Shown: positions 1-64,000 of the stretch, piece by piece
Position numbering within the stretch: the first letter of the stretch is position 1
How the letters are laid out: each line of letters begins with the position of its first letter
Sequence record: PP261279.1
Reading direction: 5' to 3' (one strand)
Length of the DNA stretch: 64,000 bases
Source: Escherichia phage ECP2303
Program-made: the position numbers and the translations under genes
The notes under the pieces: generated by a model
Seen by the model: the letters and a program-made list of their open reading frames with translations, nothing else
Databases searched by the model: none
What the model was told of the DNA's origin: nothing

Positions 1-45
1 CACGTGCTTCTTTACGAGTTTTGAAATGTTCGTAGATGAAAATCA
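1..45 (-). CDS. 5' end of a gene running off the left edge of the window (partial)
   Basis: Minus strand reads AGGAGACCAAG-ATG-ATT-TTC... with the ATG at 45-43 and an SD-like GGAGA upstream; it lies directly downstream of the rIIA-like gene. Only about 15 codons are visible. Confidence 0.3.
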
Positions 46-56
46 TCTTGGTCTCC

Positions 57-2039
57 TTATTTGATGTTATTCTTTGTATCAATCAGTTCACGGTATTCAA
101 TCATAGCAGGAGTGTCCCAATATTTCAAGCCTACATGCTTCAAAAGTGGATATTTCTTTTCCAATCTTGCAATATAGGCCTTCCCGCACTTAACCCGGTT
201 GGCGATTAAGATTTTGGCACGATGATTTAGCTCACCGTACTTCCACGTGGTGCTACCTTCCCACTTGTGAAAATGTGGCCGATAACTTCCAAAATCCTGC
301 ATGGGGATAATTTTACCTAACTGTCTGTACAGGCTGTCATATGAAGTTTCATTTGCTGCGCGAGTTAGTAAGAATTTCCAAGCATCCTCTTTCAACAAAT
401 GTTCCACATTCTTCTCTGTAACATATTGGCAATCAGGATCAGTCCAAAGCAGACGAGATTCCGACACCAGGTACAGATCTTCCCCTTCAGGAATCTGGAG
501 TGCCGCACGCACACGGTCATAATCTTGCTGGTAGATGTTGCTCATCTGCCCTAGCCAACAACTTCCGCGTTGGATATCCCCCTCATACGGTATGCAGTGC
601 TTAATCTTCCTGAACTCTGCCTTAGTAATACGCTCACGCCGGAAGTAACCATCCTTCTCAAGTTTTTTAACCCAATAGCCTGGTTCGTAACGGGTTTTGG
701 TTTCACCTTTCTTCGTAGGTCGGCGTGGAAGCTCCGATAACAATTTGACCGTATCTGCAAAAAACGGATGGTGTGCCGCCTCTTTAAACTCTTTCACCAG
801 ATCCGTGTTACGGCAATAGAAAACGTTGCGTCCGGTAATCTCGCTTAAGTAGTTACACTTATTCCGGTTATATTTGCCGTCTCCGTCGTTAAATACTAAA
901 TAAACTCCCCGTAAGAATTCTACCTTTCCGTAGCAGGCGTAACCTATGCGGCCTTTATTTAAGCCGCCAGCGAAGATCTCGCAGTCCCCCAAATTTCCTA
1001 GCCCTGTTTCTTCCCAGCGGTCATACATAAAATTCTTACCGAAGATGTGCCCGAACACTCCACTGTTCTTCATCATCTCGCGTGCTTCTGAGGATGTTTT
1101 TGCTGTCTCCAGTTCTGCAACAACTTCTGCTCCACGAAGGCGAATGCCTTCTTTGACAAAAGCTTCCAAACGCTCTTGGAATCCACCATCGTCGTGACCT
1201 TCTATGGTCCATTCACGCCCTGGGTTAATATTGCAATCTCCGATAGGGATCTCTACACAAATTGCAGGATAATCTATTAGTGTCTCCAGGAACTTAGAAC
1301 GGTAAGGTTGGTGACCCATTACCACACGACTCTCGTCAGAGCTGGTATAACCCTTCAGGATGGTCATTTTCCAACCATCCTTCTCGTAGTGATACTGCGC
1401 CTCAACCTTGTCACCTTCCAGCATCTTACTGGTCATAGGGTCGGTAACGGTAAACGGAAACTTTGCATAGCGTAGGCATGACGCAATAGCAGTGCGATAT
1501 TTCAGGACATGCTCTTTCTTAACATGGAACTGAACTTTTACCCCGTTGTGCTCTTCAGTCTTCCGCTCGCGGATCTTGGTAACGTTTGGGATACCCTGAT
1601 CCAAGAACAATAGATATGTGCTTTCAACACCATTGTGCACACTGATAACATCGAAAGTGTCCACCATGCTGAACGGAGCCTTTGAACCAACACCTTTATT
1701 ACCTACCAGAGCGTTGCTGTTGCGCTTGGTTGACTCCCCGAGGTTCATGAAAGTGTTGCGGACCATCTCTTCTGACATGCCCAATCCAACGTCCTGCACA
1801 AAGAAGTATGGTTCAAGGTCTGTAGGGGAGTGAATGATGATCGGTACATCACCCCGTCCAGACTCAACATGAGAGTCCACAGCATTGAAGATTGGTTCAC
1901 GGCAGCTTGCCAGCACCTTATCTTCGTAAATCCCTTTAATGATTAGCCCAAAAGTCTCTTTGTTCAGAGAAATTGAGCCCCTGGTGACCTCCATATTTCC
2001 GGTTAGTACTGCTTTAGTTTCATTACTGTTTACAATCAT
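57..2039 (-). CDS. GHKL-type ATPase domain protein, rIIA-like
   Basis: 660-aa ORF. N-terminal Bergerat-fold motifs are visible: E-x3-N-x2-D (EPIFNAVD), DxGxG (QDVGLGMS) and a Gly-rich G2 box (GNKGVGSK). Its stop region overlaps the start of the next gene (ATGA). T4 rIIA is known to carry an N-terminal GHKL domain. Confidence 0.6.
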   Translation of the reverse strand: MIVNSNETKAVLTGNMEVTRGSISLNKETFGLIIKGIYEDKVLASCREPIFNAVDSHVESGRGDVPIIIHSPTDLEPYFFVQDVGLGMSEEMVRNTFMNLGESTKRNSNALVGNKGVGSKAPFSMVDTFDVISVHNGVESTYLLFLDQGIPNVTKIRERKTEEHNGVKVQFHVKKEHVLKYRTAIASCLRYAKFPFTVTDPMTSKMLEGDKVEAQYHYEKDGWKMTILKGYTSSDESRVVMGHQPYRSKFLETLIDYPAICVEIPIGDCNINPGREWTIEGHDDGGFQERLEAFVKEGIRLRGAEVVAELETAKTSSEAREMMKNSGVFGHIFGKNFMYDRWEETGLGNLGDCEIFAGGLNKGRIGYACYGKVEFLRGVYLVFNDGDGKYNRNKCNYLSEITGRNVFYCRNTDLVKEFKEAAHHPFFADTVKLLSELPRRPTKKGETKTRYEPGYWVKKLEKDGYFRRERITKAEFRKIKHCIPYEGDIQRGSCWLGQMSNIYQQDYDRVRAALQIPEGEDLYLVSESRLLWTDPDCQYVTEKNVEHLLKEDAWKFLLTRAANETSYDSLYRQLGKIIPMQDFGSYRPHFHKWEGSTTWKYGELNHRAKILIANRVKCGKAYIARLEKKYPLLKHVGLKYWDTPAMIEYRELIDTKNNIK

Positions 2040-2536
2040 TTATTGCGCTCCTTGTAGTAGATATGACTCCCGAACTGAGCTGTCCTCTGCATCTTTTTTG
2101 CCCATTTCGGTCGTACTTTGGTTGTATGGTAGTGTGTTGCTCCACCTGTTATGTCCATAGCCATGTATGCAACATGGTTGTTATTATAGACCTTTAGAAG
2201 CATCTTTGCAAGACTTTTAGCGTGATCCCATGAATCTTTTTCTGTCACCTTAAAAGTTTTGCCGTGGTTTGTCCACGAAAACTGGTTAGGTTGGTAGACA
2301 ATCTTTCTTATGGTGTCTGGGTATTTGGGGTGAGATTTCCTGTTTAGGGTGGCAAACCCAGATGCCAGCATACCCATCGTGCCATCCCCTCTAGCTTCCC
2401 TGTAGATATTGCATGCTAGAATGTTTTCCTTAGTATCTGATGGCTTGCAAGTATGGTATACTTTTTGTTTTGGTGCTGCAACAACAGGCAGCGATAAAAA
2501 TGCGCTCAAAATAATAGCAAAGATCTTAATTTTCAC
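2036..2536 (-). CDS. Secreted cell-wall hydrolase, SleB/Hydrolase_2-like, with N-terminal signal peptide
   Basis: 166 aa. N-terminus MKIKIFAIILSAFLSLPVVAAP is a typical signal peptide. The motifs NIYREARGDG...ATLNRKSHPKYPDTIRKIVYQPNQFSW match the SleB-type cell-wall hydrolase signature. Confidence 0.6.
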   Translation of the reverse strand: MKIKIFAIILSAFLSLPVVAAPKQKVYHTCKPSDTKENILACNIYREARGDGTMGMLASGFATLNRKSHPKYPDTIRKIVYQPNQFSWTNHGKTFKVTEKDSWDHAKSLAKMLLKVYNNNHVAYMAMDITGGATHYHTTKVRPKWAKKMQRTAQFGSHIYYKERNK

Positions 2537-2585
2537 AATAACTCCAAATAGAAAATCCCCGCCGAAGCGGGGGAGGTCTTAGAAA

Positions 2586-2966
2586 TTAATCGTAGTGTGC
2601 CAAAATCTCTCCATCGTTGCAAGTTCCCTCTACAAAGTTATGAAGATTCATGCACTCATCTTGATAGAAGAATTTACCGCTTTTCAGCCGTAAGCCAAAC
2701 AACTCCGCATCTCCACGATGGCAAGCCTCTACAAGTTCATAGATTTCATACGGCAACTCTCCGTCGTCATGGAAGAACCCAGCCTTATCGTTGACATAGA
2801 TGAAGAAATAATCACTGCTGTCGCAAGCGTCCAATATTTTAAACCAGATTTCATCTACATCTTTTTCTCGGATATCGATCACGCAAGTGGAGCTGCATTC
2901 GTACTCCTTCTCCGGCTCCTCGGTCAATACCACCAGGTAGTTTCCCCGCTTACCTACTTTAGCCAT
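2586..2966 (-). CDS. Hypothetical protein (126 aa)
   Basis: ORF co-oriented with its neighbours and followed on the minus strand by a UUCG-tetraloop terminator at 2557-2574. Confidence 0.55.
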   Translation of the reverse strand: MAKVGKRGNYLVVLTEEPEKEYECSSTCVIDIREKDVDEIWFKILDACDSSDYFFIYVNDKAGFFHDDGELPYEIYELVEACHRGDAELFGLRLKSGKFFYQDECMNLHNFVEGTCNDGEILAHYD

Positions 2967-2975
2967 ACAACCTCC

Positions 2976-4160
2976 TTAAGCTTTAGCCAAAATGGCGCTA
3001 AACTCTTCACCAAACTCTTTTACAATCTTCATCAGGTTTGGGTATGCTTTGATCAGCTGAGCAACGATCTTGTCACGACCTTTACCGATAAGCAAGGCAT
3101 TTCCTAAGGCATTAGGTTTCATCATCGCCATAAAGACTGAAAATACAAAATCTCGGTTCTCGTCCTTGAAGTTTTCCCAAAGGAAATCGAGAAAGTTTGC
3201 CACACAGCTAACAAGATCTTCGTCGGAGATACTTGCATTTTCCATCATATTACGAATAGCGATGCAACCTTCAGATCCAAGAATCCACAAGATGTCTGGC
3301 TGTTTAGGACCTACGTATTCTTTGCAACCTCCTGCCATAATCCGACCGATTTCCGGTAAGTTGCGTTTCTTGGTGTGGTAAGTCCAGATCTCTACCGCTG
3401 CAGTGTGACCAATAGCACCTTGCAGAAGAACACGGGCCATAGCGTCAGAAATAATACCGCTGTCAAAATCGTGCAAGATATCAGATGCAGCAACCCAAGA
3501 TCGCGGTGTGGCAAAAGATGGACAATTAATCTCAGCCATGGCCTCATAATTATCGATAGCTGATGGAACTCTTTTCAGATATCCAATTACAGAGGAGTGC
3601 ACCCCATTAAGGAATGCGTAGTCCTCAATAAACACCTCTGCATTGCTTGTAACCTCTACAATGATAAAACGGTTAGCCAGAGGGGCTTCGAGCGCCGAAA
3701 GAACCGCACCATCTGTAGAACGGTTACCAGCAGCCACAAAAACAGACCCCTTAGGGAATGCATAAGTACCGCACTTGTGGTCAAGCATAATTTGCATTGC
3801 AACCTTTTGTAGGTAGTTATCTGCATGAGTGAGCTCATCCAGAAAGATAATTCCGCTCCAGTCAGGATCCGCAGGCCAAAATTCTGGAATTGCAAACACT
3901 GTACGTGTAGTTCCATCCGCTTCTACAGGGATAGGTAGCCCAGATAAGTCGGCAGGATCTTTATCTGACAGCCGCACGTCAACAAGGTTGTCATCTCGCT
4001 CACCGAACATATTATCAGCGATCTGCTTCATCACCTGGCTTTTACCTACACCCATTGGTCCCAAAATTAGGACAGATCGGCTATGACGTTGGGCAAACTG
4101 AATAATAGCTGGCAACTCACGGACAGTGATTTGACCACTTTCGAATACGTTTCTTGACAT
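2976..4160 (-). CDS. MoxR-like AAA+ ATPase
   Basis: 394 aa. Walker A LILGPMGVGKSQ and Walker B IIFLDELTHA in a single AAA domain followed by a C-terminal extension, which is the MoxR/AAA_5 architecture. Confidence 0.8.
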   Translation of the reverse strand: MSRNVFESGQITVRELPAIIQFAQRHSRSVLILGPMGVGKSQVMKQIADNMFGERDDNLVDVRLSDKDPADLSGLPIPVEADGTTRTVFAIPEFWPADPDWSGIIFLDELTHADNYLQKVAMQIMLDHKCGTYAFPKGSVFVAAGNRSTDGAVLSALEAPLANRFIIVEVTSNAEVFIEDYAFLNGVHSSVIGYLKRVPSAIDNYEAMAEINCPSFATPRSWVAASDILHDFDSGIISDAMARVLLQGAIGHTAAVEIWTYHTKKRNLPEIGRIMAGGCKEYVGPKQPDILWILGSEGCIAIRNMMENASISDEDLVSCVANFLDFLWENFKDENRDFVFSVFMAMMKPNALGNALLIGKGRDKIVAQLIKAYPNLMKIVKEFGEEFSAILAKA

Positions 4161-4429
4161 TAGTAAAAGTCCTCTACTTGTGTGTAAGTGTTTTCAAAGT
4201 TTTCCAAAACAGATATCACATCGGATCTGTCAATATCATACGTGACTCTCCAGTTGTACGCAACCCTTTCTGCTGTTGCCTCTTCTGGCGCTAGTCGTCT
4301 GCTGGCATAAAAGAGTGTTGGAGTACACTTTCTTGCTTGCCCTCTAACTTTCCCATAATAATATCTGTGAATATCTTTGTCAAAATTTAACTCTTTTTCT
4401 GCACGAAGTTCATATTGCTGGTATAACAT
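4160..4429 (-). CDS. Hypothetical protein (89 aa)
   Basis: Tightly packed, co-oriented ORF whose stop overlaps the next start. Confidence 0.45.
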   Translation of the reverse strand: MLYQQYELRAEKELNFDKDIHRYYYGKVRGQARKCTPTLFYASRRLAPEEATAERVAYNWRVTYDIDRSDVISVLENFENTYTQVEDFY

Positions 4430-4473
4430 CTCTACTACTCCTTAAGCAGCATCCTTGCCGCCATTCCTGCCCA

Positions 4474-4854
4474 CTAAAATGCAGTCCGAATCCAGACAAG
4501 GTTCTTATCTGCCCAATCATAGAGGCAAGTCATTGCACTATTGAATTGCTCACACGGAGGATAATCTTCTTCCATCTGACGCATAGCAGAGCCTTGTGGG
4601 TAAAGCTCCCGTGCTGCAAACCACGCGTCGTAGTCATCAACGGTGTCGAAGTAGTATACAACATCCTCCAACTCAGGATCGAACTTTGAACTATCAGGAT
4701 CCAGTTGTTCAGGGAACTTGGAGCGTAACTTGCCAGCCACAATACTTGCCAACTCGCTAACATGCTTATTGTCCCACTCCATTAGCTTCCCGTCTTCAGT
4801 GATGCGTCCTAACCACTGATCATGAAGGTCAACTGTTGTCTTCCACCGGGCCAT
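4474..4854 (-). CDS. Hypothetical acidic protein (126 aa)
   Basis: Co-oriented ORF in the early operon; no motif recognised. Confidence 0.5.
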   Translation of the reverse strand: MARWKTTVDLHDQWLGRITEDGKLMEWDNKHVSELASIVAGKLRSKFPEQLDPDSSKFDPELEDVVYYFDTVDDYDAWFAARELYPQGSAMRQMEEDYPPCEQFNSAMTCLYDWADKNLVWIRTAF

Positions 4855-4856
4855 TA

Positions 4857-5114
4857 TCAGTCCACCTCTTCTTCTCGTTGTAGTTCAAGATACCCGTAGG
4901 TCTGGACATCTTCAAGGGTGTGGAACTCCCCATCTGCCGCTAATGCACGAACAACTTGGCACAAAACCTTATGAGGAACTTCATCCAGACCAAGATTCAG
5001 TGCAGGGAACACCTTATCTAAGTCAACAAAATAAATGAACTGTAGCTCACCAGCTTCAAAAGGTGTATCTTCAATAAACATCTTCTCGGCATTAGTCAAG
5101 ATCTGCACTTTCAT
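4857..5114 (-). CDS. Hypothetical protein (85 aa)
   Basis: Co-oriented ORF separated from its neighbours by 0-3 nt. Confidence 0.45.
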   Translation of the reverse strand: MKVQILTNAEKMFIEDTPFEAGELQFIYFVDLDKVFPALNLGLDEVPHKVLCQVVRALAADGEFHTLEDVQTYGYLELQREEEVD

Positions 5115-5491
5115 TATTCTACCTCCTCTTCTTTTTCTTCGGCATTAGTTTCATGGCTACCCCACTCTGGAGTTTCCACCTCGATAGTAAACTCACGCAC
5201 TACACGGTAATTGCCCATGAAGCGCTCCACTTCGTCAAGGCTTATGGAGAGGCCATTGGCAACCAGGTCTGCAGCACCCTCTTCTACCAGGTAGTCCAGA
5301 TTGGCTTCCAGAGCTTCAGGTTCAAACCCTGTCAATGCAATCAGATAACCTTTCCCTTCATCAGGGAGGACAATACATCCCAACTGATTTTCTTTAAAAA
5401 GGCAGTGACCATCATTATTGATTGGGTGTTCATTGCAGTAAATAGCTGCACGATAAGTAACTTTAGACATCGGCAAGGTCTCCTTAGGCAA
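5114..5491 (-). CDS. Hypothetical protein (125 aa) with acidic C-terminus
   Basis: Co-oriented ORF; stop/start overlap with its neighbour. Confidence 0.5.
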   Translation of the reverse strand: MPKETLPMSKVTYRAAIYCNEHPINNDGHCLFKENQLGCIVLPDEGKGYLIALTGFEPEALEANLDYLVEEGAADLVANGLSISLDEVERFMGNYRVVREFTIEVETPEWGSHETNAEEKEEEVE

Positions 5492-5762
5492 TTGTCATTT
5501 TACATTCTTGAAATTTTAACACAAGACGGTGATTGTGTCTAGTGTCTAAAAAGATTTTTTCAACCATCAGGCACACGGTATAACCGTCCATCTTGTTGAC
5601 AACAAAATCTCCAGGGTAAGGGAGAGTGTCCCCTGGGCTGGGAAAGCATAACCCGCTCAGAAAGGCATCATCGGTGGTGGACTTAATGGATTTCCACACA
5701 CTATCTGCCTGAACATTCTCACCAACATAATATACACTACCACATGACTTCATCATAGTCAA
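5484..5762 (-). CDS. Hypothetical protein (92 aa)
   Basis: Co-oriented ORF overlapping both neighbours by a few codons; the true start is uncertain. Confidence 0.4.
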   Translation of the reverse strand: MTMMKSCGSVYYVGENVQADSVWKSIKSTTDDAFLSGLCFPSPGDTLPYPGDFVVNKMDGYTVCLMVEKIFLDTRHNHRLVLKFQECKMTIA

Positions 5763-6657
5763 TCTCCGCGTAAATTAAACTGGAATCAGTATACTTCTTT
5801 AATGGGTAAATATCCTGTCCATAGATGCAATCATTAAACACCTCATCTACCCAAAGGCTACGCTTATATCCCATCATTTCTAAAACACTCATCTCTTCTT
5901 CGGTAAACTTATCACCACTCTTGCAAGATGTCAATACCTCATTTTGAACTCTTGCTACCTCGAATCGGTTATTGGCAATATCGCTATTGGCGATCAAATA
6001 CTCACCTAGAGGGTGTGCGGCATTAAAGATGCACAGTGGACGGCTGACGTAATAGTCTCCGGGTGTATAAAAATTGTTGAGGTCTTTCACTAGAACATTC
6101 TTATCAGTCACTTCATTTATAACATCATGCATATCGCACATCTTTATATGTTTGAGGATTCCATCTCCCATCACAAAATAAAAACTTGCTGAGACACTTT
6201 CGGCATAGATCTTACTAGATCCGTTGTAGTTGTATTTTACTCGGATGCTAACGGGGGTTTTTCCTGTCGCGTTAGCCATCATCCAAAGAAATGGCAGCTC
6301 ATACTTCTCCTCTGAGGAAACAAAAGGTGAGGTAGCCAGAGATCGAAAACCTCCAGAGAAGTTGAAAGTTACAGAACCGCTCCGGCGGTATGATACCGCG
6401 TATTCTACTTTTATATCGACGTACCCATTGGAATAGGTGTGTCCTTCATTATCTAAATATGTCCACTTATCAGACCCAGATACCAATCTACGCTCAATAA
6501 CCTTCATCACTACAGGAATTAGTGGGTTGGTACAAACCGCTTTTGAAGTAGCTTTATCATCTAAAGCCTCGTAAATTGCAGAAAGGATGTCCCCAGCTGA
6601 AAGATTGGTTGTTATGTCCTGTTTCCACCGCGTACTAAAACTGTTAAGATTTGCCAT
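5737..6657 (-). CDS. Hypothetical protein (306 aa); first gene of the leftward early operon
   Basis: ATG at 6657 is preceded by AGGAG on the minus strand and lies just downstream of the TTGACT-N17-TATAGT promoter. Confidence 0.65.
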   Translation of the reverse strand: MANLNSFSTRWKQDITTNLSAGDILSAIYEALDDKATSKAVCTNPLIPVVMKVIERRLVSGSDKWTYLDNEGHTYSNGYVDIKVEYAVSYRRSGSVTFNFSGGFRSLATSPFVSSEEKYELPFLWMMANATGKTPVSIRVKYNYNGSSKIYAESVSASFYFVMGDGILKHIKMCDMHDVINEVTDKNVLVKDLNNFYTPGDYYVSRPLCIFNAAHPLGEYLIANSDIANNRFEVARVQNEVLTSCKSGDKFTEEEMSVLEMMGYKRSLWVDEVFNDCIYGQDIYPLKKYTDSSLIYAEIDYDEVMW

Positions 6658-6697
6658 AAGTAAGTGCTCCTATGTTAGTTTTCTTTCGAATGGGTGC

Positions 6698-6726
6698 ACT
6701 ATATTGTGGAGTTAGAGTAAAGTCAA
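6698..6726 (-). promoter_or_regulatory. Sigma70-like promoter for the leftward early operon
   Basis: Minus strand reads TTGACT (6726-6721), a 17-nt spacer, then TATAGT (6703-6698). An AGGAG-ATG follows about 40 nt downstream. Confidence 0.6.
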
Positions 6727-6733
6727 CACGTTT

Positions 6734-7777
6734 TTGATGTTGACATCTGTTGAGACAATTGATACGATTTCTTCACTTACAGAGCACGAGAGACGACGCA
6801 TGAATCTTGAAAAATATTATACACCAGAAGAGTTAGAGCGCTTGCTCAAAAAATATAGACGCAAACAGAATAACGCACGGAAACGAGATATAGAGTTCGA
6901 CCTGTCATGGGAAGAATACCTCCTATTTGGTAAAAAACTTTTAGGAGATGGAGTATGCGACTATACCCTTATACCTTTTGACATGCACACAGATGAAAAC
7001 GGGCTGGGGAATCCTTTCTACCCATCTTTGGAGCGTATAGATGATGAAGGTCCTTACGCAATTGACAATTGTTGTGTGGTAGGGTTGAGGTGCAATGCTC
7101 TGAAAGACTGTCTGGTAGATAAAAAGACTGCAATCCTGATTAAAGACAAAACTGATCGAAAAATTGTCCAGCAGATGATGCTCCACCTGAGTGAAGAGCG
7201 TATGGAGAAGTTGAAAGGTGATTATACTTTTGAAGATTTCATCTTGCAATACGGGACAGAAGAAGATAAACTAGCACTATTTGACGAAGAGGAAGAAGAT
7301 ATGTCACCGATGCAGGATTTTAAAAATTTCATGGCTGATCGTGCAGCCAACAAACACATTTCAGACATCGTAAACGAGACTGTGACAGAAGAAATTGAAG
7401 AACAGACATCTGAAGAGGAAAAAGAGCCTCAGGTGGTTGAAGAGGAGATTGCAGAAGAGGTTCCTGCACTGCCTGATGATGTTGAGATTGCTAAGGCTTA
7501 CACTTTCTATTGTCAAACGTTCTACGATGCAGGTATGAAAGTTGACCTGTCGTTCAGCCAATTTAAGAGTTCGTATATTCGCAAATGCTGTGCTTTAACT
7601 GGTGAACGTCTCGGAGCTGGACTTAAACCACTGTTGGTGACCGACTGGAATAAAGGTTTCACTAAAGGAAACTTTATGGTAGTATCTCCAATTATGGAGA
7701 AAGCTATGACAGATCTTATGAAGACCACCCGCATGACAATGACCGAGTTGGCAGGTATTTTCAAACACGTTAAATAA
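6734..7777 (+). CDS. Hypothetical protein with acidic Glu-rich region; probable true start at 6800
   Basis: The ORF-track start at 6734 sits inside the promoter -35 box. The first ATG downstream of the predicted transcription start is at 6800 (MNLEKYYTPEEL...). A Glu-rich low-complexity stretch is present. Confidence 0.65.
   Translation: MMLTSVETIDTISSLTEHERRRMNLEKYYTPEELERLLKKYRRKQNNARKRDIEFDLSWEEYLLFGKKLLGDGVCDYTLIPFDMHTDENGLGNPFYPSLERIDDEGPYAIDNCCVVGLRCNALKDCLVDKKTAILIKDKTDRKIVQQMMLHLSEERMEKLKGDYTFEDFILQYGTEEDKLALFDEEEEDMSPMQDFKNFMADRAANKHISDIVNETVTEEIEEQTSEEEKEPQVVEEEIAEEVPALPDDVEIAKAYTFYCQTFYDAGMKVDLSFSQFKSSYIRKCCALTGERLGAGLKPLLVTDWNKGFTKGNFMVVSPIMEKAMTDLMKTTRMTMTELAGIFKHVK
6739..6767 (+). 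promoter_or_regulatory. Sigma70-like promoter for the rightward early operon
   Basis: TTGACA (6739-6744), a 17-nt spacer, then TACGAT (6762-6767). Its -35 box and that of the divergent promoter lie in the two arms of a 7-bp inverted repeat GTCAACA(6722-6728)/TGTTGAC(6738-6744). Confidence 0.55.
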
Positions 7778-7783
7778 TGACAG

Positions 7784-7798
7784 GGGCCATTGGCCCCT
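7784..7798 (+). terminator. Weak hairpin or attenuator between the acidic-protein gene and the VWA gene
   Basis: GGGGCCATTGGCCCC hairpin followed by a short interrupted T-tract. The probable VWA start (ATG 7811, GGAG 7 nt upstream) follows immediately. Confidence 0.3.
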
Positions 7799-9271
7799 TC
7801 TGGAGTTTTAATGGATAGCAGAAGTTCAGAAATCATTGCCTCACAGAAAGATGATGCCCTGAGAATGTTGCAGGCTGCACGTATGTATCTCCTTGAAAAG
7901 CTGCCGTTTTATGGCACACTGCTGTCAGGATTGCAGTTCGTAGAAAACCACACATGGTGCTCCACCATGGCAACCGACCATAAACGCATCTATTACAGCC
8001 CTGAGTTCATTATGGGATTGGCTGATGAACGCAAGGTTATTCTTAAGGCTTCTCTAACTGACGAACAGTTTGAGATGGCTGAGGTTTTCTATTCCCTCAA
8101 ATCTGTGAAAGAGGTGGCTTTTCTTCTGTCACACGAGGTGGGGCATATTATCTGTGATCACCTGGTCCGTGGTAAAAGCTTCGAGCCGGAACTGTTTAAT
8201 ATTGCTTGTGATCATGTTATCAACACAGGTCTTGTGGTTGACTTTAGCAAGCCTCCCTGTGTTTTCTTCCCGAAGGGGAAAAGCACTACGTTCGTGAAAG
8301 GTAAGCCTTTTGGTTTCTTAGCCAGCTGCTACTGCGACATGAGGTTTCATGGATGGATTGCTGAGAACGTCTATGCGGTTCTTGATAAGCAAAGAGATCA
8401 GAATAACGGTAAAAGTAAGAGCGGTAAAGGTGAGAACTCTCAAGGGGATAAGCGACAAACCGATGATCACATGAGTGGGAACGGTGGCACCAGCGATGAT
8501 CTTGGAAAGGCTATGGGGTATGATCAGCCACAACCTGTAATCAGCCAATCTGATAAAGATCAGGCCATGCAAGACTCTGGTGACATGCTGGAAGCAGCAA
8601 TGCAAGCTTCCGGAGGTCGTTGCCCCGAGGCGGTGCGTGAGTTTGTCAAGAACAGAGGTAAGCCTGTAATCAACTATATAGACATCATTAAGCAACGCAT
8701 GTTGTCTAAACGAAAGGCCGAACTGACCTACAGAAAACCTGGTCGCCGATCTGGGTCTTTGACCAGCACAATGCGAAAAGTTGGGGCTATAAACAAGAAC
8801 CAGCACGTTATTGTTCCTGGTCGTAATCCGGAAAACACCATAGATATTGTGGTAGCTTTAGACGTTTCTGGCTCGATATCTCAAAGAACTTTAAAGAAAA
8901 TGTTCAATGAAATCACCGGATTGTGCAATCTGTATAAAGAGTTTAAGGTTACAATGTTCTGTTGGTCAACTGAAGTCGGAGAGGTTAAAGTATATACTCG
9001 CGGCAACATAGACGAAATGATCAACTATGAGGTCCACTCAACATGGGGCACAACAGCTGCTTGCGTGTTCGAGTATCTGGATGCCAACATACCAAATGCA
9101 AAAGATGTCATCGTCCTGACCGACCTATACTTTGAGCATAACTTTGAACAAAAGGCTGTTGACAACAAGTGGAAAAAGTACGATACTTTATGGGTTCTCA
9201 CCGAAGGGTATAATAAAAATTATATCCCTAGCTTTGGTAAAACTGTGGAATTAATCGAGTACGCTAAGTAA
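7790..9271 (+). CDS. Metallopeptidase-motif + von Willebrand factor A domain protein (DUF2201-like architecture); probable true start at 7811
   Basis: N-terminal half contains HExxH (SHEVGHIICDH). C-terminal half contains the VWA MIDAS motif DxSxS (VALDVSGSIS). Proteins of this architecture are typically partners of MoxR ATPases. Confidence 0.8.
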   Translation: MAPSGVLMDSRSSEIIASQKDDALRMLQAARMYLLEKLPFYGTLLSGLQFVENHTWCSTMATDHKRIYYSPEFIMGLADERKVILKASLTDEQFEMAEVFYSLKSVKEVAFLLSHEVGHIICDHLVRGKSFEPELFNIACDHVINTGLVVDFSKPPCVFFPKGKSTTFVKGKPFGFLASCYCDMRFHGWIAENVYAVLDKQRDQNNGKSKSGKGENSQGDKRQTDDHMSGNGGTSDDLGKAMGYDQPQPVISQSDKDQAMQDSGDMLEAAMQASGGRCPEAVREFVKNRGKPVINYIDIIKQRMLSKRKAELTYRKPGRRSGSLTSTMRKVGAINKNQHVIVPGRNPENTIDIVVALDVSGSISQRTLKKMFNEITGLCNLYKEFKVTMFCWSTEVGEVKVYTRGNIDEMINYEVHSTWGTTAACVFEYLDANIPNAKDVIVLTDLYFEHNFEQKAVDNKWKKYDTLWVLTEGYNKNYIPSFGKTVELIEYAK

Positions 9272-9277
9272 GAGAGG

Positions 9278-9544
9278 ATGTTATTTATGGCAACAGAGGT
9301 AGTAATTAAAGCTGAACGCCCAGTTAAAAAAGCTATCAACACGTTCCCTGTGGGGACCATTGTGAGCATGATCACAGAGTCAGGTCGTGTATCTACGCTG
9401 CTGATTGTGAAATCTGCATGTTCTTCTTGTGTGTGGGCTTACGATCTGGACGAGAAAGAACTAAAAGATTTTGTTGGGGAGCTGAAAGCAACCGAGCTCG
9501 ATGCTCGTATCGAAGTATTTGGTGAAACTATGGAGGAAGAGTAA
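9278..9544 (+). CDS. Hypothetical protein (88 aa)
   Basis: GAGAGG lies directly upstream of the ATG; co-oriented early ORF. Confidence 0.5.
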   Translation: MLFMATEVVIKAERPVKKAINTFPVGTIVSMITESGRVSTLLIVKSACSSCVWAYDLDEKELKDFVGELKATELDARIEVFGETMEEE

Positions 9545-9807
9545 TGACCACGAAAATCACTATTGCAGAACCGAAAGCTAACACGCAACCTATCGAAAAG
9601 TTTAAATGCGGCGAGGTGGTAACATTCACACCAGATAATGAAGATGCTAAGATTTTCGCAATGGTCACAGCTGAGTGGATGTGTGACAACACCACACAGG
9701 TTCTGCGTTTTGACACCTATCTTACCGATGAAATCAGGAACGACAAGATTGTGACTGGTGTGGATACTGAGATTGTTTTCTACAAGAGCTTTTTAGAGGG
9801 TTTCTGA
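9544..9807 (+). CDS. Hypothetical protein (87 aa)
   Basis: Start overlaps the upstream stop; co-oriented. Confidence 0.5.
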   Translation: MTTKITIAEPKANTQPIEKFKCGEVVTFTPDNEDAKIFAMVTAEWMCDNTTQVLRFDTYLTDEIRNDKIVTGVDTEIVFYKSFLEGF

Positions 9808-9808
9808 T

Positions 9809-10042
9809 ATGGCAAAAATTCGAAAATTATCTAGCAATCAGGTTGTGAAAGACTTCGAATCTGGAGAGATTCTTTATGTTCGTGATGCAGATGACGAAGG
9901 TGAAGATCTCGTTATGTTGGTGGGGCACGCTGAGGACGGATGCATCCAAGCTGTTTTTCTTGAAACAGCTATGGTGCACTGGATAGAGCTGGACTTGAAA
10001 GCACGAAAACCTAAAGCAGAAATCCTGATTTACGAAGATTAA
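9809..10042 (+). CDS. Hypothetical protein (77 aa)
   Basis: Tightly packed, co-oriented. Confidence 0.45.
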   Translation: MAKIRKLSSNQVVKDFESGEILYVRDADDEGEDLVMLVGHAEDGCIQAVFLETAMVHWIELDLKARKPKAEILIYED

Positions 10043-10058
10043 CAAAAAGGAGATAGCC

Positions 10059-10508
10059 GTGTTGAGCAAGCGTGAATGCGACAGCATTAGCCTGAATTCT
10101 TATAAGAAACAATGGTTTGGGGTAGAAGTTTGCCGACTGCGGCTAGGCTCCTACCTGAACTTCGTTTATTATGAGAGCGATAGTCGTATCGTTTCTTATG
10201 AAGTGTTCTACACTAAGAACACCTTCGAACTGCGCCGTAAAGTGGATGGCGGGAGAACTACCGCTCAGAATAATTGGGAAACTATCCTACCTACAGATGT
10301 TATAGGAAGTCCCCTGAATGTATCTGAAGATGAAAATCTTATGGTTCATGCTATGATGGGACTTGACAGCTTAGAGCTGGCAATCTATGATATGTCCATC
10401 GAAGCAGTTAAGCTGGACTACATCGAAAACACTTTAGAGGAAGGTATCAAGAAGTTTCTCAGTGAGAAATTAAAAGACCACTTTCATAAGGAGCTATACC
10501 TGTTATGA
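10059..10508 (+). CDS. Hypothetical protein (149 aa)
   Basis: AGGAG lies upstream; co-oriented. Confidence 0.55.
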   Translation: MLSKRECDSISLNSYKKQWFGVEVCRLRLGSYLNFVYYESDSRIVSYEVFYTKNTFELRRKVDGGRTTAQNNWETILPTDVIGSPLNVSEDENLMVHAMMGLDSLELAIYDMSIEAVKLDYIENTLEEGIKKFLSEKLKDHFHKELYLL

Positions 10509-10750
10509 AGACCCGTAAAGAACGTAACAAAATTTTACCTGGAGCTCTCGAACACCTGATGAAGTGCAGATCTATTTGGCACTCTGCCAAGGAAGGGCAG
10601 AAGGTGGTTGTGGTTAGTGACAATACCAACCCGTTTGGAGATTATACCACTATGATGGCCCCGTATGTCCGTGATGGTGTTGTGGAAGTGGTCCCTTACA
10701 ACGGTCTGCATGAACGGCACTTTGAAAGCACTTTGCTAGTGGAGCTATAG
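10505..10750 (+). CDS. Hypothetical protein (81 aa)
   Basis: ATGA overlap with the upstream gene. Confidence 0.5.
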   Translation: MKTRKERNKILPGALEHLMKCRSIWHSAKEGQKVVVVSDNTNPFGDYTTMMAPYVRDGVVEVVPYNGLHERHFESTLLVEL

Positions 10751-10752
10751 TC

Positions 10753-11319
10753 ATGGCGGTCAATGTGGCTTACAACACAGGAAAGCTTGACAGAGACATT
10801 GGGTGTCTTGTCCTTTCAGATACAGAAGAGTATTGGGGTTATGGGTTGCTGTCAGACCCACACCCGAGCAACCTTGTATCAACAGTGCTATACCGCTACG
10901 ACCCTGTGCCAACGGTACACGACAAAGACATTCACGACCTTCGGATCAAGTGTCTGGAAGATCTGCTGAACAATGGTTGCAATGATCTGAGGGTAGCCAA
11001 AGAGAAGCTTACAAACATTCACAAAGAGGAAGTGATGAGCACCCTCAGTAAGAGATCAGTGCACAAAAAGATGATGCTGAACTTTGCAATGGGTATCTAC
11101 ATGGACGGGTATAAGGGAGGTGATCCGATTCTCAAGCTTCGCTGCCCAACACTGTGGGAAAGGGTGGTTGACAGTAAGGACGGCACTGCCCTGCTTGAGC
11201 TTCACACTGCAGGTTGGATATGGCGGTATGTTGATGGATACCCTCTATGGGCATGTGGGCCTGGGGAATTTGTTGACAGGCCTAGTGCGGTGGTGGACCT
11301 GCTATTGCAGTTTGAATAA
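10753..11319 (+). CDS. Hypothetical protein (188 aa)
   Basis: Co-oriented, tightly packed ORF. Confidence 0.55.
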   Translation: MAVNVAYNTGKLDRDIGCLVLSDTEEYWGYGLLSDPHPSNLVSTVLYRYDPVPTVHDKDIHDLRIKCLEDLLNNGCNDLRVAKEKLTNIHKEEVMSTLSKRSVHKKMMLNFAMGIYMDGYKGGDPILKLRCPTLWERVVDSKDGTALLELHTAGWIWRYVDGYPLWACGPGEFVDRPSAVVDLLLQFE

Positions 11320-11374
11320 AAGTGAGATATAAGGTGTTCATGCACCTACTAACAATACAACAAGAGAGACTGAG

Positions 11375-11650
11375 ATGACGAAAGAAGAAGCTGACGTATT
11401 AGACTTTGCACTGGAGGCTACGCAAGAGGCTCTGGTGTTAGCTTGGAAAATGAACCAGCGTGCTGCAGAATGCAACCGCCGAATCAATGAGATCCTGGGC
11501 ATGTCTATGTATGATTTCACCATGCATGCTGGAGAGATTCCTGAATTAACTGCTGAGATGAATGATCTTGACGATAAAATTAATATCATTCTGAAGACAG
11601 CAGAAACAACTCACCAAACCGCCCGTAAATTTATCAACGAGAAGGTGTGA
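11375..11650 (+). CDS. Hypothetical protein (91 aa)
   Basis: GAGAG lies upstream; co-oriented. Confidence 0.5.
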   Translation: MTKEEADVLDFALEATQEALVLAWKMNQRAAECNRRINEILGMSMYDFTMHAGEIPELTAEMNDLDDKINIILKTAETTHQTARKFINEKV

Positions 11651-12117
11651 ATATGGACTACAGCTACTGCGGGGAAGAGGTCCCTTTTAACTACAGCAAT
11701 CTTACCACAAGCAATCCATATGAGACACGCCACGGCACACACATCATTGCCATTGACTTTGATGGAACATTTAATGCGAGTCCTTTCATCTTCTCCCGCC
11801 TGATCAGGGACCTGAAGAAGGAGAGGTGGACAGTATACCTTGTGACTTTCCGATTCATTACTCAAGACAATGTGGACATTGAGTATTGGCGCAAGGAGCT
11901 TGATGTTGGTGTGTTTTATACTGGAGGTATTCAGAAGGCAGCCTATCTGGCGCAGTTTGATATCTACCCAGATATTTGGATTGATGATTCTCCGGCATGT
12001 ATTCCGGCTAAAAATCAGTTAGAGTTTGCAATGAAGGAGATCGAGTATAAGTCTGAGGCTAAGCGGAACGGATGGCCTTTTATTATTGAAGATTACCCAG
12101 ATCCTGAACCGGAGTAA
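11647..12117 (+). CDS. HAD-superfamily hydrolase-like protein (possible nucleotidase/phosphatase)
   Basis: HAD motif I DxDGT is present (HIIAIDFDGTF). Small size (156 aa) and an acidic tail. Confidence 0.55.
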   Translation: MNMDYSYCGEEVPFNYSNLTTSNPYETRHGTHIIAIDFDGTFNASPFIFSRLIRDLKKERWTVYLVTFRFITQDNVDIEYWRKELDVGVFYTGGIQKAAYLAQFDIYPDIWIDDSPACIPAKNQLEFAMKEIEYKSEAKRNGWPFIIEDYPDPEPE

Positions 12118-12323
12118 GAGCCATGAGGCGAAGATATCATTACCTGATGTGGAAGTTATATCATGGTGCTGCTAAAGCTTACCGCACCGTGTTTAGTAAT
12201 GACAATCACTGCATTATGTTACGCCTTGCCGCCATTGGACATCACAATGAGTGGATTCGTGCAATCGTAATAGGTGACAAAGATTTTAAGTAAAGTATTG
12301 CTTTCTAGATGGAGACTGATTAA

Positions 12324-12704
12324 ATGTGCAAGTGTAAATCCTATAATTGGAAAGTGAAAGGTGCCAAGCATCAAAATGTTATCGTTGATGTGCCTAAAAA
12401 GCTCCGTGACGGCAAAAAACGTGTGTGCCTTGATAAGTGCATGGCTAAGCCTATCATGAGTCTATGGGCGGCAGGATTGAAAACTCTAAACTGCTGCTGT
12501 GGTCATAACAAAGATGTTCCAAGTATCATTATCCCAGAAGATGCAGACCCTAAAGCTTATGCAAAAATACTGACCCGCTACCCCAGCACCTTCCTGATCG
12601 GAAAATGGTGTCACGATGAACTTCAATGGTGGGTAGCATACGGTAGTATAGGTACTGCTTTTGGCTTTCCAGCCCTGTCAGAGCGCTACGTAAAAGTGTC
12701 ATAA
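12324..12704 (+). CDS. Cys-rich hypothetical protein (126 aa)
   Basis: Multiple Cys clusters (CKCK, CLDKC, NCCCGH, WCHDE) suggest metal binding. Confidence 0.5.
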   Translation: MCKCKSYNWKVKGAKHQNVIVDVPKKLRDGKKRVCLDKCMAKPIMSLWAAGLKTLNCCCGHNKDVPSIIIPEDADPKAYAKILTRYPSTFLIGKWCHDELQWWVAYGSIGTAFGFPALSERYVKVS

Positions 12705-12758
12705 TCGATTTTAAGGCCTCAAACGAGGCCTGTGCCTTCATAAATTGTCCTACCCTAT

Positions 12759-13277
12759 GTGATTACCCACCCTGAACAAAATACCTCTCCAAAATCGTTT
12801 AAAATTAAGCTTGACCCCAACATCAGATCTATGTATGATTACCTCACCAACCAAACAGAGGAGATCGTCATGAACAATCTTGCAGATGTAAATGTCGAAA
12901 TTGTTAAACTAAAGTTCTTGGGCTTTCGAGACCCTTATTCTTTAACAGCTATACTAATGGACACTCACTTCACACCAGGTAAAGAGTACACAGCCTTCCG
13001 TTATATTTGTGGAGATCACGAATCAGCTTATAGTGTGAATACAAACCTCGGCGAGGGATATTTCATCAGAGATATCACAGATCACTTATGGGGAATGTGG
13101 GAGTTGGTGGAAGAAGAGAATAAATCCCTTCCTAAAGAGATTTGGGTGCACACCTTCCACACAGGTAAGTTTGGAGGTACGGAACATAAGTCTATCCACT
13201 ATGATGAAGAAAGTGCCATCAAACAACAAGCTGTGCTTGGTGGATCTGTAGAAAAATTTTTTAAATGCGAGGACTGA
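12759..13277 (+). CDS. Hypothetical protein (172 aa; start uncertain)
   Basis: Co-oriented ORF with several candidate internal Met starts. Confidence 0.5.
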   Translation: MITHPEQNTSPKSFKIKLDPNIRSMYDYLTNQTEEIVMNNLADVNVEIVKLKFLGFRDPYSLTAILMDTHFTPGKEYTAFRYICGDHESAYSVNTNLGEGYFIRDITDHLWGMWELVEEENKSLPKEIWVHTFHTGKFGGTEHKSIHYDEESAIKQQAVLGGSVEKFFKCED

Positions 13278-13280
13278 GAA

Positions 13281-13481
13281 ATGGCTGATTTTTGTAAAGA
13301 TTGCTCTGAAGAGTTGTTTGGCTTTGACTGCAAAGATTTGGAAGGTCTGATCACTGAGGATCAGTGGAAGGAAGGCTATGCAGCACCTGTTATTTGTGAA
13401 GGTTGTGGCTATACCTATGTTGACCATAAAGGTAAGCGCGTCAAGCCGTCTGAAGATGGGGCATGTTGGGAGTATTACTAA
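13281..13481 (+). CDS. Small zinc-ribbon-like protein (66 aa)
   Basis: CxxC...CxxC pattern (CKDC...CEGC). Last gene before the bidirectional terminator. Confidence 0.45.
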   Translation: MADFCKDCSEELFGFDCKDLEGLITEDQWKEGYAAPVICEGCGYTYVDHKGKRVKPSEDGACWEYY

Positions 13482-13485
13482 CTAT

Positions 13486-13520
13486 AAAAAGAAAGGGGCC
13501 GTTTGGCCCCTTTTTATTTA
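13486..13520. terminator. Bidirectional intrinsic terminator between the convergent early (+) and late (-) operons
   Basis: GGGGCCGTTTGGCCCC hairpin (13495-13510) flanked by an A-tract upstream and a T-tract downstream, so it is functional in both orientations. Confidence 0.7.
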
Positions 13521-13527
13521 CCCCTTG

Positions 13528-16500
13528 TTAACGAGAAAAGGTTGCGTAGGCTTCTAGACGATACTGCTGGTCACCAGGGAACATAACACCTATAGAGGCT
13601 GTCCCTAGAATCCTGCCTTCCCTTCCAGACTCCATTCTGAACCCTACCCATCCTGAACTCCTTGCAGCCTCGATGTTGTCGCTATACCCGAAAGTGGCAA
13701 GATCGTCAACACCAGCCCCAAACAGCAACTGAAGCTGACTTCTCGGAAGCCCTATAATTTCAGGAATATACGCACCAAAGTACACCATCTGCCCTACCTT
13801 AGGACCGCTGCCGTACTCCATCGGTTTGCTTGTAGAGAAAGTCTTCATACCAGAAGTACCTGCCGGATTAGGGTATGCCCCGTTTGTTGCTGTACCTATC
13901 CACATTCTCCACTGTGGTGCCATCTGTTTAACAGTAAAAGATGTTGAGGACGTTTTGCGGCCTGCATCATCTGTAACTACAAACTTTATGGTGACATTCC
14001 CAGTAGCTTTAAATGTTACCAGTCCTGTGGTAGCATCCACTGTTGCAATGTTGGTATTGCTACTTTCCCAAGTCTTTCTAATCCCAGATACGTTGGAAGG
14101 GGTAATAGAAGGTTCCTGCATCTGCAGTTTACCGCCCACAATCCCTATGCCGTTGCCAGGATTATACAGTGCACCAACCTCGTCTATAATGTTCCCTGCT
14201 TTGAGACTATACTTCCTTGAGAAATTGTAGGTTCCGTTATAAGTGTGTGTCCCTGAGAAGGTGACATCTGCCTTCCCGTAAGAGATGCAAACCAACGCAT
14301 ACTTCCTGTCAGGCAACGTTTCTCCAGTCTCTGGGTGAGTTTTACCTACCTGGAACACACTCGGGTCAGTAGAGTCGTGACTATCACTAACGGAGCTTGG
14401 ACCGCCCATCAACTGTGACAAACAATTCCTTACCCATGTCCAGTTATTATCGCTGGAGAAGTCCACAGTCAAATCAAACACAACCCACTCATTTGGCTTC
14501 CACACAGGTGTTGTAATGGACTTGCCTACACCACCTCCTTGGAGTGTTGCCGACTGTTCAGTGATCAGGGCCGCATAGGCCAGAGTTCCTAAACTCAGAG
14601 TCTGGCTTGCTGTCCTCACTACCTTAGAATCAGCATCTGTGAAGTTGTTGATGATTTGGAATGTGCCATAAGTGTTTTTACAGGTAATTCTGGCGTTCAG
14701 TGTGTCAATCTTCCTCACATCTGCCATAGCAGTGTTAGACACAGAGAAGTCAGAAGCTTTAGCTGAGTTTGCCGCAACAGCAGGATCAACGTTAAGAGTT
14801 GCGTTGAACTGACAAGCAGGAGTAACCAGTAGCTTGTTATCACCTATTTGCTTCCATGAAACACTTTGAACAGGGAGATTCCATTTAATACCTGAGAAAA
14901 CCTTAGCAACCCTTGGCCCCAAAGCTCCAGTCCTGTTGTCTTTACAGCACATAGACATGGTGATCGTTGACGGAGTGGCCTGACCAAATAATTGCTGTGC
15001 TTTTGCAGAGGACATAGTGTAGAAATTGTCCTTAACAAACTCATCAGCAGCTAAAGATCCATCAGCTCTCCACCACTGAACCTGATACCCTGTTTTGTCC
15101 CAACCACCGACCTGCTTCAAGTCCTCCCAGGAGATTTCCAGATCCCCGGTGGTAGGATTGATTGCAGCAGTTCCTGGTGTTCCAGATGACCATATTGGAA
15201 TATCGAACCACGCTGGTTTAACCGACTGCACTGCGCTGGGACCTATTGCGGCAGCAAGTTGCTGGCCCATCAATACGCGAGCATCTTTCACCAGACCCCA
15301 CTCAATCATAGACCCAGAGTAACCTTCTTTCTTGTAGGCTGAGGATCCGTTCAAATGGATGAGTCGGCTTGTGCCAAAGTTATGTGCTCCACCACCGTTG
15401 TCGTCTGCAAAATTGGTTATGATTCTGTCCCTGATATTTTTCCATGCCCTGCCTCCAATCTCGTAGTCATGGTCATAACATCTTTGCAGTGTTGTCCAGC
15501 AAATGATCGCCATCCTTCTACCATTGCTGAAGCCAAAGGCCTGATCGTTAAGCTCTCTCCACAAGTAGCAGTTGGTGGTCCACATGGCCCTATGAATGTT
15601 AAACCAGTTTATAGATTTGGCTGAGTTGTTCCACTGAGTCCCAGGTAATTCAGGCCATACTGCATTAACCAGCATGTCTTCTGTTCCTGCATCAACCAAG
15701 AACCCTCTCACCTTCTTACCCATGCCTACCCTATCTTTTGCAATCCAACTGCCAAACAATCTCAGTTTTGGACCGTAGACAACATCTTCCGGATGCTCAA
15801 AAGAAATATATTTTAGGTATATTGTAGGGTCACCATAGGTGCCATCACAAACAGCTTTGTGCATGTTCTCACCAAGGTCTAGACGAAGTCCTGTTACAAC
15901 TCTAGACGTGTCGGTGAATTTGTCTGTTAAATCAAACTCATACCACCACCAACCTGCACCCAACAATACTTTCTTACAACGCTGTGCATCTGTATCAGAT
16001 ATTCTCTTATCGCCTGCAAAAGGTGAGTCAGCAAACTGATAGTGCAGAGCAACCTCAAAAGGATGTGTGGATGTCCCGTTTTCTGCAAGAACTTGTTTAC
16101 CTATCAGGTCGCACTTAATGATCATCACAACACGTTTGTATCCGTTTGTTACCGGAATTTGCATGGACATGGATGTCCCATCCATGTTTGATCTCAGTGC
16201 AGTCATGATGATATAAGGGTCAACGGCATTGCCCAAAGTCTCAGGACCGGGGATTATCTTATACTTCTTGACCTGCCCCATGATGTAGTCACTTGCGTAA
16301 GTTGCCTCATTCAAGCAAGATCCTCCACCAGGTAACTCACCAGGTCCCCAGAAAAATGCGCCGTAACAGTTGTAGAACCACTTGTTAGGATCGTATTTAT
16401 TCTTGAAGGTCTGAACCTCGTTGGCCTGTTTTGTCAAGAAAACCTGCGTGTCTGTGAAGATTGCAGGGTTTACTCTCGCCTGTCTTGGAGGGTAACCTGT

Positions 16501-19164
16501 AGTTTGGTTAAACCACAAATTACAAGAGTAATCCCTCATATAGTCATAATCAGAGTATTTGTTTACATCTTCGTTCCAACACATGTTTAGGTTGGTACCG
16601 CCCATGCATACAATATATTCTGCGACATACTTATCACTTCTGGTAGGAATACCTATGAACCATCTGTTAACAGGCTCATCCCAAGCTGTGCGCTCATCTT
16701 TAACGCAGATAGCAATCCAGTCATGTGTTCCTGTTTTCTTGCACACATCTCGCTTCATACCATAGTAGAACTCTTTAGTATTCGGCTCAGGTGCATTTAT
16801 CAGGTAACTCCATGCCTGATTTGCATAAGTTCCATTGGTGCGTGGATCATGATCAAAGGCATACATGATGATCCTTTCCCCACCAAGATGTTCGCCAAGA
16901 GTAACTTTGACATTCACATCGCCGTAACCATTGCGAACAACATCCATATTGTCAATAGAGATGCCTCTGGGAGTGTAGGCAATCTTCAGCGAGTTATCCT
17001 CACTAGTGCCACCAAGTGTAATCCCTATGTTGTTTGTTGTCCCGTCGGCATATCTTACTGTGGCTTCCCAGCGTATTCCGAAATATCCTGCATCATGGCT
17101 AACAATTTTCAGTGTACGAGCACCAGAGTTAGGTTTTCCAGGATCAGGCCAAGGATTTGGATGTTCATGGACAGTCAACGATGTCCCGTTTTGCTCGTTG
17201 ACCTGCAACATTTTACCGCCTCTGCCGTTAGGGTTGAACTCCCACAAGGCTTGTGTTTTCACAATATTGTCATACGTGGTACGTCTCTGATCGTAGATCT
17301 CCTGAGTCACATCGTAGGTTACAGACCCGGCATCCATTCTATGGAGTCGTACTATATACGATGTATCGCCTTCTACAGCAGGTTGAGCTGCGTTAAGCCC
17401 GAAGTATACAGTATCGTTGACATGGAACTGTTTGTTTCTACCGACAGTATGCCACTTGCCGTTGGACGGGTACGCTGGGACGATAGTGTTCCAGTTCAAA
17501 GTCCTTGTTGTGTGGGTTCTGCCTGTGCCATGTTTGTCATGATAGGTTATTTTTACAGAGTACAGTCCACGTCTGTTAACATTTCTGTTATATTGGGTAA
17601 CAACAACTTCGTTGGCCCCGCCGTGGTTCCAGTTGGTGGAGAATTGGTAATTTGCATCTGTAACAACCGTGCCTGCAGCATTTACCAGTTCAATCTTGTC
17701 AATAATGAACGTAGCCCCCTCTGGCTGAGGCTTCAATTTCATCTTGACCGTGTCACCAATGTAAATATTGCTAACGCTGCTAACACCGTTAACTTCGAAA
17801 ATATCATCAACACCCCAACTGTCTACTGGGACATTTTTATACCAATTCTCAGGAACCTCTGTGAACCCCTGGCTATTAAGTCTGCCGCCAAACAGGTTGT
17901 TAGATCCTGCAAAACTTCCCCTTGGGATGCCTGACCACCAAAGTTTACCATTAACAACAGTAAAGGTTCCTAAGAAACCTTCTCTGTGGATGCCTTGGAA
18001 ATAAACACTCTCTGTCCAGCTAACTGGCAGGCGTTGCTCAACATATTTAGCTGTAGCAAGAGCTTGATAGTGGATAAAATTAGCCCTAGGGCTATTGTTT
18101 GCAGATTGTGCACCAATATCATTACACAAGTTGCGAGAGAATCCACGATACTGTTTAGTGCCATTATTGAAGAAAATGCCACTTGTGCCATATCCACGAG
18201 CCATTATCACCTCATGGGTGTAGGTGATATTTAAGGAACGCCATGTGTCATCTCCCCAGACGTCTTGCCCGTAGAATACGTTAACAAGCTGCTGGTCATT
18301 GGGTTTGTGCATCCTCTGTGTGGCAATTATTGCCCCGTTAGGGCCACACATAAACCCTTTCCACTCCTCATCTGCAGGAATGCCCCTCAAATCGTTACGA
18401 GTAATCTGCACAGGGGGCCAAACAAGGTCGTTTCTACTGTTATTTCTCAGAAAGTCGTATCCAGCAATCCAGAAACCCCTAGGACCACCGAAAATAACAG
18501 AATTGTCATGCACCTCGCAGTTGATGCTTGGGTTTTTCCAAGGTCCTGTTTCAGGATTTTCCGATGTCTCACCAATCTTCACAGGGGTTGCATGCTGATT
18601 TTTATCTACATGTAAAGATCCGTAGGTGTTGTTACCAGATCCATACAGGTTAAGTATGCCAGTACCTTCTGCCTCTGCAATAACCCAGACAGTGTTGTTA
18701 ATACCGCCCATCACCTCAATAAGGCGTTCTGGGTGGGTGTCAAGGTGCAATCCTTTAACAATCTGCTCTGGGAGTGGTGTCCACTCGTTTACGCAAACAT
18801 CATTACCGCCTGCAGCAGTGGATCCGATAAGACCTGCAGTGCAGCCGATGTAGAAAAACTGGTTATCAAAAGTCCGGATCACAAACGCGCGGTCTGCTCT
18901 CCACACATGATCAACATTCCAGGCTGTTTCGCTCGGATAGTTTATAGGGCTACGATCCCCAGTGCGGCACTCTCCGAACTTGTTATAGCCGGTAATATTA
19001 AGCTGACCATCATCAAAAAGTATAGCTAAGCTATTTACATAGGATACTGTGTTGCTTGTACCATCACTGTTGTCTATTGGGTATGACAGAACAGCAAGTT
19101 CCTTAATTCCACCCCTCTTATCGAGGAAATGACGACCAAGTTTTAGCAAAGGGATTGGAAGCAT
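13528..19164 (-). CDS. Giant virion-associated protein (1878 aa), fibre/adhesin-like, with a C-terminal Ig-like domain
   Basis: Single uninterrupted ORF at the end of the late fibre block. Gly/Asn/Thr-rich beta-type composition and a Big_2-like Ig motif near the C-terminus (NIATVDATTGLVTFKATGNVTIKFVVTDDAG). Confidence 0.75.
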   Translation of the reverse strand: MLPIPLLKLGRHFLDKRGGIKELAVLSYPIDNSDGTSNTVSYVNSLAILFDDGQLNITGYNKFGECRTGDRSPINYPSETAWNVDHVWRADRAFVIRTFDNQFFYIGCTAGLIGSTAAGGNDVCVNEWTPLPEQIVKGLHLDTHPERLIEVMGGINNTVWVIAEAEGTGILNLYGSGNNTYGSLHVDKNQHATPVKIGETSENPETGPWKNPSINCEVHDNSVIFGGPRGFWIAGYDFLRNNSRNDLVWPPVQITRNDLRGIPADEEWKGFMCGPNGAIIATQRMHKPNDQQLVNVFYGQDVWGDDTWRSLNITYTHEVIMARGYGTSGIFFNNGTKQYRGFSRNLCNDIGAQSANNSPRANFIHYQALATAKYVEQRLPVSWTESVYFQGIHREGFLGTFTVVNGKLWWSGIPRGSFAGSNNLFGGRLNSQGFTEVPENWYKNVPVDSWGVDDIFEVNGVSSVSNIYIGDTVKMKLKPQPEGATFIIDKIELVNAAGTVVTDANYQFSTNWNHGGANEVVVTQYNRNVNRRGLYSVKITYHDKHGTGRTHTTRTLNWNTIVPAYPSNGKWHTVGRNKQFHVNDTVYFGLNAAQPAVEGDTSYIVRLHRMDAGSVTYDVTQEIYDQRRTTYDNIVKTQALWEFNPNGRGGKMLQVNEQNGTSLTVHEHPNPWPDPGKPNSGARTLKIVSHDAGYFGIRWEATVRYADGTTNNIGITLGGTSEDNSLKIAYTPRGISIDNMDVVRNGYGDVNVKVTLGEHLGGERIIMYAFDHDPRTNGTYANQAWSYLINAPEPNTKEFYYGMKRDVCKKTGTHDWIAICVKDERTAWDEPVNRWFIGIPTRSDKYVAEYIVCMGGTNLNMCWNEDVNKYSDYDYMRDYSCNLWFNQTTGYPPRQARVNPAIFTDTQVFLTKQANEVQTFKNKYDPNKWFYNCYGAFFWGPGELPGGGSCLNEATYASDYIMGQVKKYKIIPGPETLGNAVDPYIIMTALRSNMDGTSMSMQIPVTNGYKRVVMIIKCDLIGKQVLAENGTSTHPFEVALHYQFADSPFAGDKRISDTDAQRCKKVLLGAGWWWYEFDLTDKFTDTSRVVTGLRLDLGENMHKAVCDGTYGDPTIYLKYISFEHPEDVVYGPKLRLFGSWIAKDRVGMGKKVRGFLVDAGTEDMLVNAVWPELPGTQWNNSAKSINWFNIHRAMWTTNCYLWRELNDQAFGFSNGRRMAIICWTTLQRCYDHDYEIGGRAWKNIRDRIITNFADDNGGGAHNFGTSRLIHLNGSSAYKKEGYSGSMIEWGLVKDARVLMGQQLAAAIGPSAVQSVKPAWFDIPIWSSGTPGTAAINPTTGDLEISWEDLKQVGGWDKTGYQVQWWRADGSLAADEFVKDNFYTMSSAKAQQLFGQATPSTITMSMCCKDNRTGALGPRVAKVFSGIKWNLPVQSVSWKQIGDNKLLVTPACQFNATLNVDPAVAANSAKASDFSVSNTAMADVRKIDTLNARITCKNTYGTFQIINNFTDADSKVVRTASQTLSLGTLAYAALITEQSATLQGGGVGKSITTPVWKPNEWVVFDLTVDFSSDNNWTWVRNCLSQLMGGPSSVSDSHDSTDPSVFQVGKTHPETGETLPDRKYALVCISYGKADVTFSGTHTYNGTYNFSRKYSLKAGNIIDEVGALYNPGNGIGIVGGKLQMQEPSITPSNVSGIRKTWESSNTNIATVDATTGLVTFKATGNVTIKFVVTDDAGRKTSSTSFTVKQMAPQWRMWIGTATNGAYPNPAGTSGMKTFSTSKPMEYGSGPKVGQMVYFGAYIPEIIGLPRSQLQLLFGAGVDDLATFGYSDNIEAARSSGWVGFRMESGREGRILGTASIGVMFPGDQQYRLEAYATFSR

Positions 19165-19212
19165 TGTGTTCTCCAGATAAGAAAACCGCCCCGTCAGGAG
19201 CGGTTAGATATA

Positions 19213-20958
19213 TTAACGTTGTGCAATTACTACGTCTACGATATCACCAACACCACAATACGTTAATTGCAGCAAGGTAACACTGTTAGCCTTGTTGTTA
19301 ATAACAGGTGTTGCCGACAGGATAGCATACTTATCGTGCAAAGTCACGTTGTGACCTACAGCATCCTGAATTACATAGATAACCGCAGTGAATGGATAAG
19401 GTTTATCTTCCGCTGATGTCCCAGGCCACTGTCCTATTGTAAAATCCCCTTTCGCGTGAACAACATACATACTGGCCTGCCCGTTAGGTGTCCATGTCCC
19501 ACTGGACGCGTCAACCTCCTCTAAATCAAAATCTACCTTTCCTGCGTGGAAAGTAGGGGCAGTAATGGTTTTACCCGCCTCAATTTCTTGAGAGGTGGTT
19601 ATCTTGCCACTGGAGTTAATGCCATTACAGACAAAGTTGACATTAGAGAAGTCAGGCAACCACCCAGTCACCGTGCCGGATATTTCAAGGTTGTGAACAG
19701 AGGTGGTGCCAGTCCCTGCTGCGTTTAAACTGACATCTCCATTTACCTGCAAGTTGCGGGTAACGTTGCAGTTTTCAGAGTTTGCAGTTGTTGCAGTTAA
19801 AGTGGTTGTTGTCAGCTCGGTAATTACACCTTTGTTGGCTGTAAGCCCTTCTCCTTCAAAAGTTGCACGCTCATTGACTCTTAAGGTATTCAGAGCTATG
19901 TTTTGGATAGAGGCCGTACCTCGAATAACTACAGACCCGCCAATCTCCAAATCGCCATTTATCAATGCATCACCAGTGCTTTCAATATAGCTAGGATAGA
20001 TCATGGTGCCATCGACAGAGTATGTTATCCCTGTAACGGTACCTGTCACCTCAAGGTTCTTAACCCTGGTGGTCCCATCGACCTGCAATGTCGGTTCGGT
20101 TGCTGCCTTCATGGCATTACCACGAATGTACACGTAGTCAAAAAAGTTATTACCCAGACCATCAAAATGCACATCGTTATTATTAGCCACTGGTTTCCCA
20201 GAAGTTATAGTGTCAGCTATAACCCTGTGGGTGGACACTTCATGAGGTTGCAGCTCTGTACTTCTCCAGTCTGCATGCTTAGGATCGCTCCACGCAAAAG
20301 TAAGTGTAGAAGTATTTGCCGTGAGGATTAGATTCCTAAAGCGTGCAGTAGAATCTGCCCCATTAACAGGTCCATGTAAGGTAAGGGTGCCACCAACTAT
20401 AGTGTTAGCGAGTTCTGTAAGACCTTTTACCACCAAAGATCCTACAGTAACTTTCATCCCCTCCATGGCTTTAAATATGCTATCAACATAGTCAACAACA
20501 AACTCTGTGTTTGCTATGGACTCTGACTTATCGTCCATTGGAGGTGTAGGTACTCGCGGGTCACCTTCGAACCTTGGGCTGTTAAGTTTTGCGTAGTATT
20601 TTGCCATTACTGCAGAGTCGGTGTATAATCTCCAGTTTGGAGATTGTGAAGGATCTGCTGGCATTCTAACCGGGTTAGATTTTGATGCTGCTGGGGCGTA
20701 CCACCACTGAGTGCCTGTATCCCCTTTAAACTCATACAACTGGTTAAAAACTGTTGTGGATGCACCATACGCCCAAGGGATTGGTGGCGTTTTAAAATAA
20801 AGGGTGTCAAGCATGGCTTTTCGTACCGTAGGGATAGTGGTCCCATCCTCTACGACAACTTCATCCACAGCGTTACCGTTGACAATCAAGTGCAAACGTT
20901 CAGAATCAACAATTACTTGATCTACCGCCTGCTCGAAGCTTGTCATGTCTTGCGCCAT
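19213..20958 (-). CDS. Tail fibre / tailspike-like protein (581 aa)
   Basis: Thr/Asn/Gly-rich repetitive beta-strand composition typical of fibres; located inside the fibre cluster. Confidence 0.6.
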   Translation of the reverse strand: MAQDMTSFEQAVDQVIVDSERLHLIVNGNAVDEVVVEDGTTIPTVRKAMLDTLYFKTPPIPWAYGASTTVFNQLYEFKGDTGTQWWYAPAASKSNPVRMPADPSQSPNWRLYTDSAVMAKYYAKLNSPRFEGDPRVPTPPMDDKSESIANTEFVVDYVDSIFKAMEGMKVTVGSLVVKGLTELANTIVGGTLTLHGPVNGADSTARFRNLILTANTSTLTFAWSDPKHADWRSTELQPHEVSTHRVIADTITSGKPVANNNDVHFDGLGNNFFDYVYIRGNAMKAATEPTLQVDGTTRVKNLEVTGTVTGITYSVDGTMIYPSYIESTGDALINGDLEIGGSVVIRGTASIQNIALNTLRVNERATFEGEGLTANKGVITELTTTTLTATTANSENCNVTRNLQVNGDVSLNAAGTGTTSVHNLEISGTVTGWLPDFSNVNFVCNGINSSGKITTSQEIEAGKTITAPTFHAGKVDFDLEEVDASSGTWTPNGQASMYVVHAKGDFTIGQWPGTSAEDKPYPFTAVIYVIQDAVGHNVTLHDKYAILSATPVINNKANSVTLLQLTYCGVGDIVDVVIAQR

Positions 20959-20967
20959 GATTTCTCC

Positions 20968-21234
20968 TTAAGCTTTTTGCTCTTCGTTTTTAACGTGGTC
21001 AGGGTGCTGGCAACCCCACCGGAGCGAGATGAATTTGCTAATAAGCTGGGGGCAGGCTACTGAAGGTGCATATATCCACGCATACCATTCAGGAAGCGTA
21101 TCATTATACCCCATATGAATAAACACCCCAGTCATCACCGCCATGCCTATGTTCGACCATAGCTTAGATTGGGATACTTTCGTAGGGTCATCAGATGCCG
21201 CAACCAGTCCCCATAAAAACTGAGTTAGTTTCAT
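20968..21234 (-). CDS. Small membrane protein, holin-like (88 aa)
   Basis: One or two predicted transmembrane segments (WSNIGMAVMTGVFIHMGY, WYAWIYAPSVA...) and a charged C-terminus (HVKNEEQKA). Confidence 0.4.
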   Translation of the reverse strand: MKLTQFLWGLVAASDDPTKVSQSKLWSNIGMAVMTGVFIHMGYNDTLPEWYAWIYAPSVACPQLISKFISLRWGCQHPDHVKNEEQKA

Positions 21235-21245
21235 TTACCCTCTTT

Positions 21246-22292
21246 TTAAGCATAAGATATAGTGATCCATTGACCGTTTACAAGTTTTTGGATAGCACCT
21301 GTCCAGTAATCACCTTGATAAGGGTGTTTATAAGCGTAGTTACCAGAGCACATCACATGTCCAGGGTAGACTCTTGACTCTCTGTAGGTGGTTTTGAAAC
21401 GGTTTGCTATCCTTACATCGTCAACCCCTCTACTGGGCATAGGGACAGTAAGGTTACCACTACCGTCTGCGCTGTTACCGTTTACCCTGCGGACCACGTT
21501 TCTTCCACCAACGGTTGCATATTGGCCTCTAACGGTTTCATCGTTACAATCAACTCTTCCACCTATTTGAGCGCTTCCGCAGGATTGTTGTCCGTTAACA
21601 GTGGCTCTTGGTATCGTGACCGCATTGGCATTTGCAGAGGAACTTTTTGCATCGTTGCATTCAAGATTTCCTTGGATAGCCAGTCTTGCACGGTTGGCAG
21701 TTATAGCATTGAGCTTCATAGCCGAAAACACAGGCTGCCCACCAGAAGGTTGAAATCTCCAACGGAACCCGTCTATTTGGTGAGAAGGATCATCAAGGTC
21801 TGTGCCGTCAGCACCACCGATGTTGTCCATAATCCAGAAATCCATCGTCGTCTTGTCTGGCGTTATGGTGGTATATATTGCCGCACTGTCTGTTGACGCA
21901 GATGCAAACTCGATTCTTTGGAGACCTAAAGTTTGAGTCTGAGTCATTATGTCTCCAGACTTGTCAACATATAGATCGTCCATTTCTTCAGGTGAGTATA
22001 CATTGAGAACTTGACGTGCAGCAGCTTTGTCTGGAACGTCTGCTAGATTATTAGTGACCCTTAAGAATCTATTATCCCATCCTGGGACAACATCTTCTGT
22101 TAAATGCTTCAACCACGCAGAAAGCATGTGAAGTTCAAAGTTAACAACTTCACATGCCATTCTTTGTGTCATATCCCAACCTTTCAATCTCTCTTCTTTT
22201 TTTGGTTGAGACTTATTCAACTCTCCCGTATTTTCAAGCACAACATCCTGATTGGCCCAAATATCAAGAGGGATAACTGGTTTAGTCATCAC
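21246..22292 (-). CDS. Tail fibre protein with P2 gpH-like C-terminal tip (paralogue B)
   Basis: C-terminus ...AIQKLVNGQWITISYA resembles the P2 gpH C-terminus (...IQKYINGTWYNVAQV, quoted from memory). N-terminus is shared with the 23304-24344 paralogue. Confidence 0.7.
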   Translation of the reverse strand: MMTKPVIPLDIWANQDVVLENTGELNKSQPKKEERLKGWDMTQRMACEVVNFELHMLSAWLKHLTEDVVPGWDNRFLRVTNNLADVPDKAAARQVLNVYSPEEMDDLYVDKSGDIMTQTQTLGLQRIEFASASTDSAAIYTTITPDKTTMDFWIMDNIGGADGTDLDDPSHQIDGFRWRFQPSGGQPVFSAMKLNAITANRARLAIQGNLECNDAKSSSANANAVTIPRATVNGQQSCGSAQIGGRVDCNDETVRGQYATVGGRNVVRRVNGNSADGSGNLTVPMPSRGVDDVRIANRFKTTYRESRVYPGHVMCSGNYAYKHPYQGDYWTGAIQKLVNGQWITISYA

Positions 22293-22378
22293 GTTCTCCT
22301 GAGAAAATTCCTTAGGACTATTTTAACACTTTAGAGAACAAAATGCAAGAACGGAGTCCTTTCCGTTCTGACCTTTGT

Positions 22379-22693
22379 TTACCTTTTACTATGCTCTACG
22401 AGCATGTGCAAAATCTTTTGTACATCAGCTCGGATGCCGGAGACATCTGTCCTGACATCCTGCTTAAGGTCGTTAATATCGGCCTCTAGCTTGCTTAACC
22501 GGGTCTCGATAACGGAATCAAGTCTATCTTTTGTAACCATACTGTTTTTCACTAAGATGAGGTCTTTCTCCAGTTCATCCAACCTCTGGGAAATGCCTTT
22601 CCATTTGGTGTGCCACTGGTTGAAAGCCCATACACAGATCGGGACAACGGTACCCATACAGATACCGTACAATGCCGCCAAATCCAACTCCAC
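22379..22693 (-). CDS. Membrane-anchored coiled-coil protein (104 aa)
   Basis: N-terminal transmembrane segment (LAALYGICMGTVVPICVWAF) followed by a heptad-like charged helix; lies between Tfa and fibre B. Confidence 0.45.
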   Translation of the reverse strand: MELDLAALYGICMGTVVPICVWAFNQWHTKWKGISQRLDELEKDLILVKNSMVTKDRLDSVIETRLSKLEADINDLKQDVRTDVSGIRADVQKILHMLVEHSKR

Positions 22694-22704
22694 AACACCT
22701 CCTC

Positions 22705-23289
22705 TTAGAGGGTAGGTCGCTCCGGGAAGAAAATGTCAGGGGCTTTAGATGTATCTATTTCAAGAAGTTTTACCCTGTACATTTTCAAATCTCTGATGTT
22801 ACGTTTCTGGTCATCAGTAAGATCATATTCAAGGTCAATCATGTCTTGATAGGCACCAATTCTAGCAGTAGCCCAAGCAAGTTCTGTCTCTATGACACCC
22901 TCTGCCTGTTGAACAAAGAATTCATTGTCTGTGACAAATTCATCACCAACTAAACGCAAAGCGTCGTGGTGAAGCATAATGTTTTCTGGTACCTCTTCTT
23001 TTTTGGCGATAACCACACGAAGACCTGGAGCAGGCCATAAGGCATCAGGTTCTTCTGTAGATGTCTTAAGAATTCCCTTCTCGTCAACAAGTAGGAAGAT
23101 ACAACCTGGATTTTCTTGTCGCAATGTTCGTGACTGCACATACCAATCGCCATCATCATTACGTAAAAAATACCCAGTGTATGCGGTGTAATCCTCAACC
23201 TCTTGAGGGGTCAGCTCCTTGGTTTCCTTGTTGGCGTGGTATTCGCCAGATCCCGGTTGGTAAAGTTTAAACTCTTGAAGTATTTTCAT
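22705..23289 (-). CDS. Tail fibre assembly chaperone (Tfa-like)
   Basis: C-terminus KMYRVKLLEIDTSKAPDIFFPERP closely matches the lambda Tfa C-terminus (...[21 protein letters not shown]..., quoted from memory). Sits immediately downstream of fibre A. Confidence 0.7.
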   Translation of the reverse strand: MKILQEFKLYQPGSGEYHANKETKELTPQEVEDYTAYTGYFLRNDDGDWYVQSRTLRQENPGCIFLLVDEKGILKTSTEEPDALWPAPGLRVVIAKKEEVPENIMLHHDALRLVGDEFVTDNEFFVQQAEGVIETELAWATARIGAYQDMIDLEYDLTDDQKRNIRDLKMYRVKLLEIDTSKAPDIFFPERPTL

Positions 23290-23303
23290 GCTAGTCCTCC
23301 GAT

Positions 23304-24344
23304 CTATGCATAATTAACAGTGATCCATTGACCGTTTACAAGTTTTTGTAAAGGTCCTGCCCAGTAAGTTGAACCACGCATCTCTTTTTTGTCACCGAAA
23401 TGCCAGCCTGTGACAACGTAGCCGTTGCGGATTGGAGATTCAGAAACGCCGTCCACAAGTCTTGCACCGATTCTGATGTCTTGCACACCTGTCTGCGGGA
23501 TAGTGATCGTTACATCACCGTTACCGTTAGCCGTCACTCCGTTCACAGAGCGAACCACATTTCTGTTACCGACAACACAGTGCTGGCTTCTTACAACCAT
23601 ACTGTCACAACTTGCACCACCATTAACATATACTGACCCAGCCGTCAATTGACTAGCCACATTGCAGTTGGTGAATGTTGCTGTATTACTGATAGTAAGG
23701 TTATTACACCTCATGTTATCGACAACTTCAACATTGCCTACCACTTTCAACAGCGCACGGTTAGCCGTGATCGCGTTAAGGTACATCAAAGTGAACTCTG
23801 GATTAATATCCGGCTGAGTTGGCTGGAATCTCCAACGAAACGCATCTACTGTAGATGTACCGCCATCATCAAACGACCCGGTATTATCACTTAACCCAAA
23901 GTCGAGAGTTGTCTTATCTGGGCCAATAGTCGTCTCTATCCAAGCCTTATCTGTCTCGGCAGCTTTAAAGTTGATACGTTGCAAACCCAAGGGGCCTGTC
24001 ATTGTATCACCTGTAACTTTTACATACCTGGCGTCTGCCTCTTCCTTGGTAATAATCCCAAGGTTTCTACGGGCAACAGGGATGTTCAAAAGATCACTCA
24101 AGTTATTATCACGTACCAGATAACGGCCTTCTTGAGCGGGGATCTGCTCGTCAGCAATATATTTTGCCCAAGTTCCGAGCATATTGAAAATATAGTTAAG
24201 TTCTTCACATGAGGGCTTTTGACCAAGATCCCAACCTTTTCTCCACAAATCATCAATCGGGCGTAGCCTGTTCTGTCTGTGGGTGTTAGGCAGAACCTGA
24301 TCCTCCTCTGCCCAAATCTCTAATGGAAAACTAGGTTTTGACAT
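23304..24344 (-). CDS. Tail fibre protein with P2 gpH-like C-terminal tip (paralogue A)
   Basis: C-terminus ...PLQKLVNGQWITVNYA. Conserved N-terminus (P.EIWA..D.VLPNT...KGWD) and a divergent central region relative to paralogue B. Confidence 0.7.
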   Translation of the reverse strand: MSKPSFPLEIWAEEDQVLPNTHRQNRLRPIDDLWRKGWDLGQKPSCEELNYIFNMLGTWAKYIADEQIPAQEGRYLVRDNNLSDLLNIPVARRNLGIITKEEADARYVKVTGDTMTGPLGLQRINFKAAETDKAWIETTIGPDKTTLDFGLSDNTGSFDDGGTSTVDAFRWRFQPTQPDINPEFTLMYLNAITANRALLKVVGNVEVVDNMRCNNLTISNTATFTNCNVASQLTAGSVYVNGGASCDSMVVRSQHCVVGNRNVVRSVNGVTANGNGDVTITIPQTGVQDIRIGARLVDGVSESPIRNGYVVTGWHFGDKKEMRGSTYWAGPLQKLVNGQWITVNYA

Positions 24345-24356
24345 TTTATCTCCTGA

Positions 24357-26429
24357 TTATGAGAAGTCTGGCGGGACAACATCTTCTACATACCCTTTCA
24401 GAGCAACCTGCCCCATATGAAGCACGGTAGAATCTCTAGCGGTAACAGTGATGCTGTCAGACATTACTTGCGGGTATGCCCACACATACTGTTTTACCTC
24501 AGGGTATCTATACTCTATAGTTGCCATGTTTCCGCAAATACATCTCCATAAAAATTCTTGGTAATTCCTAGTTGGGTCATAGCCATATACCGGAGCAAGC
24601 TCTTTACTAGGAACGAACCCTGCAAGGTATTGTATTTCAGACGGTTGCCAACCTAACCTAACGATAGGTATGTTTACAGACTCTTTTGCCTTTTCAATAC
24701 CTCCCTGCATCACCCAATCGTAGCACTCGGTGCAGAAGAAATCAAGAGCACCTGCTTCCTTTTTATATTGGTCAGCAAGGTTCAGCTTTTGTGTAAGCTC
24801 GGTTTCCATAATGGTTGGGAAAAACAGCAAAGCTGTCATCTGAGCTGATGCAGCGTGTGCCTTTACTGCCTTTGAAATAGCCGCAATACGAGCGCCAAGC
24901 TTACCACGACAAAATGCCACATACTTGTCGTAAACACCGCCAGTTTTAGGATCGTCAATAGTCCCAATATCTAATGCATACTCACCTGTCTCATCATAAA
25001 ACGCCTGCTTTGTAGGGTAATCATAAATACAAGGCCTACGAGTATCGGTATTGTACCACCACCACGGTTCACCAACCTGCATAATCACTGGCAGGTTGTT
25101 TCTCATAGCGGCTGATGCAAAATTCTTAAATACTGCAGTAAGGAAATTCATACCCTCTTCAATGGTTGGAGATAGGAGGTAGCTACAAGGTGTATACCCT
25201 GTTTTAGCGTAGTTATCGTTCCAGTCTCTTTGGGTCCATTCCAACGGGCAGGCATCGCTGAAAAGCTCAAAACTTACAGATTGCATAACGTCGAAGTTAT
25301 GTCGTTTGGCATTGTACATAAAATCATCATGCCATTTATAAGCTGCAGCGTTTAGCGCTCCTGTTCTGTTTATAGACCATTGGGTTCCGGACCATGTGTA
25401 GTCATAATAATGACTCATACCAACATAATGGTTTATGGTTCCGGTATATCCCAGACGCTTGATATTGTTCAACACCCTTAAAGGAGAGACGTTCCACATA
25501 TCGTCATATGCGGTGCAGATCCCAACGTCGTGCTCTCTCACCTGAATATTATTAAGTTGCATCATTTTCCAGCCTGTGTCTGGCTGAAGCAAATCTAGGC
25601 GCAACTCACACTCTACATTTTCCGTTCTCGGGTCTGTGCTATTACTTACCCAGTCTTTAGGCATGAGTGGTATTAAAATCCTTCTCACCTGCCGAGGATC
25701 AACACCCATCATGTTGTTGTTCTGGTCCATCCCGACGCAGTCCTCGAAATCAATATGAATTTCTGCAACATTCTTATCCTCTGAGATGCTGACAGCATAT
25801 TGAGCTAAAGGAACATAGATGATTGTGCCATCAACAAGGTCTACAGTCATAATCATCTTTTCAGGAGTGGAGAAGTTGCTGGCGTTGGTTATTGACATTC
25901 TGAACCAAAGTTTGGTGTTTCTCATCTCATAGTGATCATCAAACCCAATACCGAAATGGTCATACTTGTCAACTGTTTCCCAAATGCATCCAGCCATACC
26001 CCCATATGTTCTTGACACTAAACGGTTAATACAACAGTTGTTATCTGCAACAATACAGGTACTTTCAGTCTGCTGAGTAGTTGTAACCCAATATCTTGGG
26101 TGGAACATTCTCTCCTCGACAGTATCCCAAGATATCCTGTCAAGATTCTCATCTGAAACTATTGTACATTTCGCCCTTTGTGTCCCGATCATCACCCCTT
26201 GAGATTTTGATGAAAACTCCATAAAGAAGCTTCTTGGCAACCTGTTGGGTAATTTGTCAACAATTTCCACCGGAATCTCAATACTGGTTGCCCCGACTGG
26301 GATAGTTACATCGCCCTCAACATGATCATAATCCCTACCAGGAACGGCAGTATCCTGAACTGTGCGGTAATGAAACTGCGCAGCCATTGTAGAGTAATCA
26401 CGGTAAGGTTTAAAAACAGCTGTTGCCAT
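24357..26429 (-). CDS. Structural protein with N-terminal Calx-beta-like motif; possible fibre proximal part or carbohydrate-active domain
   Basis: Calx-beta-like motif near the N-terminus (VPGRDYDHVEGDVTIPVGATSIEIPVEIVD). Trp/Tyr-rich C-terminal domain. Position is equivalent to the proximal part of an H-like fibre. Confidence 0.55.
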   Translation of the reverse strand: MATAVFKPYRDYSTMAAQFHYRTVQDTAVPGRDYDHVEGDVTIPVGATSIEIPVEIVDKLPNRLPRSFFMEFSSKSQGVMIGTQRAKCTIVSDENLDRISWDTVEERMFHPRYWVTTTQQTESTCIVADNNCCINRLVSRTYGGMAGCIWETVDKYDHFGIGFDDHYEMRNTKLWFRMSITNASNFSTPEKMIMTVDLVDGTIIYVPLAQYAVSISEDKNVAEIHIDFEDCVGMDQNNNMMGVDPRQVRRILIPLMPKDWVSNSTDPRTENVECELRLDLLQPDTGWKMMQLNNIQVREHDVGICTAYDDMWNVSPLRVLNNIKRLGYTGTINHYVGMSHYYDYTWSGTQWSINRTGALNAAAYKWHDDFMYNAKRHNFDVMQSVSFELFSDACPLEWTQRDWNDNYAKTGYTPCSYLLSPTIEEGMNFLTAVFKNFASAAMRNNLPVIMQVGEPWWWYNTDTRRPCIYDYPTKQAFYDETGEYALDIGTIDDPKTGGVYDKYVAFCRGKLGARIAAISKAVKAHAASAQMTALLFFPTIMETELTQKLNLADQYKKEAGALDFFCTECYDWVMQGGIEKAKESVNIPIVRLGWQPSEIQYLAGFVPSKELAPVYGYDPTRNYQEFLWRCICGNMATIEYRYPEVKQYVWAYPQVMSDSITVTARDSTVLHMGQVALKGYVEDVVPPDFS

Positions 26430-27115
26430 TAACCCTCCTGTCTAGTTGCGTTTACTGTAATACTTTCACAATAAATGGTTGTGGTGTCCCAATCAGGTCT
26501 TACGTCAGGAACATACAGCAAAGTAGCCAGCCCACCAACTCCGAATTGGTTTTCTTCCCACACTGATCCGAAGCCAAGAGCTGTATGGTCCCCTTCAAAA
26601 CCAAAAGCTTGCCCTTGCGATTCTGTAAGACGCAAATGACAAGGCAATGGTAGCATGTCTAAGATCTGATCGATAGACTGCAATATGTCAAAGCAAGTTT
26701 TTCTAATATTTATGTCAAATCTGAAGTTGTCTCCTTTCCACGTATCGAAATTGTCCCTTCCGAACAATTGTCGCAAGGTGGAGATGACATCTTCGCGAGT
26801 CCCACCCCTTGATGCTGCGGCCTGCTGAATAATCAGCGTGGCACGAAAATCAGCATCTGAAAGTCCATTCCTAAGAATACCAAGTTGATTACCAACTTCG
26901 TCAAGGTATCTTCCGCTAGCATTGTTAAGCAATCTTCCTTCAGCCAAACCTACCAGCATCTTATCAACATCCTCCAACCTTTTAAGGTACACGGTTAAGA
27001 ATGTGACCAAATTAACCTTCTCAGCCAGAAAATCTCCAGGCAGGTAGTCAAGACCTCCCTGAACAAAATCTGGCAGAGTGTGGATGTGGTTAACATCCGA
27101 CTTAATCTCTGCCAT
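26429..27115 (-). CDS. Baseplate-associated protein (P2 gpI-position equivalent)
   Basis: Immediately downstream of the baseplate J-like gene with a stop/start overlap; function assigned from gene order only. Confidence 0.45.
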   Translation of the reverse strand: MAEIKSDVNHIHTLPDFVQGGLDYLPGDFLAEKVNLVTFLTVYLKRLEDVDKMLVGLAEGRLLNNASGRYLDEVGNQLGILRNGLSDADFRATLIIQQAAASRGGTREDVISTLRQLFGRDNFDTWKGDNFRFDINIRKTCFDILQSIDQILDMLPLPCHLRLTESQGQAFGFEGDHTALGFGSVWEENQFGVGGLATLLYVPDVRPDWDTTTIYCESITVNATRQEG

Positions 27116-27126
27116 ATCTCGCCGCC

Positions 27127-28617
27127 TTAAATAGTTTGTTGGAAAGTTATATTACTTTCGTCGAGGTCAAACACCTCGGTCATGTTCGCAACAATATCGT
27201 TTGTAGTGTAAGCTTCATCAGAAGCTCCTACTGGTTTAACTTGAATTACCAGTCTATTAAATCTGCCTATTGACACAGCAGCAGATGCAGCACCGACCAA
27301 TTGGATATTATACAACGTATCTGCAACATCCAGTCCGTTAACAACCTGTAAAAGAGCCTCTACAATGGCATCTTTTTCGGTTGTGGAAAGCGCAGCACCA
27401 GAGTAGGTAATTCTTACATCCAGGCGGTAGGTATTTGCCTTGGAGTAATAAATTCTTTCAGTTTGACCGTCAGATGTAGTGACATCGTAGAAAATATTAC
27501 CATAAGTCCTGTTCGTACAGGCTATAGTTTGGTAAAGTGCTTGGCAAATGTCCTCCGTTGCACCACCAAACACAACCACTTGGAACTTGTAAGGAGGTAT
27601 ACCTTTAGCATCAGTTTTATCGGTGTTGTTGGAGAACACTCTCACTTTCTCAACACCTTTCACCTCGCTTACAGCGCTAAGGATTGCAGGACGGGTAGCC
27701 TTAGATGTTAACTGTTTTGTGCTGGAAGCTCTTAAGCGATACTCTGAGTCTTTCTCAACATCTCTGCCCTCATTGAATCTTTCTCGGTTGGTAAGTTTGA
27801 TAAATCCACTAGGGGTAGGTGACATTGTTGTCACGGTTTCTGCCTCTCTTGACAGCTCACCAGCCTCGTTAGCGATAACATCCAGGGTGATAGTTCTTTC
27901 TCCTACAATCGGGGATACTCTGAAATCTACCCTGCTATTAAGTCCAACTTGATCAAGATTCGAATTGTACCCTATCCACAACGTTCCTGTCAACATATCG
28001 ATCTGAATCAAATCGTCGTTCAACAGGGTTGTATTATCGACAATGAACTGCTTAATCTCTCCGTAAAAGCTTGGCAGATCAGAGGAGTCCAGAGCCTTAT
28101 CTGTTAAAACCAGACTTTTTGTTTTGATACTTCCGTCTGTCTGGTTGGTAATTTGAAAGTTGTATTTCCCAATTCTTAGGTCTGGAGCGTTTATTCTGTG
28201 AGCAATAAGATTTCCAGCCACCTGCACATCGTTGCTAAGAACAAAGTTGCCACTGTCCAGCGTATAAGTTTTGGAATCATAAATCATATTGTACGGCACA
28301 GTTGTGTTGATTGTCAACTGGCAGGTACCTGATGATTTAGAACGGCCTCTTCGGTAAATACCCTGCCTTCCAAGAAGCTCATCCAGGTAAATACCTTCTG
28401 CCCCATACAGCGTCTGTGATGCGTATACAGATGCTGCCATAAGAATAAGTTGATATTCTCGCTCGTTGAAAATAGTGGTCAGCTTATCTGCAACTGAGTT
28501 ACTCTGTACGTTGAAGTTTTCGCCAAAAGCACGGATCAGGCTTTGCTTAGTTTCAACGATTAGGTCATTTAGGGTTGGTATAACGAAACCAGCCTCTGTC
28601 AATCCATACTTAGCCAC
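27127..28617 (-). CDS. Baseplate J-like wedge protein
   Basis: 496 aa. N-terminal pattern (LTEAGFVIPTLNDLIVE...AFGENF) and size fit the baseplate J/gp6 family. Sits in a V-(W)-J-I-H-G-like order. Confidence 0.55.
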   Translation of the reverse strand: MAKYGLTEAGFVIPTLNDLIVETKQSLIRAFGENFNVQSNSVADKLTTIFNEREYQLILMAASVYASQTLYGAEGIYLDELLGRQGIYRRGRSKSSGTCQLTINTTVPYNMIYDSKTYTLDSGNFVLSNDVQVAGNLIAHRINAPDLRIGKYNFQITNQTDGSIKTKSLVLTDKALDSSDLPSFYGEIKQFIVDNTTLLNDDLIQIDMLTGTLWIGYNSNLDQVGLNSRVDFRVSPIVGERTITLDVIANEAGELSREAETVTTMSPTPSGFIKLTNRERFNEGRDVEKDSEYRLRASSTKQLTSKATRPAILSAVSEVKGVEKVRVFSNNTDKTDAKGIPPYKFQVVVFGGATEDICQALYQTIACTNRTYGNIFYDVTTSDGQTERIYYSKANTYRLDVRITYSGAALSTTEKDAIVEALLQVVNGLDVADTLYNIQLVGAASAAVSIGRFNRLVIQVKPVGASDEAYTTNDIVANMTEVFDLDESNITFQQTI

Positions 28618-28697
28618 GTCACTCCTCCGGTATGAAAATCTCTACAAGGTATTTTACCAAATTTTGTAACAATAGTCAATCTGAGCATAAAAATAAA

Positions 28698-28713
28698 CCC
28701 CGCCGAAGCGGGG
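28698..28713 (-). terminator. Intrinsic terminator (UUCG tetraloop hairpin + U-tract) downstream of the J-like gene
   Basis: Minus strand reads AGCCCCGC-UUCG-GCGGGGUU followed by UAUUUUUAU. Confidence 0.7.
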
Positions 28714-28722
28714 CTTTAAAGG

Positions 28723-31700
28723 TTAGTCGTGAGACTCGTTCCAAGGTCCTTGGAAACTAGAGTTAGAACGGCTTACCACAACAGTAGGACAGGATATTGC
28801 GACCCCTGTTACAGAAGACGTTGACCATGGTGTGTAGATTTCAACAACAATATCTATGGTTTGTTCACCAAGACCCGTTATCCCTACTGCACACATACCG
28901 TTGTTGTCGTTTCCGTACTTCTTACCTGCAAGGATTTGATGTCCGGCTATCCAAACGTTAAGCTGGGAGCCAGACAAGGTTCCGTTTAGTTTAAAGAAGA
29001 ATGTTACGTTCTTACCTTGTCCTGAAACGTTGTCCACATATCTCCACCTCCAACGGCAAACCCTCTGCTGTGAGTTATATACTGGAGGACAGTCACCGTA
29101 GGTTCTGTGTGCAACTATTGCACCTTCGAACTGGTTAGCACGGATAACAGAAGCTTCTACACGCCCACGAAAGGTACCTCCGGTTGCATCTATGGTGCCC
29201 CTAAAGCTACCATTATTGGCATAAACATCCCCACGGAAGGTACCACTAGTGGCGTTAACTGCCCCTGTGAAGTTACCAGAACTGGCGTTGATGTTGCCTT
29301 TCACCCACACATCCATAAATTGGGCGTGCCCGTTCTTGTTAATATACCAACCGTATTTATGGTACCCGTTGCCATCGTAGTTGTTTGACGAAATTTCTTG
29401 TGCGATCTTGGCAGATGAAATCGTCCCGTTCTCTATAAAAGCATCTTTCAAGAACGCTTGGTTGTTCTTGATTGCGAAAGCAAGGGTTGCTGTTCCATTT
29501 CCAGGGTTGTATACCGCAAAATTGTTTGCACTAACCATGAAGTAGGATTGAACTTGGCCTCCAGACCCTTCCATCCCCAACTGGATACCTGCAACATATT
29601 TATTCCCTGCGGAGTCTACCTGTATTTTTGTGCCCCATTGAGCATTTACTTTACCCTCTAAGTCGGTTACAGCCTTAGATGTTGTAGCTACTGCAGCCCT
29701 GATCTCGGACACATCCCCAACATCATCAATGATCTCCTGCTTAGCAACAGCAAGTTCTTGACGAATAGCTGACGCTGTGCCGTTGATAAGGTCCACAGTA
29801 GCTTTGTTGGTATCGGAAATTGTAGCATCCAGCGCTGTTTTTGTGGAAGTCAGTTTTCCATCCAAAGCATCAATCGCCTGCTTGTTGGTAGAAATCTCCC
29901 CACGTGCAGAAGTTATCTGCTCTGACAGTGCAGATGTTTTCTGATTCAACAAGTCAGTGGTGGCCTTGTTGGTATTGGCAATCAAGGTGTTGAGGTCAGT
30001 TTTTGCGGTGGTTATCTTGCCATCCAGGGTGGTATAGTTTTTAGATACCGTCGCGTTTGTCTGACTGATCTTTTGATCCAGAGTTTCAGATGTCCTGTTC
30101 AAAAGATCCACAGTTGCCTGGTTAGTGCTCAAGATGCTTGCGTCAAGTTCTGTTCTCTGAGTATTGATCTTACCATCCAGAGTTTTATCTCCGGCTAAAT
30201 ACCCGCTCTCAACTCCCTCTATCTGCTCTACCAGCTCACCTTTGGCGGCAACCAATTTCTCATCTAAAGCCTCTGTCTTTTTGTTCAGAAGATCAGTAGT
30301 TGCTTTATTGGTTGTCTCGATCAGAGATGCCAGTCTGCCACTTTCAGTGTTCAGATCGTTGGTGAATTTGTTCTGTGCAGCAACAAGTTTCCTATCCAGC
30401 GCTGTAATGTTACCATTGACATCTTCAAACTTCTGAGTTGTTTCTGTAACTACCGCACCTATTCTGTCCCCAAGTTGTTGGAACGCTTCATCTACCCTAC
30501 CATCCATGTACCTGTTAAGTTCTGTGACACGATTTTCAACCTCTTCAATAGAGGAATCCAAAGTGCTCATCAACTCTTTATAAGTTTCTGTCTTTTTGAA
30601 TTCAGCATCTATCTGAGGCATCAAATCCTCAATAGAGGTATAGCAGCGTGCAGCGCATTCTACAAACTGAGAGCTACCAAAAGCGTTTGTGGTTCGAATA
30701 TACCAATAATAAACCTTATCGTTCTGCAGACCTTCAGATGTCCAAGTCGAACCAACACCCATACGGGTGGCTTCTGAAGTAACGGTTGCATCACTAGTGT
30801 CTGGCAACCTTGTCATACCAGATGTCCAAAAGTCATACTGGGTGCTTACACTTGCTAAATCCCTGCTGTGTGGAATCAAGGTGATAGCAAAGTATCCTTG
30901 CTTAACCTCTACAGAAACAGGAGCTTCAGGTGCCTGAATGTTAAACTCGCAGTACGCTTCTGGAGATACACCACCTTTATAAGATGTTGCAACCACGGTT
31001 GCTGTGTATGACCCTTTGGTCAAGCCTTCTACTCTGACAAACTGCTCAACTGTCTGTGCTGTCCAAACAATCTCTCCGTTCTTTCTTACCTGCACAATAT
31101 TTTGAGCGTAAGTTCCAACGTTGTCCCAAGCCAAAACACCGTGAGTTACTTCCCCAGCTTGGAGAACGGAGTATCTGAAGTTTTGCGGTTGAGCTACACC
31201 GGATGGGGATATCGGAATATCTACATCGCCGGAATCCGGAAGTTGCCCTGTGGCATCATTCCACTCTTTAGCATCTTGACGAAGTTTTACCTTGACACCG
31301 CCCTTTTTGGTGAACTCCCATTCAAGAACCCTCATTTCTTGGCCCACTATACCAATACTTGGGAGATTCATTGTAACGTAACGGCCAGGTTTAAATTTAA
31401 AACCTCGCATATTGCAGGTGACTTCAATAATCCTGCCAGCTCTAGCACGTCTTAAAAATATTGCAGAAACACGCTGAGCTTGATAAGGGCTGGTAACAAA
31501 GCGGTAGTCTATATCGATTATCTTTCTTTCTCCATCCTTCTCTATCCACTCTGGGACAAACACTGATGGAAAATCTGTTTCAGAATACCCTTTGGTCGGA
31601 CTGGTGAATCTGCCAGTTATTGTGTTGGATCTTTTGTCAAACGAGGCTTCCGGATAGATCTTAACCTCACCACAGACACAGTCCTCACTCAGTGTCATTG

Positions 31701-32562
31701 TTGCCGGACCATAATATGCACCTACCAGCAGTCCATACTTACCAGCTACATAGCTGAGATCTGCACCACAAGCTTTCAGCATTTCTGCCATAATACTTGC
31801 TGGGGCCTCATCCATATCGAACTCGCCATTAATGGTGTAACGGCGCTCACTAGTTCCGTCCGCGTTTCTTACCGCCTCATCGCATATGTTAGCAGCCTCC
31901 TTGAAGGACTCCCAGTTGATGGTTTCGTCAGGACATTTAAGGTACGTTCTTAAATAGTCTAGAATCACCAAGGCCGCGTTATTGGTATACACCTCTTTAC
32001 TGATACGAGGATCATAGCATTTTTTACCAACCTTGACGAGTGTAACGTTTGGCAACCCAAAAGGGAACTTGTTAGGGTCAAACCTGAAGCTGGCACGTAG
32101 CCAACTGATCCCTCTACCTATCATGTCTGGTGACCACGACGGGCAGTGTGTACCCATGAAAGGATCAGATGTTTTTCTGTCGTTATGTAGCTCCCACGAT
32201 ATCAAATCTCCATACGAGGAAATAGGATTACCGTCGATGAGTATATCTTCTATACCTTCCAGGGGATGATTGGCAAGAACAATAGCACAATGGAGGGTCC
32301 TGTCCCTGTCCTGCTCCAAAAACGCAAGTAATCCAGATGTGCGTGTCTTCCCATACACTACAGAGCAAGGTGCAGCAGAAGATCTGAGAAGCTTTTGTCT
32401 ATCTTGCTGACTTCTGTAAGATTTGTTGCCCTCAAAAATCTTATCCAGAGTTCTGGTGGTAACAGTGTTCAGGCTGTCAGCCAGAGCTGCCTTGGATGCG
32501 TTCCAGTCATAACTTGAAGATCTTGCAGAAGCAACGATGTTATCAATCATTGCAATTGGCAT
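28723..32562 (-). CDS. Lambda gpJ-like host-specificity / central tail fibre protein with internal coiled-coil repeats
   Basis: 1279 aa. Segments align with lambda J as recalled from memory: EFNIQAPEAPVSVEVKQGYFAITLIPHS, YYWYIRTTNAFGSSQFVECAARC, and a C-terminal NASSGNFTGAVNATSGTFRGDV region. An insert of four approximately 50-aa repeats (TNKATTDLLN...) lies between them. Confidence 0.75.
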   Translation of the reverse strand: MPIAMIDNIVASARSSSYDWNASKAALADSLNTVTTRTLDKIFEGNKSYRSQQDRQKLLRSSAAPCSVVYGKTRTSGLLAFLEQDRDRTLHCAIVLANHPLEGIEDILIDGNPISSYGDLISWELHNDRKTSDPFMGTHCPSWSPDMIGRGISWLRASFRFDPNKFPFGLPNVTLVKVGKKCYDPRISKEVYTNNAALVILDYLRTYLKCPDETINWESFKEAANICDEAVRNADGTSERRYTINGEFDMDEAPASIMAEMLKACGADLSYVAGKYGLLVGAYYGPATMTLSEDCVCGEVKIYPEASFDKRSNTITGRFTSPTKGYSETDFPSVFVPEWIEKDGERKIIDIDYRFVTSPYQAQRVSAIFLRRARAGRIIEVTCNMRGFKFKPGRYVTMNLPSIGIVGQEMRVLEWEFTKKGGVKVKLRQDAKEWNDATGQLPDSGDVDIPISPSGVAQPQNFRYSVLQAGEVTHGVLAWDNVGTYAQNIVQVRKNGEIVWTAQTVEQFVRVEGLTKGSYTATVVATSYKGGVSPEAYCEFNIQAPEAPVSVEVKQGYFAITLIPHSRDLASVSTQYDFWTSGMTRLPDTSDATVTSEATRMGVGSTWTSEGLQNDKVYYWYIRTTNAFGSSQFVECAARCYTSIEDLMPQIDAEFKKTETYKELMSTLDSSIEEVENRVTELNRYMDGRVDEAFQQLGDRIGAVVTETTQKFEDVNGNITALDRKLVAAQNKFTNDLNTESGRLASLIETTNKATTDLLNKKTEALDEKLVAAKGELVEQIEGVESGYLAGDKTLDGKINTQRTELDASILSTNQATVDLLNRTSETLDQKISQTNATVSKNYTTLDGKITTAKTDLNTLIANTNKATTDLLNQKTSALSEQITSARGEISTNKQAIDALDGKLTSTKTALDATISDTNKATVDLINGTASAIRQELAVAKQEIIDDVGDVSEIRAAVATTSKAVTDLEGKVNAQWGTKIQVDSAGNKYVAGIQLGMEGSGGQVQSYFMVSANNFAVYNPGNGTATLAFAIKNNQAFLKDAFIENGTISSAKIAQEISSNNYDGNGYHKYGWYINKNGHAQFMDVWVKGNINASSGNFTGAVNATSGTFRGDVYANNGSFRGTIDATGGTFRGRVEASVIRANQFEGAIVAHRTYGDCPPVYNSQQRVCRWRWRYVDNVSGQGKNVTFFFKLNGTLSGSQLNVWIAGHQILAGKKYGNDNNGMCAVGITGLGEQTIDIVVEIYTPWSTSSVTGVAISCPTVVVSRSNSSFQGPWNESHD

Positions 32563-32999
32563 TAATACCTCCAGACATCAACAACAATAGAATCTTTCAT
32601 GTCGAACATAAAGACCCCTTTATCACCTTTCGCCCAAATCTGGTTGTTCCAGAACACACCCGCGGTGAGTCCGTTCAGTCCTTCGAAAATAACAATATCC
32701 CCACGCTGAACCTGTTTAGGAGTGTCCAGTCGAGTCATAAAGAAATCAAAAATAGTAGGCAGGTGTGTGGTTTTGAAATGAAGCATGCACCATCTCTTGC
32801 TTTCCAACTCTGTTTTATACGTTCCTTCGAAGTTAGAAAGAAAATCTGTTCCGTATTGGGCATCAACACACTTAGCCGCAAAGGTGCAACAATCGTGGAA
32901 TCCCCATTCAAAAGGTATGGTGGCCTCTTCGTCAAACACTTTCCACAACCTTTCTTGCCAGTCCACTAGACGAGGATGTGTGCTCATTAAACCTCCCAA
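32562..32999 (-). CDS. Hypothetical tail protein (145 aa) with HDCC motif
   Basis: Directly upstream of the J-like gene with a stop/start overlap. HDCCTF motif may indicate a Cys-peptidase-like fold (speculative). Confidence 0.45.
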   Translation of the reverse strand: MGGLMSTHPRLVDWQERLWKVFDEEATIPFEWGFHDCCTFAAKCVDAQYGTDFLSNFEGTYKTELESKRWCMLHFKTTHLPTIFDFFMTRLDTPKQVQRGDIVIFEGLNGLTAGVFWNNQIWAKGDKGVFMFDMKDSIVVDVWRY

Positions 33000-33553
33000 A
33001 TGATCGGGCGGCTCGCCACCTGATCCACATATTTAAAAAATCTGTCGTTATCGTTTCTTGAGCTGTGGCTTTCCTCCGTGTACCGATAAGGAAAACCTCT
33101 TAACCAGCTGTTGAAGATGGAAGAGATGGATATGGACAAAGCACTATTCTCTCCTGTCTGGATAGCCATATCTGTTATAAGGCCGTCAAACAAGCCATTA
33201 GTTGTGACAGGCAGACCATTCTCCATAGCGGTAATGTACAACGTGGCACGACAACCAGAATACTCCGTCTTCAGCAGATCACCCACATACTTAGGATCAA
33301 ACCCGTTCAATGTTGCTACCACAGATCCGAAGTTGGTGGCATCTTTCTCAGACACAGCGGTCAATGTTGCTGATCCGCCTATCCCTATAAAATGTTGACC
33401 CTCAATTACTACAACACCAGTGCCTGAGCACACCCTGACAGTGCCTGTCGGTAGCTCCAGCTTTGCAGCAATTAAGATCTCAACACCATCAAGCTCTAGC
33501 TTTTCAAGAAATAAATTATCTAATGGCGCTCTGATCATCTTAGAAATCCTCAA
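32987..33553 (-). CDS. Hypothetical tail protein (188 aa)
   Basis: Co-oriented, overlapping-start ORF in the tail-tip module. Confidence 0.45.
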   Translation of the reverse strand: MRISKMIRAPLDNLFLEKLELDGVEILIAAKLELPTGTVRVCSGTGVVVIEGQHFIGIGGSATLTAVSEKDATNFGSVVATLNGFDPKYVGDLLKTEYSGCRATLYITAMENGLPVTTNGLFDGLITDMAIQTGENSALSISISSIFNSWLRGFPYRYTEESHSSRNDNDRFFKYVDQVASRPIIWEV

Positions 33554-34130
33554 AGAAGTTGATAACTATATTATCACCTTTTTGCATAGCATCGACTTTT
33601 TGCTTAATTTTATAAATATCTCTGATATGGAACCTACCCTTCGGGGATTGAGTTATTATCTTCATAGTGTCCCCTGCGGCAATAGGTTTTCTAAGTCTTG
33701 GAGATATGCTTATAACAGCAGACCCAACACCATCACTACGCACTGGAGCTGTTACCACTTTCAATTCATCATTGACAGATATTTTATCCCCAGCTCTGGC
33801 TATGTCTCTGTTTGGCTCCCATCCGACCGTATTCAAAAAATCGTCGTTGCCAGTAGGCCCAAGGGCGATTGGCTCATTAGCTGTTACTGAGTGACCGTAA
33901 GTTTTAATGAGAAAGATGTTCCCATCTTTATACACCTGATCAACAAAGCTTTTAAGCTCTAGCAACTGTGACTCGCTGATATTGGAGACCGTCAAAGTGC
34001 CTTTCCAGTTAGGTGTGGCATAGGTTACTTTTTGCGTCTTACCTGTAAACGGACTTTTAAACGTAACAATATCTGCCAGCAGCTCCAATCTAATATCTGG
34101 AAGGTATCTAGGCCTTTCCCATAAAAACAT
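33540..34130 (-). CDS. Hypothetical tail protein (196 aa)
   Basis: Co-oriented ORF in the tail-tip module. Confidence 0.45.
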   Translation of the reverse strand: MFLWERPRYLPDIRLELLADIVTFKSPFTGKTQKVTYATPNWKGTLTVSNISESQLLELKSFVDQVYKDGNIFLIKTYGHSVTANEPIALGPTGNDDFLNTVGWEPNRDIARAGDKISVNDELKVVTAPVRSDGVGSAVISISPRLRKPIAAGDTMKIITQSPKGRFHIRDIYKIKQKVDAMQKGDNIVINFFEDF

Positions 34131-34202
34131 TGTGCCTCCAGGTTAAACAATCATGATAGTTATTTTACCAGATTTTGAGTTAATACGCAATACAAACAAA
34201 AA

Positions 34203-34222
34203 GCCCCCGCCGAAGCGAGGGC
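34203..34222 (-). terminator. Intrinsic terminator (UUCG tetraloop) downstream of the 1266-aa fibre gene
   Basis: Minus strand reads GCCCUCGC-UUCG-GCGGGGGC followed by UUUUUGUUUG. Confidence 0.65.
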
Positions 34223-34229
34223 AAAACAG

Positions 34230-37200
34230 TTACTTCAATTTCTCTTGCAATCCAGTAACAACCTCTGTCAATTTTTTAACCTGCTCCTCAAGGGCGGTTA
34301 TTTTATCGTCCTGTTCCCTGCAAACCTGGACAAGCAAGCCTGTTACAGCTGCGTAGTCAACGTTATAGAACCTTTCCTCAGTCATTAAAGGAATGCCGTC
34401 TTGAGTAGGACCTTCTATTTCCTTCCTTTTCACGAAAGATCCTACTGCCTCTGGCAATGCTTCCATAACCTCTTGAGCAATCACGCCTGCATAAGGCATA
34501 CCATTCTCTTTCAAGGTGTAGGTATAGCCTTTCATCTTTCTAATTGCTTCCAGAGCGTTAGGTATGACCTCTATGTTATCCTTCAGGTCCCTATCGGAAC
34601 TTTGACTAACAGTAGTACATTCTACCGTGCCGTTGACAGCAAAATATCTTGATTTAGCCTCATCTGCCTTAGCACCACAGTGGAATACCCAGCTGGCGAC
34701 TGTTGAGTTATCACTTATCTGAAACTCCAGCACATTCTTCCTATCTGCGCCATTACCCCAATAGTACAACCTACCTGTATTAGAAGGCATGTTGGAAGTG
34801 TTGGTAACATCCGCACCACCACCTGTGTGTATTGTGAACTCCGGTTCAAGATTGGATCCTTGAGTTTTTAAAGTGATACCTTTACCACCAAGCTGCTGCC
34901 AATGGCCCCATGTGAAAACACCACCTATCGTTGTTCCATAACGCAGGAATTTTTCTCCAAGATATGTCGTATATTCCTGTACGCAACTCTCTGGAACGTT
35001 GGCATAGTTTCTGTAGACAACGAGAGTACCTGCCTGGGAGCATGGGTAGTTTTTATCAAGTGCGGCCTGAGCATTAGCCTCCTGATGATAAAAACCCTCT
35101 CTATCCCCTTTGTAGTCGTTAAGGTCATTAGTCCCCAGCCCTTGACCACGGTGCTGAATAACTTTGTTCCATGCCCTATGGTTACCACCCTCGATAGATC
35201 TGGTGTATAGCTGATCAAGGCGACCAGCCATTTGGAAGGCATAGTTTCCAGAAAACGCCACAGACAGCCCACCAACAACCATCGAACCTTCAGGTCCGTT
35301 GACATTGCCTGCCATTATTTTAGAAGGGTTGTTAGGACCAAACTGGTTGTTCCAGTCTGCACCAGTATGGCATACAAAACCACCTGGAGCTGAGAAAGTA
35401 CCATCCTTGTTGAAGTTGTAGAATCTATGAGCTGTGCCTACAACATCGCGAACAATAACTTGACCAGCTTCCGGAGTAGATCTGAACTCTGCCTGGCCTT
35501 TGAGACCAGCACCATTACCGCATTTAGAGGTAAACGTACCGTTAGTCAGATCCTCTGTCCCATCAGATGCACACTGGAATCCTGCATTAGAGAATAACGC
35601 CTTTCTAGGACTGCCGTAGCACAAATAGTCAAGACCGTCTGCCCATAGCTCGACTTTTGGCATATTCATTTTGCTCATCACAGCATAGCGTTCAGCAGTG
35701 CCTATATAGTGCCACTGTGTGCCGCCGCCAGTGTAGAACCCTGAAGTACCTTTAAAATCAACAATAGGTCTGGTATTGGTGTTGTTATCTCCAAGAATGG
35801 CAAGATTCAAATCTGCTGACTGAAGAGGTGCAACGAACTTAACCCCATCCTGATTGTCTGTTACAGAGCCAACCTGGTAATCTTGCTCTCTGGTAAACAC
35901 TTCGACAACATTTCTACTTGCGTATATGCTGACAGGGAAAGCACGAGCCTCTACATAGAAAGCAACATACTCTTGTTTACCCCTTGTTGGAGCAACCATC
36001 CCAAGAAGTGCTTTTTCATTCTGGTAGAAATTTACTACCCCGTAGAAAGCGTCCCCTCTGTCTGTCCAACCACCAGTTCTATAGTGACACTGTAAGGTAG
36101 CACAGTTCATAGGGTCACCGCCGGATGACGATCTGGTAACTATGGTAATATCAGTGCCAGTTGCTGGAGCATAGTACGGATCTGTTCTAACGATAATTGG
36201 GTAGTATTTCCCATCTTCCATCCCTGCGGTTCTTGGCAGTGTTAAGAAGTCTTTTACACCTGCTGCTATAGGAACTTTGAACAGATTCTGAGCATCTGCT
36301 AAAGTTGTGGCTCCAGTACCACCTGCGGCGTGAGGTAAAGGTTCCCACTTGGCCTTCCGGTTGTTATAAACACCCCATTCCAAACTGCCGTTACCGGATT
36401 CGTCCATCCCGCCATCCCAGATAACCATCTTGGCGGCTTTCTTGGACCCCCAAAAGCCTCTTTCTGCTCCTGAACTACGGATCCACTCCCCAAGTCCCCA
36501 GTTTGTCAGCTGACCAGTAAGATCCCCAACCTGCATATATTTAGGACAGTCTAATACACCGTCCTCGCGGAAACCTAAATATCTATGAGTTTCAGATCCT
36601 TTTGCACCTTTGTGGAGGTGGATTGTCAACCAAGCCTTATTGTCGTTTCTTACCTCAGAATAGATCCTATAACCATGCTCAAGAATACCATCAGTATTAT
36701 ATTTATCTCCATGGAGAATACCTGAGGCCGATTTAACATCTCCAGAGTATTGAGCTAAGTAAAGGTGCCCGAAGGCTGGCGAGTTGTTTTTACCAAGGCC
36801 GATATGAGATCTGAAAGTATCATCGTTACGAGGTCTGACCATCGGCTGCCATGCAGTCCACTGGTTTGTGTTGGCCTGATAGGTTCTCAAATACCAAACA
36901 TCTACGTTAGAAAATGGATAGTATTCCTGACGACAACCTGTACCGCCGTTAGCATTGTTCTGCCAAACAATCAAGTGACCAGCACCAGAACCTGCAGGGT
37001 AACCATTTGCCTCAGTTGCATAAGCAGTCATCGGCTGGTAGTATACGCCATCCTGATTACCAGTCAAGTTATTGATATTGAAATTTGGCTCAAGGGCTGC
37101 ACGTTGCTTATAGAAAGCACCGATATTGATACGGACTCCAGCGGCATCTCTAGCCCCTGTGCCGCCTTGCTCTATAGCAAGAGGTTGCCACGAAGCTGTT

Positions 37201-38030
37201 TGTTGGTTCCACATACCCCAACGGCCTGTTGCATCAAGCTGCAAGTACCCTGCCGTATTTAAATCATCTCCAGCACGGATAACTGTTCTTGTTGGGTTGT
37301 TTGCCTCTAGGCGTTTAAATTCATCACGAAGTGCTATTCTTTTCGTTGTTGCTACACCGTTGGTTACTGCAATGGTGTACATGGCTCCGGTGGTAGCGCC
37401 ACGGAAAATACCATCAACAGTTGTAGTATCACGACGAGATACCACACCGTTCAGAAATTTTTCACCAGCTGCTACAGAAGGGTAGTTGGTAGTTCTTCCC
37501 TCTTCAATAACTGCAGGGCCAACAAAGTTATCGAGGTGAATAACATCGCCTACAGTGTGCACTGTACCAAAATCTACACGCTGTGCAAGTGCTTTGGCAT
37601 CGTTAGCTGTCTGAACAGTAACATCCATTACATCCTGGACAGACTGCCCTTCGGCTGTCATGATCATAGATGCGCCAATGGTAGATTCCAGCTCCTCCCT
37701 TAATGACGGATCTGTATATACCATCCATGCAGCGTCAGTAATCCCACCATCGGAGTACGGTGAAGACAGTGCAGGAACAGTGTGTGGAAATTCGCCTTTC
37801 CAACGTAGGTAGAGGTCTTCCTCTTCGAAGTAGGCAAAATCCATTGGGCCGTTTAACTTACCACCTTCCTTAAAGGAGATTACATGAGAAACAGTCCCAT
37901 CAACATGGACAACATCGCCAATTTTTACACGACGGGTCAGGTCTGGTTGTTGAACAACCAGGTAATCATCCTCTGTCACTGCGGTAGTGGCAGGAAGAGA
38001 TTCAATTCTGACAACTTTAATATCAGCCAT
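34230..38030 (-). CDS. Tail fibre / tailspike with C-terminal intramolecular chaperone (peptidase S74) domain
   Basis: 1266 aa. C-terminus (SDRDLKDNIEVIPNALEAIRKMKGYTYTLKE...GVIAQEVMEALPEAV...YNVDYAAVTGLLVQ...ALEEQVKKL) matches the self-cleaving chaperone domain of endosialidase-type fibres. N-terminal domain is shared with the 222-aa ORF at 40665. Confidence 0.8.
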   Translation of the reverse strand: MADIKVVRIESLPATTAVTEDDYLVVQQPDLTRRVKIGDVVHVDGTVSHVISFKEGGKLNGPMDFAYFEEEDLYLRWKGEFPHTVPALSSPYSDGGITDAAWMVYTDPSLREELESTIGASMIMTAEGQSVQDVMDVTVQTANDAKALAQRVDFGTVHTVGDVIHLDNFVGPAVIEEGRTTNYPSVAAGEKFLNGVVSRRDTTTVDGIFRGATTGAMYTIAVTNGVATTKRIALRDEFKRLEANNPTRTVIRAGDDLNTAGYLQLDATGRWGMWNQQTASWQPLAIEQGGTGARDAAGVRINIGAFYKQRAALEPNFNINNLTGNQDGVYYQPMTAYATEANGYPAGSGAGHLIVWQNNANGGTGCRQEYYPFSNVDVWYLRTYQANTNQWTAWQPMVRPRNDDTFRSHIGLGKNNSPAFGHLYLAQYSGDVKSASGILHGDKYNTDGILEHGYRIYSEVRNDNKAWLTIHLHKGAKGSETHRYLGFREDGVLDCPKYMQVGDLTGQLTNWGLGEWIRSSGAERGFWGSKKAAKMVIWDGGMDESGNGSLEWGVYNNRKAKWEPLPHAAGGTGATTLADAQNLFKVPIAAGVKDFLTLPRTAGMEDGKYYPIIVRTDPYYAPATGTDITIVTRSSSGGDPMNCATLQCHYRTGGWTDRGDAFYGVVNFYQNEKALLGMVAPTRGKQEYVAFYVEARAFPVSIYASRNVVEVFTREQDYQVGSVTDNQDGVKFVAPLQSADLNLAILGDNNTNTRPIVDFKGTSGFYTGGGTQWHYIGTAERYAVMSKMNMPKVELWADGLDYLCYGSPRKALFSNAGFQCASDGTEDLTNGTFTSKCGNGAGLKGQAEFRSTPEAGQVIVRDVVGTAHRFYNFNKDGTFSAPGGFVCHTGADWNNQFGPNNPSKIMAGNVNGPEGSMVVGGLSVAFSGNYAFQMAGRLDQLYTRSIEGGNHRAWNKVIQHRGQGLGTNDLNDYKGDREGFYHQEANAQAALDKNYPCSQAGTLVVYRNYANVPESCVQEYTTYLGEKFLRYGTTIGGVFTWGHWQQLGGKGITLKTQGSNLEPEFTIHTGGGADVTNTSNMPSNTGRLYYWGNGADRKNVLEFQISDNSTVASWVFHCGAKADEAKSRYFAVNGTVECTTVSQSSDRDLKDNIEVIPNALEAIRKMKGYTYTLKENGMPYAGVIAQEVMEALPEAVGSFVKRKEIEGPTQDGIPLMTEERFYNVDYAAVTGLLVQVCREQDDKITALEEQVKKLTEVVTGLQEKLK

Positions 38031-38065
38031 TCTTTCTCCTGAAAGGGGGCAAACAGCCCCCTATG

Positions 38066-40663
38066 TTAAAGGTACAATCCACGGTATTGAGCATAGAGGC
38101 CCAGACCGCGAAGGATTTCGCCAGAGTGATAGCCTACCGGATCAGAAACTGCCCAGCAGCCGTTTAAAACATTATCCCCATTAATGAAGTGGTGCTTTTG
38201 CAGTAGCTTCACACAGGCTTCTACAACAATGTCTATTTGAGGTATTGTCTCTGAATACCCACACAGACCTAGCCAGCAGCAACCTGCAAGCCATTCACCT
38301 ACCACCCACATCCTGTCTCCTCTGTCTTGATAAGAATATCCCCCAGAGGTGTTAAAGTCTGTAGGCAGATTTCCTGAATGAGATGACTGGAATCTGTTGA
38401 GGAACCATGCCCATTTCTGGCAGAACAGGAATAGTCTTTCATCAACAGGTTCTTTATGTTTCTTGAGCTCATATATTGTGCGGCACGCAGCAACAAAAGA
38501 TCTTGACTGGAGCTTAGAGTTATCTACCATCTCCCACCAACCAGTCAACCCTTCATTACCTCTTTGCCATACATAACGTGAGGCAACTGGACCCTCTGTC
38601 TTAAATGTATTATTATACCAGACTTGAGCGTCATACAGAAAGCCTATTGTATTTGACAATCTATGGCGATCTATGTTTTCTGCACCCATACAGTAGACTG
38701 CTGGGTATTGCATGCCAGGGTAGGGCCAATTTGGCCTTTCCTCTAAGAGATAGTTTTCCTTATCTATCACCTTTCCGGCAGGGAACACCCCTGGCGTGTG
38801 CCTGTATGCACCTTGCTTGTAGTTTCTGACATAGCAATCGCCAACCTTAGCGGTTGATTCTGTCTTGCTTGCCATCCATACGCTAAACCAGATTAGATAA
38901 GCATCCCTGTCTGCAATATAGAATTGCGGCAGCGTGTTGACGCAGTACAGATCAAACAAGCCATTACCTATCTGCCTGTCGCTTAGGCTGAAATCTACAG
39001 AGGTGAGCCCCTTAGGATTAGCAAAGAAAGGTTTAATCTCTTCTTCGGTGTGATGAGGTTGTGTCGGATCTAGTTTGAAATCTCCTAGAGTAAGAGTTTC
39101 TGTTATCCATTGTCCATTAGTGGCATATAGATCAGCATACCATAACCACCTGTCTTTGTCAAGAAATTTGACCCTTACCATCTCATCATCTGATCGATAA
39201 GTTACTGAGTTTAAAGAAATCTCTCTTCCAAAATTGAAAGTTACTTTACCTCTTGCTATATTACAACGGGTGAAGTTGTCAGAGTGGTTGTAAATGTCGG
39301 TATCATACTGCATACCAACACCAGCACCACCGCTTACGGCAATGTTTTCCTCTTTAGGTAAGAGATACGGATTACCGTCTTTACCAACCACCTCTACGAA
39401 ATCAGTAACCTTGGCAACTATTTCTGTTACCTCTGCACCTCCAAAAGGGACACCTATCCTGTACTGTTTTTTGTTATTGTTACCATCATTAAGGATGAAA
39501 TGCGGCTGGAACAGAACACCTTCTCCTCCGAAATTCATAACAATTTCAGCATCTCTACCTATTTTGTATGTAGTCCCTTTTTGAATTATTTCGCAAGGCT
39601 GGCGTGCGTTCATTCTAAAATTGATATACCCGTCACTGTCCCTGCTCATGACAGGAACTGTTCCTGCAACAAGACAAGCACCATCTGTGAACGGTGCCTT
39701 AATCAACGTGGTCTTTCTAAACAGCTTGTCGTAGGCGTTTATATCACTGAAATTAAGCAACTTGTTGTAAGACTGTTTAAACGCGGTGTAATACTTTTCC
39801 TCACCTGTCAAGGTGTAGAGTTGATAACAAGCGTCACACCACATTTCTTCCCCGTCCAACTCCGGGGCCTGATTATCTGCAACCACGTTTATAGGATTTA
39901 CAATTACAGGGGATCCTGCAGGTATCACCGATCCACCCTGCTCTTGAGGTAATCTTACACAATAGGTCACCTTGTGGCTGCCTGTAACACCCTTATCTTG
40001 TAATTGGATTGTGCCGAACTCTACAGATGTATGACCACTGTCGGCTATGCTACCGTTAGCCCAATAGCGGTTACCATCCCATGCTATATACCACTCAACC
40101 CACCAACTTAATCCGGATGTTGTCCAATCCGGGTTAGCATCTGTGCCGCCGTAAACATCAGAGTCTACAGTGTTTCTTCCTAACACACCGTTATACGCTT
40201 GGAATGCCTTGTCCAGGTATTCCCCCCATGTCGGAGATCCAGCTGGGATTTTTCCTCTACCATTGGTAAAAGACACCACCACATCTTTAAACCCACCATG
40301 TGATGGAACCCCGTCTGTGGATAGAGGGTAGTGGGACAATCTTTGCATTTTACTTTCTACAGCATATGCACCCAGAAGATGACTATTGTAAGCTTCCCAA
40401 GCATCTTTTGCCCTATCCAGATAGAAATCGCTTTTCGATGCCCTATATGCTTCAATGTATCCCAGAATCAACACAGCTTGGGACTCATGCATTGCCCAAT
40501 CATTATTTATCTTATTACCTGCCCACCCTGCAGCTATAAGACCATCAGGGTTTACTAGCTTATTTTGTGTAGGGGTGTTGGTAATACCTGTGTTGTTATC
40601 GAGGCACTTCCTGTGCCCCTCAATCATCTGAAATACGTTATCAATGTTGTGTTGAATACGCAT
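38066..40663 (-). CDS. Tailspike enzymatic module (putative glycosidase/depolymerase-like, 865 aa)
   Basis: Trp/Tyr/Asp-rich composition. Starts 1 nt after the stop of the 222-aa anchor ORF (TAAGATG) with AGGAG upstream. No fibre N-terminal domain of its own. Confidence 0.55.
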   Translation of the reverse strand: MRIQHNIDNVFQMIEGHRKCLDNNTGITNTPTQNKLVNPDGLIAAGWAGNKINNDWAMHESQAVLILGYIEAYRASKSDFYLDRAKDAWEAYNSHLLGAYAVESKMQRLSHYPLSTDGVPSHGGFKDVVVSFTNGRGKIPAGSPTWGEYLDKAFQAYNGVLGRNTVDSDVYGGTDANPDWTTSGLSWWVEWYIAWDGNRYWANGSIADSGHTSVEFGTIQLQDKGVTGSHKVTYCVRLPQEQGGSVIPAGSPVIVNPINVVADNQAPELDGEEMWCDACYQLYTLTGEEKYYTAFKQSYNKLLNFSDINAYDKLFRKTTLIKAPFTDGACLVAGTVPVMSRDSDGYINFRMNARQPCEIIQKGTTYKIGRDAEIVMNFGGEGVLFQPHFILNDGNNNKKQYRIGVPFGGAEVTEIVAKVTDFVEVVGKDGNPYLLPKEENIAVSGGAGVGMQYDTDIYNHSDNFTRCNIARGKVTFNFGREISLNSVTYRSDDEMVRVKFLDKDRWLWYADLYATNGQWITETLTLGDFKLDPTQPHHTEEEIKPFFANPKGLTSVDFSLSDRQIGNGLFDLYCVNTLPQFYIADRDAYLIWFSVWMASKTESTAKVGDCYVRNYKQGAYRHTPGVFPAGKVIDKENYLLEERPNWPYPGMQYPAVYCMGAENIDRHRLSNTIGFLYDAQVWYNNTFKTEGPVASRYVWQRGNEGLTGWWEMVDNSKLQSRSFVAACRTIYELKKHKEPVDERLFLFCQKWAWFLNRFQSSHSGNLPTDFNTSGGYSYQDRGDRMWVVGEWLAGCCWLGLCGYSETIPQIDIVVEACVKLLQKHHFINGDNVLNGCWAVSDPVGYHSGEILRGLGLYAQYRGLYL

Positions 40664-40664
40664 C

Positions 40665-41333
40665 TTAGATAGCTCCTGCGATAATCAGTGCCCCGTACCA
40701 AGTTAACCCGTTGTCGTAGGTTTCCAACTTGAAAATATCTGTTGCACCAGCTGTAAATGTTAGGATAGGATCTCTTCCGTAGGACCATTTAACATTGTCA
40801 GGCCAATAGACTTTGTTGCCGCCAGAGGTCTGAGTAATGCATACGGTTATAGTTCTCGCCACCCCTTCAAGACCTTCTGTTTGATTTTCAAAAGAGATTG
40901 TGGTATTTGAAGTTAGTCGAACTTTAAAGGTATCCGCAACTTCAAGATCCATATCAAGCTGACCACCGATAGATCCGTAATCAACTATTCTGCCATAAGA
41001 AGTTGCAGCAAGCTCACCAAAAACAGACCATGCATTTGCAGACACACCCCCAGCACCCTCTACAGTGGAGTCTGGGAGGATTATTTTAGGATAATCCCCG
41101 TTCCACGTGTAGTAGCGCTTAGTCTCTGGGTCATAAGCAAAGTCCTTCTTGCTCTTAAGATAGCCACCCTCTGTGAAATAGACTATCTTAGTAATGCTAA
41201 GATCGTTGACAACATCGTCAATCTTAGCCTTTCTTGTCCCATCAGTCTGGTTGACAACCAAGAAGTCATCACTCAGGACTGTTTCTGCATCTTCAAGATC
41301 TGGAATTGGTATTGTAGGATAAGCTACAGCCAT
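40665..41333 (-). CDS. Tail fibre N-terminal anchor/adaptor domain protein (222 aa)
   Basis: N-terminus is homologous to the N-terminus of the 1266-aa fibre (DD.LVV.Q.D.TR.KI.DVV...F.EGG.L...DFAY). Confidence 0.6.
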   Translation of the reverse strand: MAVAYPTIPIPDLEDAETVLSDDFLVVNQTDGTRKAKIDDVVNDLSITKIVYFTEGGYLKSKKDFAYDPETKRYYTWNGDYPKIILPDSTVEGAGGVSANAWSVFGELAATSYGRIVDYGSIGGQLDMDLEVADTFKVRLTSNTTISFENQTEGLEGVARTITVCITQTSGGNKVYWPDNVKWSYGRDPILTFTAGATDIFKLETYDNGLTWYGALIIAGAI

Positions 41334-41342
41334 GATTTCTCC

Positions 41343-42059
41343 TTAGTTAACATCAATAGCACGACCAGACTGGTTGGCAATGGCCTCATCATTGGAGGTA
41401 GCAATAACACCAGAGTATTCGCGCTCATCTGGAGCAAGCGTCCAGGTATTGCGGTTAATGGTTTGTTCTGCCTCAGTCATCAGCAGATCTTTATCCTGAG
41501 TCAACAGAGAGCCTACAGGGATCGGGTTTTCCATCTCAGGACCAGCATACTGGTTCCACCATGTGGCATCTCCGGTTCTAGGCAATCTGAAGTTGATCAG
41601 ATAGTACAGTTTATTAGCCCACTTAATCCAACCCTCATCATCACAGAGAGAGGTTGTCCCAGAATCAGGCTGTGGGTAGGTGAACTGATCAAGACCTACG
41701 AAAGCCAGCCTTACAATCTCGTTCTCTTTGGTAACAACCTCAAAGAACGCTTGGTATGTTCTCGATCTTCGATCCATGGTAGACTGGAAGTTTATGATGT
41801 TTAGCACATCCGGCTCTTGTCTTGCCACTTCCATAATCTTGTTATCAAGAACAGTCTTCATGACCTTCTTACTGAGAAAGTCCATATAAGGGAAGCCAAA
41901 CAACTCGTCAAAGTACCAGCTCCCCTTCCACGTATTAAACCTCATCCACAAGCGCTGGCGCAGACTTACTTGGTTTGAATCTATCAACTCAAGACCTTTG
42001 TCTATCGCCAAATCGCCTGTCTGTGGGTCCATCAATATATCACTATAAAGCGTAGCCAT
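41343..42059 (-). CDS. Baseplate protein (238 aa)
   Basis: Lies between the spike gene and the fibre genes; function from position only. Confidence 0.45.
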   Translation of the reverse strand: MATLYSDILMDPQTGDLAIDKGLELIDSNQVSLRQRLWMRFNTWKGSWYFDELFGFPYMDFLSKKVMKTVLDNKIMEVARQEPDVLNIINFQSTMDRRSRTYQAFFEVVTKENEIVRLAFVGLDQFTYPQPDSGTTSLCDDEGWIKWANKLYYLINFRLPRTGDATWWNQYAGPEMENPIPVGSLLTQDKDLLMTEAEQTINRNTWTLAPDEREYSGVIATSNDEAIANQSGRAIDVN

Positions 42060-42071
42060 GAAAGCCCTCTA

Positions 42072-42749
42072 TTAGTGCGGTCCACTTGTCTCGCCATCAG
42101 GGCAAGAGTGGGTATGACCTTTATATTCTGCATAGAATGAATCCAAATCCACACCAGCAGCAGTTATAATTCTACCAGATGGGTCTATTGTGGCACCATT
42201 CATTCTGATATTTCCATCCACAGCAGCTCGCAAATTGGCAGCCCCGTTAGTGAAAGAAAACTCCCCGCTACTGTCGCACCGTAATGTCCCACCAGGTGTT
42301 TGAAGCTCAAAATCGCCAGAAGGTGTCAGTTTAAAATAAACCATATCATTCCATAACTCTACGTTATCAGGATCGATCTGTAAAGCGTTTGAGTCTGAAT
42401 GAACAGAGGTGATTGCCCACCCTGGAAACAGGCCGTGAGTTTGTTGATCGTCGTTATTGTTTTCATTTCTCTCTGAAAACTGCAATCCTACAACATCCCC
42501 AGCCTTAATAGGAAGTGTTAACCTTGCCTTTCCGCTGTTTGCAGACATCACCTGAATTGGAACGTCATAGATAAGAGGGTATCTCTCCACATCCCCGTCA
42601 TCAAACGTGGTTTCAGCTATTGGCTGCACGGCTGCAGAAGGTATACTGTAGTCAACACTGACAACTCTGGCCCTGATACTGGTGTGATAGTCCCTCATTA
42701 TTTTTTCTATAAAGGATCTTACAGCAGCATCTTTCCTATTTATTGCCAT
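42072..42749 (-). CDS. Baseplate central spike (P2 gpV-like)
   Basis: 225 aa. C-terminal apex motif GHTHSCPDGETSGPH (His-x-His) as in gpV-type spikes; located in the hub region downstream of the tape measure. Confidence 0.6.
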   Translation of the reverse strand: MAINRKDAAVRSFIEKIMRDYHTSIRARVVSVDYSIPSAAVQPIAETTFDDGDVERYPLIYDVPIQVMSANSGKARLTLPIKAGDVVGLQFSERNENNNDDQQTHGLFPGWAITSVHSDSNALQIDPDNVELWNDMVYFKLTPSGDFELQTPGGTLRCDSSGEFSFTNGAANLRAAVDGNIRMNGATIDPSGRIITAAGVDLDSFYAEYKGHTHSCPDGETSGPH

Positions 42750-43747
42750 TATACCTCCTCAGTTTTGTCAACAACTCCACCCACTGTTTCCCCAAGGCCA
42801 AGCTCTGTAGTGTAATCACCGCCTTCTATGGTGCCCTTATGATGCACCGTGATCACCTTATAGAAGCCTGTATATTGCCTGCTTTTAAGATAAATAGTGG
42901 ACTCTGGGAGGATAGCTCCGTTAAGGCATGTGGTTACAGTAAGGCCAACATCCTCTCTCGGGTTTTTCTTTTTCTTACGTGTGCCACCTTTCGCAGCAGC
43001 TTTAGCTTTTCGCTTTTTAGCAGGTTCTGGGTTTTTAGGGGTAGGTGATCCGTGCATCCCAGACTCTGCACTTATTTCAAACACAGAGTCTTTAAACCTT
43101 TTTCCAACCTTAGTCCAATACAAAGCCCCATCCTGAACGCTAAATGTGGAGTTGGTCAGCCTTGCAAACCTGCGGAGGTTCTCTGCAGTGTTTCCAGAGA
43201 AAGCCATAGAGTATTGCAAAGTCTGGTTTCCAAAACCAACAACCCTACCTTTTGGCAAGTTCATATCCTTCAGCAGGTCATTAAGCACAGAGTTCAGAGG
43301 TGTACCTTTCTGATAAGATCTTGTGCTTTGGCACTTAATGATGTTCTCAGTGCCATCCCCAAAGATGAACTTAGTTTTTCTGGTCGGGCCTTCCCATCTG
43401 TCCTCAACAAACTCTACAGTTCCAGAGAATATCAACTGGTTCTCATTGTCATAGCCAGCCTCAAACATAACTGCAAGAGCATCAGCTTGATGCATATCCA
43501 GATAGTTAACTGTATCGTCAGACAGGTTGTAAACTGTCACATAGCCTTTGTTTGGCTCTTTGGTATTGTCCTTTTGTATGTCAAACTCTATATTGGCAGC
43601 ACCAGTGTCCGAGCTAATCTCATAAACTCCGGAATCACTCTCTCCTTTCTTTTCAACAGATTTTGGGATATTGGTTTTTGATTTACCGCCATGCTCTACA
43701 GGACGACCAAATAATAATCGCCATGTTCTACGTCTGTACTCTGCCAT
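42749..43747 (-). CDS. Baseplate hub-associated protein (332 aa) with Lys-rich segment
   Basis: Co-oriented in the baseplate module; contains KKRKAKAAAKGGTRKKKK. Confidence 0.45.
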   Translation of the reverse strand: MAEYRRRTWRLLFGRPVEHGGKSKTNIPKSVEKKGESDSGVYEISSDTGAANIEFDIQKDNTKEPNKGYVTVYNLSDDTVNYLDMHQADALAVMFEAGYDNENQLIFSGTVEFVEDRWEGPTRKTKFIFGDGTENIIKCQSTRSYQKGTPLNSVLNDLLKDMNLPKGRVVGFGNQTLQYSMAFSGNTAENLRRFARLTNSTFSVQDGALYWTKVGKRFKDSVFEISAESGMHGSPTPKNPEPAKKRKAKAAAKGGTRKKKKNPREDVGLTVTTCLNGAILPESTIYLKSRQYTGFYKVITVHHKGTIEGGDYTTELGLGETVGGVVDKTEEV

Positions 43748-44127
43748 TATTCTAACCCTTGCTGTTCCTTGTAAAGATCAACTGGGGTGCCGTATACAAG
43801 CTGTAGCTCGGATCTTGCTCCAAGGTTGTATCTTCCAACCCTGCCCCAATATTGATCATCTTTAAACGACAGCGCCATCAATCTACCTTTCGGTAAATCG
43901 TCTCTGTAATGCAGTCCGTCTAAGATATCTTGACAAGCTGTTACTTTTCTGGTTACTAAAGGGCTGTCACCTACCGGACCAAGGGATAACCACCAAGACT
44001 CATCCCTCTCATTCCATTGCATACGCATTTCATATGTTTCATTGTCTAAAACAACACGCATGGTTTGATCAGGAAAGCCGTCAATGTCCCACACAAAGGT
44101 GATTATGCACCAATCTTTAAGCTCCAT
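43747..44127 (-). CDS. Baseplate/tail protein (126 aa)
   Basis: Co-oriented with stop/start overlap. Confidence 0.45.
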   Translation of the reverse strand: MELKDWCIITFVWDIDGFPDQTMRVVLDNETYEMRMQWNERDESWWLSLGPVGDSPLVTRKVTACQDILDGLHYRDDLPKGRLMALSFKDDQYWGRVGRYNLGARSELQLVYGTPVDLYKEQQGLE

Positions 44128-44139
44128 TACACGCTCCCC

Positions 44140-45051
44140 TTATTTTCCGTTAACTTTGTTGTAGTTTCCCTGCTCAGATGGGACTATGGTAGAAGGTCTT
44201 CCATATTCCTGGTAATACCAATCCGCAGCAGATTGGGTAACACCGTTTTCATCTGTCCACATCATAGATTTGTATGGCTGCCACTCTTCTGCAGCATTTG
44301 TGGATGCAGTGTCTGCAAATGCCCCTGTGTCCCTCTTGTTACCTACGTTACTGCCATTCTTACAATCGTTGACAGCACCTTTTTGCTGGGTCTTGCCTAC
44401 TTTCTTAGGGTTGCTGTATACAGTTGCATTAACAACCTTGTTCAAGTAGAATGTGCGGAACTCTGTAAGTTCTACATCAAACACCATCGCAGCACCTTCA
44501 CCAACAGACTTGTTGGCAGAAAGACTGGTTATGATGTAGTTCTCAAGGAGCCTCTCCTCGGTAACCAAAGAAACCAACTGGCGCTTATTAATGATCTCAG
44601 TCAAAGCCTCCAGTGCAGCGCCTGGTCGCATAGATGCTGCAGGGTTTTTAGAGTCAGTATTCCTGTCAATGTAGTTTTGCTCATAGATTATGTGTGGTGA
44701 TGTATTTACCCTACCAGTAAAAGAAAATACACCATCTTTAATTACAGCGTGGTCTGACAGGGTAGATTTATCTTCCACCGCAAAATCAGTCTTATCAACA
44801 GAATGTTTGAAAGAGTAATTCTCAATCTGATCGAAGATGATGGCAAGATCGTTAGTAAAGTTTTTGCCCTTCATCTCCGTATTGCGACCACCATAGTTAA
44901 GACCGCTGACAAACATAGTGTACTTTACATCGCTTTCAGTTTGTTGCTCTGCCTTTTCAGCCTTTGGAGATTTAACCTCTTGAGGCTTGTACAGGTCTTT
45001 TTCATCAACTATATTGCTTGGCATAACCTCTCCAGGACACTCCGATACCAT
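44140..45051 (-). CDS. Tail protein downstream of tape measure (303 aa)
   Basis: First gene after the tape-measure terminator; function from position only. Confidence 0.5.
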   Translation of the reverse strand: MVSECPGEVMPSNIVDEKDLYKPQEVKSPKAEKAEQQTESDVKYTMFVSGLNYGGRNTEMKGKNFTNDLAIIFDQIENYSFKHSVDKTDFAVEDKSTLSDHAVIKDGVFSFTGRVNTSPHIIYEQNYIDRNTDSKNPAASMRPGAALEALTEIINKRQLVSLVTEERLLENYIITSLSANKSVGEGAAMVFDVELTEFRTFYLNKVVNATVYSNPKKVGKTQQKGAVNDCKNGSNVGNKRDTGAFADTASTNAAEEWQPYKSMMWTDENGVTQSAADWYYQEYGRPSTIVPSEQGNYNKVNGK

Positions 45052-45090
45052 CTAAATATTGTATCATAAAATAGCCGTTTTTACAACACC

Positions 45091-45117
45091 GATAAAATAA
45101 AGGGGGCCGGAGCCCCC
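45091..45117 (-). terminator. Intrinsic terminator downstream of the tape-measure gene
   Basis: Minus strand reads GGGGGCUCCGGCCCCC hairpin followed by UUUAUUUUAU. Confidence 0.6.
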
Positions 45118-45130
45118 TGTGTGCTGTTTA

Positions 45131-47470
45131 TTACCAAAGATCTGTTGACATAAAGTTAATATCCTTGTTGTTCTCCCACTCAAGTTTTGCATCAAGTATT
45201 TTGCTAAACTCCCCCTCATCTATTGAAATCGTGATTTTACCATCACTAATCTCTAAAGGGAGCATTTCCATAGTTCTTAATTGAGAAGCAAAACCAGGGC
45301 CACCGGGCAACGGAAGAGTCCCTCCCGGTAAGGTGTCCAAAGGATCAACAAACCCGTTACCTCCAGATATGATATCTTTGCGAATCATATCGCTGATAGT
45401 ATCCAGTTGCTGATTTCTCTCACTCAGTGGGTTGAAACGGTCATTAAATAACTCCCCGGCGCTTAATATTGTACCGATAATACCAAGCTTACCAAGCAGG
45501 CCAACTTTACCACCAGGTGTCTTGAGGCCACCTCCCCCTTTTCCTGCCGCACCACCACCAGATCCTTCTGTGGTAGCTGCACCTGCACCTGCTGCTCCAG
45601 CTGCACCTCTTATAGAACTAAGGAATTTGAAGGTTTTTACAAGCATAGATGCCATGACAAAACCTTTTGTCAGGGCGTTCACTACCAGCATAATGGCAGC
45701 AGCAAACCCTGCCCATTTAGCATAGCTAAAGGTGTCATTAAGCTCTTCAGAATATTCCTTCGTCTTAGCTGTTATGAGTCCCCATTTAATCCCCCATTCA
45801 AGGAAAAACATGCGGATCTTGACTATGGTATTGTTTAGTTCACCAACTACCCAGTTGAGACCTCTCACAAAACCACTAACAAAATCACCAGAGGCATCCC
45901 ACACAAATTGCAAAGTCTCACCAGTGCGAATCAGTGTATAATAGAACTCTGTTAGTTCATCAGCCCAACGGGTGAATAGTTTCTGACGAGACAGTTCAAT
46001 GAAGGTTTTCAGTCTGTTTTCTGCCAGTACGTTAGACTTCTGCATTCTTTCATAACCAGCTGCAGATGCCTCGTTCATGTACTTAGCCACATACTTCATG
46101 ATCTTGGCTGTCTTAACCTCACCTTTCTTCATCATGTCCATGAACTGATCCATGGATAGTTCAGAAAGACCAAAAGCCTCTTTGGTGGCTTTGATAAAAG
46201 GTTCGTATGCACCAGGCAATGCTTCAGCAAGTTGTTGCTTCAGTTCTTCGGACATTACCTGTCCTTTACCGAGCATTTGCTGGATTGCCATGATGCCACG
46301 CTGGTATTTTACCTCATCTGCACCGTAAGCAGCAGCATACTGTGAGTATGCAGAGAATAGCTCATGCACCTCTTGATTTGTCATCTGGTTTTTGGCGTTT
46401 ACCGCCATCTGGGCGTAACCTTGAAGACCAGATTTGAGATCAAAACCAAGACGCATAGCCTCTTGCTGGACAAACGCAACCTCACTGTTGGCTTTGTTTG
46501 GATCTCCAGTAACAGCAGTAAGAGCAGCACTTGCCCCCTCCATCATGTGACCAGATCTGTTCACAGCAGTAAATCCAGAGAAAGCCGTATACGCAGCTGT
46601 TGCATTAATAACAGACCTACGTAAGTCTCTCATGGCATCACCAAGTGTAAGCGTTTGGCTGGTGGCGCTTTTAAATCCAGACTGCAGAGCTGACAGGTGG
46701 GCGTTAAAGGTTGACTTTTTCATCTCTCCGCGAGCAAACCTGGACTCTAACTCTGAGTATCCTGGCAAGCTTCCACGGAATCCGGCCCCATACTTGGCAG
46801 AAAGTCTTATCGCAGAGTTGTAGAGGTGGGTTCTCCTTGCCTCACGATCCGACATAAGCTTATTATCCATACCAGCTTTACTGTCTCTTCTTAGCTGCCT
46901 ATGATAACGATTCATAGCGGCTGTCTGAGCTTTCACAAGGTTAGGGTCGGAAGCCACACCACCCATATTAGGGTTACCTGGGATATACTTGAAAGATTTG
47001 GCATTAGCCAAAACTCTTGCCTTAGGTGCCTTATAACCGCCGTAAGACACTGGTGCAGATTTGGTAGCCTTTTTGGCCTCTTTAGCTTGCTGCTGGTAGA
47101 ACTTACGCATCCTAGCCATTTCTGGATTTTTAGCGGTAAGATTACCCACAGCTTGTTTACGTCTCGCGTTCTCCCTACGTTCTATTGCAGCCCTTACTGC
47201 AGCCTCTTTCTTGGCCTGTGCTACGCTCTCCCTGTGCAGTTTAGCATTTGCCTGATATTGCTGTCTGGCAACCCGCTGCATTGTTTGCTGGGTTTTAACA
47301 GCCACTGCCTGCCATCTACTCATTGGGTTGGCTGAGTTAAAATCCTCGCCCAGTTTCCTGAACTCCCTCCCAATACTGCGAATTTTCTCTACAGCTTTTT
47401 TGTAGGAGGAGTTCTCTATCTCAAAGCCAATCTTGTTGACTGTTGTGGCAACTATTTTGTTTGTAGCCAT
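45131..47470 (-). CDS. Tail tape measure protein
   Basis: 779 aa. Ala/Gln/Lys-rich helical N-terminal part, internal hydrophobic segment, Gly-rich segment (GAAGAAGAGAATTEGSGGGAAGKGGGG). Downstream of the chaperone pair. Confidence 0.8.
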   Translation of the reverse strand: MATNKIVATTVNKIGFEIENSSYKKAVEKIRSIGREFRKLGEDFNSANPMSRWQAVAVKTQQTMQRVARQQYQANAKLHRESVAQAKKEAAVRAAIERRENARRKQAVGNLTAKNPEMARMRKFYQQQAKEAKKATKSAPVSYGGYKAPKARVLANAKSFKYIPGNPNMGGVASDPNLVKAQTAAMNRYHRQLRRDSKAGMDNKLMSDREARRTHLYNSAIRLSAKYGAGFRGSLPGYSELESRFARGEMKKSTFNAHLSALQSGFKSATSQTLTLGDAMRDLRRSVINATAAYTAFSGFTAVNRSGHMMEGASAALTAVTGDPNKANSEVAFVQQEAMRLGFDLKSGLQGYAQMAVNAKNQMTNQEVHELFSAYSQYAAAYGADEVKYQRGIMAIQQMLGKGQVMSEELKQQLAEALPGAYEPFIKATKEAFGLSELSMDQFMDMMKKGEVKTAKIMKYVAKYMNEASAAGYERMQKSNVLAENRLKTFIELSRQKLFTRWADELTEFYYTLIRTGETLQFVWDASGDFVSGFVRGLNWVVGELNNTIVKIRMFFLEWGIKWGLITAKTKEYSEELNDTFSYAKWAGFAAAIMLVVNALTKGFVMASMLVKTFKFLSSIRGAAGAAGAGAATTEGSGGGAAGKGGGGLKTPGGKVGLLGKLGIIGTILSAGELFNDRFNPLSERNQQLDTISDMIRKDIISGGNGFVDPLDTLPGGTLPLPGGPGFASQLRTMEMLPLEISDGKITISIDEGEFSKILDAKLEWENNKDINFMSTDLW

Positions 47471-47488
47471 GCTTTCCTCATAATAAAA

Positions 47489-47520
47489 AGGGCCAGATCC
47501 CAGAAAAGGAATCCGGCCCT
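47489..47520 (-). terminator. Hairpin + U-tract (possible attenuator) between the chaperone ORFs and the tape-measure gene
   Basis: Imperfect 9-bp stem (GGGCCGGAU / AUCUGGCCC) followed by UUUUUAUUAUG on the minus strand. Confidence 0.4.
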
Positions 47521-47524
47521 TAGA

Positions 47525-47773
47525 TTATCCTCTCCTGCGCTTAGCTTTCGCAGCAGCTGCGGCAGCCTTCTGCTCCCGCTCCATTTCCCTGTTTTGGACG
47601 GTATCTAGGAATTCTTCGATATCAAGATACTCACAGAGCTTCAGGAAATACGCCATATCTGCAAGATTTAGCGATTCAAAATTTTCCCCTTTGAAATTCT
47701 TGAGCACCCTGCACCAAAGAAAGTCGAACCAGTTAAGTGAACTGTTCTTAGCTGCCCACTCACTGGCCCTCAC
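47525..47773 (-). CDS. Second tail-chaperone ORF (possible -1 frameshift extension of upstream chaperone)
   Basis: 82-aa ORF in the -1 frame relative to 47785-48258, starting (GTG) 12 nt after its stop. Its frame stays open well upstream of the chaperone stop. Confidence 0.4.
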   Translation of the reverse strand: MRASEWAAKNSSLNWFDFLWCRVLKNFKGENFESLNLADMAYFLKLCEYLDIEEFLDTVQNREMEREQKAAAAAAKAKRRRG

Positions 47774-47784
47774 AACAACCTTGC

Positions 47785-48258
47785 TTATTCCTGCTCTTCC
47801 GGAGTCTGATCCAGATTGTTCACCTGCTGGATCATACCCATCTGCTGTAACATCTCCAGAAGGCTTCCTAAACCGTCTTGTGTGAAAAAACAGCCGTAGT
47901 TAACCTCCAGAACCTTACCTGCCAGCTTAATCATCTCCAGCAGATGCCCTGCAAACACAACATCAGGGTTAAGCTTATCCACACCATCCACGGTAATATC
48001 TTCGAACAAGATTTTAAATAACTCTTCAATAGAGTTATCATCAAGTTCTTGGAACAGGTAAGCTAGGGCTGTAGGAAGGACCTCTGCCATATTCTGACCG
48101 CCTGAGAGAATAGATCCACCGATAGCACCTAGCGGGACAGCCACAATCTTACCGATTTTAGGCATGTTTTTCATTGCTTTCATCGGTCCCCAGTGGGTGA
48201 TCACAAAGTTGTGCCCTGCTAAATCAATCTCTGTTGTAGGTCTAAAGTTTATAGCCAT
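47785..48258 (-). CDS. Tail assembly chaperone (gpG-like position)
   Basis: 157-aa acidic protein between the tube and tape-measure genes. Confidence 0.5.
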   Translation of the reverse strand: MAINFRPTTEIDLAGHNFVITHWGPMKAMKNMPKIGKIVAVPLGAIGGSILSGGQNMAEVLPTALAYLFQELDDNSIEELFKILFEDITVDGVDKLNPDVVFAGHLLEMIKLAGKVLEVNYGCFFTQDGLGSLLEMLQQMGMIQQVNNLDQTPEEQE

Positions 48259-48382
48259 TTTATAGCATCCTTATTAGTCATGTTGTGCACCATATTTGTG
48301 TATTTTACCATGATTACGGTGCATTGTCAATTTAACCTTTCAAGCAACTCAAGAACGTGTGTCAAAACCATAAAAGCAAAAA

Positions 48383-48403
48383 GCCCCACCCGAAGGTGAG
48401 GCC
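48383..48403 (-). terminator. Intrinsic terminator (UUCG tetraloop) downstream of the tube gene
   Basis: Minus strand reads GGCCUCACC-UUCG-GGUGGGGCU followed by UUUUGCUUUUAU. Confidence 0.6.
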
Positions 48404-48420
48404 TATGCTAAAGTGTGCCC

Positions 48421-48894
48421 TTAGATAATACCTGCAAGACCTGCGAGGCCAGTGAGAGCACCAGTGATGTTGTCACGGTTGAGCCATGCATCCAGAATAC
48501 CGATATCCCAGTCCAGCTGACCTACTTCGGTTCCGTAAGTTAGGTCAGGCTGTTTCTGGATCCAACCGATTGTAGCAATGCCAGGGCCCTGGCTACCTTC
48601 CAGCAGAACCGGGAAGAATACCAGACCAGTAATAGATGCCTGTTTCTGCCAGTCAGAAAGGTAAGCGTTCCATACAGAAGTGTTCTGCAAGGATACAGTC
48701 ATAACACCAGATTGGTTACGAGACAGAGCTGCAGACATTTCACCATCCACACCAACGTGAGGGTAGATGTTGTCTTCGTTTCTTGAAACAACGATCTTGG
48801 TGTCAGCAGCGAAGCCAGTGACACGCTGCTGCATCAGATACAGTTTGACCTTTTTAGGGTCATACGCATAAGGAGTTAAAATTTGAGTTTCCAT
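48421..48894 (-). CDS. Tail tube protein (putative)
   Basis: 157 aa, directly downstream of the sheath-sized gene and followed by a terminator. Confidence 0.55.
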   Translation of the reverse strand: METQILTPYAYDPKKVKLYLMQQRVTGFAADTKIVVSRNEDNIYPHVGVDGEMSAALSRNQSGVMTVSLQNTSVWNAYLSDWQKQASITGLVFFPVLLEGSQGPGIATIGWIQKQPDLTYGTEVGQLDWDIGILDAWLNRDNITGALTGLAGLAGII

Positions 48895-48904
48895 CTAGTC
48901 TTCC

Positions 48905-50281
48905 TTATTCAGTCATTGCAACAGCATTGGTGGATTTAGAACCAACTTTGTCCAGAAGGACGTTGATCCGGATACGAACGAAGTGCAGGGCGTTGTTATA
49001 CACCAGTTCTACTTTCACACCTTCCAGAACACGAGCAGCCAACTGATTGGTTGGGATTTCTGCACGTTTAGGAACTGTGATGATCGGGTCGTAGAATACA
49101 TTATTGTCTTCGTCAAAACCTGTCAGGATCGCACCATTTTTAATGCCAGTATTGATCGGGTTGTTCATCAGAACAGACTTGATAACCGGAAGATCATCAT
49201 CAGACATCTTCATGCTTAAGCCCATATTGGAGCGGCGATGCATGTACCCAAACATGGACTCTTCAGATCTGAACTTGATCCAGTGTGCAAAACGGATAGC
49301 GTCTGCATACTGACCTGAAGCACACTTACCTTCCCAGAAAGCGCCAACACCGTTAATCATTCTATAGAAGTTAACGTGGTTTTCCCAAATCGCCATACGC
49401 TGAGTTAAAGTCAGGGATGGTGCAATAACGCCCGGCATCTGTTTTAAATGCAAGCTGTCGCCGTAAGACGGATCGTTGGATGCCATAGCGCCTACGATAC
49501 CACCCTCTGGAAAATCTTTATCCGCACGAGGATCGTACATGCCGACACTATCATATTGTGCAGCCATCAGTTTGGTGGCGATGTTATTTTCTTTGCCAGT
49601 CACATCTTCTGCAGTAGAATAGACATGGAGCTTGTAGTTAGCCTGAGCCCACTTAGCACATGCTTCAATGTCGGTGTGGTCTTCATGGCACAGGAAGTAC
49701 CAATTATCACGCTCAGCATTGATCTTATCAACTACTGTAGAAGGTTTTTCAGAATTGGCGATATTTTTGATTGTATAGTTACCAGTATGATAACCAACAG
49801 TGCAGTCACCAGTGATGGTAATAACACCTTCAGAAGCCTCTACAGTGATATCGTTCAAGTTATCATCTGCTTCGATTTTAGTCTTCATTGATTCTGCAAT
49901 CTGAGTTGCACCTGTTCCACCAGAGATAGGTACTATCAGAGAAGTATTGTAGCCACCTTTTGCAATGGTCATTACGACATCGGTATCAGCTGCGGCAGCA
50001 ATACCTTTAAAATCTACAGTGGTTTTTTCTTTAGCCTGTCTGCCGATCATAACGTATTGTGGAGGGAATACACCGCCGAAAGCTTTTGCTGCAAACTCAT
50101 ACGCTGCAGAGCCTTGTGCGAAACCGTCTTCCACCATCTGGTCCAGCTCCGCATACACGCGAGCTCGCTCAGTAAAGTTGTTGTGGATAGCGATGAACAG
50201 CGGGGTTTCGAAACCTACAGTGTCAATAGGCTGGGTTCCGAGGTTAACTGTAACATCTACCACTTTATCTAAATATGGCAT
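48905..50281 (-). CDS. Tail sheath protein (putative)
   Basis: 458 aa, immediately upstream of the tube-sized gene, in the canonical sheath-tube-chaperone-tape-measure order. Confidence 0.55.
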   Translation of the reverse strand: MPYLDKVVDVTVNLGTQPIDTVGFETPLFIAIHNNFTERARVYAELDQMVEDGFAQGSAAYEFAAKAFGGVFPPQYVMIGRQAKEKTTVDFKGIAAAADTDVVMTIAKGGYNTSLIVPISGGTGATQIAESMKTKIEADDNLNDITVEASEGVITITGDCTVGYHTGNYTIKNIANSEKPSTVVDKINAERDNWYFLCHEDHTDIEACAKWAQANYKLHVYSTAEDVTGKENNIATKLMAAQYDSVGMYDPRADKDFPEGGIVGAMASNDPSYGDSLHLKQMPGVIAPSLTLTQRMAIWENHVNFYRMINGVGAFWEGKCASGQYADAIRFAHWIKFRSEESMFGYMHRRSNMGLSMKMSDDDLPVIKSVLMNNPINTGIKNGAILTGFDEDNNVFYDPIITVPKRAEIPTNQLAARVLEGVKVELVYNNALHFVRIRINVLLDKVGSKSTNAVAMTE

Positions 50282-50353
50282 TTGTTTCCTCTTAATATCT
50301 GTGCACGGATATCAAACACGCAGTGTAATCATTACACTACACAATTATAACGA

Positions 50354-50905
50354 TTACTGACCACTGTCTGTAACCGATTTATCAGAATTGGGTGAAGGGA
50401 AGTGCGTGGTTATTTCAGCCTTAATTCCCTGAAGATCCTCAAAAGCCCCAATGTCTGTCTCAACAAACCTTACGTTAAATGTCAGCATTACCGTGGCTCT
50501 ATTTTCATACGTCTGCTTATTCAACGGCACCCTTTGAGGGGAGATTGTTGAATTGTTAGAGTAAGCAAAGCACGACCCCAGAGGGAAATACTTGTCATAA
50601 AACATTGGAAGATTTATTGCTTGCAATACTCTGCTAAGTGCAGCATGTGCCCTGCCACGATAAGCTGTTAACAGATAGGTAACAGTGTAACTGTGTGTTA
50701 CGTAAGCATTACCCTCCGCATCTTGAAACTCATTATCTTCCCAAGTGGTTGGATTGATCGCCAAGGTTTGTAAAAGTACAAACTCACCTTCCGGCTTCGG
50801 TATGGTAGAGCTTTCTGCCAGAACTACAGTTCTTCCTGTGGCAACCTTGACAAGCTTAGCAATGGTTGTTTCAAGATCAGAAAAAACTTTTTCGAAAGCT
50901 TCCAT
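50354..50905 (-). CDS. Neck/tail completion protein (hypothetical)
   Basis: Position between the head and tail modules. Confidence 0.45.
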   Translation of the reverse strand: MEAFEKVFSDLETTIAKLVKVATGRTVVLAESSTIPKPEGEFVLLQTLAINPTTWEDNEFQDAEGNAYVTHSYTVTYLLTAYRGRAHAALSRVLQAINLPMFYDKYFPLGSCFAYSNNSTISPQRVPLNKQTYENRATVMLTFNVRFVETDIGAFEDLQGIKAEITTHFPSPNSDKSVTDSGQ

Positions 50906-51330
50906 CAGTCTTCTCCTTCAGGCTCTTCTACCACAAAAAATCTATATCTTCCACCACCAGACGTGACATATGCATCGCATTTTAAAACGGTAAACCATTT
51001 CAAGTCACCACGGATGTCAGGCAGCTGAATTTGATCAGCCATTGCATATGTTCCTTCATCTGGACTATACAACTTGGTTGAGGAGTAAACTGTAAAAGCC
51101 TCGTACTGTCTGTCACCTTCGGGATTTATTTGAGAGGAGTAATCTTTAGCTGCCCTTCCTGTCAACGGCTGCACAACACACTCTAAGACATCAAACTCTT
51201 CATACTCAAGTTCTAACCCCTCGTTAGCAAAAGGACCACCAACTGTTTTGTTATACACTCTGTGGCGACCTTTGAATGTTTTGCGGGGTATTAGCCTGTT
51301 CTTTCCTATCAGCTTATAACCTGCTGCCAC
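50905..51330 (-). CDS. Neck/head-tail joining protein (hypothetical)
   Basis: Position; ATGA overlap with its neighbour. Confidence 0.45.
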   Translation of the reverse strand: MAAGYKLIGKNRLIPRKTFKGRHRVYNKTVGGPFANEGLELEYEEFDVLECVVQPLTGRAAKDYSSQINPEGDRQYEAFTVYSSTKLYSPDEGTYAMADQIQLPDIRGDLKWFTVLKCDAYVTSGGGRYRFFVVEEPEGED

Positions 51331-51339
51331 TCAACCCCC

Positions 51340-51816
51340 TTATTTTTGCTGTCCAATTTTAAAGGTTGCAGATTCCAGCAGCACATCGTAATGCCGCATA
51401 GCCTCGTTGAAGCCCTTCTCTTGTGCCCACTGCTCACTAACAGTAGGGTTACTAAACTGCCCAGCCTCAATAACAAACTGGATAGCTTTGGCTCCTGTGT
51501 CCCCCATCTGCTTAAGAACAGCCTCTGCACTTGATCCTCTAGCCATAGCTCTCAACAATTTTTCTGTCAAGGTCTGCAGTTGCGTGCTGTGAAATGCAAA
51601 GGCCGTCTCCATGAAATTGCGAACAGGCAGCCCGTTCCAACCGAAGTTGTGAATAGCTGCCAATGTTGCCATATTTAAGCCTGACGGGTGAGGTTCATCA
51701 TAAAAGCCGTAGGTTATTGTTTTGCTTTCAAGTTTCACAAGGTCTTTATAAAAGCGATCTAAACGCTTTAAGTTGAACCTTGTTTGACATTTAACCTTTA
51801 GCATTATATTCCTCAC
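51340..51816 (-). CDS. Head-tail connector / virion morphogenesis protein (hypothetical)
   Basis: Position between the head and tail modules. Confidence 0.45.
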   Translation of the reverse strand: MRNIMLKVKCQTRFNLKRLDRFYKDLVKLESKTITYGFYDEPHPSGLNMATLAAIHNFGWNGLPVRNFMETAFAFHSTQLQTLTEKLLRAMARGSSAEAVLKQMGDTGAKAIQFVIEAGQFSNPTVSEQWAQEKGFNEAMRHYDVLLESATFKIGQQK

Positions 51817-51857
51817 TAATGTATTTTACCACAAAGATACATCAAAAGCAACAATTT

Positions 51858-52535
51858 TTAAAAACTGCGTTTGCGTCTTGGGTGGCGAGGAGGTTGATTA
51901 TTTAGACCACTGATAGGTGTAATCCCTTGGACATCGAAAGGGCCGTTACTGTTTTCATTAAATTTAACCCGAATTCCTTCGTCTACACGAACACCCCCAA
52001 TGATAATCATTCTGCTATAAGCATCTAACTCAGAGTCTACATAGTCAGGGTGTGCCAGCAGCCAATCAAGGAAATCTTTCCACTGGGCGTAGGAAGATCC
52101 ACCACGGATCTCTATGGTCTCATCACCTATCTTTTCCAGACGAGAAGTTATACTTGCATTACCGCTGGACACTTCCTGCATCATCAGCCACCGCACAAGC
52201 TGCACAAGCACATTGTACTTAAGCAGTGGTAGCTTATCAGGGTCTGCCGGATAATTTAGTTTCAGCTTCTCCATGTCAAGGAATGTTTTAATTACTCCGT
52301 CAGGGAGTGTTTCCTCATCAATATTGCCAAGCAATAACCTCATAATATCAATAAGAGGTTGGTCTGGATCAGGTTCCGGAGGTACAGGATCTTCTTTTGG
52401 TGGTTCTTCTGGGGTATCGACTACACCATCATGGTTAGGCGGGGACGGGATAATCTCTTCATCTTCATACCATGCCATTTGAAAATACCTCGTAAAAATA
52501 AAGCCCCATTCCTGATTTGGAAGGGGCCTTAACAA
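51858..52535 (-). CDS. Head-tail adaptor (hypothetical; start uncertain)
   Basis: Position; Pro/Glu/Asp-rich N-terminal segment. Confidence 0.45.
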   Translation of the reverse strand: MLRPLPNQEWGFIFTRYFQMAWYEDEEIIPSPPNHDGVVDTPEEPPKEDPVPPEPDPDQPLIDIMRLLLGNIDEETLPDGVIKTFLDMEKLKLNYPADPDKLPLLKYNVLVQLVRWLMMQEVSSGNASITSRLEKIGDETIEIRGGSSYAQWKDFLDWLLAHPDYVDSELDAYSRMIIIGGVRVDEGIRVKFNENSNGPFDVQGITPISGLNNQPPRHPRRKRSF

Positions 52536-52537
52536 AA

Positions 52538-53392
52538 TTATGCCAGTGCAGCCTCAAAATCTTTCATCATATTTTGGAAAGTTTTTGCCTTACTTAAGGT
52601 AACACCGTACTCTTTAGCAAAGGTTTGGAGTGCATCTTTTGAACCACTTTTGTCATCTTCGTTGTTAAGAGCTGCGGCTTGCTGCAGTATGGCATCAGTA
52701 TCACTGTGAGAAGATCTTGATTCTTGTGCCTGTTCAGGATCCTGCTCAGTACCTTCCGTACCTTCCGGTGCAGTCGGGCCTGGTGATTCCTCGCCGCCAC
52801 CACCAGGTTCAGTAGGGCCTACAGGTGGCTCCGGCTCAGGTTCAGGCTCTGGAGCCACTGTAGAAGTTAGCCCAAGATTTACAACCTGAGAACGTTTCTT
52901 AGGCCACTCAATAGTGAAAGTTTGGGTATCTTCTTCATAAACAATGCTGCATTGCTCATCGTTTATGGTCACTTTTTTAGGCATCCCTACAGGGTCCCAC
53001 AGATGTCCCTCTGCCACGGAAACTTTGAAAGCGGCATCTACCTCTTTAAACACTGACGGAGTGAGTGTGATATTGACATCTCCGCTTTGCAGTGTTAAAG
53101 TGCTTTCATCAAGGTTCTCTGTGAAGAACAGAAGAATAACACCCATACGGATAGTTGAAATACCGGTATCAATTGGCAGGCCTGTATGTTTTGCAATCTT
53201 CTCGAAGAAGTCTACAATAGTTCTGCATGGATAGTGAACACTGCCAATAACGAATTCTGTTGGTGGCAGCAAGGCTGATAAACCAACATTGATTTCTGGG
53301 TTATATTGTGCTAAAAATTGATAGAAACTTAACTGATTGTTGAAAACTCTTAATAGAGGATCATACTCAACTGGATATACGGCTCTCTTCAC
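52538..53392 (-). CDS. Head-associated structural protein with PEPEPEPEP linker (284 aa)
   Basis: First gene after the major-capsid terminator; contains a (PE)n repeat and a Gly/Glu/Thr-rich linker. Confidence 0.5.
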   Translation of the reverse strand: MKRAVYPVEYDPLLRVFNNQLSFYQFLAQYNPEINVGLSALLPPTEFVIGSVHYPCRTIVDFFEKIAKHTGLPIDTGISTIRMGVILLFFTENLDESTLTLQSGDVNITLTPSVFKEVDAAFKVSVAEGHLWDPVGMPKKVTINDEQCSIVYEEDTQTFTIEWPKKRSQVVNLGLTSTVAPEPEPEPEPPVGPTEPGGGGEESPGPTAPEGTEGTEQDPEQAQESRSSHSDTDAILQQAAALNNEDDKSGSKDALQTFAKEYGVTLSKAKTFQNMMKDFEAALA

Positions 53393-53413
53393 GGGACACT
53401 CCTGTTAAACCCT

Positions 53414-53448
53414 AATAAATAAAAAGGGGAGGGGAGAACCCCCTCCCC
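53414..53448 (-). terminator. Strong intrinsic terminator downstream of the major capsid gene
   Basis: Minus strand reads GGGGAGGGGGUUCUCCCCUCCCC hairpin followed by UUUUUAUUUAUU. Confidence 0.7.
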
Positions 53449-53472
53449 ATATGGGATGAATCACCTTAGTGA

Positions 53473-54483
53473 TTAGCCACCGTTTTTCAGAGTTACTTTA
53501 ACAACCAACTCTGGACGGGTGTTAACTGCCAGCATGGAAGTTTCAGATTCAATCTTCTCTTCACGCAGGTATGCAGAGTGTTTGTACCACATATACAGTT
53601 CCTGTGCTGGAGTGTTTGCTTCGTTAACATCATCTGCCGGAGCAAAGTGCAGCTGGAACATCTGATCAATACCCATCGGCAGAATGCGAGCTTCTTTCTT
53701 AGGAATATTGCCAGAGATATCTTCGATAAAGGTGATACCTTTATGTTCAAACACACGGTATACGCTGTCTTGACCGCCAGCACCAAGACGGCGACGCAGA
53801 GGTTCCTGAGCAGAGCCGTAATAGGTGTATGCCAGTTCTACCAGCGGGTGATGGGTAATAGCACTGAAGAACTCTGGTGAGCACAGAGCTACAATACGAT
53901 AGCCAGCTGCGTTATCACCAGCTTGCAGTGCGATGTGCAGACGAGCTTCTTCCAGAACCTCCATAGGATCCTGATCTGCTTTTGCAGGGTCAATCTCAAC
54001 AGATTTCTGTTCAACACCCCACAGAGTGTAGTAGTCATACTGACAGGTGGTGTCACCAGGTGCATAGGATTTACCCAGAATAGCCTGGAACAGCGCTTTC
54101 TCACGCAGTGCTTCATGAGAAACACGGATACGGCGAACAACGCGGGTTACTACGTCCTGAACAGTTTTCGGAGCATCAGGGGTGAAGTAACGACGGAAGT
54201 TCTGAACATCTGCGGCAGTGATGCCTTTGTCCAGAGGGAAGAACGGGATGTTCAGGTTTTTAACCTGGGCACGTTCACTACCAACGTAGTTACGCTCACC
54301 ACCACGACGGCGTGCCGGAATGTCGGTTACAACTTCATCAACACGCTCGATCTGAGCAATCGTTGAGGTGCCGAGACGGGTTTCGAACAGATCCATACCA
54401 GTAATCAGTCGGAATTGGCGCGGAACAAGTTCCAGAGTAGCACCTAAATCAACAATGCCAAATTCATCTTTACGAGTAATCAT
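53473..54483 (-). CDS. Major capsid protein
   Basis: 336 aa, downstream of the scaffold and a small head protein, followed by a strong terminator as is typical of highly expressed capsid genes. Assigned from size and synteny. Confidence 0.7.
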   Translation of the reverse strand: MITRKDEFGIVDLGATLELVPRQFRLITGMDLFETRLGTSTIAQIERVDEVVTDIPARRRGGERNYVGSERAQVKNLNIPFFPLDKGITAADVQNFRRYFTPDAPKTVQDVVTRVVRRIRVSHEALREKALFQAILGKSYAPGDTTCQYDYYTLWGVEQKSVEIDPAKADQDPMEVLEEARLHIALQAGDNAAGYRIVALCSPEFFSAITHHPLVELAYTYYGSAQEPLRRRLGAGGQDSVYRVFEHKGITFIEDISGNIPKKEARILPMGIDQMFQLHFAPADDVNEANTPAQELYMWYKHSAYLREEKIESETSMLAVNTRPELVVKVTLKNGG

Positions 54484-54530
54484 TTATTTCTCCAAAGTAA
54501 AACTTAAATATTTCCCGAACAATTTAGGGC

Positions 54531-54920
54531 TTACTCATCACCAAGGGTCTGGACTTGAACCTTGTTACCAAGGGCCTCAAGCTTGTCTAACACAGCCTGT
54601 GCTGCTTTAGCGCCACCAGTTGCCAGCAATTTATCCTTGGCAAAAGTAACACCACGTACAGCAACAACCAGTTTATATTTCTTTGTGCCAAGAGGTTCAG
54701 CGATATGCACTTTACCAGCAGAGTCTGGAATTAAAGCACGATCCACCAGAACGCCGTAAGCGTCTGAACCGTCCTGATTGGCAATGCTACCATCTTTGGT
54801 CACAACCGTGCCAGCGTGGTGATGCTCTGTCAGTGTAATTTCCATCTCTTTAAAATTGTAGCCAGCATCGCTAGAATCAACTTTGCCGAGCACGATATCA
54901 GAATATTGAGCGGTAATCAT
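54531..54920 (-). CDS. Small head protein (possible decoration/cement protein)
   Basis: 129 aa between the scaffold and major capsid genes. Confidence 0.4.
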   Translation of the reverse strand: MITAQYSDIVLGKVDSSDAGYNFKEMEITLTEHHHAGTVVTKDGSIANQDGSDAYGVLVDRALIPDSAGKVHIAEPLGTKKYKLVVAVRGVTFAKDKLLATGGAKAAQAVLDKLEALGNKVQVQTLGDE

Positions 54921-54940
54921 TTATTTCCCCCGTTAATGTC

Positions 54941-55918
54941 TTATTTGGTAGATTCTGCACGTGCACGAGCAAGTGCTTTTGCAACGTTTTCAGCAAGAAT
55001 TTCTTCTGCGGATTTTGCAATATCATCCACAACAGGTTCGCCATCATTACCATGTTCAGTGGTGGCAAACTCTTCTTTGGTTTTATGCACCTCTGCTTCC
55101 AGCTCTTTAATTTTGGCTTGAGCTTTCTCCAGCATAGCTACGATAGGTTCGTTAGCTTTTTCCAGCATGAAGTCAACCAGGGTTGCATGATCTTCTTCAC
55201 CAACAAAGCTTAAAGCTTGAGCTTTAGCCAGCATTTTAGCTTTTTCAACTTCAACCTGGGCCTTGATGATTTCTTCAGCTTTACTCTGGGTTGCTTTCAG
55301 CTCTTCTACTTGCTTCAGCAGATCCAGATACTCTTTAGTTTTGGTTACGTCCACCGGATTCTCCTCGGTATTTGCGGATTTTGCAACATCATCCACCTCG
55401 GTAGTTTTATCCACCTCAGTAGGTTCCTGTACCGCCTTGATCAGGTTCCCTTCTTTATCGAAGAGATCAGCGGTTACTTGTTCAAAAATCTGTTGTGTTT
55501 TTAACAGGCTGTACTGATCTACCACACTAAGCTGCTTGCCTTCTTTTGCAGCTTTATGAATGGTCACGTTATCACAACGCTCTTCCAGCCATGCAATGCA
55601 AGACTCTGCGTCAGCTTGCGCCCATTCCCAATCAGGATGCTCTTTAGCCCAAGCTTCCTCTTCAATCTCAAAACCAAGCATGTGTGCGAGTGCTTTGGCA
55701 TCGTCATACCACATATCGAAGAAACGACGCAGGTATTCTTCAAAACTCAGCTCCACAGTAACTTGGCGAAGTGCCTTAACAATATCGTCTGTTAACTGCT
55801 CAGGCTGAAGATCACTCTTCATCAAAAGAGATACAGGTCTGTTGTTAGCGCTATAGCCTTGAGCCTTATGGCACAGGGCAATCCCCTTCTCTTTAATAGT
55901 GATTGTTTTTTCAGACAT
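54941..55918 (-). CDS. Scaffold protein (putative)
   Basis: 325 aa, acidic, Ala/Glu/Lys-rich coiled-coil (KAQAKIKELEAEVHKTKEE), located between the protease-like and capsid genes. Confidence 0.6.
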   Translation of the reverse strand: MSEKTITIKEKGIALCHKAQGYSANNRPVSLLMKSDLQPEQLTDDIVKALRQVTVELSFEEYLRRFFDMWYDDAKALAHMLGFEIEEEAWAKEHPDWEWAQADAESCIAWLEERCDNVTIHKAAKEGKQLSVVDQYSLLKTQQIFEQVTADLFDKEGNLIKAVQEPTEVDKTTEVDDVAKSANTEENPVDVTKTKEYLDLLKQVEELKATQSKAEEIIKAQVEVEKAKMLAKAQALSFVGEEDHATLVDFMLEKANEPIVAMLEKAQAKIKELEAEVHKTKEEFATTEHGNDGEPVVDDIAKSAEEILAENVAKALARARAESTK

Positions 55919-56493
55919 TATTCATTGCCCTCTTCTACAACACTGATCCCGAAATTTACGTTGGTAATTTCGCCCGTCTCTTCATCAACATTGCCTGTTG
56001 CCTGAATGCTTAGGCCACCAACAATGCCAGCCTTCTTAGCTTCCCATAATTCAGGATTATTGTATTTAACTTTAGCAACCCAAGAGCCAGCCTTGATGAC
56101 CTGCTCAGTACCAATTACTACAACATCAAACTCTTCTTGAATCCACGTCTTTTCAATAGTGAAAGCATCTGTAGAGGTCAAGTGGAAAAGGTTTTCAGAA
56201 ACTAGGCCTGCGGCGTATGCTGCGTCCCAATTATCTTTAGCCTTTTTGATGGTGTCTTTACTCATCCACTCACCGTGAGCGTCTTTAGTGTCCGGTTCGT
56301 AGATGATTTCGTAGGAAATCATTTCTTCCTGTGGCATCTTATTCCCCATGTGGATTATTTTATCACGCCAAAGGAGGTTTTGCAACCCCCTGTGTTGATA
56401 ATTTTTAATTTTCCATGTTGGATATGGAATTATCTCTGGTTGATGACATCTTAGAAGTGCCGTTGCCAGTGGATCCTGCAGCCATACCATCAC
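55918..56493 (-). CDS. Prohead protease-like / head morphogenesis protein (true start probably internal, near 56337)
   Basis: Sits between portal and scaffold. The ORF-track N-terminus overlaps the portal by about 88 nt; the first Met after the portal stop with an SD-like GGGGA is at 56337. Confidence 0.45.
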   Translation of the reverse strand: MMVWLQDPLATALLRCHQPEIIPYPTWKIKNYQHRGLQNLLWRDKIIHMGNKMPQEEMISYEIIYEPDTKDAHGEWMSKDTIKKAKDNWDAAYAAGLVSENLFHLTSTDAFTIEKTWIQEEFDVVVIGTEQVIKAGSWVAKVKYNNPELWEAKKAGIVGGLSIQATGNVDEETGEITNVNFGISVVEEGNE

Positions 56494-57961
56494 CAGCCCT
56501 GCTGATATCCTGGCCCAAAAGCTTCATCAGCTCTTCTTGATCCATGTCTTCGTCAAATCTTTCATCAAACCCGCCTACTTCAAGAATCTTATTAATTACT
56601 GTAGGAGTTTTTGGCAAGTAACCTACAGCACCGATCCTCTGGACAAACTTGGAGAAGCTCTCCATGTCCACTTCTTCAATCAGACCAGGTTTCAGTTTAG
56701 GCATATCATCATCTTCAAGGATGATACCATTCAATGCCAGAAGCTGTGGAATAAGATCTTTATTGAAGGCCTCAGTGATAATATCTATATCACGCTGAAC
56801 AAAATGCCCATGGATGGATTGTTTTGACTCAGACAGAGAGAAGGACCCAACGTTATCGTTACCAAGGTTAATAAAGCCAGCACCGAAACGGTCAAGAATC
56901 GCCTTCTTACGGGCATCAATCAAATCTTTAGTGGAATACTGCTTACCCATACCATCAACCCCCTTCAGGGTCATGGAGTAAAGCTCTTTACCAGACTTAT
57001 CTCTATCAGACGGAAGTATAAAGAAACTTTGCTCCCCACTATGGGCGTTTGCTGCGTCCAACATAAGATCTGCAACCATTCTCCCTTCCATCGAATTCGG
57101 GTCAATGCTGGCCTTGTTCAAAATATTGGAAGGAATTTTCAGCTCAAGCACACCACCAAGGTCTTTGGAGCAGCCAACAACCTCAAGGTTTTCAATCAAA
57201 ACTTTCTCACGGAAAGATCTGTAGCAACCTATCATCGGTGACACACCTGCAGGATTAGATTCTGTTCCTGACAGAGTCATGAGCATAAGCTTTTTAGCAG
57301 GGATGAAAATTTCAGGCTCATTAAAGCCTTTTGAAGGCATTGCAGCAAGAGGACCAGCCCAGCGTGCATTCTGCGTGTTTAGAAATGCATTAGGTGATTG
57401 ATAAATACCTGTCAGTGTTCTACTATTCTTGTCAAAGACAAACGGCTCTGATCTGGACAAACTGGCCTGTGGTCGGAACGCAATCTTATCAATAAGAAGC
57501 ATCCCGGCGTATTTACCTTCTTTCTCTCTGCGGTATACTTTCTCAAACAGTGAAAAACCATACTCGTTAAAGGTAGCTGCGCTTCTTGCAATATCTCGAA
57601 GAGTTTGTTGGTTTGCCAAATTACGCAAAGAATACTCTACAAGCTCGGCAGCTTTCTTAGAGTCTTCACTTTTAACATTATAAAGTATCTTAAAATCATT
57701 AAATGCTTTCGTGATGAAAACATATTTTGTATCTAAGGCAGTAGCAACTGTGGAATCACATTTCATAGTTTCCACTGTAGCAATCAGCTGAGGCCAACGC
57801 AATTCCTCAACCATCATAGATTGTGATTCTGCCATAATTTGGGAAAGTGCGCCAGAACCGATCTCACTCATACGAACATTATGAGTTGGTGCGCCTGCGT
57901 TCCCAGATTTATTCACAGTTTTGGCTGTGGCGTTGTGTTTCCTGCGGTTCTTTTTGGACAC
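56405..57961 (-). CDS. Portal protein
   Basis: 518 aa, immediately downstream of the large terminase; acidic C-terminal tail; size and synteny. Confidence 0.7.
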   Translation of the reverse strand: MSKKNRRKHNATAKTVNKSGNAGAPTHNVRMSEIGSGALSQIMAESQSMMVEELRWPQLIATVETMKCDSTVATALDTKYVFITKAFNDFKILYNVKSEDSKKAAELVEYSLRNLANQQTLRDIARSAATFNEYGFSLFEKVYRREKEGKYAGMLLIDKIAFRPQASLSRSEPFVFDKNSRTLTGIYQSPNAFLNTQNARWAGPLAAMPSKGFNEPEIFIPAKKLMLMTLSGTESNPAGVSPMIGCYRSFREKVLIENLEVVGCSKDLGGVLELKIPSNILNKASIDPNSMEGRMVADLMLDAANAHSGEQSFFILPSDRDKSGKELYSMTLKGVDGMGKQYSTKDLIDARKKAILDRFGAGFINLGNDNVGSFSLSESKQSIHGHFVQRDIDIITEAFNKDLIPQLLALNGIILEDDDMPKLKPGLIEEVDMESFSKFVQRIGAVGYLPKTPTVINKILEVGGFDERFDEDMDQEELMKLLGQDISRAGDGMAAGSTGNGTSKMSSTRDNSISNMEN

Positions 57962-57993
57962 AAGCTTTACCCCTCAAAACAGTATAACAAAAT

Positions 57994-58013
57994 AGCCCTC
58001 GTGTCAGAGGGCT
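57994..58013 (-). terminator. Hairpin with weak U-tract between the terminase and portal genes (possible attenuator)
   Basis: Minus strand reads AGCCCUCUGACACGAGGGCU followed by AUUUUGUUAUACUGUUUU. Confidence 0.4.
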
Positions 58014-58063
58014 AGTATCTCCGATTACTCTATTCTACCACATCTAATTAAGATTGGCAACAC

Positions 58064-59611
58064 TTAGATAAAACGCTTGAACATAGAAGGTGATGAGATT
58101 GATGGAATCACACAAGGCAGCGCTACCTCCTCTTTCTCTAGGAAATTAATCGCAGAAGCTACACAGTCGGCCCAGTCGTCTTTTCTGTTAAATGTTGATC
58201 TTTCCCCGTTGAACTTTTCAAGTTCAGTCAGAAATGCTTCCAGAGTGTCAGGATGGAAACTGGATTTTACAATCCTCACCATTCCTTGTTGGGCAAGATT
58301 GGCAAAAGGTGAGAACCTTGTCAGTTTAGATTTGTTGGAAGGCATTGGATCTTCTTCAACCCTGAACCCTTCGGCGAGCAAGGATCTGGATGAGGTTAAG
58401 AACTCACTCTTACCTGCCTGGCCGGGGTCCACAGAAAATACGATTATGCAATCATCTCCATCAAACTGTGCCTGTTTCCTGATGATCACATCTCGTTCCC
58501 CAGCCTTTTTACAGAACTTGCCTTCCAGACCTGTGGAATACCTACCGTCATCCACGTTCTCAGGACAATAATCTCCGGACAGGTAATAAAAGCCGTCGCT
58601 ATCTTTACTTACCTTAACACTGGCGGTAAAGTCAGGAAATTTATTACCGGAAGTTCTCTCGGTCCCTGCCTTATCCCATGCCCTGCAAGATACTGATCCA
58701 AGAGGTACTCTATCGGCATCCCGAAGGAAAGATCTTTGGAAATAGTTTGCACCCTCAGGTTTGGCAAACCAGTTGCCATGAAGAAGCTGGGCTTTTTCAA
58801 GCTCTGGCAGACCTTCAAGGAAAGCAAGGTATTCTGGGTTGTCTCTCAAGCAGACAGGATTATCGAAAATTGTTGCGCCTATAAACGAGAATGACAACGG
58901 TCTTGGCTTGATCTCCACACCCAGTCCGTTAACCGTGGTGTATTTCTCTATTAACTCTTCTTTAGAGTCTCCCCAAATAAATTCACCGTCGCGTCGGATA
59001 AAATATCTTTTCTTACCACATTTCTCCGGATCTGGATACCCTTCATCGTCCAACCACCACCTAACCAGTTTGGCAAGCATGTGTTCTGAGTCGGGGTTAC
59101 AGCTGATAACCATTCTTGATGGATACTTTGACTGAGATCGCAGACGAGACATCAAATAGTCTATCTGCTCCCATTCGAATTGCGTGCCTTCATCGAAGCA
59201 AACCATGGTGTACTCAAGGCCTTGATGGTTAAGCTTATCTTGGACATACTCCATGTGGCAGTATTTTACAACGGCCCCCTTTTTGCTCCTATCCCACTTG
59301 CCAGTGCTCGGATCAAACCGTGGAAAAATAAACTTATGATCCTTCTCTCTGAACTTTGGTTTAATGTTTTCAGGCAGATCACTGTAAATAGCTACTGCTT
59401 TAGGCCATAGCCCACCCTCACCTTCCAACTGGGGAGTTGTTCTTCGGAACATAACCACAGAGCTGTGCGGGTCATCAATAATTTTAAGCGGCATTAGCTG
59501 CAAGAGGAACGACTTGCCAGACCCAGCTGCACCTCCGATCACCAAAATATCTGCATCGTTCTCTAGGATCATCTTCTGCTTTTCAGAACACGGTCCGTAA
59601 ATCTTAGACAT
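58064..59611 (-). CDS. Terminase large subunit
   Basis: 515 aa. Walker A GGAAGSGKS, Walker B MVCFDE, and a C-terminal nuclease-type acidic region (VFSVDPGQAGKSEF). Start overlaps the o-spanin stop. Confidence 0.9.
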   Translation of the reverse strand: MSKIYGPCSEKQKMILENDADILVIGGAAGSGKSFLLQLMPLKIIDDPHSSVVMFRRTTPQLEGEGGLWPKAVAIYSDLPENIKPKFREKDHKFIFPRFDPSTGKWDRSKKGAVVKYCHMEYVQDKLNHQGLEYTMVCFDEGTQFEWEQIDYLMSRLRSQSKYPSRMVISCNPDSEHMLAKLVRWWLDDEGYPDPEKCGKKRYFIRRDGEFIWGDSKEELIEKYTTVNGLGVEIKPRPLSFSFIGATIFDNPVCLRDNPEYLAFLEGLPELEKAQLLHGNWFAKPEGANYFQRSFLRDADRVPLGSVSCRAWDKAGTERTSGNKFPDFTASVKVSKDSDGFYYLSGDYCPENVDDGRYSTGLEGKFCKKAGERDVIIRKQAQFDGDDCIIVFSVDPGQAGKSEFLTSSRSLLAEGFRVEEDPMPSNKSKLTRFSPFANLAQQGMVRIVKSSFHPDTLEAFLTELEKFNGERSTFNRKDDWADCVASAINFLEKEEVALPCVIPSISSPSMFKRFI

Positions 59612-59898
59612 TAACCTCTCTCCTTTGGAAACAGTGTTCTTATATAGTCTTGCAAAATGATCAATTTAGCTCTATCATTACTACAAGACAGGTTATTATC
59701 CCTCATAATGCCAGAATTCACCGCATCTGGCGCACCTTTCTTCAAAGGGATAGCTTTAGCAGGTGGTTTCATAGCACCCTCGGGAGGTTTAACAATCAAC
59801 CTTCCTACATTCGGAGGGTCAATCTTGTATTCTCTCTCAACGCTGGTTGCACACCCACACAATAACAAGCACAAAACAACCAGTGCAGTAACTCTCAT
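59611..59898 (-). CDS. o-spanin (outer-membrane lipoprotein, Rz1-like)
   Basis: Signal peptide with lipobox (LLLCGC); Pro-rich mature part (PPNVGRLIVKPPEGAMKPPAKAIP); 95 aa; immediately downstream of the i-spanin. Confidence 0.65.
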   Translation of the reverse strand: MRVTALVVLCLLLCGCATSVEREYKIDPPNVGRLIVKPPEGAMKPPAKAIPLKKGAPDAVNSGIMRDNNLSCSNDRAKLIILQDYIRTLFPKERG

Positions 59899-60293
59899 CG
59901 AACCTCCTGATTGATACTCTCATTATAAATATCTATTAGCTGATCAGGAAGTGTTGACTTCTTACCTTCAGGAGATTGGAGGTAGATAATCTGCTTTTCT
60001 TTACCTGCCTTCTCAGCCATATTTAATTTATCCTGTAGATCAGAAAGAGATTTTTCAAGGTTTTTAACCTCCTCTGCGTGGCCCATTTTAATTTTGTCGG
60101 CCTGCTTTTGTTGTTGGTCAAGGATCCGTTCCCACTTTAACTCTGTTGCTGACACACCTTCTTGATAAGCATCATTGAGCTTAGAGTTAAACCAATACAC
60201 GGCCCCAAGATAAGCCATGCCTATAGCCGCTGCAAAAACTAAACCTTTTATGATCCCTCTGTGTTTACTCATCAATGTTAAAACTGAAATCAT
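59895..60293 (-). CDS. i-spanin (Rz-like)
   Basis: N-terminal transmembrane segment (GLVFAAAIGMAYLGAVYWF) followed by a long charged coiled-coil; ATGA overlap with the o-spanin gene. Confidence 0.6.
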   Translation of the reverse strand: MISVLTLMSKHRGIIKGLVFAAAIGMAYLGAVYWFNSKLNDAYQEGVSATELKWERILDQQQKQADKIKMGHAEEVKNLEKSLSDLQDKLNMAEKAGKEKQIIYLQSPEGKKSTLPDQLIDIYNESINQEVR

Positions 60294-60312
60294 TTTTAAG
60301 GCTCCAGAAACG

Positions 60313-60347
60313 AAAAAACCCCGCAGCTATACAGCTAACGGGGCGGG
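60313..60347 (-). terminator. Intrinsic terminator upstream of the spanin genes
   Basis: Minus strand reads CCCCG...CGGGG hairpin (with a nested AGCUGUAUAGCU palindrome) followed by UUUUUUCG. Confidence 0.5.
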
Positions 60348-60399
60348 TTAAAATTGAGTAACCTAAATAGATCGAAACTAACTAAAAGGAGACTAATAC

Positions 60400-60669
60400 T
60401 TATCGAGGCACTCGGTGGATGATTCTGACAGTAACCGCATTCTCATTCATCAAGTAAGCATCCACATCTCTGTAAATATAAAACTTCTGCTCGCTATCAA
60501 CAACACAAGCTACTGCCCCTTCAGAGTTGTCTTCAAAGAAGACCACAACTGCATCGCAGCTTAGTTCATGATACGACTCTCGAAGATTTACAGCAAGAGG
60601 GTTGAAATCGTCACGAAGATCTAAAGTATGGGTTGGATTTACACGTTCTACAATTTTAAGTGTATACAT
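60400..60669 (-). CDS. Hypothetical protein (89 aa)
   Basis: ORF between the tRNA cluster and the spanin genes; co-oriented. Confidence 0.5.
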   Translation of the reverse strand: MYTLKIVERVNPTHTLDLRDDFNPLAVNLRESYHELSCDAVVVFFEDNSEGAVACVVDSEQKFYIYRDVDAYLMNENAVTVRIIHRVPR

Positions 60670-60715
60670 TTTAAAGGTTCCTTTTGTGTGTATATATTTA
60701 AAGTATAACTAAAGG

Positions 60716-60792
60716 TGGTCTCCACGGAGTGATTCGAACACTCGACCTCCTGATCCCAAATCAGGCGCTCTACCAAGCTGAGCTACGCGGAG
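60716..60792 (-). tRNA. tRNA-Pro (anticodon UGG)
   Basis: 77-nt cloverleaf folded by hand: 7-bp acceptor stem (one G-U), D-arm GCTC/GAGC, anticodon loop UUUGGGA, T-loop TTCGAAT, encoded CCA. Confidence 0.8.
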
Positions 60793-60803
60793 TATTTATT
60801 ATT

Positions 60804-60878
60804 TGGTGGCCCTGGGTGGAATTGAACCACCGTCTGGCGATTATGAGTCGCTTGCTTGAACCTTCCAGCTACAGGGCC
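60804..60878 (-). tRNA. tRNA-Met or Ile2 (anticodon CAU)
   Basis: 75 nt. Perfect acceptor stem GGCCCTG/CAGGGCC, T-arm GGTGG-TTCAATT-CCACC, anticodon loop CUCAUAA, CCA encoded. D-arm and the 27-43 pair are imperfect. Confidence 0.6.
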
Positions 60879-60879
60879 A

Positions 60880-60955
60880 TGGTGCTGATGGCAGGACTTG
60901 AACCTGCAACCTATTGATTACAAATCAATTGCACTGACAATTGTGCTACATCAGC
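60880..60955 (-). tRNA. tRNA-Thr (anticodon UGU)
   Basis: 76 nt. Acceptor GCTGATG/CATCAGC, D-arm GCAC/GTGC, anticodon loop UUUGUAA, T-arm GCAGG-TTCAAGT-CCTGC, CCA encoded. Confidence 0.8.
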
Positions 60956-60959
60956 AAAA

Positions 60960-61058
60960 GGTGCTAGGTGATGGAATCGAACCACCTATGTATTCAACGA
61001 CTACCTCGTCTATTTTCAGGATTAAAAATCCTCGCCCTTGCCAAAGGGCTTACCTAGC
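60960..61058 (-). tRNA. Atypical tRNA-like element (possible tRNA-Lys UUU with oversized variable region, or pseudo-tRNA)
   Basis: About 99 nt. Perfect 7-bp acceptor stem GCTAGGT/ACCTAGC, D-arm GCCC/GGGC and T-arm GGTGG-TTCGATT-CCATC. The central 46 nt holds a perfect hairpin AGGATT-TTT-AATCCT (readable as a loop UUUUUAA) plus a further 28 nt. Confidence 0.4.
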
Positions 61059-61156
61059 GCAATATGTTGACCATGTGGCTAGTCGGCGATGACGACTGTA
61101 ACATTTGATAATCCGGTTCTGCTTCCGGCTTTCGCTTAATTACAAGGTCAACAATG

Positions 61157-61247
61157 TGGCGGAGAGTAATGGAATCGAACCATCATCGAGTTATCCTCAA
61201 CGGGACGGTTTTCAAGACCGCTTGAGCACCATTGCTCCCTACCCTCC
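61157..61247 (-). tRNA. tRNA-Ser (anticodon UGA), class II
   Basis: About 91 nt. Acceptor GGAGGGT/ACTCTCC (one G-U), anticodon loop CUUGAAA, long variable arm, T-loop TTCGATT, CCA encoded. Confidence 0.65.
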
Positions 61248-61361
61248 TTTATAAATTACACTGATAATGACACTGATTTTCGAGCAGTTAGTGACTAGTA
61301 TAAACGACGATAAATATCAATGTCATTATCTGTATGATTTATGCATTTAAAAATATAAATT

Positions 61362-61448
61362 TGGTGGGGAGTGGTGGAGTCGAACCACCCGAGTCGCAAT
61401 GACAATAGATTTACAGTCTACACCGCTACCTCTACGGGATAACTCCCC
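61362..61448 (-). tRNA. tRNA-Tyr (anticodon GUA), class II
   Basis: About 87 nt. Acceptor GGGGAGT/ACTCCCC, anticodon loop CUGUAAA, long variable arm, T-arm GGTGG-TTCGACT-CCACC, CCA encoded. Confidence 0.65.
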
Positions 61449-61452
61449 AATT

Positions 61453-61527
61453 TGGCACCCCGTACTGGACTCGAACCAGTGTCAACGGCTTAGAAGGCCG
61501 CTGCTTTATCCACTAAGCTAACAGGGC
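61453..61527 (-). tRNA. tRNA-Arg (anticodon UCU)
   Basis: 75 nt. Acceptor GCCCTGT/ACGGGGT (two G-U), D-arm GCTT/AAGC, anticodon loop CUUCUAA, T-arm ACTGG-TTCGAGT-CCAGT, CCA encoded. Confidence 0.8.
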
Positions 61528-61623
61528 ACTGGGTGGCTTTCTTTTACACCTGAGCCGCCAGAAAAGGTGGGAGACCATGTTTATAATATTACACTGTTAG
61601 GCAAAGTTTGTCAAGAAAATATT

Positions 61624-62082
61624 TTAACTATTGCCAACAGGCTGTATTTCTGTGGTAAATGGCATAAAAGGTGCTGGTTTTTCAGCCTCTTCTACTACCA
61701 CCTCTTCCTCTTCACCAAACATCTCATCATATTCTTCCTGCATTCGGTCTGCCTTATCAAGAACATACTCTGCAATGCTTTGACGAATATTTTGTTTGGT
61801 TTTCGGGTCCAACATCAGCTCTCTTAAAACTTTGTGAGCTTCTGGAACCATCGCTATAAAAGATTCCTTCATATCAAGGATGTTCTTCTCTAGCTGAATG
61901 GCGTTGGACTCCTCTTTCAGAGGTCTGCCTCTACGGCGACGCTTTTTAGTTGTATCCGCCATGTTTCCTCCATTATCACGTGATAGGTGGATTTTATCAC
62001 GGCAAATACTGATTGTCAAGTTCGCCGCAGGGTGGTATTCCCTGCGACTTGCCCAGCGTCCTGGACCAGCAAGACCCAACAA
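61624..62082 (-). CDS. Small basic/acidic protein, possible DNA-binding (candidate small terminase or regulator); probable true start at 61962
   Basis: Internal ATG at 61962 is preceded by GGAGG and by a consensus promoter. The product starts MADTTKKRRRRGRP (basic, AT-hook-like) and ends in an acidic tail. Confidence 0.5.
   Translation of the reverse strand: MLGLAGPGRWASRREYHPAANLTISICRDKIHLSRDNGGNMADTTKKRRRRGRPLKEESNAIQLEKNILDMKESFIAMVPEAHKVLRELMLDPKTKQNIRQSIAEYVLDKADRMQEEYDEMFGEEEEVVVEEAEKPAPFMPFTTEIQPVGNS
61991..62019 (-). promoter_or_regulatory. Strong sigma70-like promoter with adjacent palindromic operator-like site
   Basis: Minus strand reads TTGACA (62019-62014), 17-nt spacer, TAAAAT (61996-61991). 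A perfect 10-bp palindrome ATCACGTGAT (61974-61983) overlaps the predicted transcription start, with GGAGG-ATG downstream. Confidence 0.6.
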
Positions 62083-62307
62083 GTGGGTTACCAGATACCC
62101 ATTACCGCGCTCTGGCTCGACCTTATTACAGGTTGGCTGGGGTCACATCGTCATGTGCTGGCTGCCCCTACCATTTTAAGTGTGGTGCACTATCAAGCCC
62201 TCTAAGGGGAACTCAGACTTCTCCGAACCCTGTTTCAAAGCATCCGGAGATAAAGCCATCAAACTCATCTTTAAATTGGATATTCATCATGATACACGAA
62301 AACAACC

Positions 62308-62550
62308 TCATTGTAAAGCACAAATAAATAAAACATACTTAATTTGTTTGTTATCGGGCTCAGGGTAGAAGTAGAAGATCTTGCTATCACCAATCTGCAC
62401 ACCACCATCCCAACAACATAAACCATAACCCGTATTCATACAAGCTAAGTCGTTTGCAAAATCTATTGCATCATCTAGTGCACGAAATTCACCTTCATCT
62501 TCTAAATAATCCTCATTCATGGAACGGAAAACGAGCTTAACCTTAAACAT
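62308..62550 (-). CDS. Hypothetical protein (80 aa)
   Basis: Co-oriented small ORF. Confidence 0.4.
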   Translation of the reverse strand: MFKVKLVFRSMNEDYLEDEGEFRALDDAIDFANDLACMNTGYGLCCWDGGVQIGDSKIFYFYPEPDNKQIKYVLFICALQ

Positions 62551-62626
62551 AGCATTACCTGTAGACCTCGTAAGTTAAAATTGTATCACATCATATTGCA
62601 GATCTTATCAGGTAACATTATTTTTG

Positions 62627-62815
62627 TCAACAGATTCCGGCCTTATCCCTCCTGTCTGCGTATTCTTTAATCGCAACCTCACCTGCATTGGTAACCAGAT
62701 CTTCAAAGTAATTCTCAAGCTCCTCGTCAATGTCCGGTGACCAGCTCTTTTTCCTGTCAGTGTGAATTGCAGACTTGTTGAACTTATTACAATTCTTTGC
62801 TACCGGATTGTTCAT
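62627..62815 (-). CDS. Hypothetical protein (62 aa)
   Basis: Co-oriented small ORF; stop abuts the next gene's start. Confidence 0.35.
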   Translation of the reverse strand: MNNPVAKNCNKFNKSAIHTDRKKSWSPDIDEELENYFEDLVTNAGEVAIKEYADRRDKAGIC

Positions 62816-62825
62816 TAAGCTCTCC

Positions 62826-63404
62826 TCAACGTTCGTAGTAAATCTTATTCAACATTACCTCATCGTTTGCAGAAAGGATATCAAGATATGCATCACCAAA
62901 TCTGCCTGCAACAACCTCTGCATGATACATCACTTCGTTAACATCGTCAAGAGTGATAACCGGATGACCATATCTTTCTGAATATTGTCTCAGTGTGCGA
63001 TGTAACGAGTCGTCATCATATGCAGACTTTTTAATATCACAAACACGACGAATGGCCTTGATGTCGAAAAAACCTGTGCGATACCACCCAAGAAAAAAGT
63101 TCCGTGTAGTGTCAACATCTACATCAATACCATTAAGAACCTTATCTACAAGATAGCTGTCATCCTTTGGACTAGCGTCCTTAGTGCGAATGTAGTTGCC
63201 ATCTTTTCCAGGTGATAGCTCCTTCTCATCACCAACTTGCATGCCATCATTTGGCGGTGTTAGCCACTTATCAGGATGCTTACGATCACGAGCGTTAGAA
63301 TGATTACGCTGGAAACCTGGCTTCCACTTGAAAGTTTTCTCCATCTGTTCTTCATTCTGATAACGTTTTGCAATCTTTTCACTGGCATCTTTGCGTGAAC
63401 TCAT
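62826..63404 (-). CDS. Hypothetical protein (192 aa)
   Basis: GAGGAG lies 6-8 nt upstream of the ATG at 63404; co-oriented. Confidence 0.55.
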   Translation of the reverse strand: MSSRKDASEKIAKRYQNEEQMEKTFKWKPGFQRNHSNARDRKHPDKWLTPPNDGMQVGDEKELSPGKDGNYIRTKDASPKDDSYLVDKVLNGIDVDVDTTRNFFLGWYRTGFFDIKAIRRVCDIKKSAYDDDSLHRTLRQYSERYGHPVITLDDVNEVMYHAEVVAGRFGDAYLDILSANDEVMLNKIYYER

Positions 63405-63780
63405 AGCAGACTCCTCTTCAAGTTATAGAAAAACTCACTGTATCGCTTTGTAACGAGCTTTTCTATCAAACTGGTGCGATTGCCTTACTTGGTATAGTTT
63501 ATATAGCTGTGGAGCGATTTAGGGGCCTTCTTGTCAGTTTCCACACATAAACTTTATCCGAACTCGCGCGGGAGGCTCTCAACCGACTCCTTCCGGCGCT
63601 GGCAAGCTTTCGTCGGTGGTACACATTAGTGCTCGGCCTTTGGCCTGCGCTATCGCTTCGCTCCCACACATGTTAACAGTCCTGCATGTATGCACTTCTG
63701 TTATTGTGTGCACTATGGAGGCCCGGCATCTCGCCCCTCGTAGGCGAGTGCCAATGAAGGGCCGACACTACCCATAATAA

Positions 63781-63900
63781 GTAATAAATTTAAAACATGG
63801 TACTTAGGATCTAGTATATTCTACATAAGTTAAGTATATGTACTTTAGTACCATAAGTACTAGATCTTTTATTTTTATTATTTAGTTATTTTAGTTATAT
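63781..63900. repeat. AT-rich region with multiple short inverted repeats
   Basis: GGATCTAGTA (63807-63816) pairs with TACTAGATCT (63858-63867); palindrome GTACTTTAGTAC; direct TTATTTTAG-like repeats. No ORF. Confidence 0.6.
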
Positions 63901-63907
63901 TCTTTAT

Positions 63908-63990
63908 GTGTCCGTATCACGGACAGTTAGTGTCCGTATTACGGGCAGATGTGTCCGCGTGACGGACAGTAGTGTCCGTATCACGGACAG
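63908..63990. repeat. Array of four tandem palindromic 19-bp repeats (GTGTCCGTATCACGGACAG) at 21-22 bp spacing
   Basis: Units at 63908-63926, 63931-63948 (degenerate), 63951-63969 and 63972-63990. Each is an inverted repeat TGTCCGT-N3-ACGGACA. The array runs to the window edge and may continue. Confidence 0.8.
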
Positions 63991-64000
63991 TTACTAACCT

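Follow-up and report, generated by a model that had tools for sequence, protein, structure and literature searches.

The spacer between two tRNA genes of Escherichia phage ECP2303 is, judged by sequence comparison, a real, strongly conserved folded RNA module that is previously undescribed and widely distributed. The window, as the analyzed stretch of 64,000 nt from record PP261279.1 is called here, is that of an rV5-like (Vequintavirus) coliphage, with 97-100% identity to such phages. On balance, it appears probable that the element is a noncoding RNA module of ~85-90 nt, excised from lytic polycistronic transcripts and acting through its fold on a host factor. An earlier note, made from the window alone, had proposed a small structured RNA closed by an inverted repeat; this is supported, as the closing helix P1 covaries and one of the hairpins covaries as well. 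The element is not peculiar to this phage group, as it is also present in lambda and in P1/P7-type phages. If real, it is an unannotated structured RNA of tRNA-grade conservation in lambda, P1-family phage-plasmids, and rV5-like phages, with a function that is open to standard E. coli genetics through the lambda copy.

Position and anatomy

Seven tRNA genes (Arg, Tyr, Ser(tga), an odd 99-nt tRNA, Thr, Met, and Pro) were identified on the minus strand at 60716-61527 using ARAGORN and Rfam. A promoter-like site, TTGACA-17-TAATAT (61586-61614, minus strand), lies upstream of the cluster on the strand of the element and is a consensus match only. The segment occupies the gap between tRNA-Ser(UGA) (61157-61247, minus strand), directly upstream, and the odd tRNA with its long variable arm (60960-61058, minus strand; tRNA model score, 35.5 bits), directly downstream. 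That the element is transcribed follows from this position inside the tRNA operon. The RNA strand had earlier been written the wrong way around; the RNA is the reverse complement of that version, on the minus strand and in the sense of the tRNAs.

The inverted repeat described in the earlier note is present, with TGTTGACC (61065-61072) and GGTCAACA (61146-61153) occurring once each in this arrangement; the coordinates given there, 61064-61071 and 61147-61154, were one base too far outward. The repeat grows to 12 nt with one mismatch, 61065-61076 (TGTTGACCATGT) against 61142-61153 (ACAAGGTCAACA). Both internal hairpins were borne out, AGTCG/CGACT at 61081-61085 and 61093-61097 with the loop GCGATGA, and CCGG/CCGG at 61113-61116 and 61125-61128 with the loop TTCTGCTT.

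Read as RNA, the whole element is 89 nt (61065-61153, minus strand), with the closing stem P1 around a three-way junction. The 5' strand of P1, UGUUGACCUUGU (61142-61153), begins 3 nt past the CCA end of tRNA-Ser and is followed by the junction J1, AAUUAAGCGAAAG (61129-61141), as placed by alignment. Within J1, AAUUAAGCGA is almost invariant across copies (one AACUAAGCGA variant), and the final 3 nt are a variable spacer. The hairpin P2, CCGG-AAGCAGAA-CCGG (61113-61128), has an invariant stem. It leads into the A-rich junction J2, AUUAUCAAAUGUUAC (61098-61112), which has a 1-nt deletion relative to lambda, and then into the hairpin P3, AGUCG-UCAUCGC-CGACU (61081-61097), with a 7-nt loop that is identical in all distinct copies but two. 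The junction J3, AGCC (61077-61080; from the alignment), connects to the 3' strand of P1, ACAUGGUCAACA (61065-61076), which ends 4-6 nt before the next tRNA, depending on the acceptor-stem reading chosen. The core can thus be written as AAUUAAGCGA, 3 variable nt, CCGG-AAGCAGAA-CCGG, an A-rich junction, and G(G/U)CG-UCAUCGC-CG(C/A)C, and it is nearly constant. The covariance model R1 matches 61067-61151 at 78.6 bits (E ~5e-17), the sole copy in the window.

Chance expectation and folding

The exact arrangement of the repeat and hairpins was found in 0 of 100 shuffles. Folding of the minus strand yields the closing stem and the two hairpins with an energy z of -2.2 to -2.8, so that the single-sequence folding energy of the window segment is modestly unusual; values of z for the stability of the element fold were -2.8, -3.7, and -3.8. 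In a position-constrained shuffle test, where the closing helix must abut the core, P values were 0.012 for the window, 0.0075 for the rV5-like locus L118, 0.004 for lambda, and <5e-5 for P7. These four stems of unrelated sequence combine to ~5e-8 by Fisher's method. The element is placed beyond chance by the comparative evidence and not by the single sequence.

Distribution and genomic context

BLAST of the 98-nt spacer found it in all 113 phage records holding the cluster (95-100% identity) and in 26 further phages, where the match is 85-89% over the central ~68 nt (139 records in total). Among rV5-like phages, lambda, P7/D6, and Salmonella phage ST1UNAM, the core of ~62-67 nt that the stem encloses shows 85-98% identity. 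Model R1 found one copy per locus in each of the 58 loci scanned, and by pattern scan, at least 120 IMG/VR stretches carry the core. Among complete E. coli genomes, 426 of 5,426 carry the element, in 332 chromosomal and 121 plasmid places, and none of these 453 copies has a PGAP annotation beneath it. It is also carried by 167 PLSDB plasmids from Escherichia, Salmonella, and Shigella, almost all of them ~90-kb non-mobilizable replicons. A relaxed pattern run against 185,579 GTDB species-representative genomes returned only an A-rich chance match in a Bacteroidales MAG. The element is therefore a narrow-host accessory element of the phage pool of E. coli and close relatives.

All tRNA-containing loci have the element in the same orientation as their tRNAs. 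The block of tRNA-Ser and element is common to the window and the P7/D6-type phage-plasmids, where the copies in P7 and D6 again directly follow tRNA-Ser(UGA). The P7 copy lies inside the C1-controlled tRNA-tci-ban operon, and the P7 record carries the Op(ban) annotation. No tRNA flanks the core in lambda or ST1UNAM. The lambda copy (44866-44934, rightward strand) is unannotated and sits downstream of tR', between tR'/orf-64 and S, co-oriented with S and R, with a 250-nt leader before S. In the Salmonella siphophage ST1UNAM, the copy is placed on the opposite strand within an 820-bp gap that separates tail genes and contains a promoter-like site and a terminator-like hairpin of its own. Annotation pipelines leave the element blank or, in at least one case (record PMBT16), overlay it with hypothetical proteins.

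The copy on the Salmonella plasmid pSa1423-90k was set aside as uninformative, as both the element and tRNA-Ser are full of indels there. A lambda copy is also held by a 48.5-kb "Paenibacillus plasmid" (PLSDB NZ_CP068597.1; 48,499 bp), a record that looks like mislabelling or contamination.

Pairing, strand and constraint

The earlier note had made its proposal depend on conservation of the stems in related phages; across these, P1 pairing is kept while its sequence is replaced. In a model-guided alignment of 53 copies (29 distinct), both sides change in eight of the nine P1 pairs, with pairing kept in 96% of cells, compared with 25-50% in slid-partner controls. In a hand-checked alignment of 11 copies, six of the nine pairs change on both sides. 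More reliance can be placed on the hand-checked count and on the stems as read directly, because the model-guided alignment leans towards the structure. Read directly, P1 is UGUUGACCUUGU / ACAUGGUCAACA in the window and GAGGAUCA / UGAUCCUU in L118, in which an entirely dissimilar stem (GAGGATCA/TGATCCTT) occupies the same site between the same flanking tRNAs. The lambda helix is GUUGUGCUG / CAGCACAAC (9 bp), with lambda-type variants GUGGUG / CACCAC, GUGUGUGGUG / CACCACACAC, and GUUGUGGUG / CACCGCAAC. P7 has a helix of ~23 bp, CGCAACGUUAAGAGUAUUUGGCU / AGCCAAGUGCUCUUACCAUUGCG, and that of ST1UNAM is ~22 bp. Across 13 distinct versions of P1, the wobbles on the tRNA-sense strand are nine G.U and no A.C; the helix is therefore selected as RNA on this (minus) strand.

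P3 contains two compensatory pairs. At pair 58-70, 26 copies have GC and 2 have UA, a compensatory change with U-A in the rV5 types, and the basal pair 56-72 is AU, GC, GU, or A.C. An alternative P3 register with a 4-nt loop, given by RNAfold, was rejected, as the compensatory U-A of the window fits only the 7-nt-loop register. P2 never varies, and it and most loops are without covariation support because they are invariant. This invariance could come in part from recent horizontal transfer, the P7 and lambda cores being 98.4% identical.

A candidate 3-bp pseudoknot would pair GCA of the P2 loop (61120-61122) with UGU of J2 (61101-61103), which is UGC elsewhere. Pair 30-51 is GC in 25 sequences, GU in 3, and AU in 1, with none unpaired, and the pseudoknot fits all 32 distinct sequences seen. 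The changes are G-C to A-U in the ST1UNAM lineage and G.U in the rV5 types and L051, and the U.G variants (U30.G49) in L125-L127 are compatible. Variant scans at these positions gave few variants, all compatible and none decisive. Essentially one compensatory event, in the ST1UNAM lineage, plus wobbles gives weak support to a contact between the P2 loop and J2. A second pseudoknot, J1 GCGA with P3 loop UCGC, was rejected, being invariant and broken in variant L122, as was a J2/J3 helix folded by RNAfold in lambda, the outer pair of which is not kept in P7 and the rV5 types.

Identity between the window and L118 is 92.3% in tRNA-Ser, 96.7% in the core, and 47-55% in the stem and spacer segments. 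For P7 compared with the window, the values are 90%, 87%, and 46-56%. Stem and flank identity is put at 42-55%, roughly random. By this measure, the core, including ~50 unpaired nt, is constrained like a tRNA, and the positions beside it are randomized.

Screens against known families and coding

The earlier remark that the segment lacks a T-loop is confirmed, with no tRNA or T-loop match in it by ARAGORN or Rfam. The covariance-model scan proposed in the note found no Rfam 15 family over the element at the gathering score, in the window or in 15 related loci. With E up to 10 in the window, the sole overlap was the Tetrahymena snoRNA model TtnuCD34 (E = 8.3), a chance match, and no riboswitch or ribozyme model (hammerhead, twister, twister-sister, pistol, hatchet, and HDV-like types included) fell over the element. 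A tRNA (RF00005), a tRNA pseudogene, and a tmRNA were rejected, as ARAGORN was negative in the window and the lambda, P7, and ST1UNAM copies were tRNA-negative as well. The Rfam models for AgvB, AsxR, STnc100, and Esr41 gave no match to the element.

No Rho-independent terminator or U-tail was found at the 3' end of the element, where the sequence runs directly into the next tRNA. The hammerhead motif CUGANGA...GAAA is absent from the core. No adjacent expression platform (a terminator or an SD-sequestering helix) was seen in the window or in lambda, and a riboswitch aptamer was rejected on context, with a tRNA following the element in the window and 250 nt of leader preceding S in lambda. A conserved peptide was likewise rejected, as the 1-nt indel in J2 puts lambda and the window out of register in all frames; the ORFs that overlap the element are on the strand opposite to the tRNAs. 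Comparison with E. coli 16S, 23S, and 5S rRNAs, tmRNA, and tRNA-Glu gave no significant similarity or complementarity, and a 12-mer match to 23S includes variable spacer positions and was taken as chance.

Searches of paper texts with core sub-sequences returned no publication describing the element. No description of it was found in the literature on AgvB/AsxR, Pas sRNAs, lambda transcriptomes, and Stx-phage tRNAs, and the core strings had no match in the supplements of two prophage sRNA papers.

Proposed mode of action and alternatives

In the proposed model, P1 could have any sequence, provided that pairing holds, and would enclose the conserved core of J1, P2, the A-rich J2, P3, and probably the 3-bp pseudoknot. 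The module would be transcribed within an untranslated polycistronic RNA during lytic growth. In the window, this RNA would be that of the tRNA cluster; in P7, that of the tRNA/ban operon under C1 control; and in lambda, the late leader that depends on Q. The module might then be excised as a discrete stable RNA, ~90-95 nt in the window, with P1 protecting the ends. In the window, 3' trimming of tRNA-Ser would free one side and RNase P at the next tRNA the other, the 5' maturation of the odd tRNA by RNase P thus setting the 3' end of the element. The P7-type and ST1UNAM-type copies may instead be excised by RNase III via their 22-23 bp stem. Against the ~20 bp or more of an RNase III processing stem, helix length is ~23 bp in P7-type copies and ~22 bp in ST1UNAM, compared with 12 bp with a mismatch in the window and 9 bp in lambda. 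The RNA would act in trans via a tertiary fold recognized by an E. coli/Salmonella host factor, which may be a protein, an RNA, or a small ligand. A specific fold and not a mere spacer is most likely because the unpaired junctions and loops are conserved like a tRNA while P1 and the spacers are randomized. A host-specific partner would be consistent with the confinement of the element to phages of Escherichia, Salmonella, and Shigella. A bolder version appears improbable, namely, that the element is the founding member of a new functional RNA class, as a small self-cleaving ribozyme or as a decoy or aptamer that binds an E. coli factor with high affinity (a tRNA-processing component or a tRNA-targeting defence nuclease, for instance), carried in three unrelated coliphage lineages including lambda as one cargo of modular noncoding RNA cassettes, with the hammerhead-like core and tmRNA-like tag region described below as other cargos.

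The element could also be a passive structural spacer that insulates the neighboring tRNAs or leader segments, allowing their correct folding and processing, or protects transcript ends and has no function of its own. This is unlikely, although it begins 3 nt past a CCA end and stops 4-6 nt before the next tRNA, the neighboring Tyr-Ser gap is also filled by a stable hairpin, and the temperate-phage copies lie among other hairpin cassettes. A spacer would need pairing only, yet ~50 unpaired nt are kept in a tRNA-like manner across three unrelated phage lineages, and the core is retained in lambda and ST1UNAM, where it has no flanking tRNA. Slightly less likely is an explanation at the level of DNA, with the core as cargo moved between inverted-repeat scaffolds or as a homology patch for mosaic exchange; the proposition that goes with it, that the flanking inverted repeats reflect cassette construction and not a selected RNA helix, is held to be equally unlikely. 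Part of the stem covariation between lineages could indeed come from cassette shuffling instead of selection on the RNA, because the stems in temperate phages are part of a recurring cassette scaffold in which the cargo is exchanged. Lambdoid leaders, P7, ST1UNAM, and a Klebsiella phage share the same or a related long stem around differing cargos, the recombinants L032 and L127 (P7-type left flank and lambda-type right flank) have a broken stem, and L128 is without one cassette that is present in ST1UNAM. In the window and L118, however, the element occupies one site, flanked by the same tRNAs, and its stems pair although unrelated in sequence, with scaffold sequence absent; single compensatory changes occur within the lambda type (GCUG/CAGC to GGUG/CACC, and GUGUGUGGUG/CACCACACAC). 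The strand-specific wobbles (nine G.U to no A.C) are unexpected of a feature of duplex DNA, and no shared terminal repeats or target duplications were seen by eye. The unrelated stems of L118 and the window, the lambda-type compensatory changes, and the strand-specific wobbles together show that pairing itself is under selection.

Somewhat more doubtful again is a base-pairing sponge or small regulatory RNA, made from the tRNA or late transcript and titrating or targeting a host RNA; that it would do so via an invariant single-stranded stretch, in the manner of 3'ETS-leuZ or the anti-sRNAs AgvB and AsxR, is given the same low weight. Sponges derived from tRNA spacers are said to have been established in E. 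coli by Lalaouna et al. in 2015. sRNA genes are known to reside downstream of PR' in lambdoid prophages (PMC4104026; bioRxiv 10.64898/2026.05.13.724894), and the 3' strand of lambda-type P1 (CAGCACAAC) is C/A-rich, like the GcvB target motif CACAACA (PMC4104026), but this C/A-rich motif is missing from the rV5-type copies. An intrinsic terminator and a U-tail are both missing at the end of the element, inspection of the core by eye gave no clear Hfq motif, conservation spans the whole core and not one seed, and tests of a few host RNAs (E. coli rRNAs, tmRNA, and tRNA-Glu) gave no significant duplex. It seems quite improbable that the element is a new small self-cleaving ribozyme or ligand-binding aptamer. 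Its variable closing helix, invariant junctions, two short hairpins, and candidate pseudoknot would suit one, and one lambdoid group has a hammerhead-like core ~140 nt upstream of the element, a kind of neighborhood through which new ribozyme classes were reportedly found (Weinberg and colleagues, 2015). That neighbor is nevertheless below threshold and confined to one subgroup, the element matched no Rfam ribozyme or riboswitch with E up to 10, it has no expression platform, and nothing indicates a cleavage site. A decayed tRNA gene or a short protein-coding gene is the least credible reading and is effectively already refuted. Its location in a tRNA cluster, the hypothetical proteins of PMBT16, and the overlapping short ORFs would speak for it, but no tRNA model or ARAGORN match was obtained at permissive thresholds, there is no T-loop, and the overlapping frames run opposite to the tRNA strand and are broken by the 1-nt indel.

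Relation to known RNA systems

The closest parallels to the excised, host-directed RNA favored here are RNAC (species 1) and RNAD (species 2) of phage T4, which, like the element, are non-tRNA RNAs on the same strand as, and adjoining, phage tRNA genes. According to the T4 annotation, they are made from the same transcripts as the T4 tRNAs, and the element too lies inside a phage tRNA cluster, on the same strand, and is not a tRNA. RNAC and RNAD are not known to have a counterpart outside T4-like phages. The T4 RNAs are 119 and 139 nt, compared with 89 nt for the element, and RNAC carries a tRNA-like T-arm (GGUUCGAAUCC), whereas the element is without one. Model R1 with filters off found nothing better than E = 0.7 in the T4 cluster, and no T4-like phage was among the BLAST matches of the element. 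The roles of RNAC and RNAD have been unsolved for decades (PMC3014915; PMC9697503), and the element, if real, is a second and far more widespread case beside them.

The RNA 3'ETS-leuZ belongs to the sponges that tRNA maturation frees, as a by-product, from an external or internal transcribed spacer. It acts by linear base pairing with RyhB and RybB on Hfq, whereas in the element it is a compact, stem-closed fold that is conserved, and the host RNAs compared with it showed no target complementarity. AgvB, AsxR, PasA-D, and STnc100 come from the same neighborhood as the lambda- and P7-type copies, the prophage sRNAs lying between Q and the lysis genes (PMC4104026; bioRxiv 10.64898/2026.05.13.724894). 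Unlike the element, they are stand-alone, terminator-bearing, Hfq-binding genes, several of them convergent to late transcription; the element is probably distinct from the Pas sRNAs, judging by their descriptions and not by sequence. In the BLAST of the Pas preprint, its sRNAs were found in only 43 phage genomes, mostly of Stx phages (bioRxiv 10.64898/2026.05.13.724894), compared with 139 phage records for the element. With hammerhead and purine-type riboswitch aptamers, the element has in common a free closing helix, an invariant junction, and two short hairpins. A tertiary loop contact, as in three-way-junction ribozymes and aptamers, is only possible in the element, which has none of their defining core sequences and, unlike riboswitches, is not in a 5' UTR ahead of a regulated gene.

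Neighboring cassettes and further observations

Lambdoid leaders contain a conserved long stem, CACAACAGGUAAGAGCAUU...AGUGCUCUUUCCGUUGUG, around very different cargos. The scaffold stem can also be given as CACAACAGGTAAGAGCATT...AGTGCTCTTTCCGTTGTG (L001, which is lambda, L005-L123, L003, L128, and L130), downstream of tR' or tRNA-Ser. In P7 and ST1UNAM, the present core sits in this stem or a related one, and Klebsiella phage p4727 has another cargo in a related stem after tRNA-Ser. The 3' strand of the scaffold contains TGCTCTT(T/A), identical to the rrn/nut boxA core, followed by a GU-rich boxC-like run. In 85 loci, this boxA-like sequence is found 20 nt upstream of the core; in 23 P7-type loci, it falls within the 3' strand of the stem. 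In the recombinants L032 and L127, P7-type and lambda-type flanks are joined inside the core, the closing stem is unpaired, and P3 has a G.A mismatch. If the element is real, the leader downstream of PR' and phage tRNA operons would be sites for storing and exchanging structured RNA modules.

A type I hammerhead-like core, CUGACGAGUCC...GGACGAAACGC...GCGUC, was seen at 7921-7967 (minus strand) of L036 and also in L045, L074, L080, L087, and L098; it forms, in one lambdoid prophage group, the cargo of the cassette that immediately precedes the element. It scores 24.7 bits (E = 0.0015) with the Rfam model Hammerhead_1, for which the gathering score is 34. A tmRNA-like tag region is present at 8067-8121 (minus strand) of L036, at ~1870-1925 (minus strand) of L003, and in L128; its sequence, AUAAAU GCA AAC GAU GAU GUU GUU CUG AUG GCG GCG UAA, would encode ANDDVVLMAA*. 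Rfam tmRNA models score 26-27 bits on it, below threshold, and the region has no ARAGORN tmRNA call and no wider similarity to E. coli ssrA. In ST1UNAM, a tRNA-like piece with a D-arm and a T-arm and without an anticodon arm lies downstream. The P7 record (NC_050152; L002) has no annotation of tRNA-Ser(UGA), which ARAGORN finds just upstream of the element at 1592-1678 (minus strand) of the L002 locus. Just downstream of the element and before terB, at 1367-1482 (minus strand) of that locus, is a sub-threshold match to STnc100 (RF02076), with 43 bits against a gathering score of 47.

Within the tRNA cluster of the window, the Tyr-Ser spacer (61248-61361, minus strand) forms a long hairpin with a 15-bp perfect stem (z = -4.6) from the inverted repeat 61251-61280 / 61313-61342. 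A promoter-like ATGACA-18-TATACT lies inside this hairpin, which might represent either another structured spacer RNA of the cluster or a site of processing within it. The tRNA-cluster insertions of YP-6 and NHEP1 were considered and set aside, being located away from the element. About 18 GenBank "Campylobacter phage" records (MG0656xx) are 97-98% identical to rV5-like coliphages over the tRNA cluster and look like mislabelling or contamination. The odd tRNA (60960-61058), 99 nt long, has a normal acceptor stem, D-arm, and T-arm. Its anticodon loop is UUUUUAA (UUU, Lys-like) with the top pair mismatched, and its variable arm of ~29 nt is unusual for tRNA-Lys. ARAGORN gives it no name, and its GenBank labels vary among tRNA-Lys, tRNA-OTHER, and tRNA-TERM. 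As a speculation, it may be a variant that escapes host nucleases targeting tRNA-Lys.

Follow-up and report, generated by a model that had tools for sequence, protein, structure and literature searches.

What does the longest ORF-free run in this part of an rV5-like phage genome do? The window analysed here is a 64,000-nt stretch of Escherichia phage ECP2303 (PP261279.1), an rV5-like Vequintavirus; over its last 1.2 kb it matches Escherichia phage ECP2309 at 100% identity and 118 rV5-like Vequintavirus records at 91–99%. Phages of this genus have been isolated widely and are candidates for biocontrol and therapy, the regulation of rV5 is little understood, and about 70% of the rV5 gene products are ORFans (PMC3606486). 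The ORF-free run extends from 63405 to the end of the window (596 nt); the second-longest, at 474 nt, is the tRNA cluster. A preliminary description of the sequence singled out 63405–63780 as GC-rich, ORF-free and full of short stems, and proposed a structured non-coding RNA, a long leader or regulatory DNA. Our analysis supports this reading: the segment is non-coding and conserved, is kept where its flank has been replaced, and has compensatory changes in several helices.

Genomic context and conservation of a non-coding segment

The genes near the segment are all on the minus strand, which places it upstream of the gene at 62826–63404, as first described. Read 5′ to 3′ on this strand, the gene order starts with a polynucleotide kinase-like ATPase and a phosphoesterase, followed, just beyond the window end, by a minus-strand gene for a 116-aa winged-helix protein (HTH_36, PF13730; DUF6945; phrog_12838, "replication initiation protein"). 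Immediately 3′ of this gene are four 17-bp palindromes (TGTCCGTnAnACGGACA, 63909–63989) with a spacing of 21–22 bp, iteron- or operator-like in appearance (8 strand-matches to the motif, compared with 1.1 expected). An AT-rich stretch with inverted repeats (63781–63905, 20% GC) lies between the palindrome array and the element, which occupies 63766 to 63405 on the minus strand. The 192-aa gene (62826–63404, minus strand; rV5 ORF77, phrog_12226) follows directly; next come several small genes, seven tRNA genes (60716–61527) and, beyond these, the spanin genes and the large terminase gene.

The winged-helix initiator-like protein, the four palindromes and the 20%-GC stretch together have the composition of an iteron-type origin. 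This identity belongs to the neighbouring, lambda-origin-like module and not to the element, and we infer the origin role of the repeats from this arrangement. In rV5, genes 81 to 27, this region included, have been placed in a single long transcription unit, of which genes 27–66 are the late ones (Kropinski et al., PMC3606486). Because the element is inside this unit and precedes the 192-aa gene with no intervening terminator, its RNA is most likely made as part of a long minus-strand transcript. The long operon runs on into the late genes, and a conserved, covarying element at its head provides a concrete handle on regulation.

No ORF of at least 60 aa overlaps 63405–63780 on either strand, as the preliminary description had it; the longest are 56, 53, 44, 32 and 31 aa. 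Some of these have been annotated as genes (the 56-aa ORF78 of rV5, and 56-aa and 31-aa ORFs in the BASEL phages), and 10 of 13 relatives keep the 56-aa frame open. Products of such small genes are nonetheless a scarcely credible explanation of the segment. Among 13 phage sequences, variable columns by codon position number 14/19/17 in the 56-aa ORF and 8/7/7 in the other, without the third-position excess of the neighbouring 192-aa gene (35/21/92), which is truly coding. The small ORFs are interrupted by frameshifts or stops in L011, L012, L013 and L004 (the 56-aa frame in L011, L012 and L004), the changes in them are mostly non-synonymous, neither Pfam nor PHROG yields a match, and the same nucleotides covary as base pairs. 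We reject the small-protein reading on the codon-position and frameshift evidence; the segment is non-coding, which corrects spurious small-ORF annotations in many GenBank records.

The early reading implied conservation in related genomes, and this was found: a blastn search of 50,697 phage records detected the element in 118 Vequintavirus records at 91–100% identity, and in no other phage. The claim of high GC content also holds (0.500 at 63405–63780 compared with 0.444 for the whole window, the 98.5th percentile of 376-nt windows); the value is 0.546 at 63500–63770 and drops to 0.200 in the adjoining 63781–63905. The upper bound was set slightly too far, for the conserved GC-rich element stops at about 63766–63770, and 63771–63780 are already part of the AT-rich stretch.

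Phage sequences compared in pairs have a mean diversity of 0.024 for hairpin 1 and 0.041 for the core (both described below), compared with 0.150 at third codon positions next door. Between the window and a divergent relative from IMG/VR (L004, whose 192-aa protein is 82% identical), divergence is 0.09 in the segment and 0.34 at third codon positions. The segment is under purifying selection. In L004, the initiator gene and repeats upstream are unrelated to those of the window and the AT-rich stretch cannot be aligned; the alignment restarts exactly at GUCGGCCC and runs to the start codon, so that the element is retained, and the conserved block continues unbroken down to the ribosome-binding site of the next gene. 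The confinement of the element to one genus and a rare plasmid family would suit a non-functional remnant or recombination scar that phage and plasmids share by chance. This is very improbable, however, given diversity three to six times below that of silent sites, pairing that survives double changes and persistence of the element through replacement of its flank.

Predicted structure of the minus-strand RNA

Both hairpin motifs quoted in the preliminary description, GGCCTTTGGCC and GCCCCTCGTAGGCGAGTGCC, are present; the former is helix P3 below (minus strand GGCC-AAA-GGCC) and the latter the tip of hairpin 1. The short stems themselves fold with an energy barely beyond chance (z of −2.0 on the minus and −2.7 on the plus strand). 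Since stems in the single sequence are only modestly better than in shuffles, the case for structure depends on comparing relatives, as the preliminary description had advised, and several helices have compensatory changes. Covariation was read, in part from hand-made alignments, in the main clade of phages, in a single relative from IMG/VR and in plasmids of two types. Two pairs in hairpin 1, three in the core and two in an AAC-loop hairpin are changed on both sides. Support for a structured RNA is moderate, because most paired columns are invariant within the phages and few lineages are available; helix positions that never vary among phages, the majority, are uninformative either way.

The comparison suggests that the minus strand encodes a structured RNA with several domains, about 360 nt long (63766 to 63405), that is in no catalogued family. 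The Rfam scan that had been proposed matched no family here: Rfam 15 at gathering thresholds finds only the tRNAs in the whole window, and a permissive scan of 63200–64000 has rli43 as its best match, at 22.5 bits against a threshold of 100. No tRNA or tmRNA was found within the element. A group I intron was also considered and rejected; there is no match to Rfam Intron_gpI, the place of an upstream exon is taken by the AT-rich stretch and the palindromes, and no ORF enters the element.

Hairpin 1 (63717–63766, minus strand) consists of GGCCC/GGGCC, GGCA/UGCC with a bulged A and CUCGCCU/GGGCGAG, capped by a UACGA-type loop. It is invariant across 10 phage sequences; in one plasmid (L014), two G-C pairs have become U-A by double changes, with pairing kept and the same fold, and the remaining plasmids have an unrelated hairpin in its place. 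The variable hairpin 2 (63665–63710, minus strand; CACACA ... UAACAG-UGCA-UACA-UGCA-CUGUUA ... UGUGUG) is the least conserved part, with a diversity of 0.118, and an 18-nt deletion in rV5 and Pr121LW takes out half of it. Its outer stem and the next helix, P1, are mutually exclusive, because both use the same UGUGUG, which is the 5′ strand of P1.

The 104-nt core domain (63566–63669, minus strand) is a multi-helix junction closed by P1, in which GUGUGGGAG (63669–63661) pairs with CUCCCGCGC (63574–63566), with two G-U pairs. P1 is invariant in most sequences and, as judged by eye, survives matched indels in the IMG/VR relative and in plasmids L028 and L030. Inside the core are P2 (GCG-AUAG-CGC), P3 (GGCC-AAA-GGCC), a junction AAUGUGKA and P5, which pairs ACCGAC (63617–63612) with GUCGGU (63587–63582) on the minus strand; P5 reads ACCGAC/GUCGGU in the phages and GCUGCC/GGCAGC in plasmids. 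In the core alignment A4, 94.7% of cells are paired; sliding the partners lowers this to 31–47% (at most 46.5%). Changes on both sides affect three pairs of A4, namely 58-89 and 60-87 in P5 and, as counted, 50-56; an alternative pairing, 56-91 (A-U, G-U and G-C; by eye, uncounted), would lengthen P5. A CAC-UAAU-GUG helix predicted by RNAalifold is broken by a change in the IMG/VR relative and was set aside in favour of an extended P5 or a GYG/CRC pairing.

P5 encloses an invariant 24-nt segment, GAAAGCUUGCCAGCGCCGKAAGGA (63588–63611, minus strand), for which two small hairpins are predicted, GCU-UGCC-AGC and CC-GKAA-GG, the second with a GNRA loop (GGAA or GUAA). The segment is identical in all phages and in one class of plasmids (type A, below), save for the G/U inside the tetraloop, and the flanking P5 is changed on both sides.

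The 3′ domain (63467–63565, minus strand) aligns downstream of the core in phages and in both plasmid types. It contains GUGUGG (63546–63541), which can pair with the CCGCGC of the 3′ strand of P1; a conserved GGCCCCUAAAUCGC patch (about 63527–63514); and the AAC-loop hairpin (63503–63493), with two pairs changed on both sides among the phages (A-U to G-C and U-A to C-G). A terminal 12-bp hairpin (63425–63466, minus strand; AUAGAAAAGCUC / GAGUUUUUCUAU, 18-nt loop) ends 8 nt before the Shine-Dalgarno sequence of the 192-aa gene (GAGGAG, 63416–63411) and is nearly invariant, the divergent IMG/VR relative included. No U-tract follows it, and an intrinsic terminator scan of both strands of L003 4400–5700, which covers the element, was empty.

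Every phage variant could form any one of three helices that exclude each other: CACACA/UGUGUG (1:2), P1 (2:3) and CCGCGC/GUGUGG (3:4). The last can form in 10 of 10 phages, and a U-to-C change in Aya and the IMG/VR relative turns a G-U pair into G-C. These competing helices are without compensatory support; none of them is a terminator and none covers the Shine-Dalgarno sequence. Their layout resembles that of an attenuator, but without the terminator. UACG, UUCG and GNRA loops, which are typical of RNA, recur in the phage element and in extra modules of the plasmids.

We assign the element to the minus strand because the genes run in this direction, P1 forms only there, and the G-U intermediates of P5 and of the AAC hairpin are not valid pairs on the other strand; transcription from this strand is a prediction from the sequence. 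RNAalifold energies do not separate the strands (−27.0 sense, −26.6 antisense), and a count of wobble against A-C pairs is biased, the helices having been defined on the minus strand. Against this assignment, the first hairpin in most plasmids is terminator-like on the opposite strand. Another candidate signal, TGTGTGGG, occurs nine times in the window compared with 2.4 expected; it was rejected as genome-wide, for the copies outside the element are all inside ORFs and have no common context.

Related elements in 13-kb plasmids

A sensitive blastn search of complete E. coli genomes and plasmids gave partial matches only in circular "plasmids" of 13.2–13.7 kb. One 39.6-kb record has three copies of the match and may be an assembly trimer, since its length is about three times 13.2 kb. 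Such a plasmid is carried by 7 of 5,426 complete genomes, and two metagenome contigs are of the same kind. The plasmids encode a major capsid protein, a Dit-like protein (52–55% identical to the product of 44140–45051 of the window), a tail-completion protein (49% identical to the product of 51340–51816), a tape-measure protein (a segment about 39% identical to a protein of ECP2303), an O-like Rep and a small HTH protein. Terminase, portal, tail tube, sheath, helicase, primase and polymerase are all absent from their gene content. Because capsid, tail and Rep proteins are encoded while terminase and portal are missing, these plasmids are probably satellites of rV5-like phages, to judge from gene content. 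The presence of the core in them points to a satellite-helper system of a virulent coliphage; a literature search found nothing on the element, on satellites of rV5-like phages or on the transcriptome of an rV5-like phage.

When 4.1 kb of plasmid regulatory DNA were compared with the 50,697 phage records, the only match was 62–70 nt of the core, in the 118 Vequintavirus genomes; the invariant 24-nt segment is inside this shared stretch. Four plasmids have a second form of the core (type B), in which P1, P2 and the AAUGUGGA junction are kept and the P5 domain is replaced by GUCCGGAU...AUCCGGAC; searches of the phage records and of IMG/VR did not find this form. A covariance model built on the core (R1) was searched against phages, plasmids, the rest of the window and fragments of Mydo, SSE121 and BME3. 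Every phage and every type-A plasmid yields a single match (E of 1e-15 to 1e-25); the rest of the window yields none, and neither do the three fragments, which come from other Vequintavirinae and Stephanstirmvirinae with a different gene order. The element is single-copy, has compensatory base pairs and is common to phages and plasmids. IMG/VR yielded one useful divergent relative (L004) and one chance match, a high-GC contig (L005). The first of two GTDB genome scans gave no match and the second six chance matches, which the covariance model rejected. A metagenome scan yielded three phage contigs, one phage fragment and the two plasmid-like contigs mentioned above.

Placement in the plasmids bears on whether the element serves replication. 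The transcript or the displaced strand might act at an origin, either as primer or R-loop RNA, in the manner of ColE1 RNA II or the T4 origin transcripts, or as a folded single-strand signal for priming or helicase loading, and the plasmids would then carry it in order to be amplified by the replisome of the helper. Three lineages (the window, L004 and the plasmids) have three unrelated sets of initiator and repeats, and in each the element comes directly after the repeats and an A/T-rich stretch; for their replication, the plasmids encode an O-like Rep and lack a helicase, a primase and a polymerase. The core also contains GCGAAGC (63659–63653), as does L031, and this heptamer forms a very stable DNA mini-hairpin reported at the phiX174 and G4 origins. 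On the other hand, the origin function of the repeats is itself an inference, adjacency in the plasmids carries little weight where all cis elements share one large non-coding region, and UUCG and UACG tetraloops are typical of RNA and not of DNA hairpins. The AT-rich stretch is upstream of the element, whereas it is downstream in T4 origins, and no feature of RNase H or primer-transition type was recognised. We consider a role at the origin rather unlikely.

The plasmids also have sigma-70-like promoters located downstream of the element, before the first gene of the next operon, so the plasmid element is not simply the 5′ UTR of that operon; in some plasmids a weak terminator-like hairpin follows the element. 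Both features would fit a stand-alone non-coding RNA, released from the long transcript by cleavage or, in plasmids, made as a separate transcript, that acts in trans, for instance as a decoy or sponge for a host defence or RNA-binding protein or as a large RNA that assembles with itself. The "ornate" multi-domain architecture, which takes 360 nt in the phage and as much as about 600 nt in plasmids, and the self-complementary AAGCUU, GCGC and CCGG in the invariant loop are in keeping with this. The tRNA cluster is 1.9 kb downstream, and GOLLD and ROOL RNAs are often found near tRNA genes. In the phage, however, no promoter or terminator brackets the element and the conserved block is continuous to the ribosome-binding site of the next gene; nor is there similarity to any Rfam family, the plasmids having likewise given zero matches. 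An independent RNA seems to us unlikely.

A third possibility is that the sequence is read as DNA: the terminase of the helper would recognise it as a pac region, which the terminase-less plasmids have copied for packaging. The plasmids indeed encode capsid and tail proteins without terminase or portal, and the core is the only nucleotide sequence that they have in common with the phage. A double-stranded protein-binding site would nevertheless not be expected to have bulges, tetraloops of the RNA type or compensatory changes that pass through G-U intermediates, and rV5-like genomes are reported to be circularly permuted, no fixed end having been found (PMC8407724; PMC3606486).

No small terminase subunit is annotated in the rV5-like phage records, and the 192-aa gene beside the element might be considered for this role, since pac sites are often at or beside terS. 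Its protein has no match in Pfam or, by sequence, in the PDB, and belongs to a tiny family (only three relatives among 1.8 billion representatives). An AlphaFold model is poor (pLDDT 51) and gives no significant fold match (best E 0.19); the best-scoring matches are DNA binders of the winged-helix or MerR type, a result that speaks neither for nor against a small terminase. The sole weak small-terminase match (E 0.061) is to a different, 112-aa protein encoded at 61624–61962. Taken together, these points make a packaging site improbable. In a different phage context (L007), a homologue of the 192-aa protein (50% identical) has an upstream gap of just 60 nt, from which the element is absent.

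A putative RNA switch and its relation to known systems

We tentatively favour the view that the element is a cis-acting RNA switch, or docking site, for a factor encoded by the helper or the host, and that satellites have copied it; this choice is drawn from sequence comparison. The core, closed by P1 and with P5 presenting the invariant 24-nt segment, would be where such a phage- or host-encoded factor docks. Binding would fix P1 (2:3) at the cost of the competing helices 1:2 and 3:4, and fixation of P1 could set the fate of the transcript into the downstream operon, whether through read-through, processing, stability or translation. The 13-kb plasmids may carry the core to answer, or to titrate, the same factor upon infection by an rV5-like helper, and the swappable inner domain (type A or B) may set helper specificity. 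No candidate for the binding factor emerged, the 192-aa protein having given no usable model. The switch, the factor and the satellite-helper relationship are proposals, and a specific RNA or DNA site is a likely point of contact between satellite and helper.

A bolder form of this idea, which we regard as speculative, is a modular RNA "handle" for communication between a virulent rV5-like phage and a plasmid-borne satellite family not described before. The frame of P1, P2 and AAUGUGGA would hold an exchangeable domain, read by a helper-specific factor, which would determine the satellites that a given helper can switch on, replicate or package. Should the finding hold, the element would found a new family of RNAs whose specificity domain can be exchanged. 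Of greatest interest in the finding, and easiest to test, is its link to the plasmid-borne putative satellites.

The proposed cis-acting switch has partial counterparts among characterised phage elements. Like boxA/boxB of lambda nut and like HK022 put, the element is a folded RNA near the start of a long transcription unit of a phage, with small hairpins bearing GNRA-like loops; in nut and put these act in cis and are read by factors, as is proposed here. The nut and put elements are of the order of tens of nucleotides, whereas the core alone measures 104 nt and the entire element about 360 nt. As read from the alignment of phages with plasmids, the two have no conserved boxA in common; neither an antiterminator protein nor downstream terminators were identified, and the element has no Rfam match. 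With riboswitches and attenuators it shares a conserved junction closed by P1, each strand of which has an alternative partner; it differs in having no known aptamer class, terminator or helix sequestering the Shine-Dalgarno sequence, and in implying no ligand.

GOLLD and ROOL are likewise large multi-domain phage RNAs near tRNA genes, but the present element is smaller, matches neither in sequence or structure (Rfam), is found in a Gram-negative virulent myophage and is continuous into the downstream gene. ColE1 RNA II, the T4 origin transcripts and ssi signals offer the parallel of a folded nucleic acid beside an origin-like module, with a possible dependent replicon; here, however, no antisense partner, hybrid-forming tract or primer-processing site is recognised, and the origin is a putative one.

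Among satellite systems, the cos sites of P4 and P2 and the cos or pac sites of PICIs and SaPIs resemble the element in being short stretches of near-identity between a helper and a satellite that are otherwise dissimilar in nucleotide sequence. Those sites are double-stranded DNA at genome ends, whereas the stretch shared here is inside a covarying stem, and rV5-like genomes are reported to be circularly permuted, with no mapped end nearby. The CI RNA of P4 and the C4 RNA of P1 and P7 are regulatory RNAs that are processed from a leader and act on repeated target sites. Like them, the element would be a regulatory RNA of a phage or satellite within a leader, and it has repeated short motifs that could pair in alternative ways (GUGUGGG with CCCGCGC or CCCAC); it differs from them in size and fold, gives no Rfam C4 match and implies no immunity function. 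The element resembles each known system in part only, and we assign it to none of them; we regard it as a new family of a kind already known, the conserved structured non-coding elements of phages.

Plasmids Carrying the Element

Homologs of the conserved folded element (63766 to 63405, minus strand) occur on Escherichia coli plasmids (L014, L015, L022-L024, and L028-L031) and on metagenome contigs (L016 and L018). The E. coli plasmids are circular, measure approximately 13.2-13.7 kb, and were present in seven of 5,426 complete genomes. They encode a capsid protein, rV5-like Dit, tail-completion, and tape-measure proteins, and an O-like Rep; they lack both a terminase and a portal. Each is probably a satellite of rV5-like phages that is maintained as a plasmid; the literature searched contained no description of such replicons.

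Plasmids L028-L031 carry a second version of the core, type B (e.g., L029 1594-1697), in which the P1/P2 frame is unchanged relative to the first version (type A, window 63566-63669) and the inner domain is wholly different. Type B was absent from every phage in the collections searched. The same plasmids also contain extra hairpin modules, variable in number, each starting with GUGUGGG.

Hairpin 2 (63665-63710) is the variable part of the element. In rV5 and Pr121LW, an 18-nt deletion relative to window 63692-63709 removes half of it; in the remainder, CACACAUG can still pair with CAUGUGUG. The motif TGTGTGGG has nine sites in the window (2.4 expected), and all copies other than that of the element lie within ORFs, with no shared context.

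An Origin-Like Module and Neighboring Genes

A lambda-origin-like module adjoins the element at 63781-63993 and runs beyond the end of the window (5100-5616 in L003, a sequence containing the window's end region and its continuation). It comprises, in order, a gene for a 116-aa winged-helix "replication initiation" protein, four 17-bp palindromes spaced by 21-22 bp, and an AT-rich stretch (125 nt, 20% GC) with inverted repeats of its own. In a divergent IMG/VR relative (L004) the entire module has been swapped; a different 143-aa ORF occupies the equivalent position, and different, TGCATCAGAT-like repeats stand in place of the window palindromes.

ARAGORN predicts a 99-nt tRNA-like gene with a four-base anticodon (60960-61058, minus strand); it scores just 35.5 bits against the Rfam tRNA family and is labeled tRNA-OTHER or tRNA-Lys in other records. 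A 112-aa protein (61624-61962, minus strand) is very basic at the N-terminus (KKRRRRGRP) and acidic at the C-terminus, and weakly matches a small terminase among PDB sequences (7joq_I, E 0.061); the annotations of these rV5-like phages include no small terminase. The large terminase region lies at 58064-59898. According to the rV5 paper (PMC3606486), introns divide this gene into three segments in that phage, and one of the introns carries a homing endonuclease. One record labels the window's 95-aa ORF at 59611-59898 an O-spanin, and another labels it a terminase fragment.

Homologs and Database Labels

The sole distant homolog of the 192-aa protein encoded downstream of the element (62826-63404) has 50% identity and lies at 4001-4564 of L007, an unrelated phage-like contig, where it adjoins a DNA ligase gene; the gap 5′ of the homolog is just 60 nt and lacks the element.

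Eighteen GenBank records (MG0656xx) titled "Campylobacter phage" have approximately 92-97% identity to this coliphage region, which suggests that this data set includes rV5-like phages, either mislabeled or present as contaminants.

Follow-up and report, generated by a model that had tools for sequence, protein, structure and literature searches.

Does a short array of tandem palindromes, lying beside strongly AT-rich DNA, mark the place where a large virulent phage begins to replicate, or does it serve transcription, packaging or RNA structure? The question is raised by the last few hundred positions of a window of 64,000 nucleotides from Escherichia phage ECP2303 (sequence record PP261279.1), a Vequintavirus, i.e., an rV5-like myovirus of E. 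coli, with a genome of 136.9 kb. The origin of rV5 was sought but not located in the 2013 reference paper (PMC3606486), and our search of the literature retrieved neither replication data nor transcript data for any of the Vequintavirinae. Of the readings considered below, a replication origin is the most likely and is ranked ahead of its main alternative, a transcriptional operator array. In its full form, with the array, the adjoining AT-rich block and a winged-helix (wH) protein of 116 residues acting together in the style of lambda and RepA_N systems, we judge from sequence comparison that the origin of rV5-like phages stands at about an even chance.

Four dyad-symmetric repeats beside the least stable DNA of the genome

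The array occupies positions 63908-63993 and consists of four repeat units of 21-22 bp, each containing a 17-bp palindrome of the form TGTCCGT-N3-ACGGACA; no strand was assigned to the array or to its copies. The first copy, TGTCCGTATCACGGACA (63909-63925), has perfect 7-bp arms; the second, TGTCCGTATTACGGGCA (63931-63947), carries a single arm mismatch at arm position 3, where phage JEP1 has the consensus base; the third, TGTCCGCGTGACGGACA (63952-63968), has 6-bp arms around a 5-bp centre; and the fourth (63973-63989) is the same sequence as the first. Relative to the perfect, identical copies 1 and 4, copy 2 has two differences and copy 3 has three. The centres read ATC, ATT or CGTGA, and the copies are semi-palindromic direct repeats with a centre other than poly-A. 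Together they span 63909-63989, with start-to-start distances of 22, 21 and 21 bp. The initial annotation had described four tandem palindromes at a period of about 21 bp, which was indeed borne out, and its placement of the sites on one face of the DNA is a direct consequence of this spacing, since the latter equals two helical turns. The palindrome is, however, 17 bp long (7 + 3 + 7) within its 21-22-bp unit, and not 19 bp as first described. Nor is the array cut by the window edge, as had been thought; it ends at 63989-63993 and is complete. Extension past position 64000 with record PP464953, which matches the final 2 kb of the window at 100% identity, led into unrelated sequence and then a gene.

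The motif was searched at up to three mismatches, which gave eight strand-matches, every one inside the array, against an expectation of 0.11; none of 100 shuffled sequences reached eight. The genome-wide scan placed the array at one locus only in the 136.9-kb genome. A scan of IMG/VR for TGTCCGT-N3-ACGGACA yielded 104 scattered matches, with no array among the 80 loci listed, and a second IMG/VR scan, with an invariant 22-mer from the GC-rich block described below, matched one contig only. Folding of the array as single-stranded DNA gave z-scores of -6.4 and -7.0.

Directly upstream of the array, as first annotated, lies an AT-rich block (63775-63907, no strand assigned; ~19% GC), which we propose as a DNA-unwinding element. 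By nearest-neighbour duplex stability, it is the least stable 100-130-bp window in the whole genome, with a dG of -102.2 kcal/mol per 100 bp compared to a genome mean of -133.5 (sd 5.7) and a runner-up of -110.4, i.e., about 5.5 sd under the mean. Its end nearest the array contains T-rich tandem 9-mers on the plus strand (TTATTTTAG x3.4; 63869-63898). The inverted repeats annotated in this zone are present (21-nt arms, 71-81% complementary) but not above chance, and the zone folded no better than shuffled sequences (z = -1.1; 22-24 of 200 shuffles were as stable). The promoter scan revealed no sigma-70 consensus promoter in the AT block or overlapping the array; a -10-like TAGAAT, with no -35 element, occurs within the block on the minus strand (63823-63818). 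Neither DnaA boxes nor IHF sites were found in the scan for them. Two GATC sites are located in the block, at 63808 and 63863; GATC clustering was dropped as an origin hallmark for the window, as there are only two sites per 130 bp and GATC is common genome-wide. Such clustering is stronger in the sister genera than in the window. Another repeat-rich, AT-rich non-coding region was observed at 12.2-13.1 kb of the genome.

The element was found in 118 phage records, with at least 80% of it covered in 117 of them. Mean pairwise divergence is 0.029 in the array and 0.025 in the AT block, the latter being near-invariant across six diverse members of the genus, compared to 0.10-0.13 at third-codon positions of the flanking genes; in other words, array and AT block change 4-5 times slower than neighbouring third-codon positions. 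A 24-bp spacer adjoining the array has a divergence of 0.26. The linkers that separate the palindromes are also invariant, and the arm substitutions seen were two, one in copy 3 of phage FV3 and the other in copy 2 of all members except JEP1, with no compensatory change in the arms among the genus members compared.

A conserved GC-rich non-coding block (63540-63770, minus strand; 53-60% GC) separates the AT block from the next gene and could be a structured leader, a non-coding RNA or a part of the origin. Its divergence is 0.042, about 2.5-3 times slower than at third-codon positions; its fold z-scores are modest (-2.3 and -2.9), compensatory changes were found in 0 of 76 predicted pairs, and an Rfam search of the intergenic region, this block included, returned no real match. 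The gene that follows (62826-63404, minus strand; phrog_12226) encodes 192 residues, is genus-restricted and lies downstream of the module, being the first gene that transcription exiting it would enter.

A neighbouring winged-helix protein related to an initiator domain

About 75 bp past the array, outside the window, lies the minus-strand gene for the 116-residue protein (window-equivalent 64065-64415; positions 8066-8416 of L001). The array is downstream of the stop codon of this gene and, therefore, cannot be its own promoter operator. The initial annotation had postulated a dimeric DNA-binding protein for the palindromes; a candidate now exists in this dimer-type wH gene next door, proteins of this kind co-varying with their adjacent repeats across genera, while the binding itself is predicted. 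Its operon neighbours, a kinase-like ATPase and a metallophosphoesterase, are not replication proteins.

In Pfam, the protein scored 28.5 bits against DUF6945 (cut-off 28) and 24.8 bits against HTH_36 (cut-off 25); RepA_N (PF06970) and DnaD_N (PF21984) were not listed at E <= 0.1, and Phage_rep_O was not matched. DnaD_N matches appeared only in the remote relatives P0007 and P0018. Among PHROGs, it matched the 'replication initiation' families (phrog_8102, 1.9e-7) and, more weakly, O-like (phrog_391, a marginal E of 0.0044) and DnaD-like families. The only significant solved relative was 4RO3, PLE RepA's N-terminal domain (NTD), with an E-value of 9.4e-6 when the single sequence was searched and of 2.7e-6 with the profile; the alignment, of residues 10-91 to residues 8-93, covers ~70% of both proteins, and the match is more than 1000-fold better than those to generic regulators. 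PLE RepA is an initiator proven both genetically and biochemically, its NTD is of the dimer type that binds semi-palindromic direct-repeat iterons, and it was placed in RepA_N by structure rather than by sequence (PMC7145576). In the 116-residue protein, the similarity to a solved NTD of the RepA_N/DnaD-like family was found, whereas the Pfam matches to that family were not. These relationships suggest a winged-helix fold; AlphaFold returned an unusable model (pLDDT 42), because the protein family is too shallow. The 116 residues amount to a DNA-binding domain alone, with no C-terminal recruiting domain of the kind ascribed to lambda O and RepA_N proteins.

The family is a narrow one. A word-indexed protein search retrieved same-family members only (84-97% identical) and one fragment, and an exhaustive search retrieved one family cluster and marginal matches. 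When plasmids were searched for wH relatives as replicons, one Vequintavirus genome deposited as a plasmid and one marginal match were found.

Co-varying proteins and repeats in the sister genera

In the sister genera, homologous small wH genes lie beside other tandem dyad-symmetric repeats and equally extreme AT blocks. There are two such modules per genome, each with its own wH protein, and the wH proteins constitute a single family (hhalign probability 91%). In module 1, the KE23-type protein is shared by four phages from three genera, at 66-100% identity, and is always found with TCAATTTGAGCATAGGC x2, but KNP2, with near-identical flanks, has another wH protein and other repeats (TATTCC-N6-GGAATA). 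Module 2 presents three protein/repeat types on a constant flank, the repeats of 4MG having the centre CAAAAACG. The two lowest-stability windows in the KNP2 genome coincide exactly with the AT blocks of its pair of wH-plus-repeat modules. These comparisons show wH protein and repeats swapping together as cassettes across genera. A CGGACA half-site common to the window array and the Mydo/KE22 module-2 repeats was treated as coincidence, since it has no matching protein similarity.

The sister modules have early and metabolic genes around them (NAD-synthesis, RNA ligase, endonuclease). In module 1, the repeats have a strong sigma-70 promoter on one side and the wH start codon on the other, a position that looks like autoregulation, and the promoter fires across the AT block into the repeats. 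The AT block of module 2 contains, by our reading, a sigma-70-like TTGATC-16-TATAGT directed into the downstream GC block and genes; here the AT block is followed by a GC-rich block, which is the order seen in the window. Homology of the window and sister-genus GC blocks (ATGTGTGTGG...) was rejected, as the nhmmer profile had no match in the window or the genome.

Origin, operator or both

For the origin, we propose the following course of events. The 116-residue protein would be produced early, from a leftward operon that begins at a divergent promoter region. Its dimers would fill the four dyad-symmetric sites on one DNA face, forming a cooperative bent complex similar to the lambda O-some, and stress from this complex would open the adjoining AT block. 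The phage's own replisome would then enter, with its gp4/DnaB-like helicase-primase, PolA-type polymerase and PIF1/RecD-like SF1B helicase. The tandem phased repeats and the adjoining AT-rich stability minimum, the latter also found in KNP2, are those of an iteron origin, whereas a helicase- or primosome-recruiting domain or partner was not found with the 116-residue protein. The initial annotation had offered replication origins and operator arrays among its readings, and the dimer-type wH gene next door and the co-variation of such proteins with their repeats lend support to both. The origin is strengthened by the RepA-NTD relationship, by the genome-wide stability minimum, and by the nearness of the array (~1.1 kb) to the global cumulative GC-skew minimum, although the latter is fully confounded as an origin sign, because it coincides with a switch in the direction of transcription.

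Comparison with known systems places the element close to several of them. Lambdoid phages have ori/O specificity types, in which the iterons and the DNA-binding domain are exchanged together. In the lambda ori, O dimers bind four iterons, every one of them an imperfect inverted repeat of 19 bp, and an AT-rich region adjoins (PMC7466680). The window is similar in its four tandem inverted repeats of ~17-19 bp, abutting an AT-rich tract, with a putative initiator gene linked. However, ori lies within the O gene, whereas the window array follows the wH stop codon; O has ~300 residues and a C-terminal domain that recruits P-DnaB, whereas the 116-residue protein is short and of one domain; the window phage is a virulent myovirus of ~137 kb with a helicase-primase of its own; and the O-family similarity is marginal in PHROGs and absent from Pfam. 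Also close are the RepA_N initiators, in particular PLE RepA of the Vibrio cholerae phage satellite (4RO3, the one significant solved relative) and the staphylococcal pSK41/pTZ2162 RepA. PLE RepA needs a phage-supplied replisome and an SF1B helicase (PMC7145576), and rV5-like phages encode an SF1B helicase (PMC3606486). In RepA_N proteins, the NTD is a dimeric DNA-binding module, as we suggest here, but RepA has an additional C-terminal domain, its iterons usually converge on a poly-A tract, whereas the centre in the window is variable and 3-5 bp long, and the PLE iterons are located away from repA.

Iteron plasmids (P1 oriR, F oriS, R6K, RK2, pPS10) have tandem sites of ~17-22 bp at a pitch of about two turns, an AT-rich unwinding element, and a winged-helix Rep encoded alongside the iterons; the window shares the phased tandem sites beside an AT-rich element and the linked wH gene. 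The iterons of these plasmids are direct repeats of asymmetric sequence and are bound by monomeric Rep, which has two winged-helix domains, and Rep dimers bind a separate inverted repeat for autorepression; in contrast, the window repeats are each dyad-symmetric, the protein is one-domain, and there are no DnaA boxes. The T7 primary origin and T4 oriF/oriG, of virulent phages with their own replisome, consist of a promoter plus an unwinding element. The AT-rich element of the window similarly lies in the path of transcription, and the module-1 promoter of the sister genera fires into the AT block, but the T7 and T4 origins need no sequence-specific initiator array, whereas here the array and its predicted binding protein are conserved and co-vary.

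Several observations speak against an origin. The winged-helix fold is just as much that of ordinary regulators; two modules per genome, as in the sister genera, are unusual for origins and ordinary for paralogous regulators; and the module-1 repeats, between promoter and wH start, and the module-2 promoter, in the AT block, look like regulatory arrangements. DnaA boxes and IHF sites are lacking, and the region at 12.2-13.1 kb is a second AT-rich repeat region. ICP1, the one relative with a mapped theta origin, near 60 kb, has no wH gene of this family and no repeats at that place.

The foremost competitor, possible but less probable, is that the wH protein is a transcription factor and the palindromes are operators of a promoter in or beside the AT block, with no role in replication. 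The target could be the leftward transcript to the GC-rich block and the 192-residue gene, or a rightward site antisense to wH. Several depositors indeed label the protein a transcriptional regulator, and it has sub-threshold matches to winged helices of the CodY, LexA, TrmB and GntR type; dyad-symmetric sites on one face are typical of cooperative repressors, and the paralogous pairs and both promoter arrangements of the sister modules are normal for, or consistent with, regulators. In the window itself, a conserved promoter-like TGAACA-17-TATAGT on the plus strand lies ~20 bp past the fourth copy, between the array and the wH stop, its nearest palindrome being centred at about -66. However, the AT block of the window has no sigma-70-type promoter, and the array lies at -97 to -180 from the putative start of its solitary TAGAAT, which is far for direct activation or repression. 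Moreover, the array is present at one locus only and, therefore, is not the site of a global temporal regulator; the operator reading also leaves unexplained the genome-wide stability minimum, seen in two genera and three modules, and the best characterised relative of the protein is an initiator domain. The immunity cassettes of lambdoid phages, with their repressor and operators, are alike in their tandem dyad sites and small dimeric protein, swapped as a unit, but their operators overlap promoters, whereas the window array has no overlapping consensus promoter and follows the gene; furthermore, the window phage is virulent, and the kin of its protein are initiator domains, not Cro/CI-type HTH proteins.

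It is also conceivable, though a good deal less likely than either, that one and the same complex serves as the mark of the origin and also as a regulator or insulator of transcription passing through the origin, for example as a roadblock or switch that divides the early wH operon from the genes downstream, or through transcriptional activation as in lambda, T7 and T4 oriF/oriG. Lambda ori requires transcriptional activation and O contacts RNA polymerase (PMC7466680; PMC3017604). The module-1 promoter of the sister genera is suitably directed, and leftward transcription of the wH operon must pass the array and the AT block; the scan predicted no terminators in the region. Against this, the dual role is purely inferential and carries extra assumptions over both parent readings.

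An RNA-level element, in which the palindromes would be transcript hairpins serving as stabilisers, processing sites or a terminator-like barrier, is very improbable. Each unit could fold into a hairpin, its stem 6-7 bp long, and transcription from the wH operon probably covers the region, but the hairpins have no U-tract and no terminator was predicted; no single strand keeps the pairing, because the two arm substitutions yield G-U pairs, but not on the same strand, and leave C-A on the respective other strand, with zero compensatory changes; the linkers between the hairpins are invariant; and a period of two helical turns is meaningful for duplex DNA, not for RNA. Least probable of all is the packaging (pac) site or genome-terminus boundary of the initial annotation, bound by the small terminase subunit: repeat arrays are possible at pac sites, the large terminase gene is ~4.3 kb off on the same strand, and the 192-residue neighbour has no assigned function, but rV5 reportedly has a circularly permuted genome that lacks fixed ends (PMC3606486), the neighbour was not supported as a small terminase and showed neither a terminase nor an HTH signal when compared with Pfam, PHROGs, NCBIfam and PDB, the co-variation of the repeats is with the wH protein and not with packaging genes, the sister modules lie away from the latter, and none of the listed records starts or ends at the array.

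Returning to the replication origin as the preferred reading, it provides a precise candidate, of ~220 bp plus a protein of 116 residues, in an element present in 118 genomes, and its design is repeated across the subfamily, where protein and sites are exchanged together. More speculatively, and with rather low confidence, the Vequintavirinae may possess exchangeable origin-specificity cassettes, each a stand-alone RepA-NTD-like wH protein and dyad repeats beside a constant unwinding block; it is equally tentative that Vequintavirus carries one cassette per genome and the sister genera two. If so, initiation would be achieved by a DNA-binding domain alone, no dedicated loader domain being needed for the entry of the phage replisome or SF1B helicase, and swapping would set replicon compatibility among co-infecting phages. 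Since the same domain heads the PLE satellite initiator, such cassettes could be a source of satellite initiators or a site of satellite parasitism.

E. coli O157 typing, biocontrol and therapy collections make wide use of rV5-like phages. If the origin is confirmed, it would allow origin-based engineering, such as infection-dependent replicons or decoy plasmids that titrate the initiator, and would account for a stretch of conserved non-coding DNA in which annotation pipelines place either nothing or spurious ORFs. If, instead, the operator reading is true, the element would be a regulatory switch where the early wH operon borders on the tRNA, lysis and structural genes downstream of it. Confirmation of the origin would mean that the iteron logic of RepA_N and lambda type reaches into large virulent myoviruses, in a minimal, domain-only form.

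Repeat array and AT block

The last 2 kb of the window is 100% identical to Escherichia phage ECP2309 (PP464953), an rV5-like myovirus of the genus Vequintavirus (136,863 bp), and 118 further records match it at 90-99% identity. Near the array, subtracting 32,460 from an ECP2309 genome coordinate gives the window coordinate; for the locus L001, 55,999 is added. Four copies of the palindrome TGTCCGT-N3-ACGGACA were located at 63909-63925, 63931-63947, 63952-63968 and 63973-63989, with starts 22, 21 and 21 bp apart. The initial annotation had the number of tandem copies right, although the palindrome is 17 bp long, not 19, and it had the array reaching the window edge, whereas the identical genome shows unrelated sequence after 63993 and then a gene. 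The outer copies are perfect and identical to each other, and both inner copies deviate. With up to three mismatches allowed, the motif gave eight strand-matches, all within the array (0.11 expected), a number reached in 0 of 100 shuffles. The suggested search for other copies was also carried out, and the motif has no further copy in the whole ECP2309 genome, the next-best arm match having two mismatches. As single-stranded DNA, the array folds with z-scores of -6.4 and -7.0. The element is annotated in one GenBank record, simply as a 'repeat_region'.

The adjoining AT block (63775-63907) is indeed AT-rich, as first described, with ~19% GC, but the inverted repeats claimed for it are no better than chance, and its fold z-score as single-stranded DNA is -1.1 on either strand. 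By nearest-neighbour duplex stability, it holds the least stable 100-bp window of the whole ECP2309 genome (genome position 96,268, window 63,808), at a dG of -102.2 kcal/mol, where the genome averages -133.5 (sd 5.7) and the runner-up has -110.4; it is also the GC minimum of that genome at 60, 100 and 130 bp. Neither a DnaA box (up to one mismatch) nor an IHF consensus site is present in the block, and a scan of it found no sigma-70-type promoter. It is to be noted that 63775-63905 contains short GTACT-containing motifs in both orientations (GTACTTAGG, GTACTTTAG, GTACTAGAT, and CTAGTA in reverse), which, together with two GATC/AGATCT sites, are invariant across six phages; the motifs could be sites for a second factor.

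Conservation was measured in six genus members picked for divergence, namely ECP2309, FV3, Aya, SYGMH1, JEP1 and rV5 (alignment A2). Mean pairwise divergence was 0.029 in the array, 0.025 in the AT block and 0.042 in the GC-rich block beyond it, compared to 0.10-0.13 at third-codon positions of three flanking genes and 0.26 in a 24-bp spacer beside the array. Each of the six variable array positions falls at a palindrome centre or at arm position 3, while T1, G2, C4, C5, G6 and the inter-palindrome linkers are invariant in these phages. The 226-bp element was found in 118 records, 117 of them covering at least 80% of it and 113 at 95% identity or more, and was not found in 5,426 complete E. 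coli genomes. Two database observations deserve mention: CP057073.1 (PLSDB), a complete 137.6-kb Vequintavirus genome from an E. coli isolate of cattle faeces, is filed as a non-mobilisable 'plasmid' and could reflect a carrier-state culture or contamination; and eighteen MG0656xx records of 'Campylobacter phage' (host C. jejuni) have a locus 94-98% identical to that of E. coli Vequintaviruses, so that their host assignment or naming looks wrong.

Winged-helix protein and gene context

The array lies in a 660-bp gap separating two minus-strand genes. In gene direction, the order is a gene for a 116-aa winged-helix protein (minus strand, window-equivalent 64065-64415, outside the window), a 75-bp spacer, the array, the AT block, a 230-bp GC-rich block (63540-63770), a leader of ~130 nt and a 192-aa gene (minus strand, 62826-63404). 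The 116-aa gene is the third of a leftward operon, whose start is at a divergent promoter region at a distance of 1.5 kb; the RNA ligase, Sir2, DNA ligase and nucleotide-metabolism genes start from the opposite side of this region.

Depositors have named the 116-aa protein a replication initiation protein, a transcriptional regulator or DsrC-like. In Pfam, it scored 28.5 bits with DUF6945 (cut-off 28) and 24.8 bits with HTH_36 (cut-off 25), and did not match RepA_N or Phage_rep_O; in PHROG, it matched phrog_8102, annotated as replication initiator (1.9e-7), and, more weakly, O-like and other initiator families. Among all PDB sequences, the sole significant match was 4RO3, the N-terminal domain of PLE RepA (E 9.4e-6 by sequence, 2.7e-6 by family profile; residues 10-91 against 8-93), generic regulators each being more than 1000-fold weaker. 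The length of the protein is that of this domain alone. PLE RepA, the initiator of a Vibrio cholerae phage satellite, and the non-coding origin region are sufficient during ICP1 infection, and RepA binds the origin repeat in EMSA (PMC7145576). The family is very narrow: tblastn matches are confined to the 118 Vequintavirus records, an index of 5.8 billion proteins returned solely members 84-97% identical plus one fragment, and an exhaustive HMMER scan of 1.84 billion representatives found one family cluster, the next full-length matches being at E ~3e-6 or weaker. Since AlphaFold, with a four-sequence alignment, gave a pLDDT of 42, the winged-helix fold is assigned on sequence evidence only.

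Several other features of the neighborhood were recorded. The promoter-like TGAACA-17-TATAGT (+ strand, window-equivalent 64012-64040, L001 8013-8041), between the array and the winged-helix stop codon, shows conservation across six phages, and transcription from it would enter the winged-helix gene in antisense; the closest palindrome centre is at about -66. The GC-rich (53-60%) non-coding block at 63540-63770, read in minus-strand sense, is conserved, evolving 2.5-3 times slower than third-codon positions. It has fold z-scores of only -2.3 and -2.9 and compensatory changes in 0 of 76 predicted pairs, and may represent a structured leader, an ncRNA or a portion of the module. In rV5, 18 bp of the block are cleanly deleted, and the ORF annotated there (rV5 gp074, 56 aa) looks spurious. 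A second GC-rich non-coding block (~56%, 61963-62307), unrelated in sequence and unique in the genome, lies immediately right of the tRNA cluster. This cluster of seven tRNA genes includes a tRNA-like gene (60960-61058, minus strand) with a four-base anticodon, atcc, which ARAGORN typed as '???' and which scored 35.5 bits with Rfam tRNA.

Related modules in sister genera

Two modules, each consisting of a winged-helix gene, tandem repeats and an AT block, are found per genome in sister genera, whereas Vequintavirus has a single one, since an HMM of the family, trained on all twelve proteins, matched a single ECP2309 protein. Module 1 lies at the equivalent divergent early switch of Seunavirus (KE23, 4MG), Mydovirus (Mydo) and Henunavirus (pEp_SNUABM_01), and encodes a homologue of 105-107 aa, related to the 116-aa protein by phrog_8102, BLASTP (E 3e-7) and hhalign (probability 91%). 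These proteins are 66-100% identical in the four phages and always accompany two copies of TCAATTTGAGCATAGGC at 23-bp spacing, which have the dyad TCAAWTTGA inside and adjoin a T-rich/GATC block. In KNP2, which shares its genus with Mydo, the promoter and AT block are nearly unchanged in sequence, but the slot is occupied by another winged-helix gene (phrog_8453), and the repeats also differ (24-bp units with TATTCC-N6-GGAATA).

Module 2, elsewhere in the genome, follows exactly the order of the window: winged-helix stop codon, tandem dyad repeats, AT/GATC block and GC-rich block. Across five phages, three gene-and-repeat combinations occur, each type of gene with its own repeats, next to AT and GC blocks that hardly change (alignment A5). 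KNP2 and PVP-SE1, with proteins 90% identical, have TGCAAAWTTTGCA twice; 4MG has TG(C/A)CAAAAACG twice; Mydo and KE22 have two to three copies of CCGGACAC. When all 100-bp windows of the KNP2 genome are ranked by stability, the AT blocks of its two modules come out as the two lowest (-105.8 and -106.4; genome mean -135.5, sd 5.9). Next to the repeats, it is the AT block that stays constant, while the protein varies along with them, as cognate binding would predict. Lambdoid phages have ori/O specificity types, which this co-variation parallels. Additional features of module 2 (L123 21150-21800; L124-L127) are up to four GATC in ~50 bp of the highly conserved AT/GATC block, a TTGATC-16-TATAGT, and a conserved hairpin GAAGTGA...TCACTTC with variable loop in the GC-rich block, which extends to the start codon of the next gene and could represent a structured 5' leader or a small RNA.

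Possible origin and alternative readings

That the array, AT block and winged-helix protein constitute a replication origin has, in our assessment, an even chance of being correct. Four lines were counted for it: the putative initiator-domain ancestry of the 116-aa protein, the extreme and recurrent instability of the DNA adjoining the repeats, the location of the array after the stop codon of the winged-helix gene, by which simple autoregulation is excluded, and an iteron-like anatomy that matches lambda ori, where O dimers bind four 19-bp iterons, all imperfect inverted repeats, beside an AT tract (PMC7466680). A transcriptional operator pure and simple is the main alternative but less likely. 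An effector domain is missing from the protein, the winged helix doubles as a regulator fold, and sister genera have two modules; moreover, the module-1 repeats sit between a sigma-70 promoter and the winged-helix start codon, a reasonable promoter can be read from the alignments within the module-2 AT block, and a conserved promoter-like site separates the window's array from the winged-helix gene, all of which count against an origin or for an operator. A coupled function in origin and transcription is improbable. Packaging or a terminal site is unlikely, as the rV5 genome is reported to be circularly permuted, no terminase-like gene is adjacent, and the modules of the sister genera have early and metabolic genes, rather than packaging genes, around them. 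An RNA-hairpin role for the palindromes has no support, U-tracts and terminators being absent and two arm substitutions keeping pairing on no single strand.

In ECP2309, cumulative GC skew reaches its lowest value genome-wide at ~97.5 kb, 1.1 kb from the array, but this carries little weight because the rV5 study, which saw the same inflection, ascribed all such changes to transcription direction and defined no origin (PMC3606486). The literature searched contained no description of the element, nor of any origin in Vequintavirinae. A 935-bp gene-free region of ECP2309 at genome 12156-13091 (L007, outside the window), which is probably what the rV5 map shows as a 'non-coding' box, is a competing candidate regulatory or replication hub. 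It has strong sigma-70-like promoters, repeat families (GGCCCCGCCAGGT three times, GGGAGACAAYCACCGGGG three times, and 55-nt repeats) and the second least stable 100-bp window of the genome, with no winged-helix gene of the 116-aa family nearby.

As a candidate origin, the element is a probable member of the kind represented by lambda ori, RepA_N and iteron plasmids, with which it shares a common design. Three differences set it apart: the array is not contained in the putative initiator gene, the protein comprises nothing beyond a DNA-binding domain, and the element belongs to a large virulent myovirus that has its own replisome.
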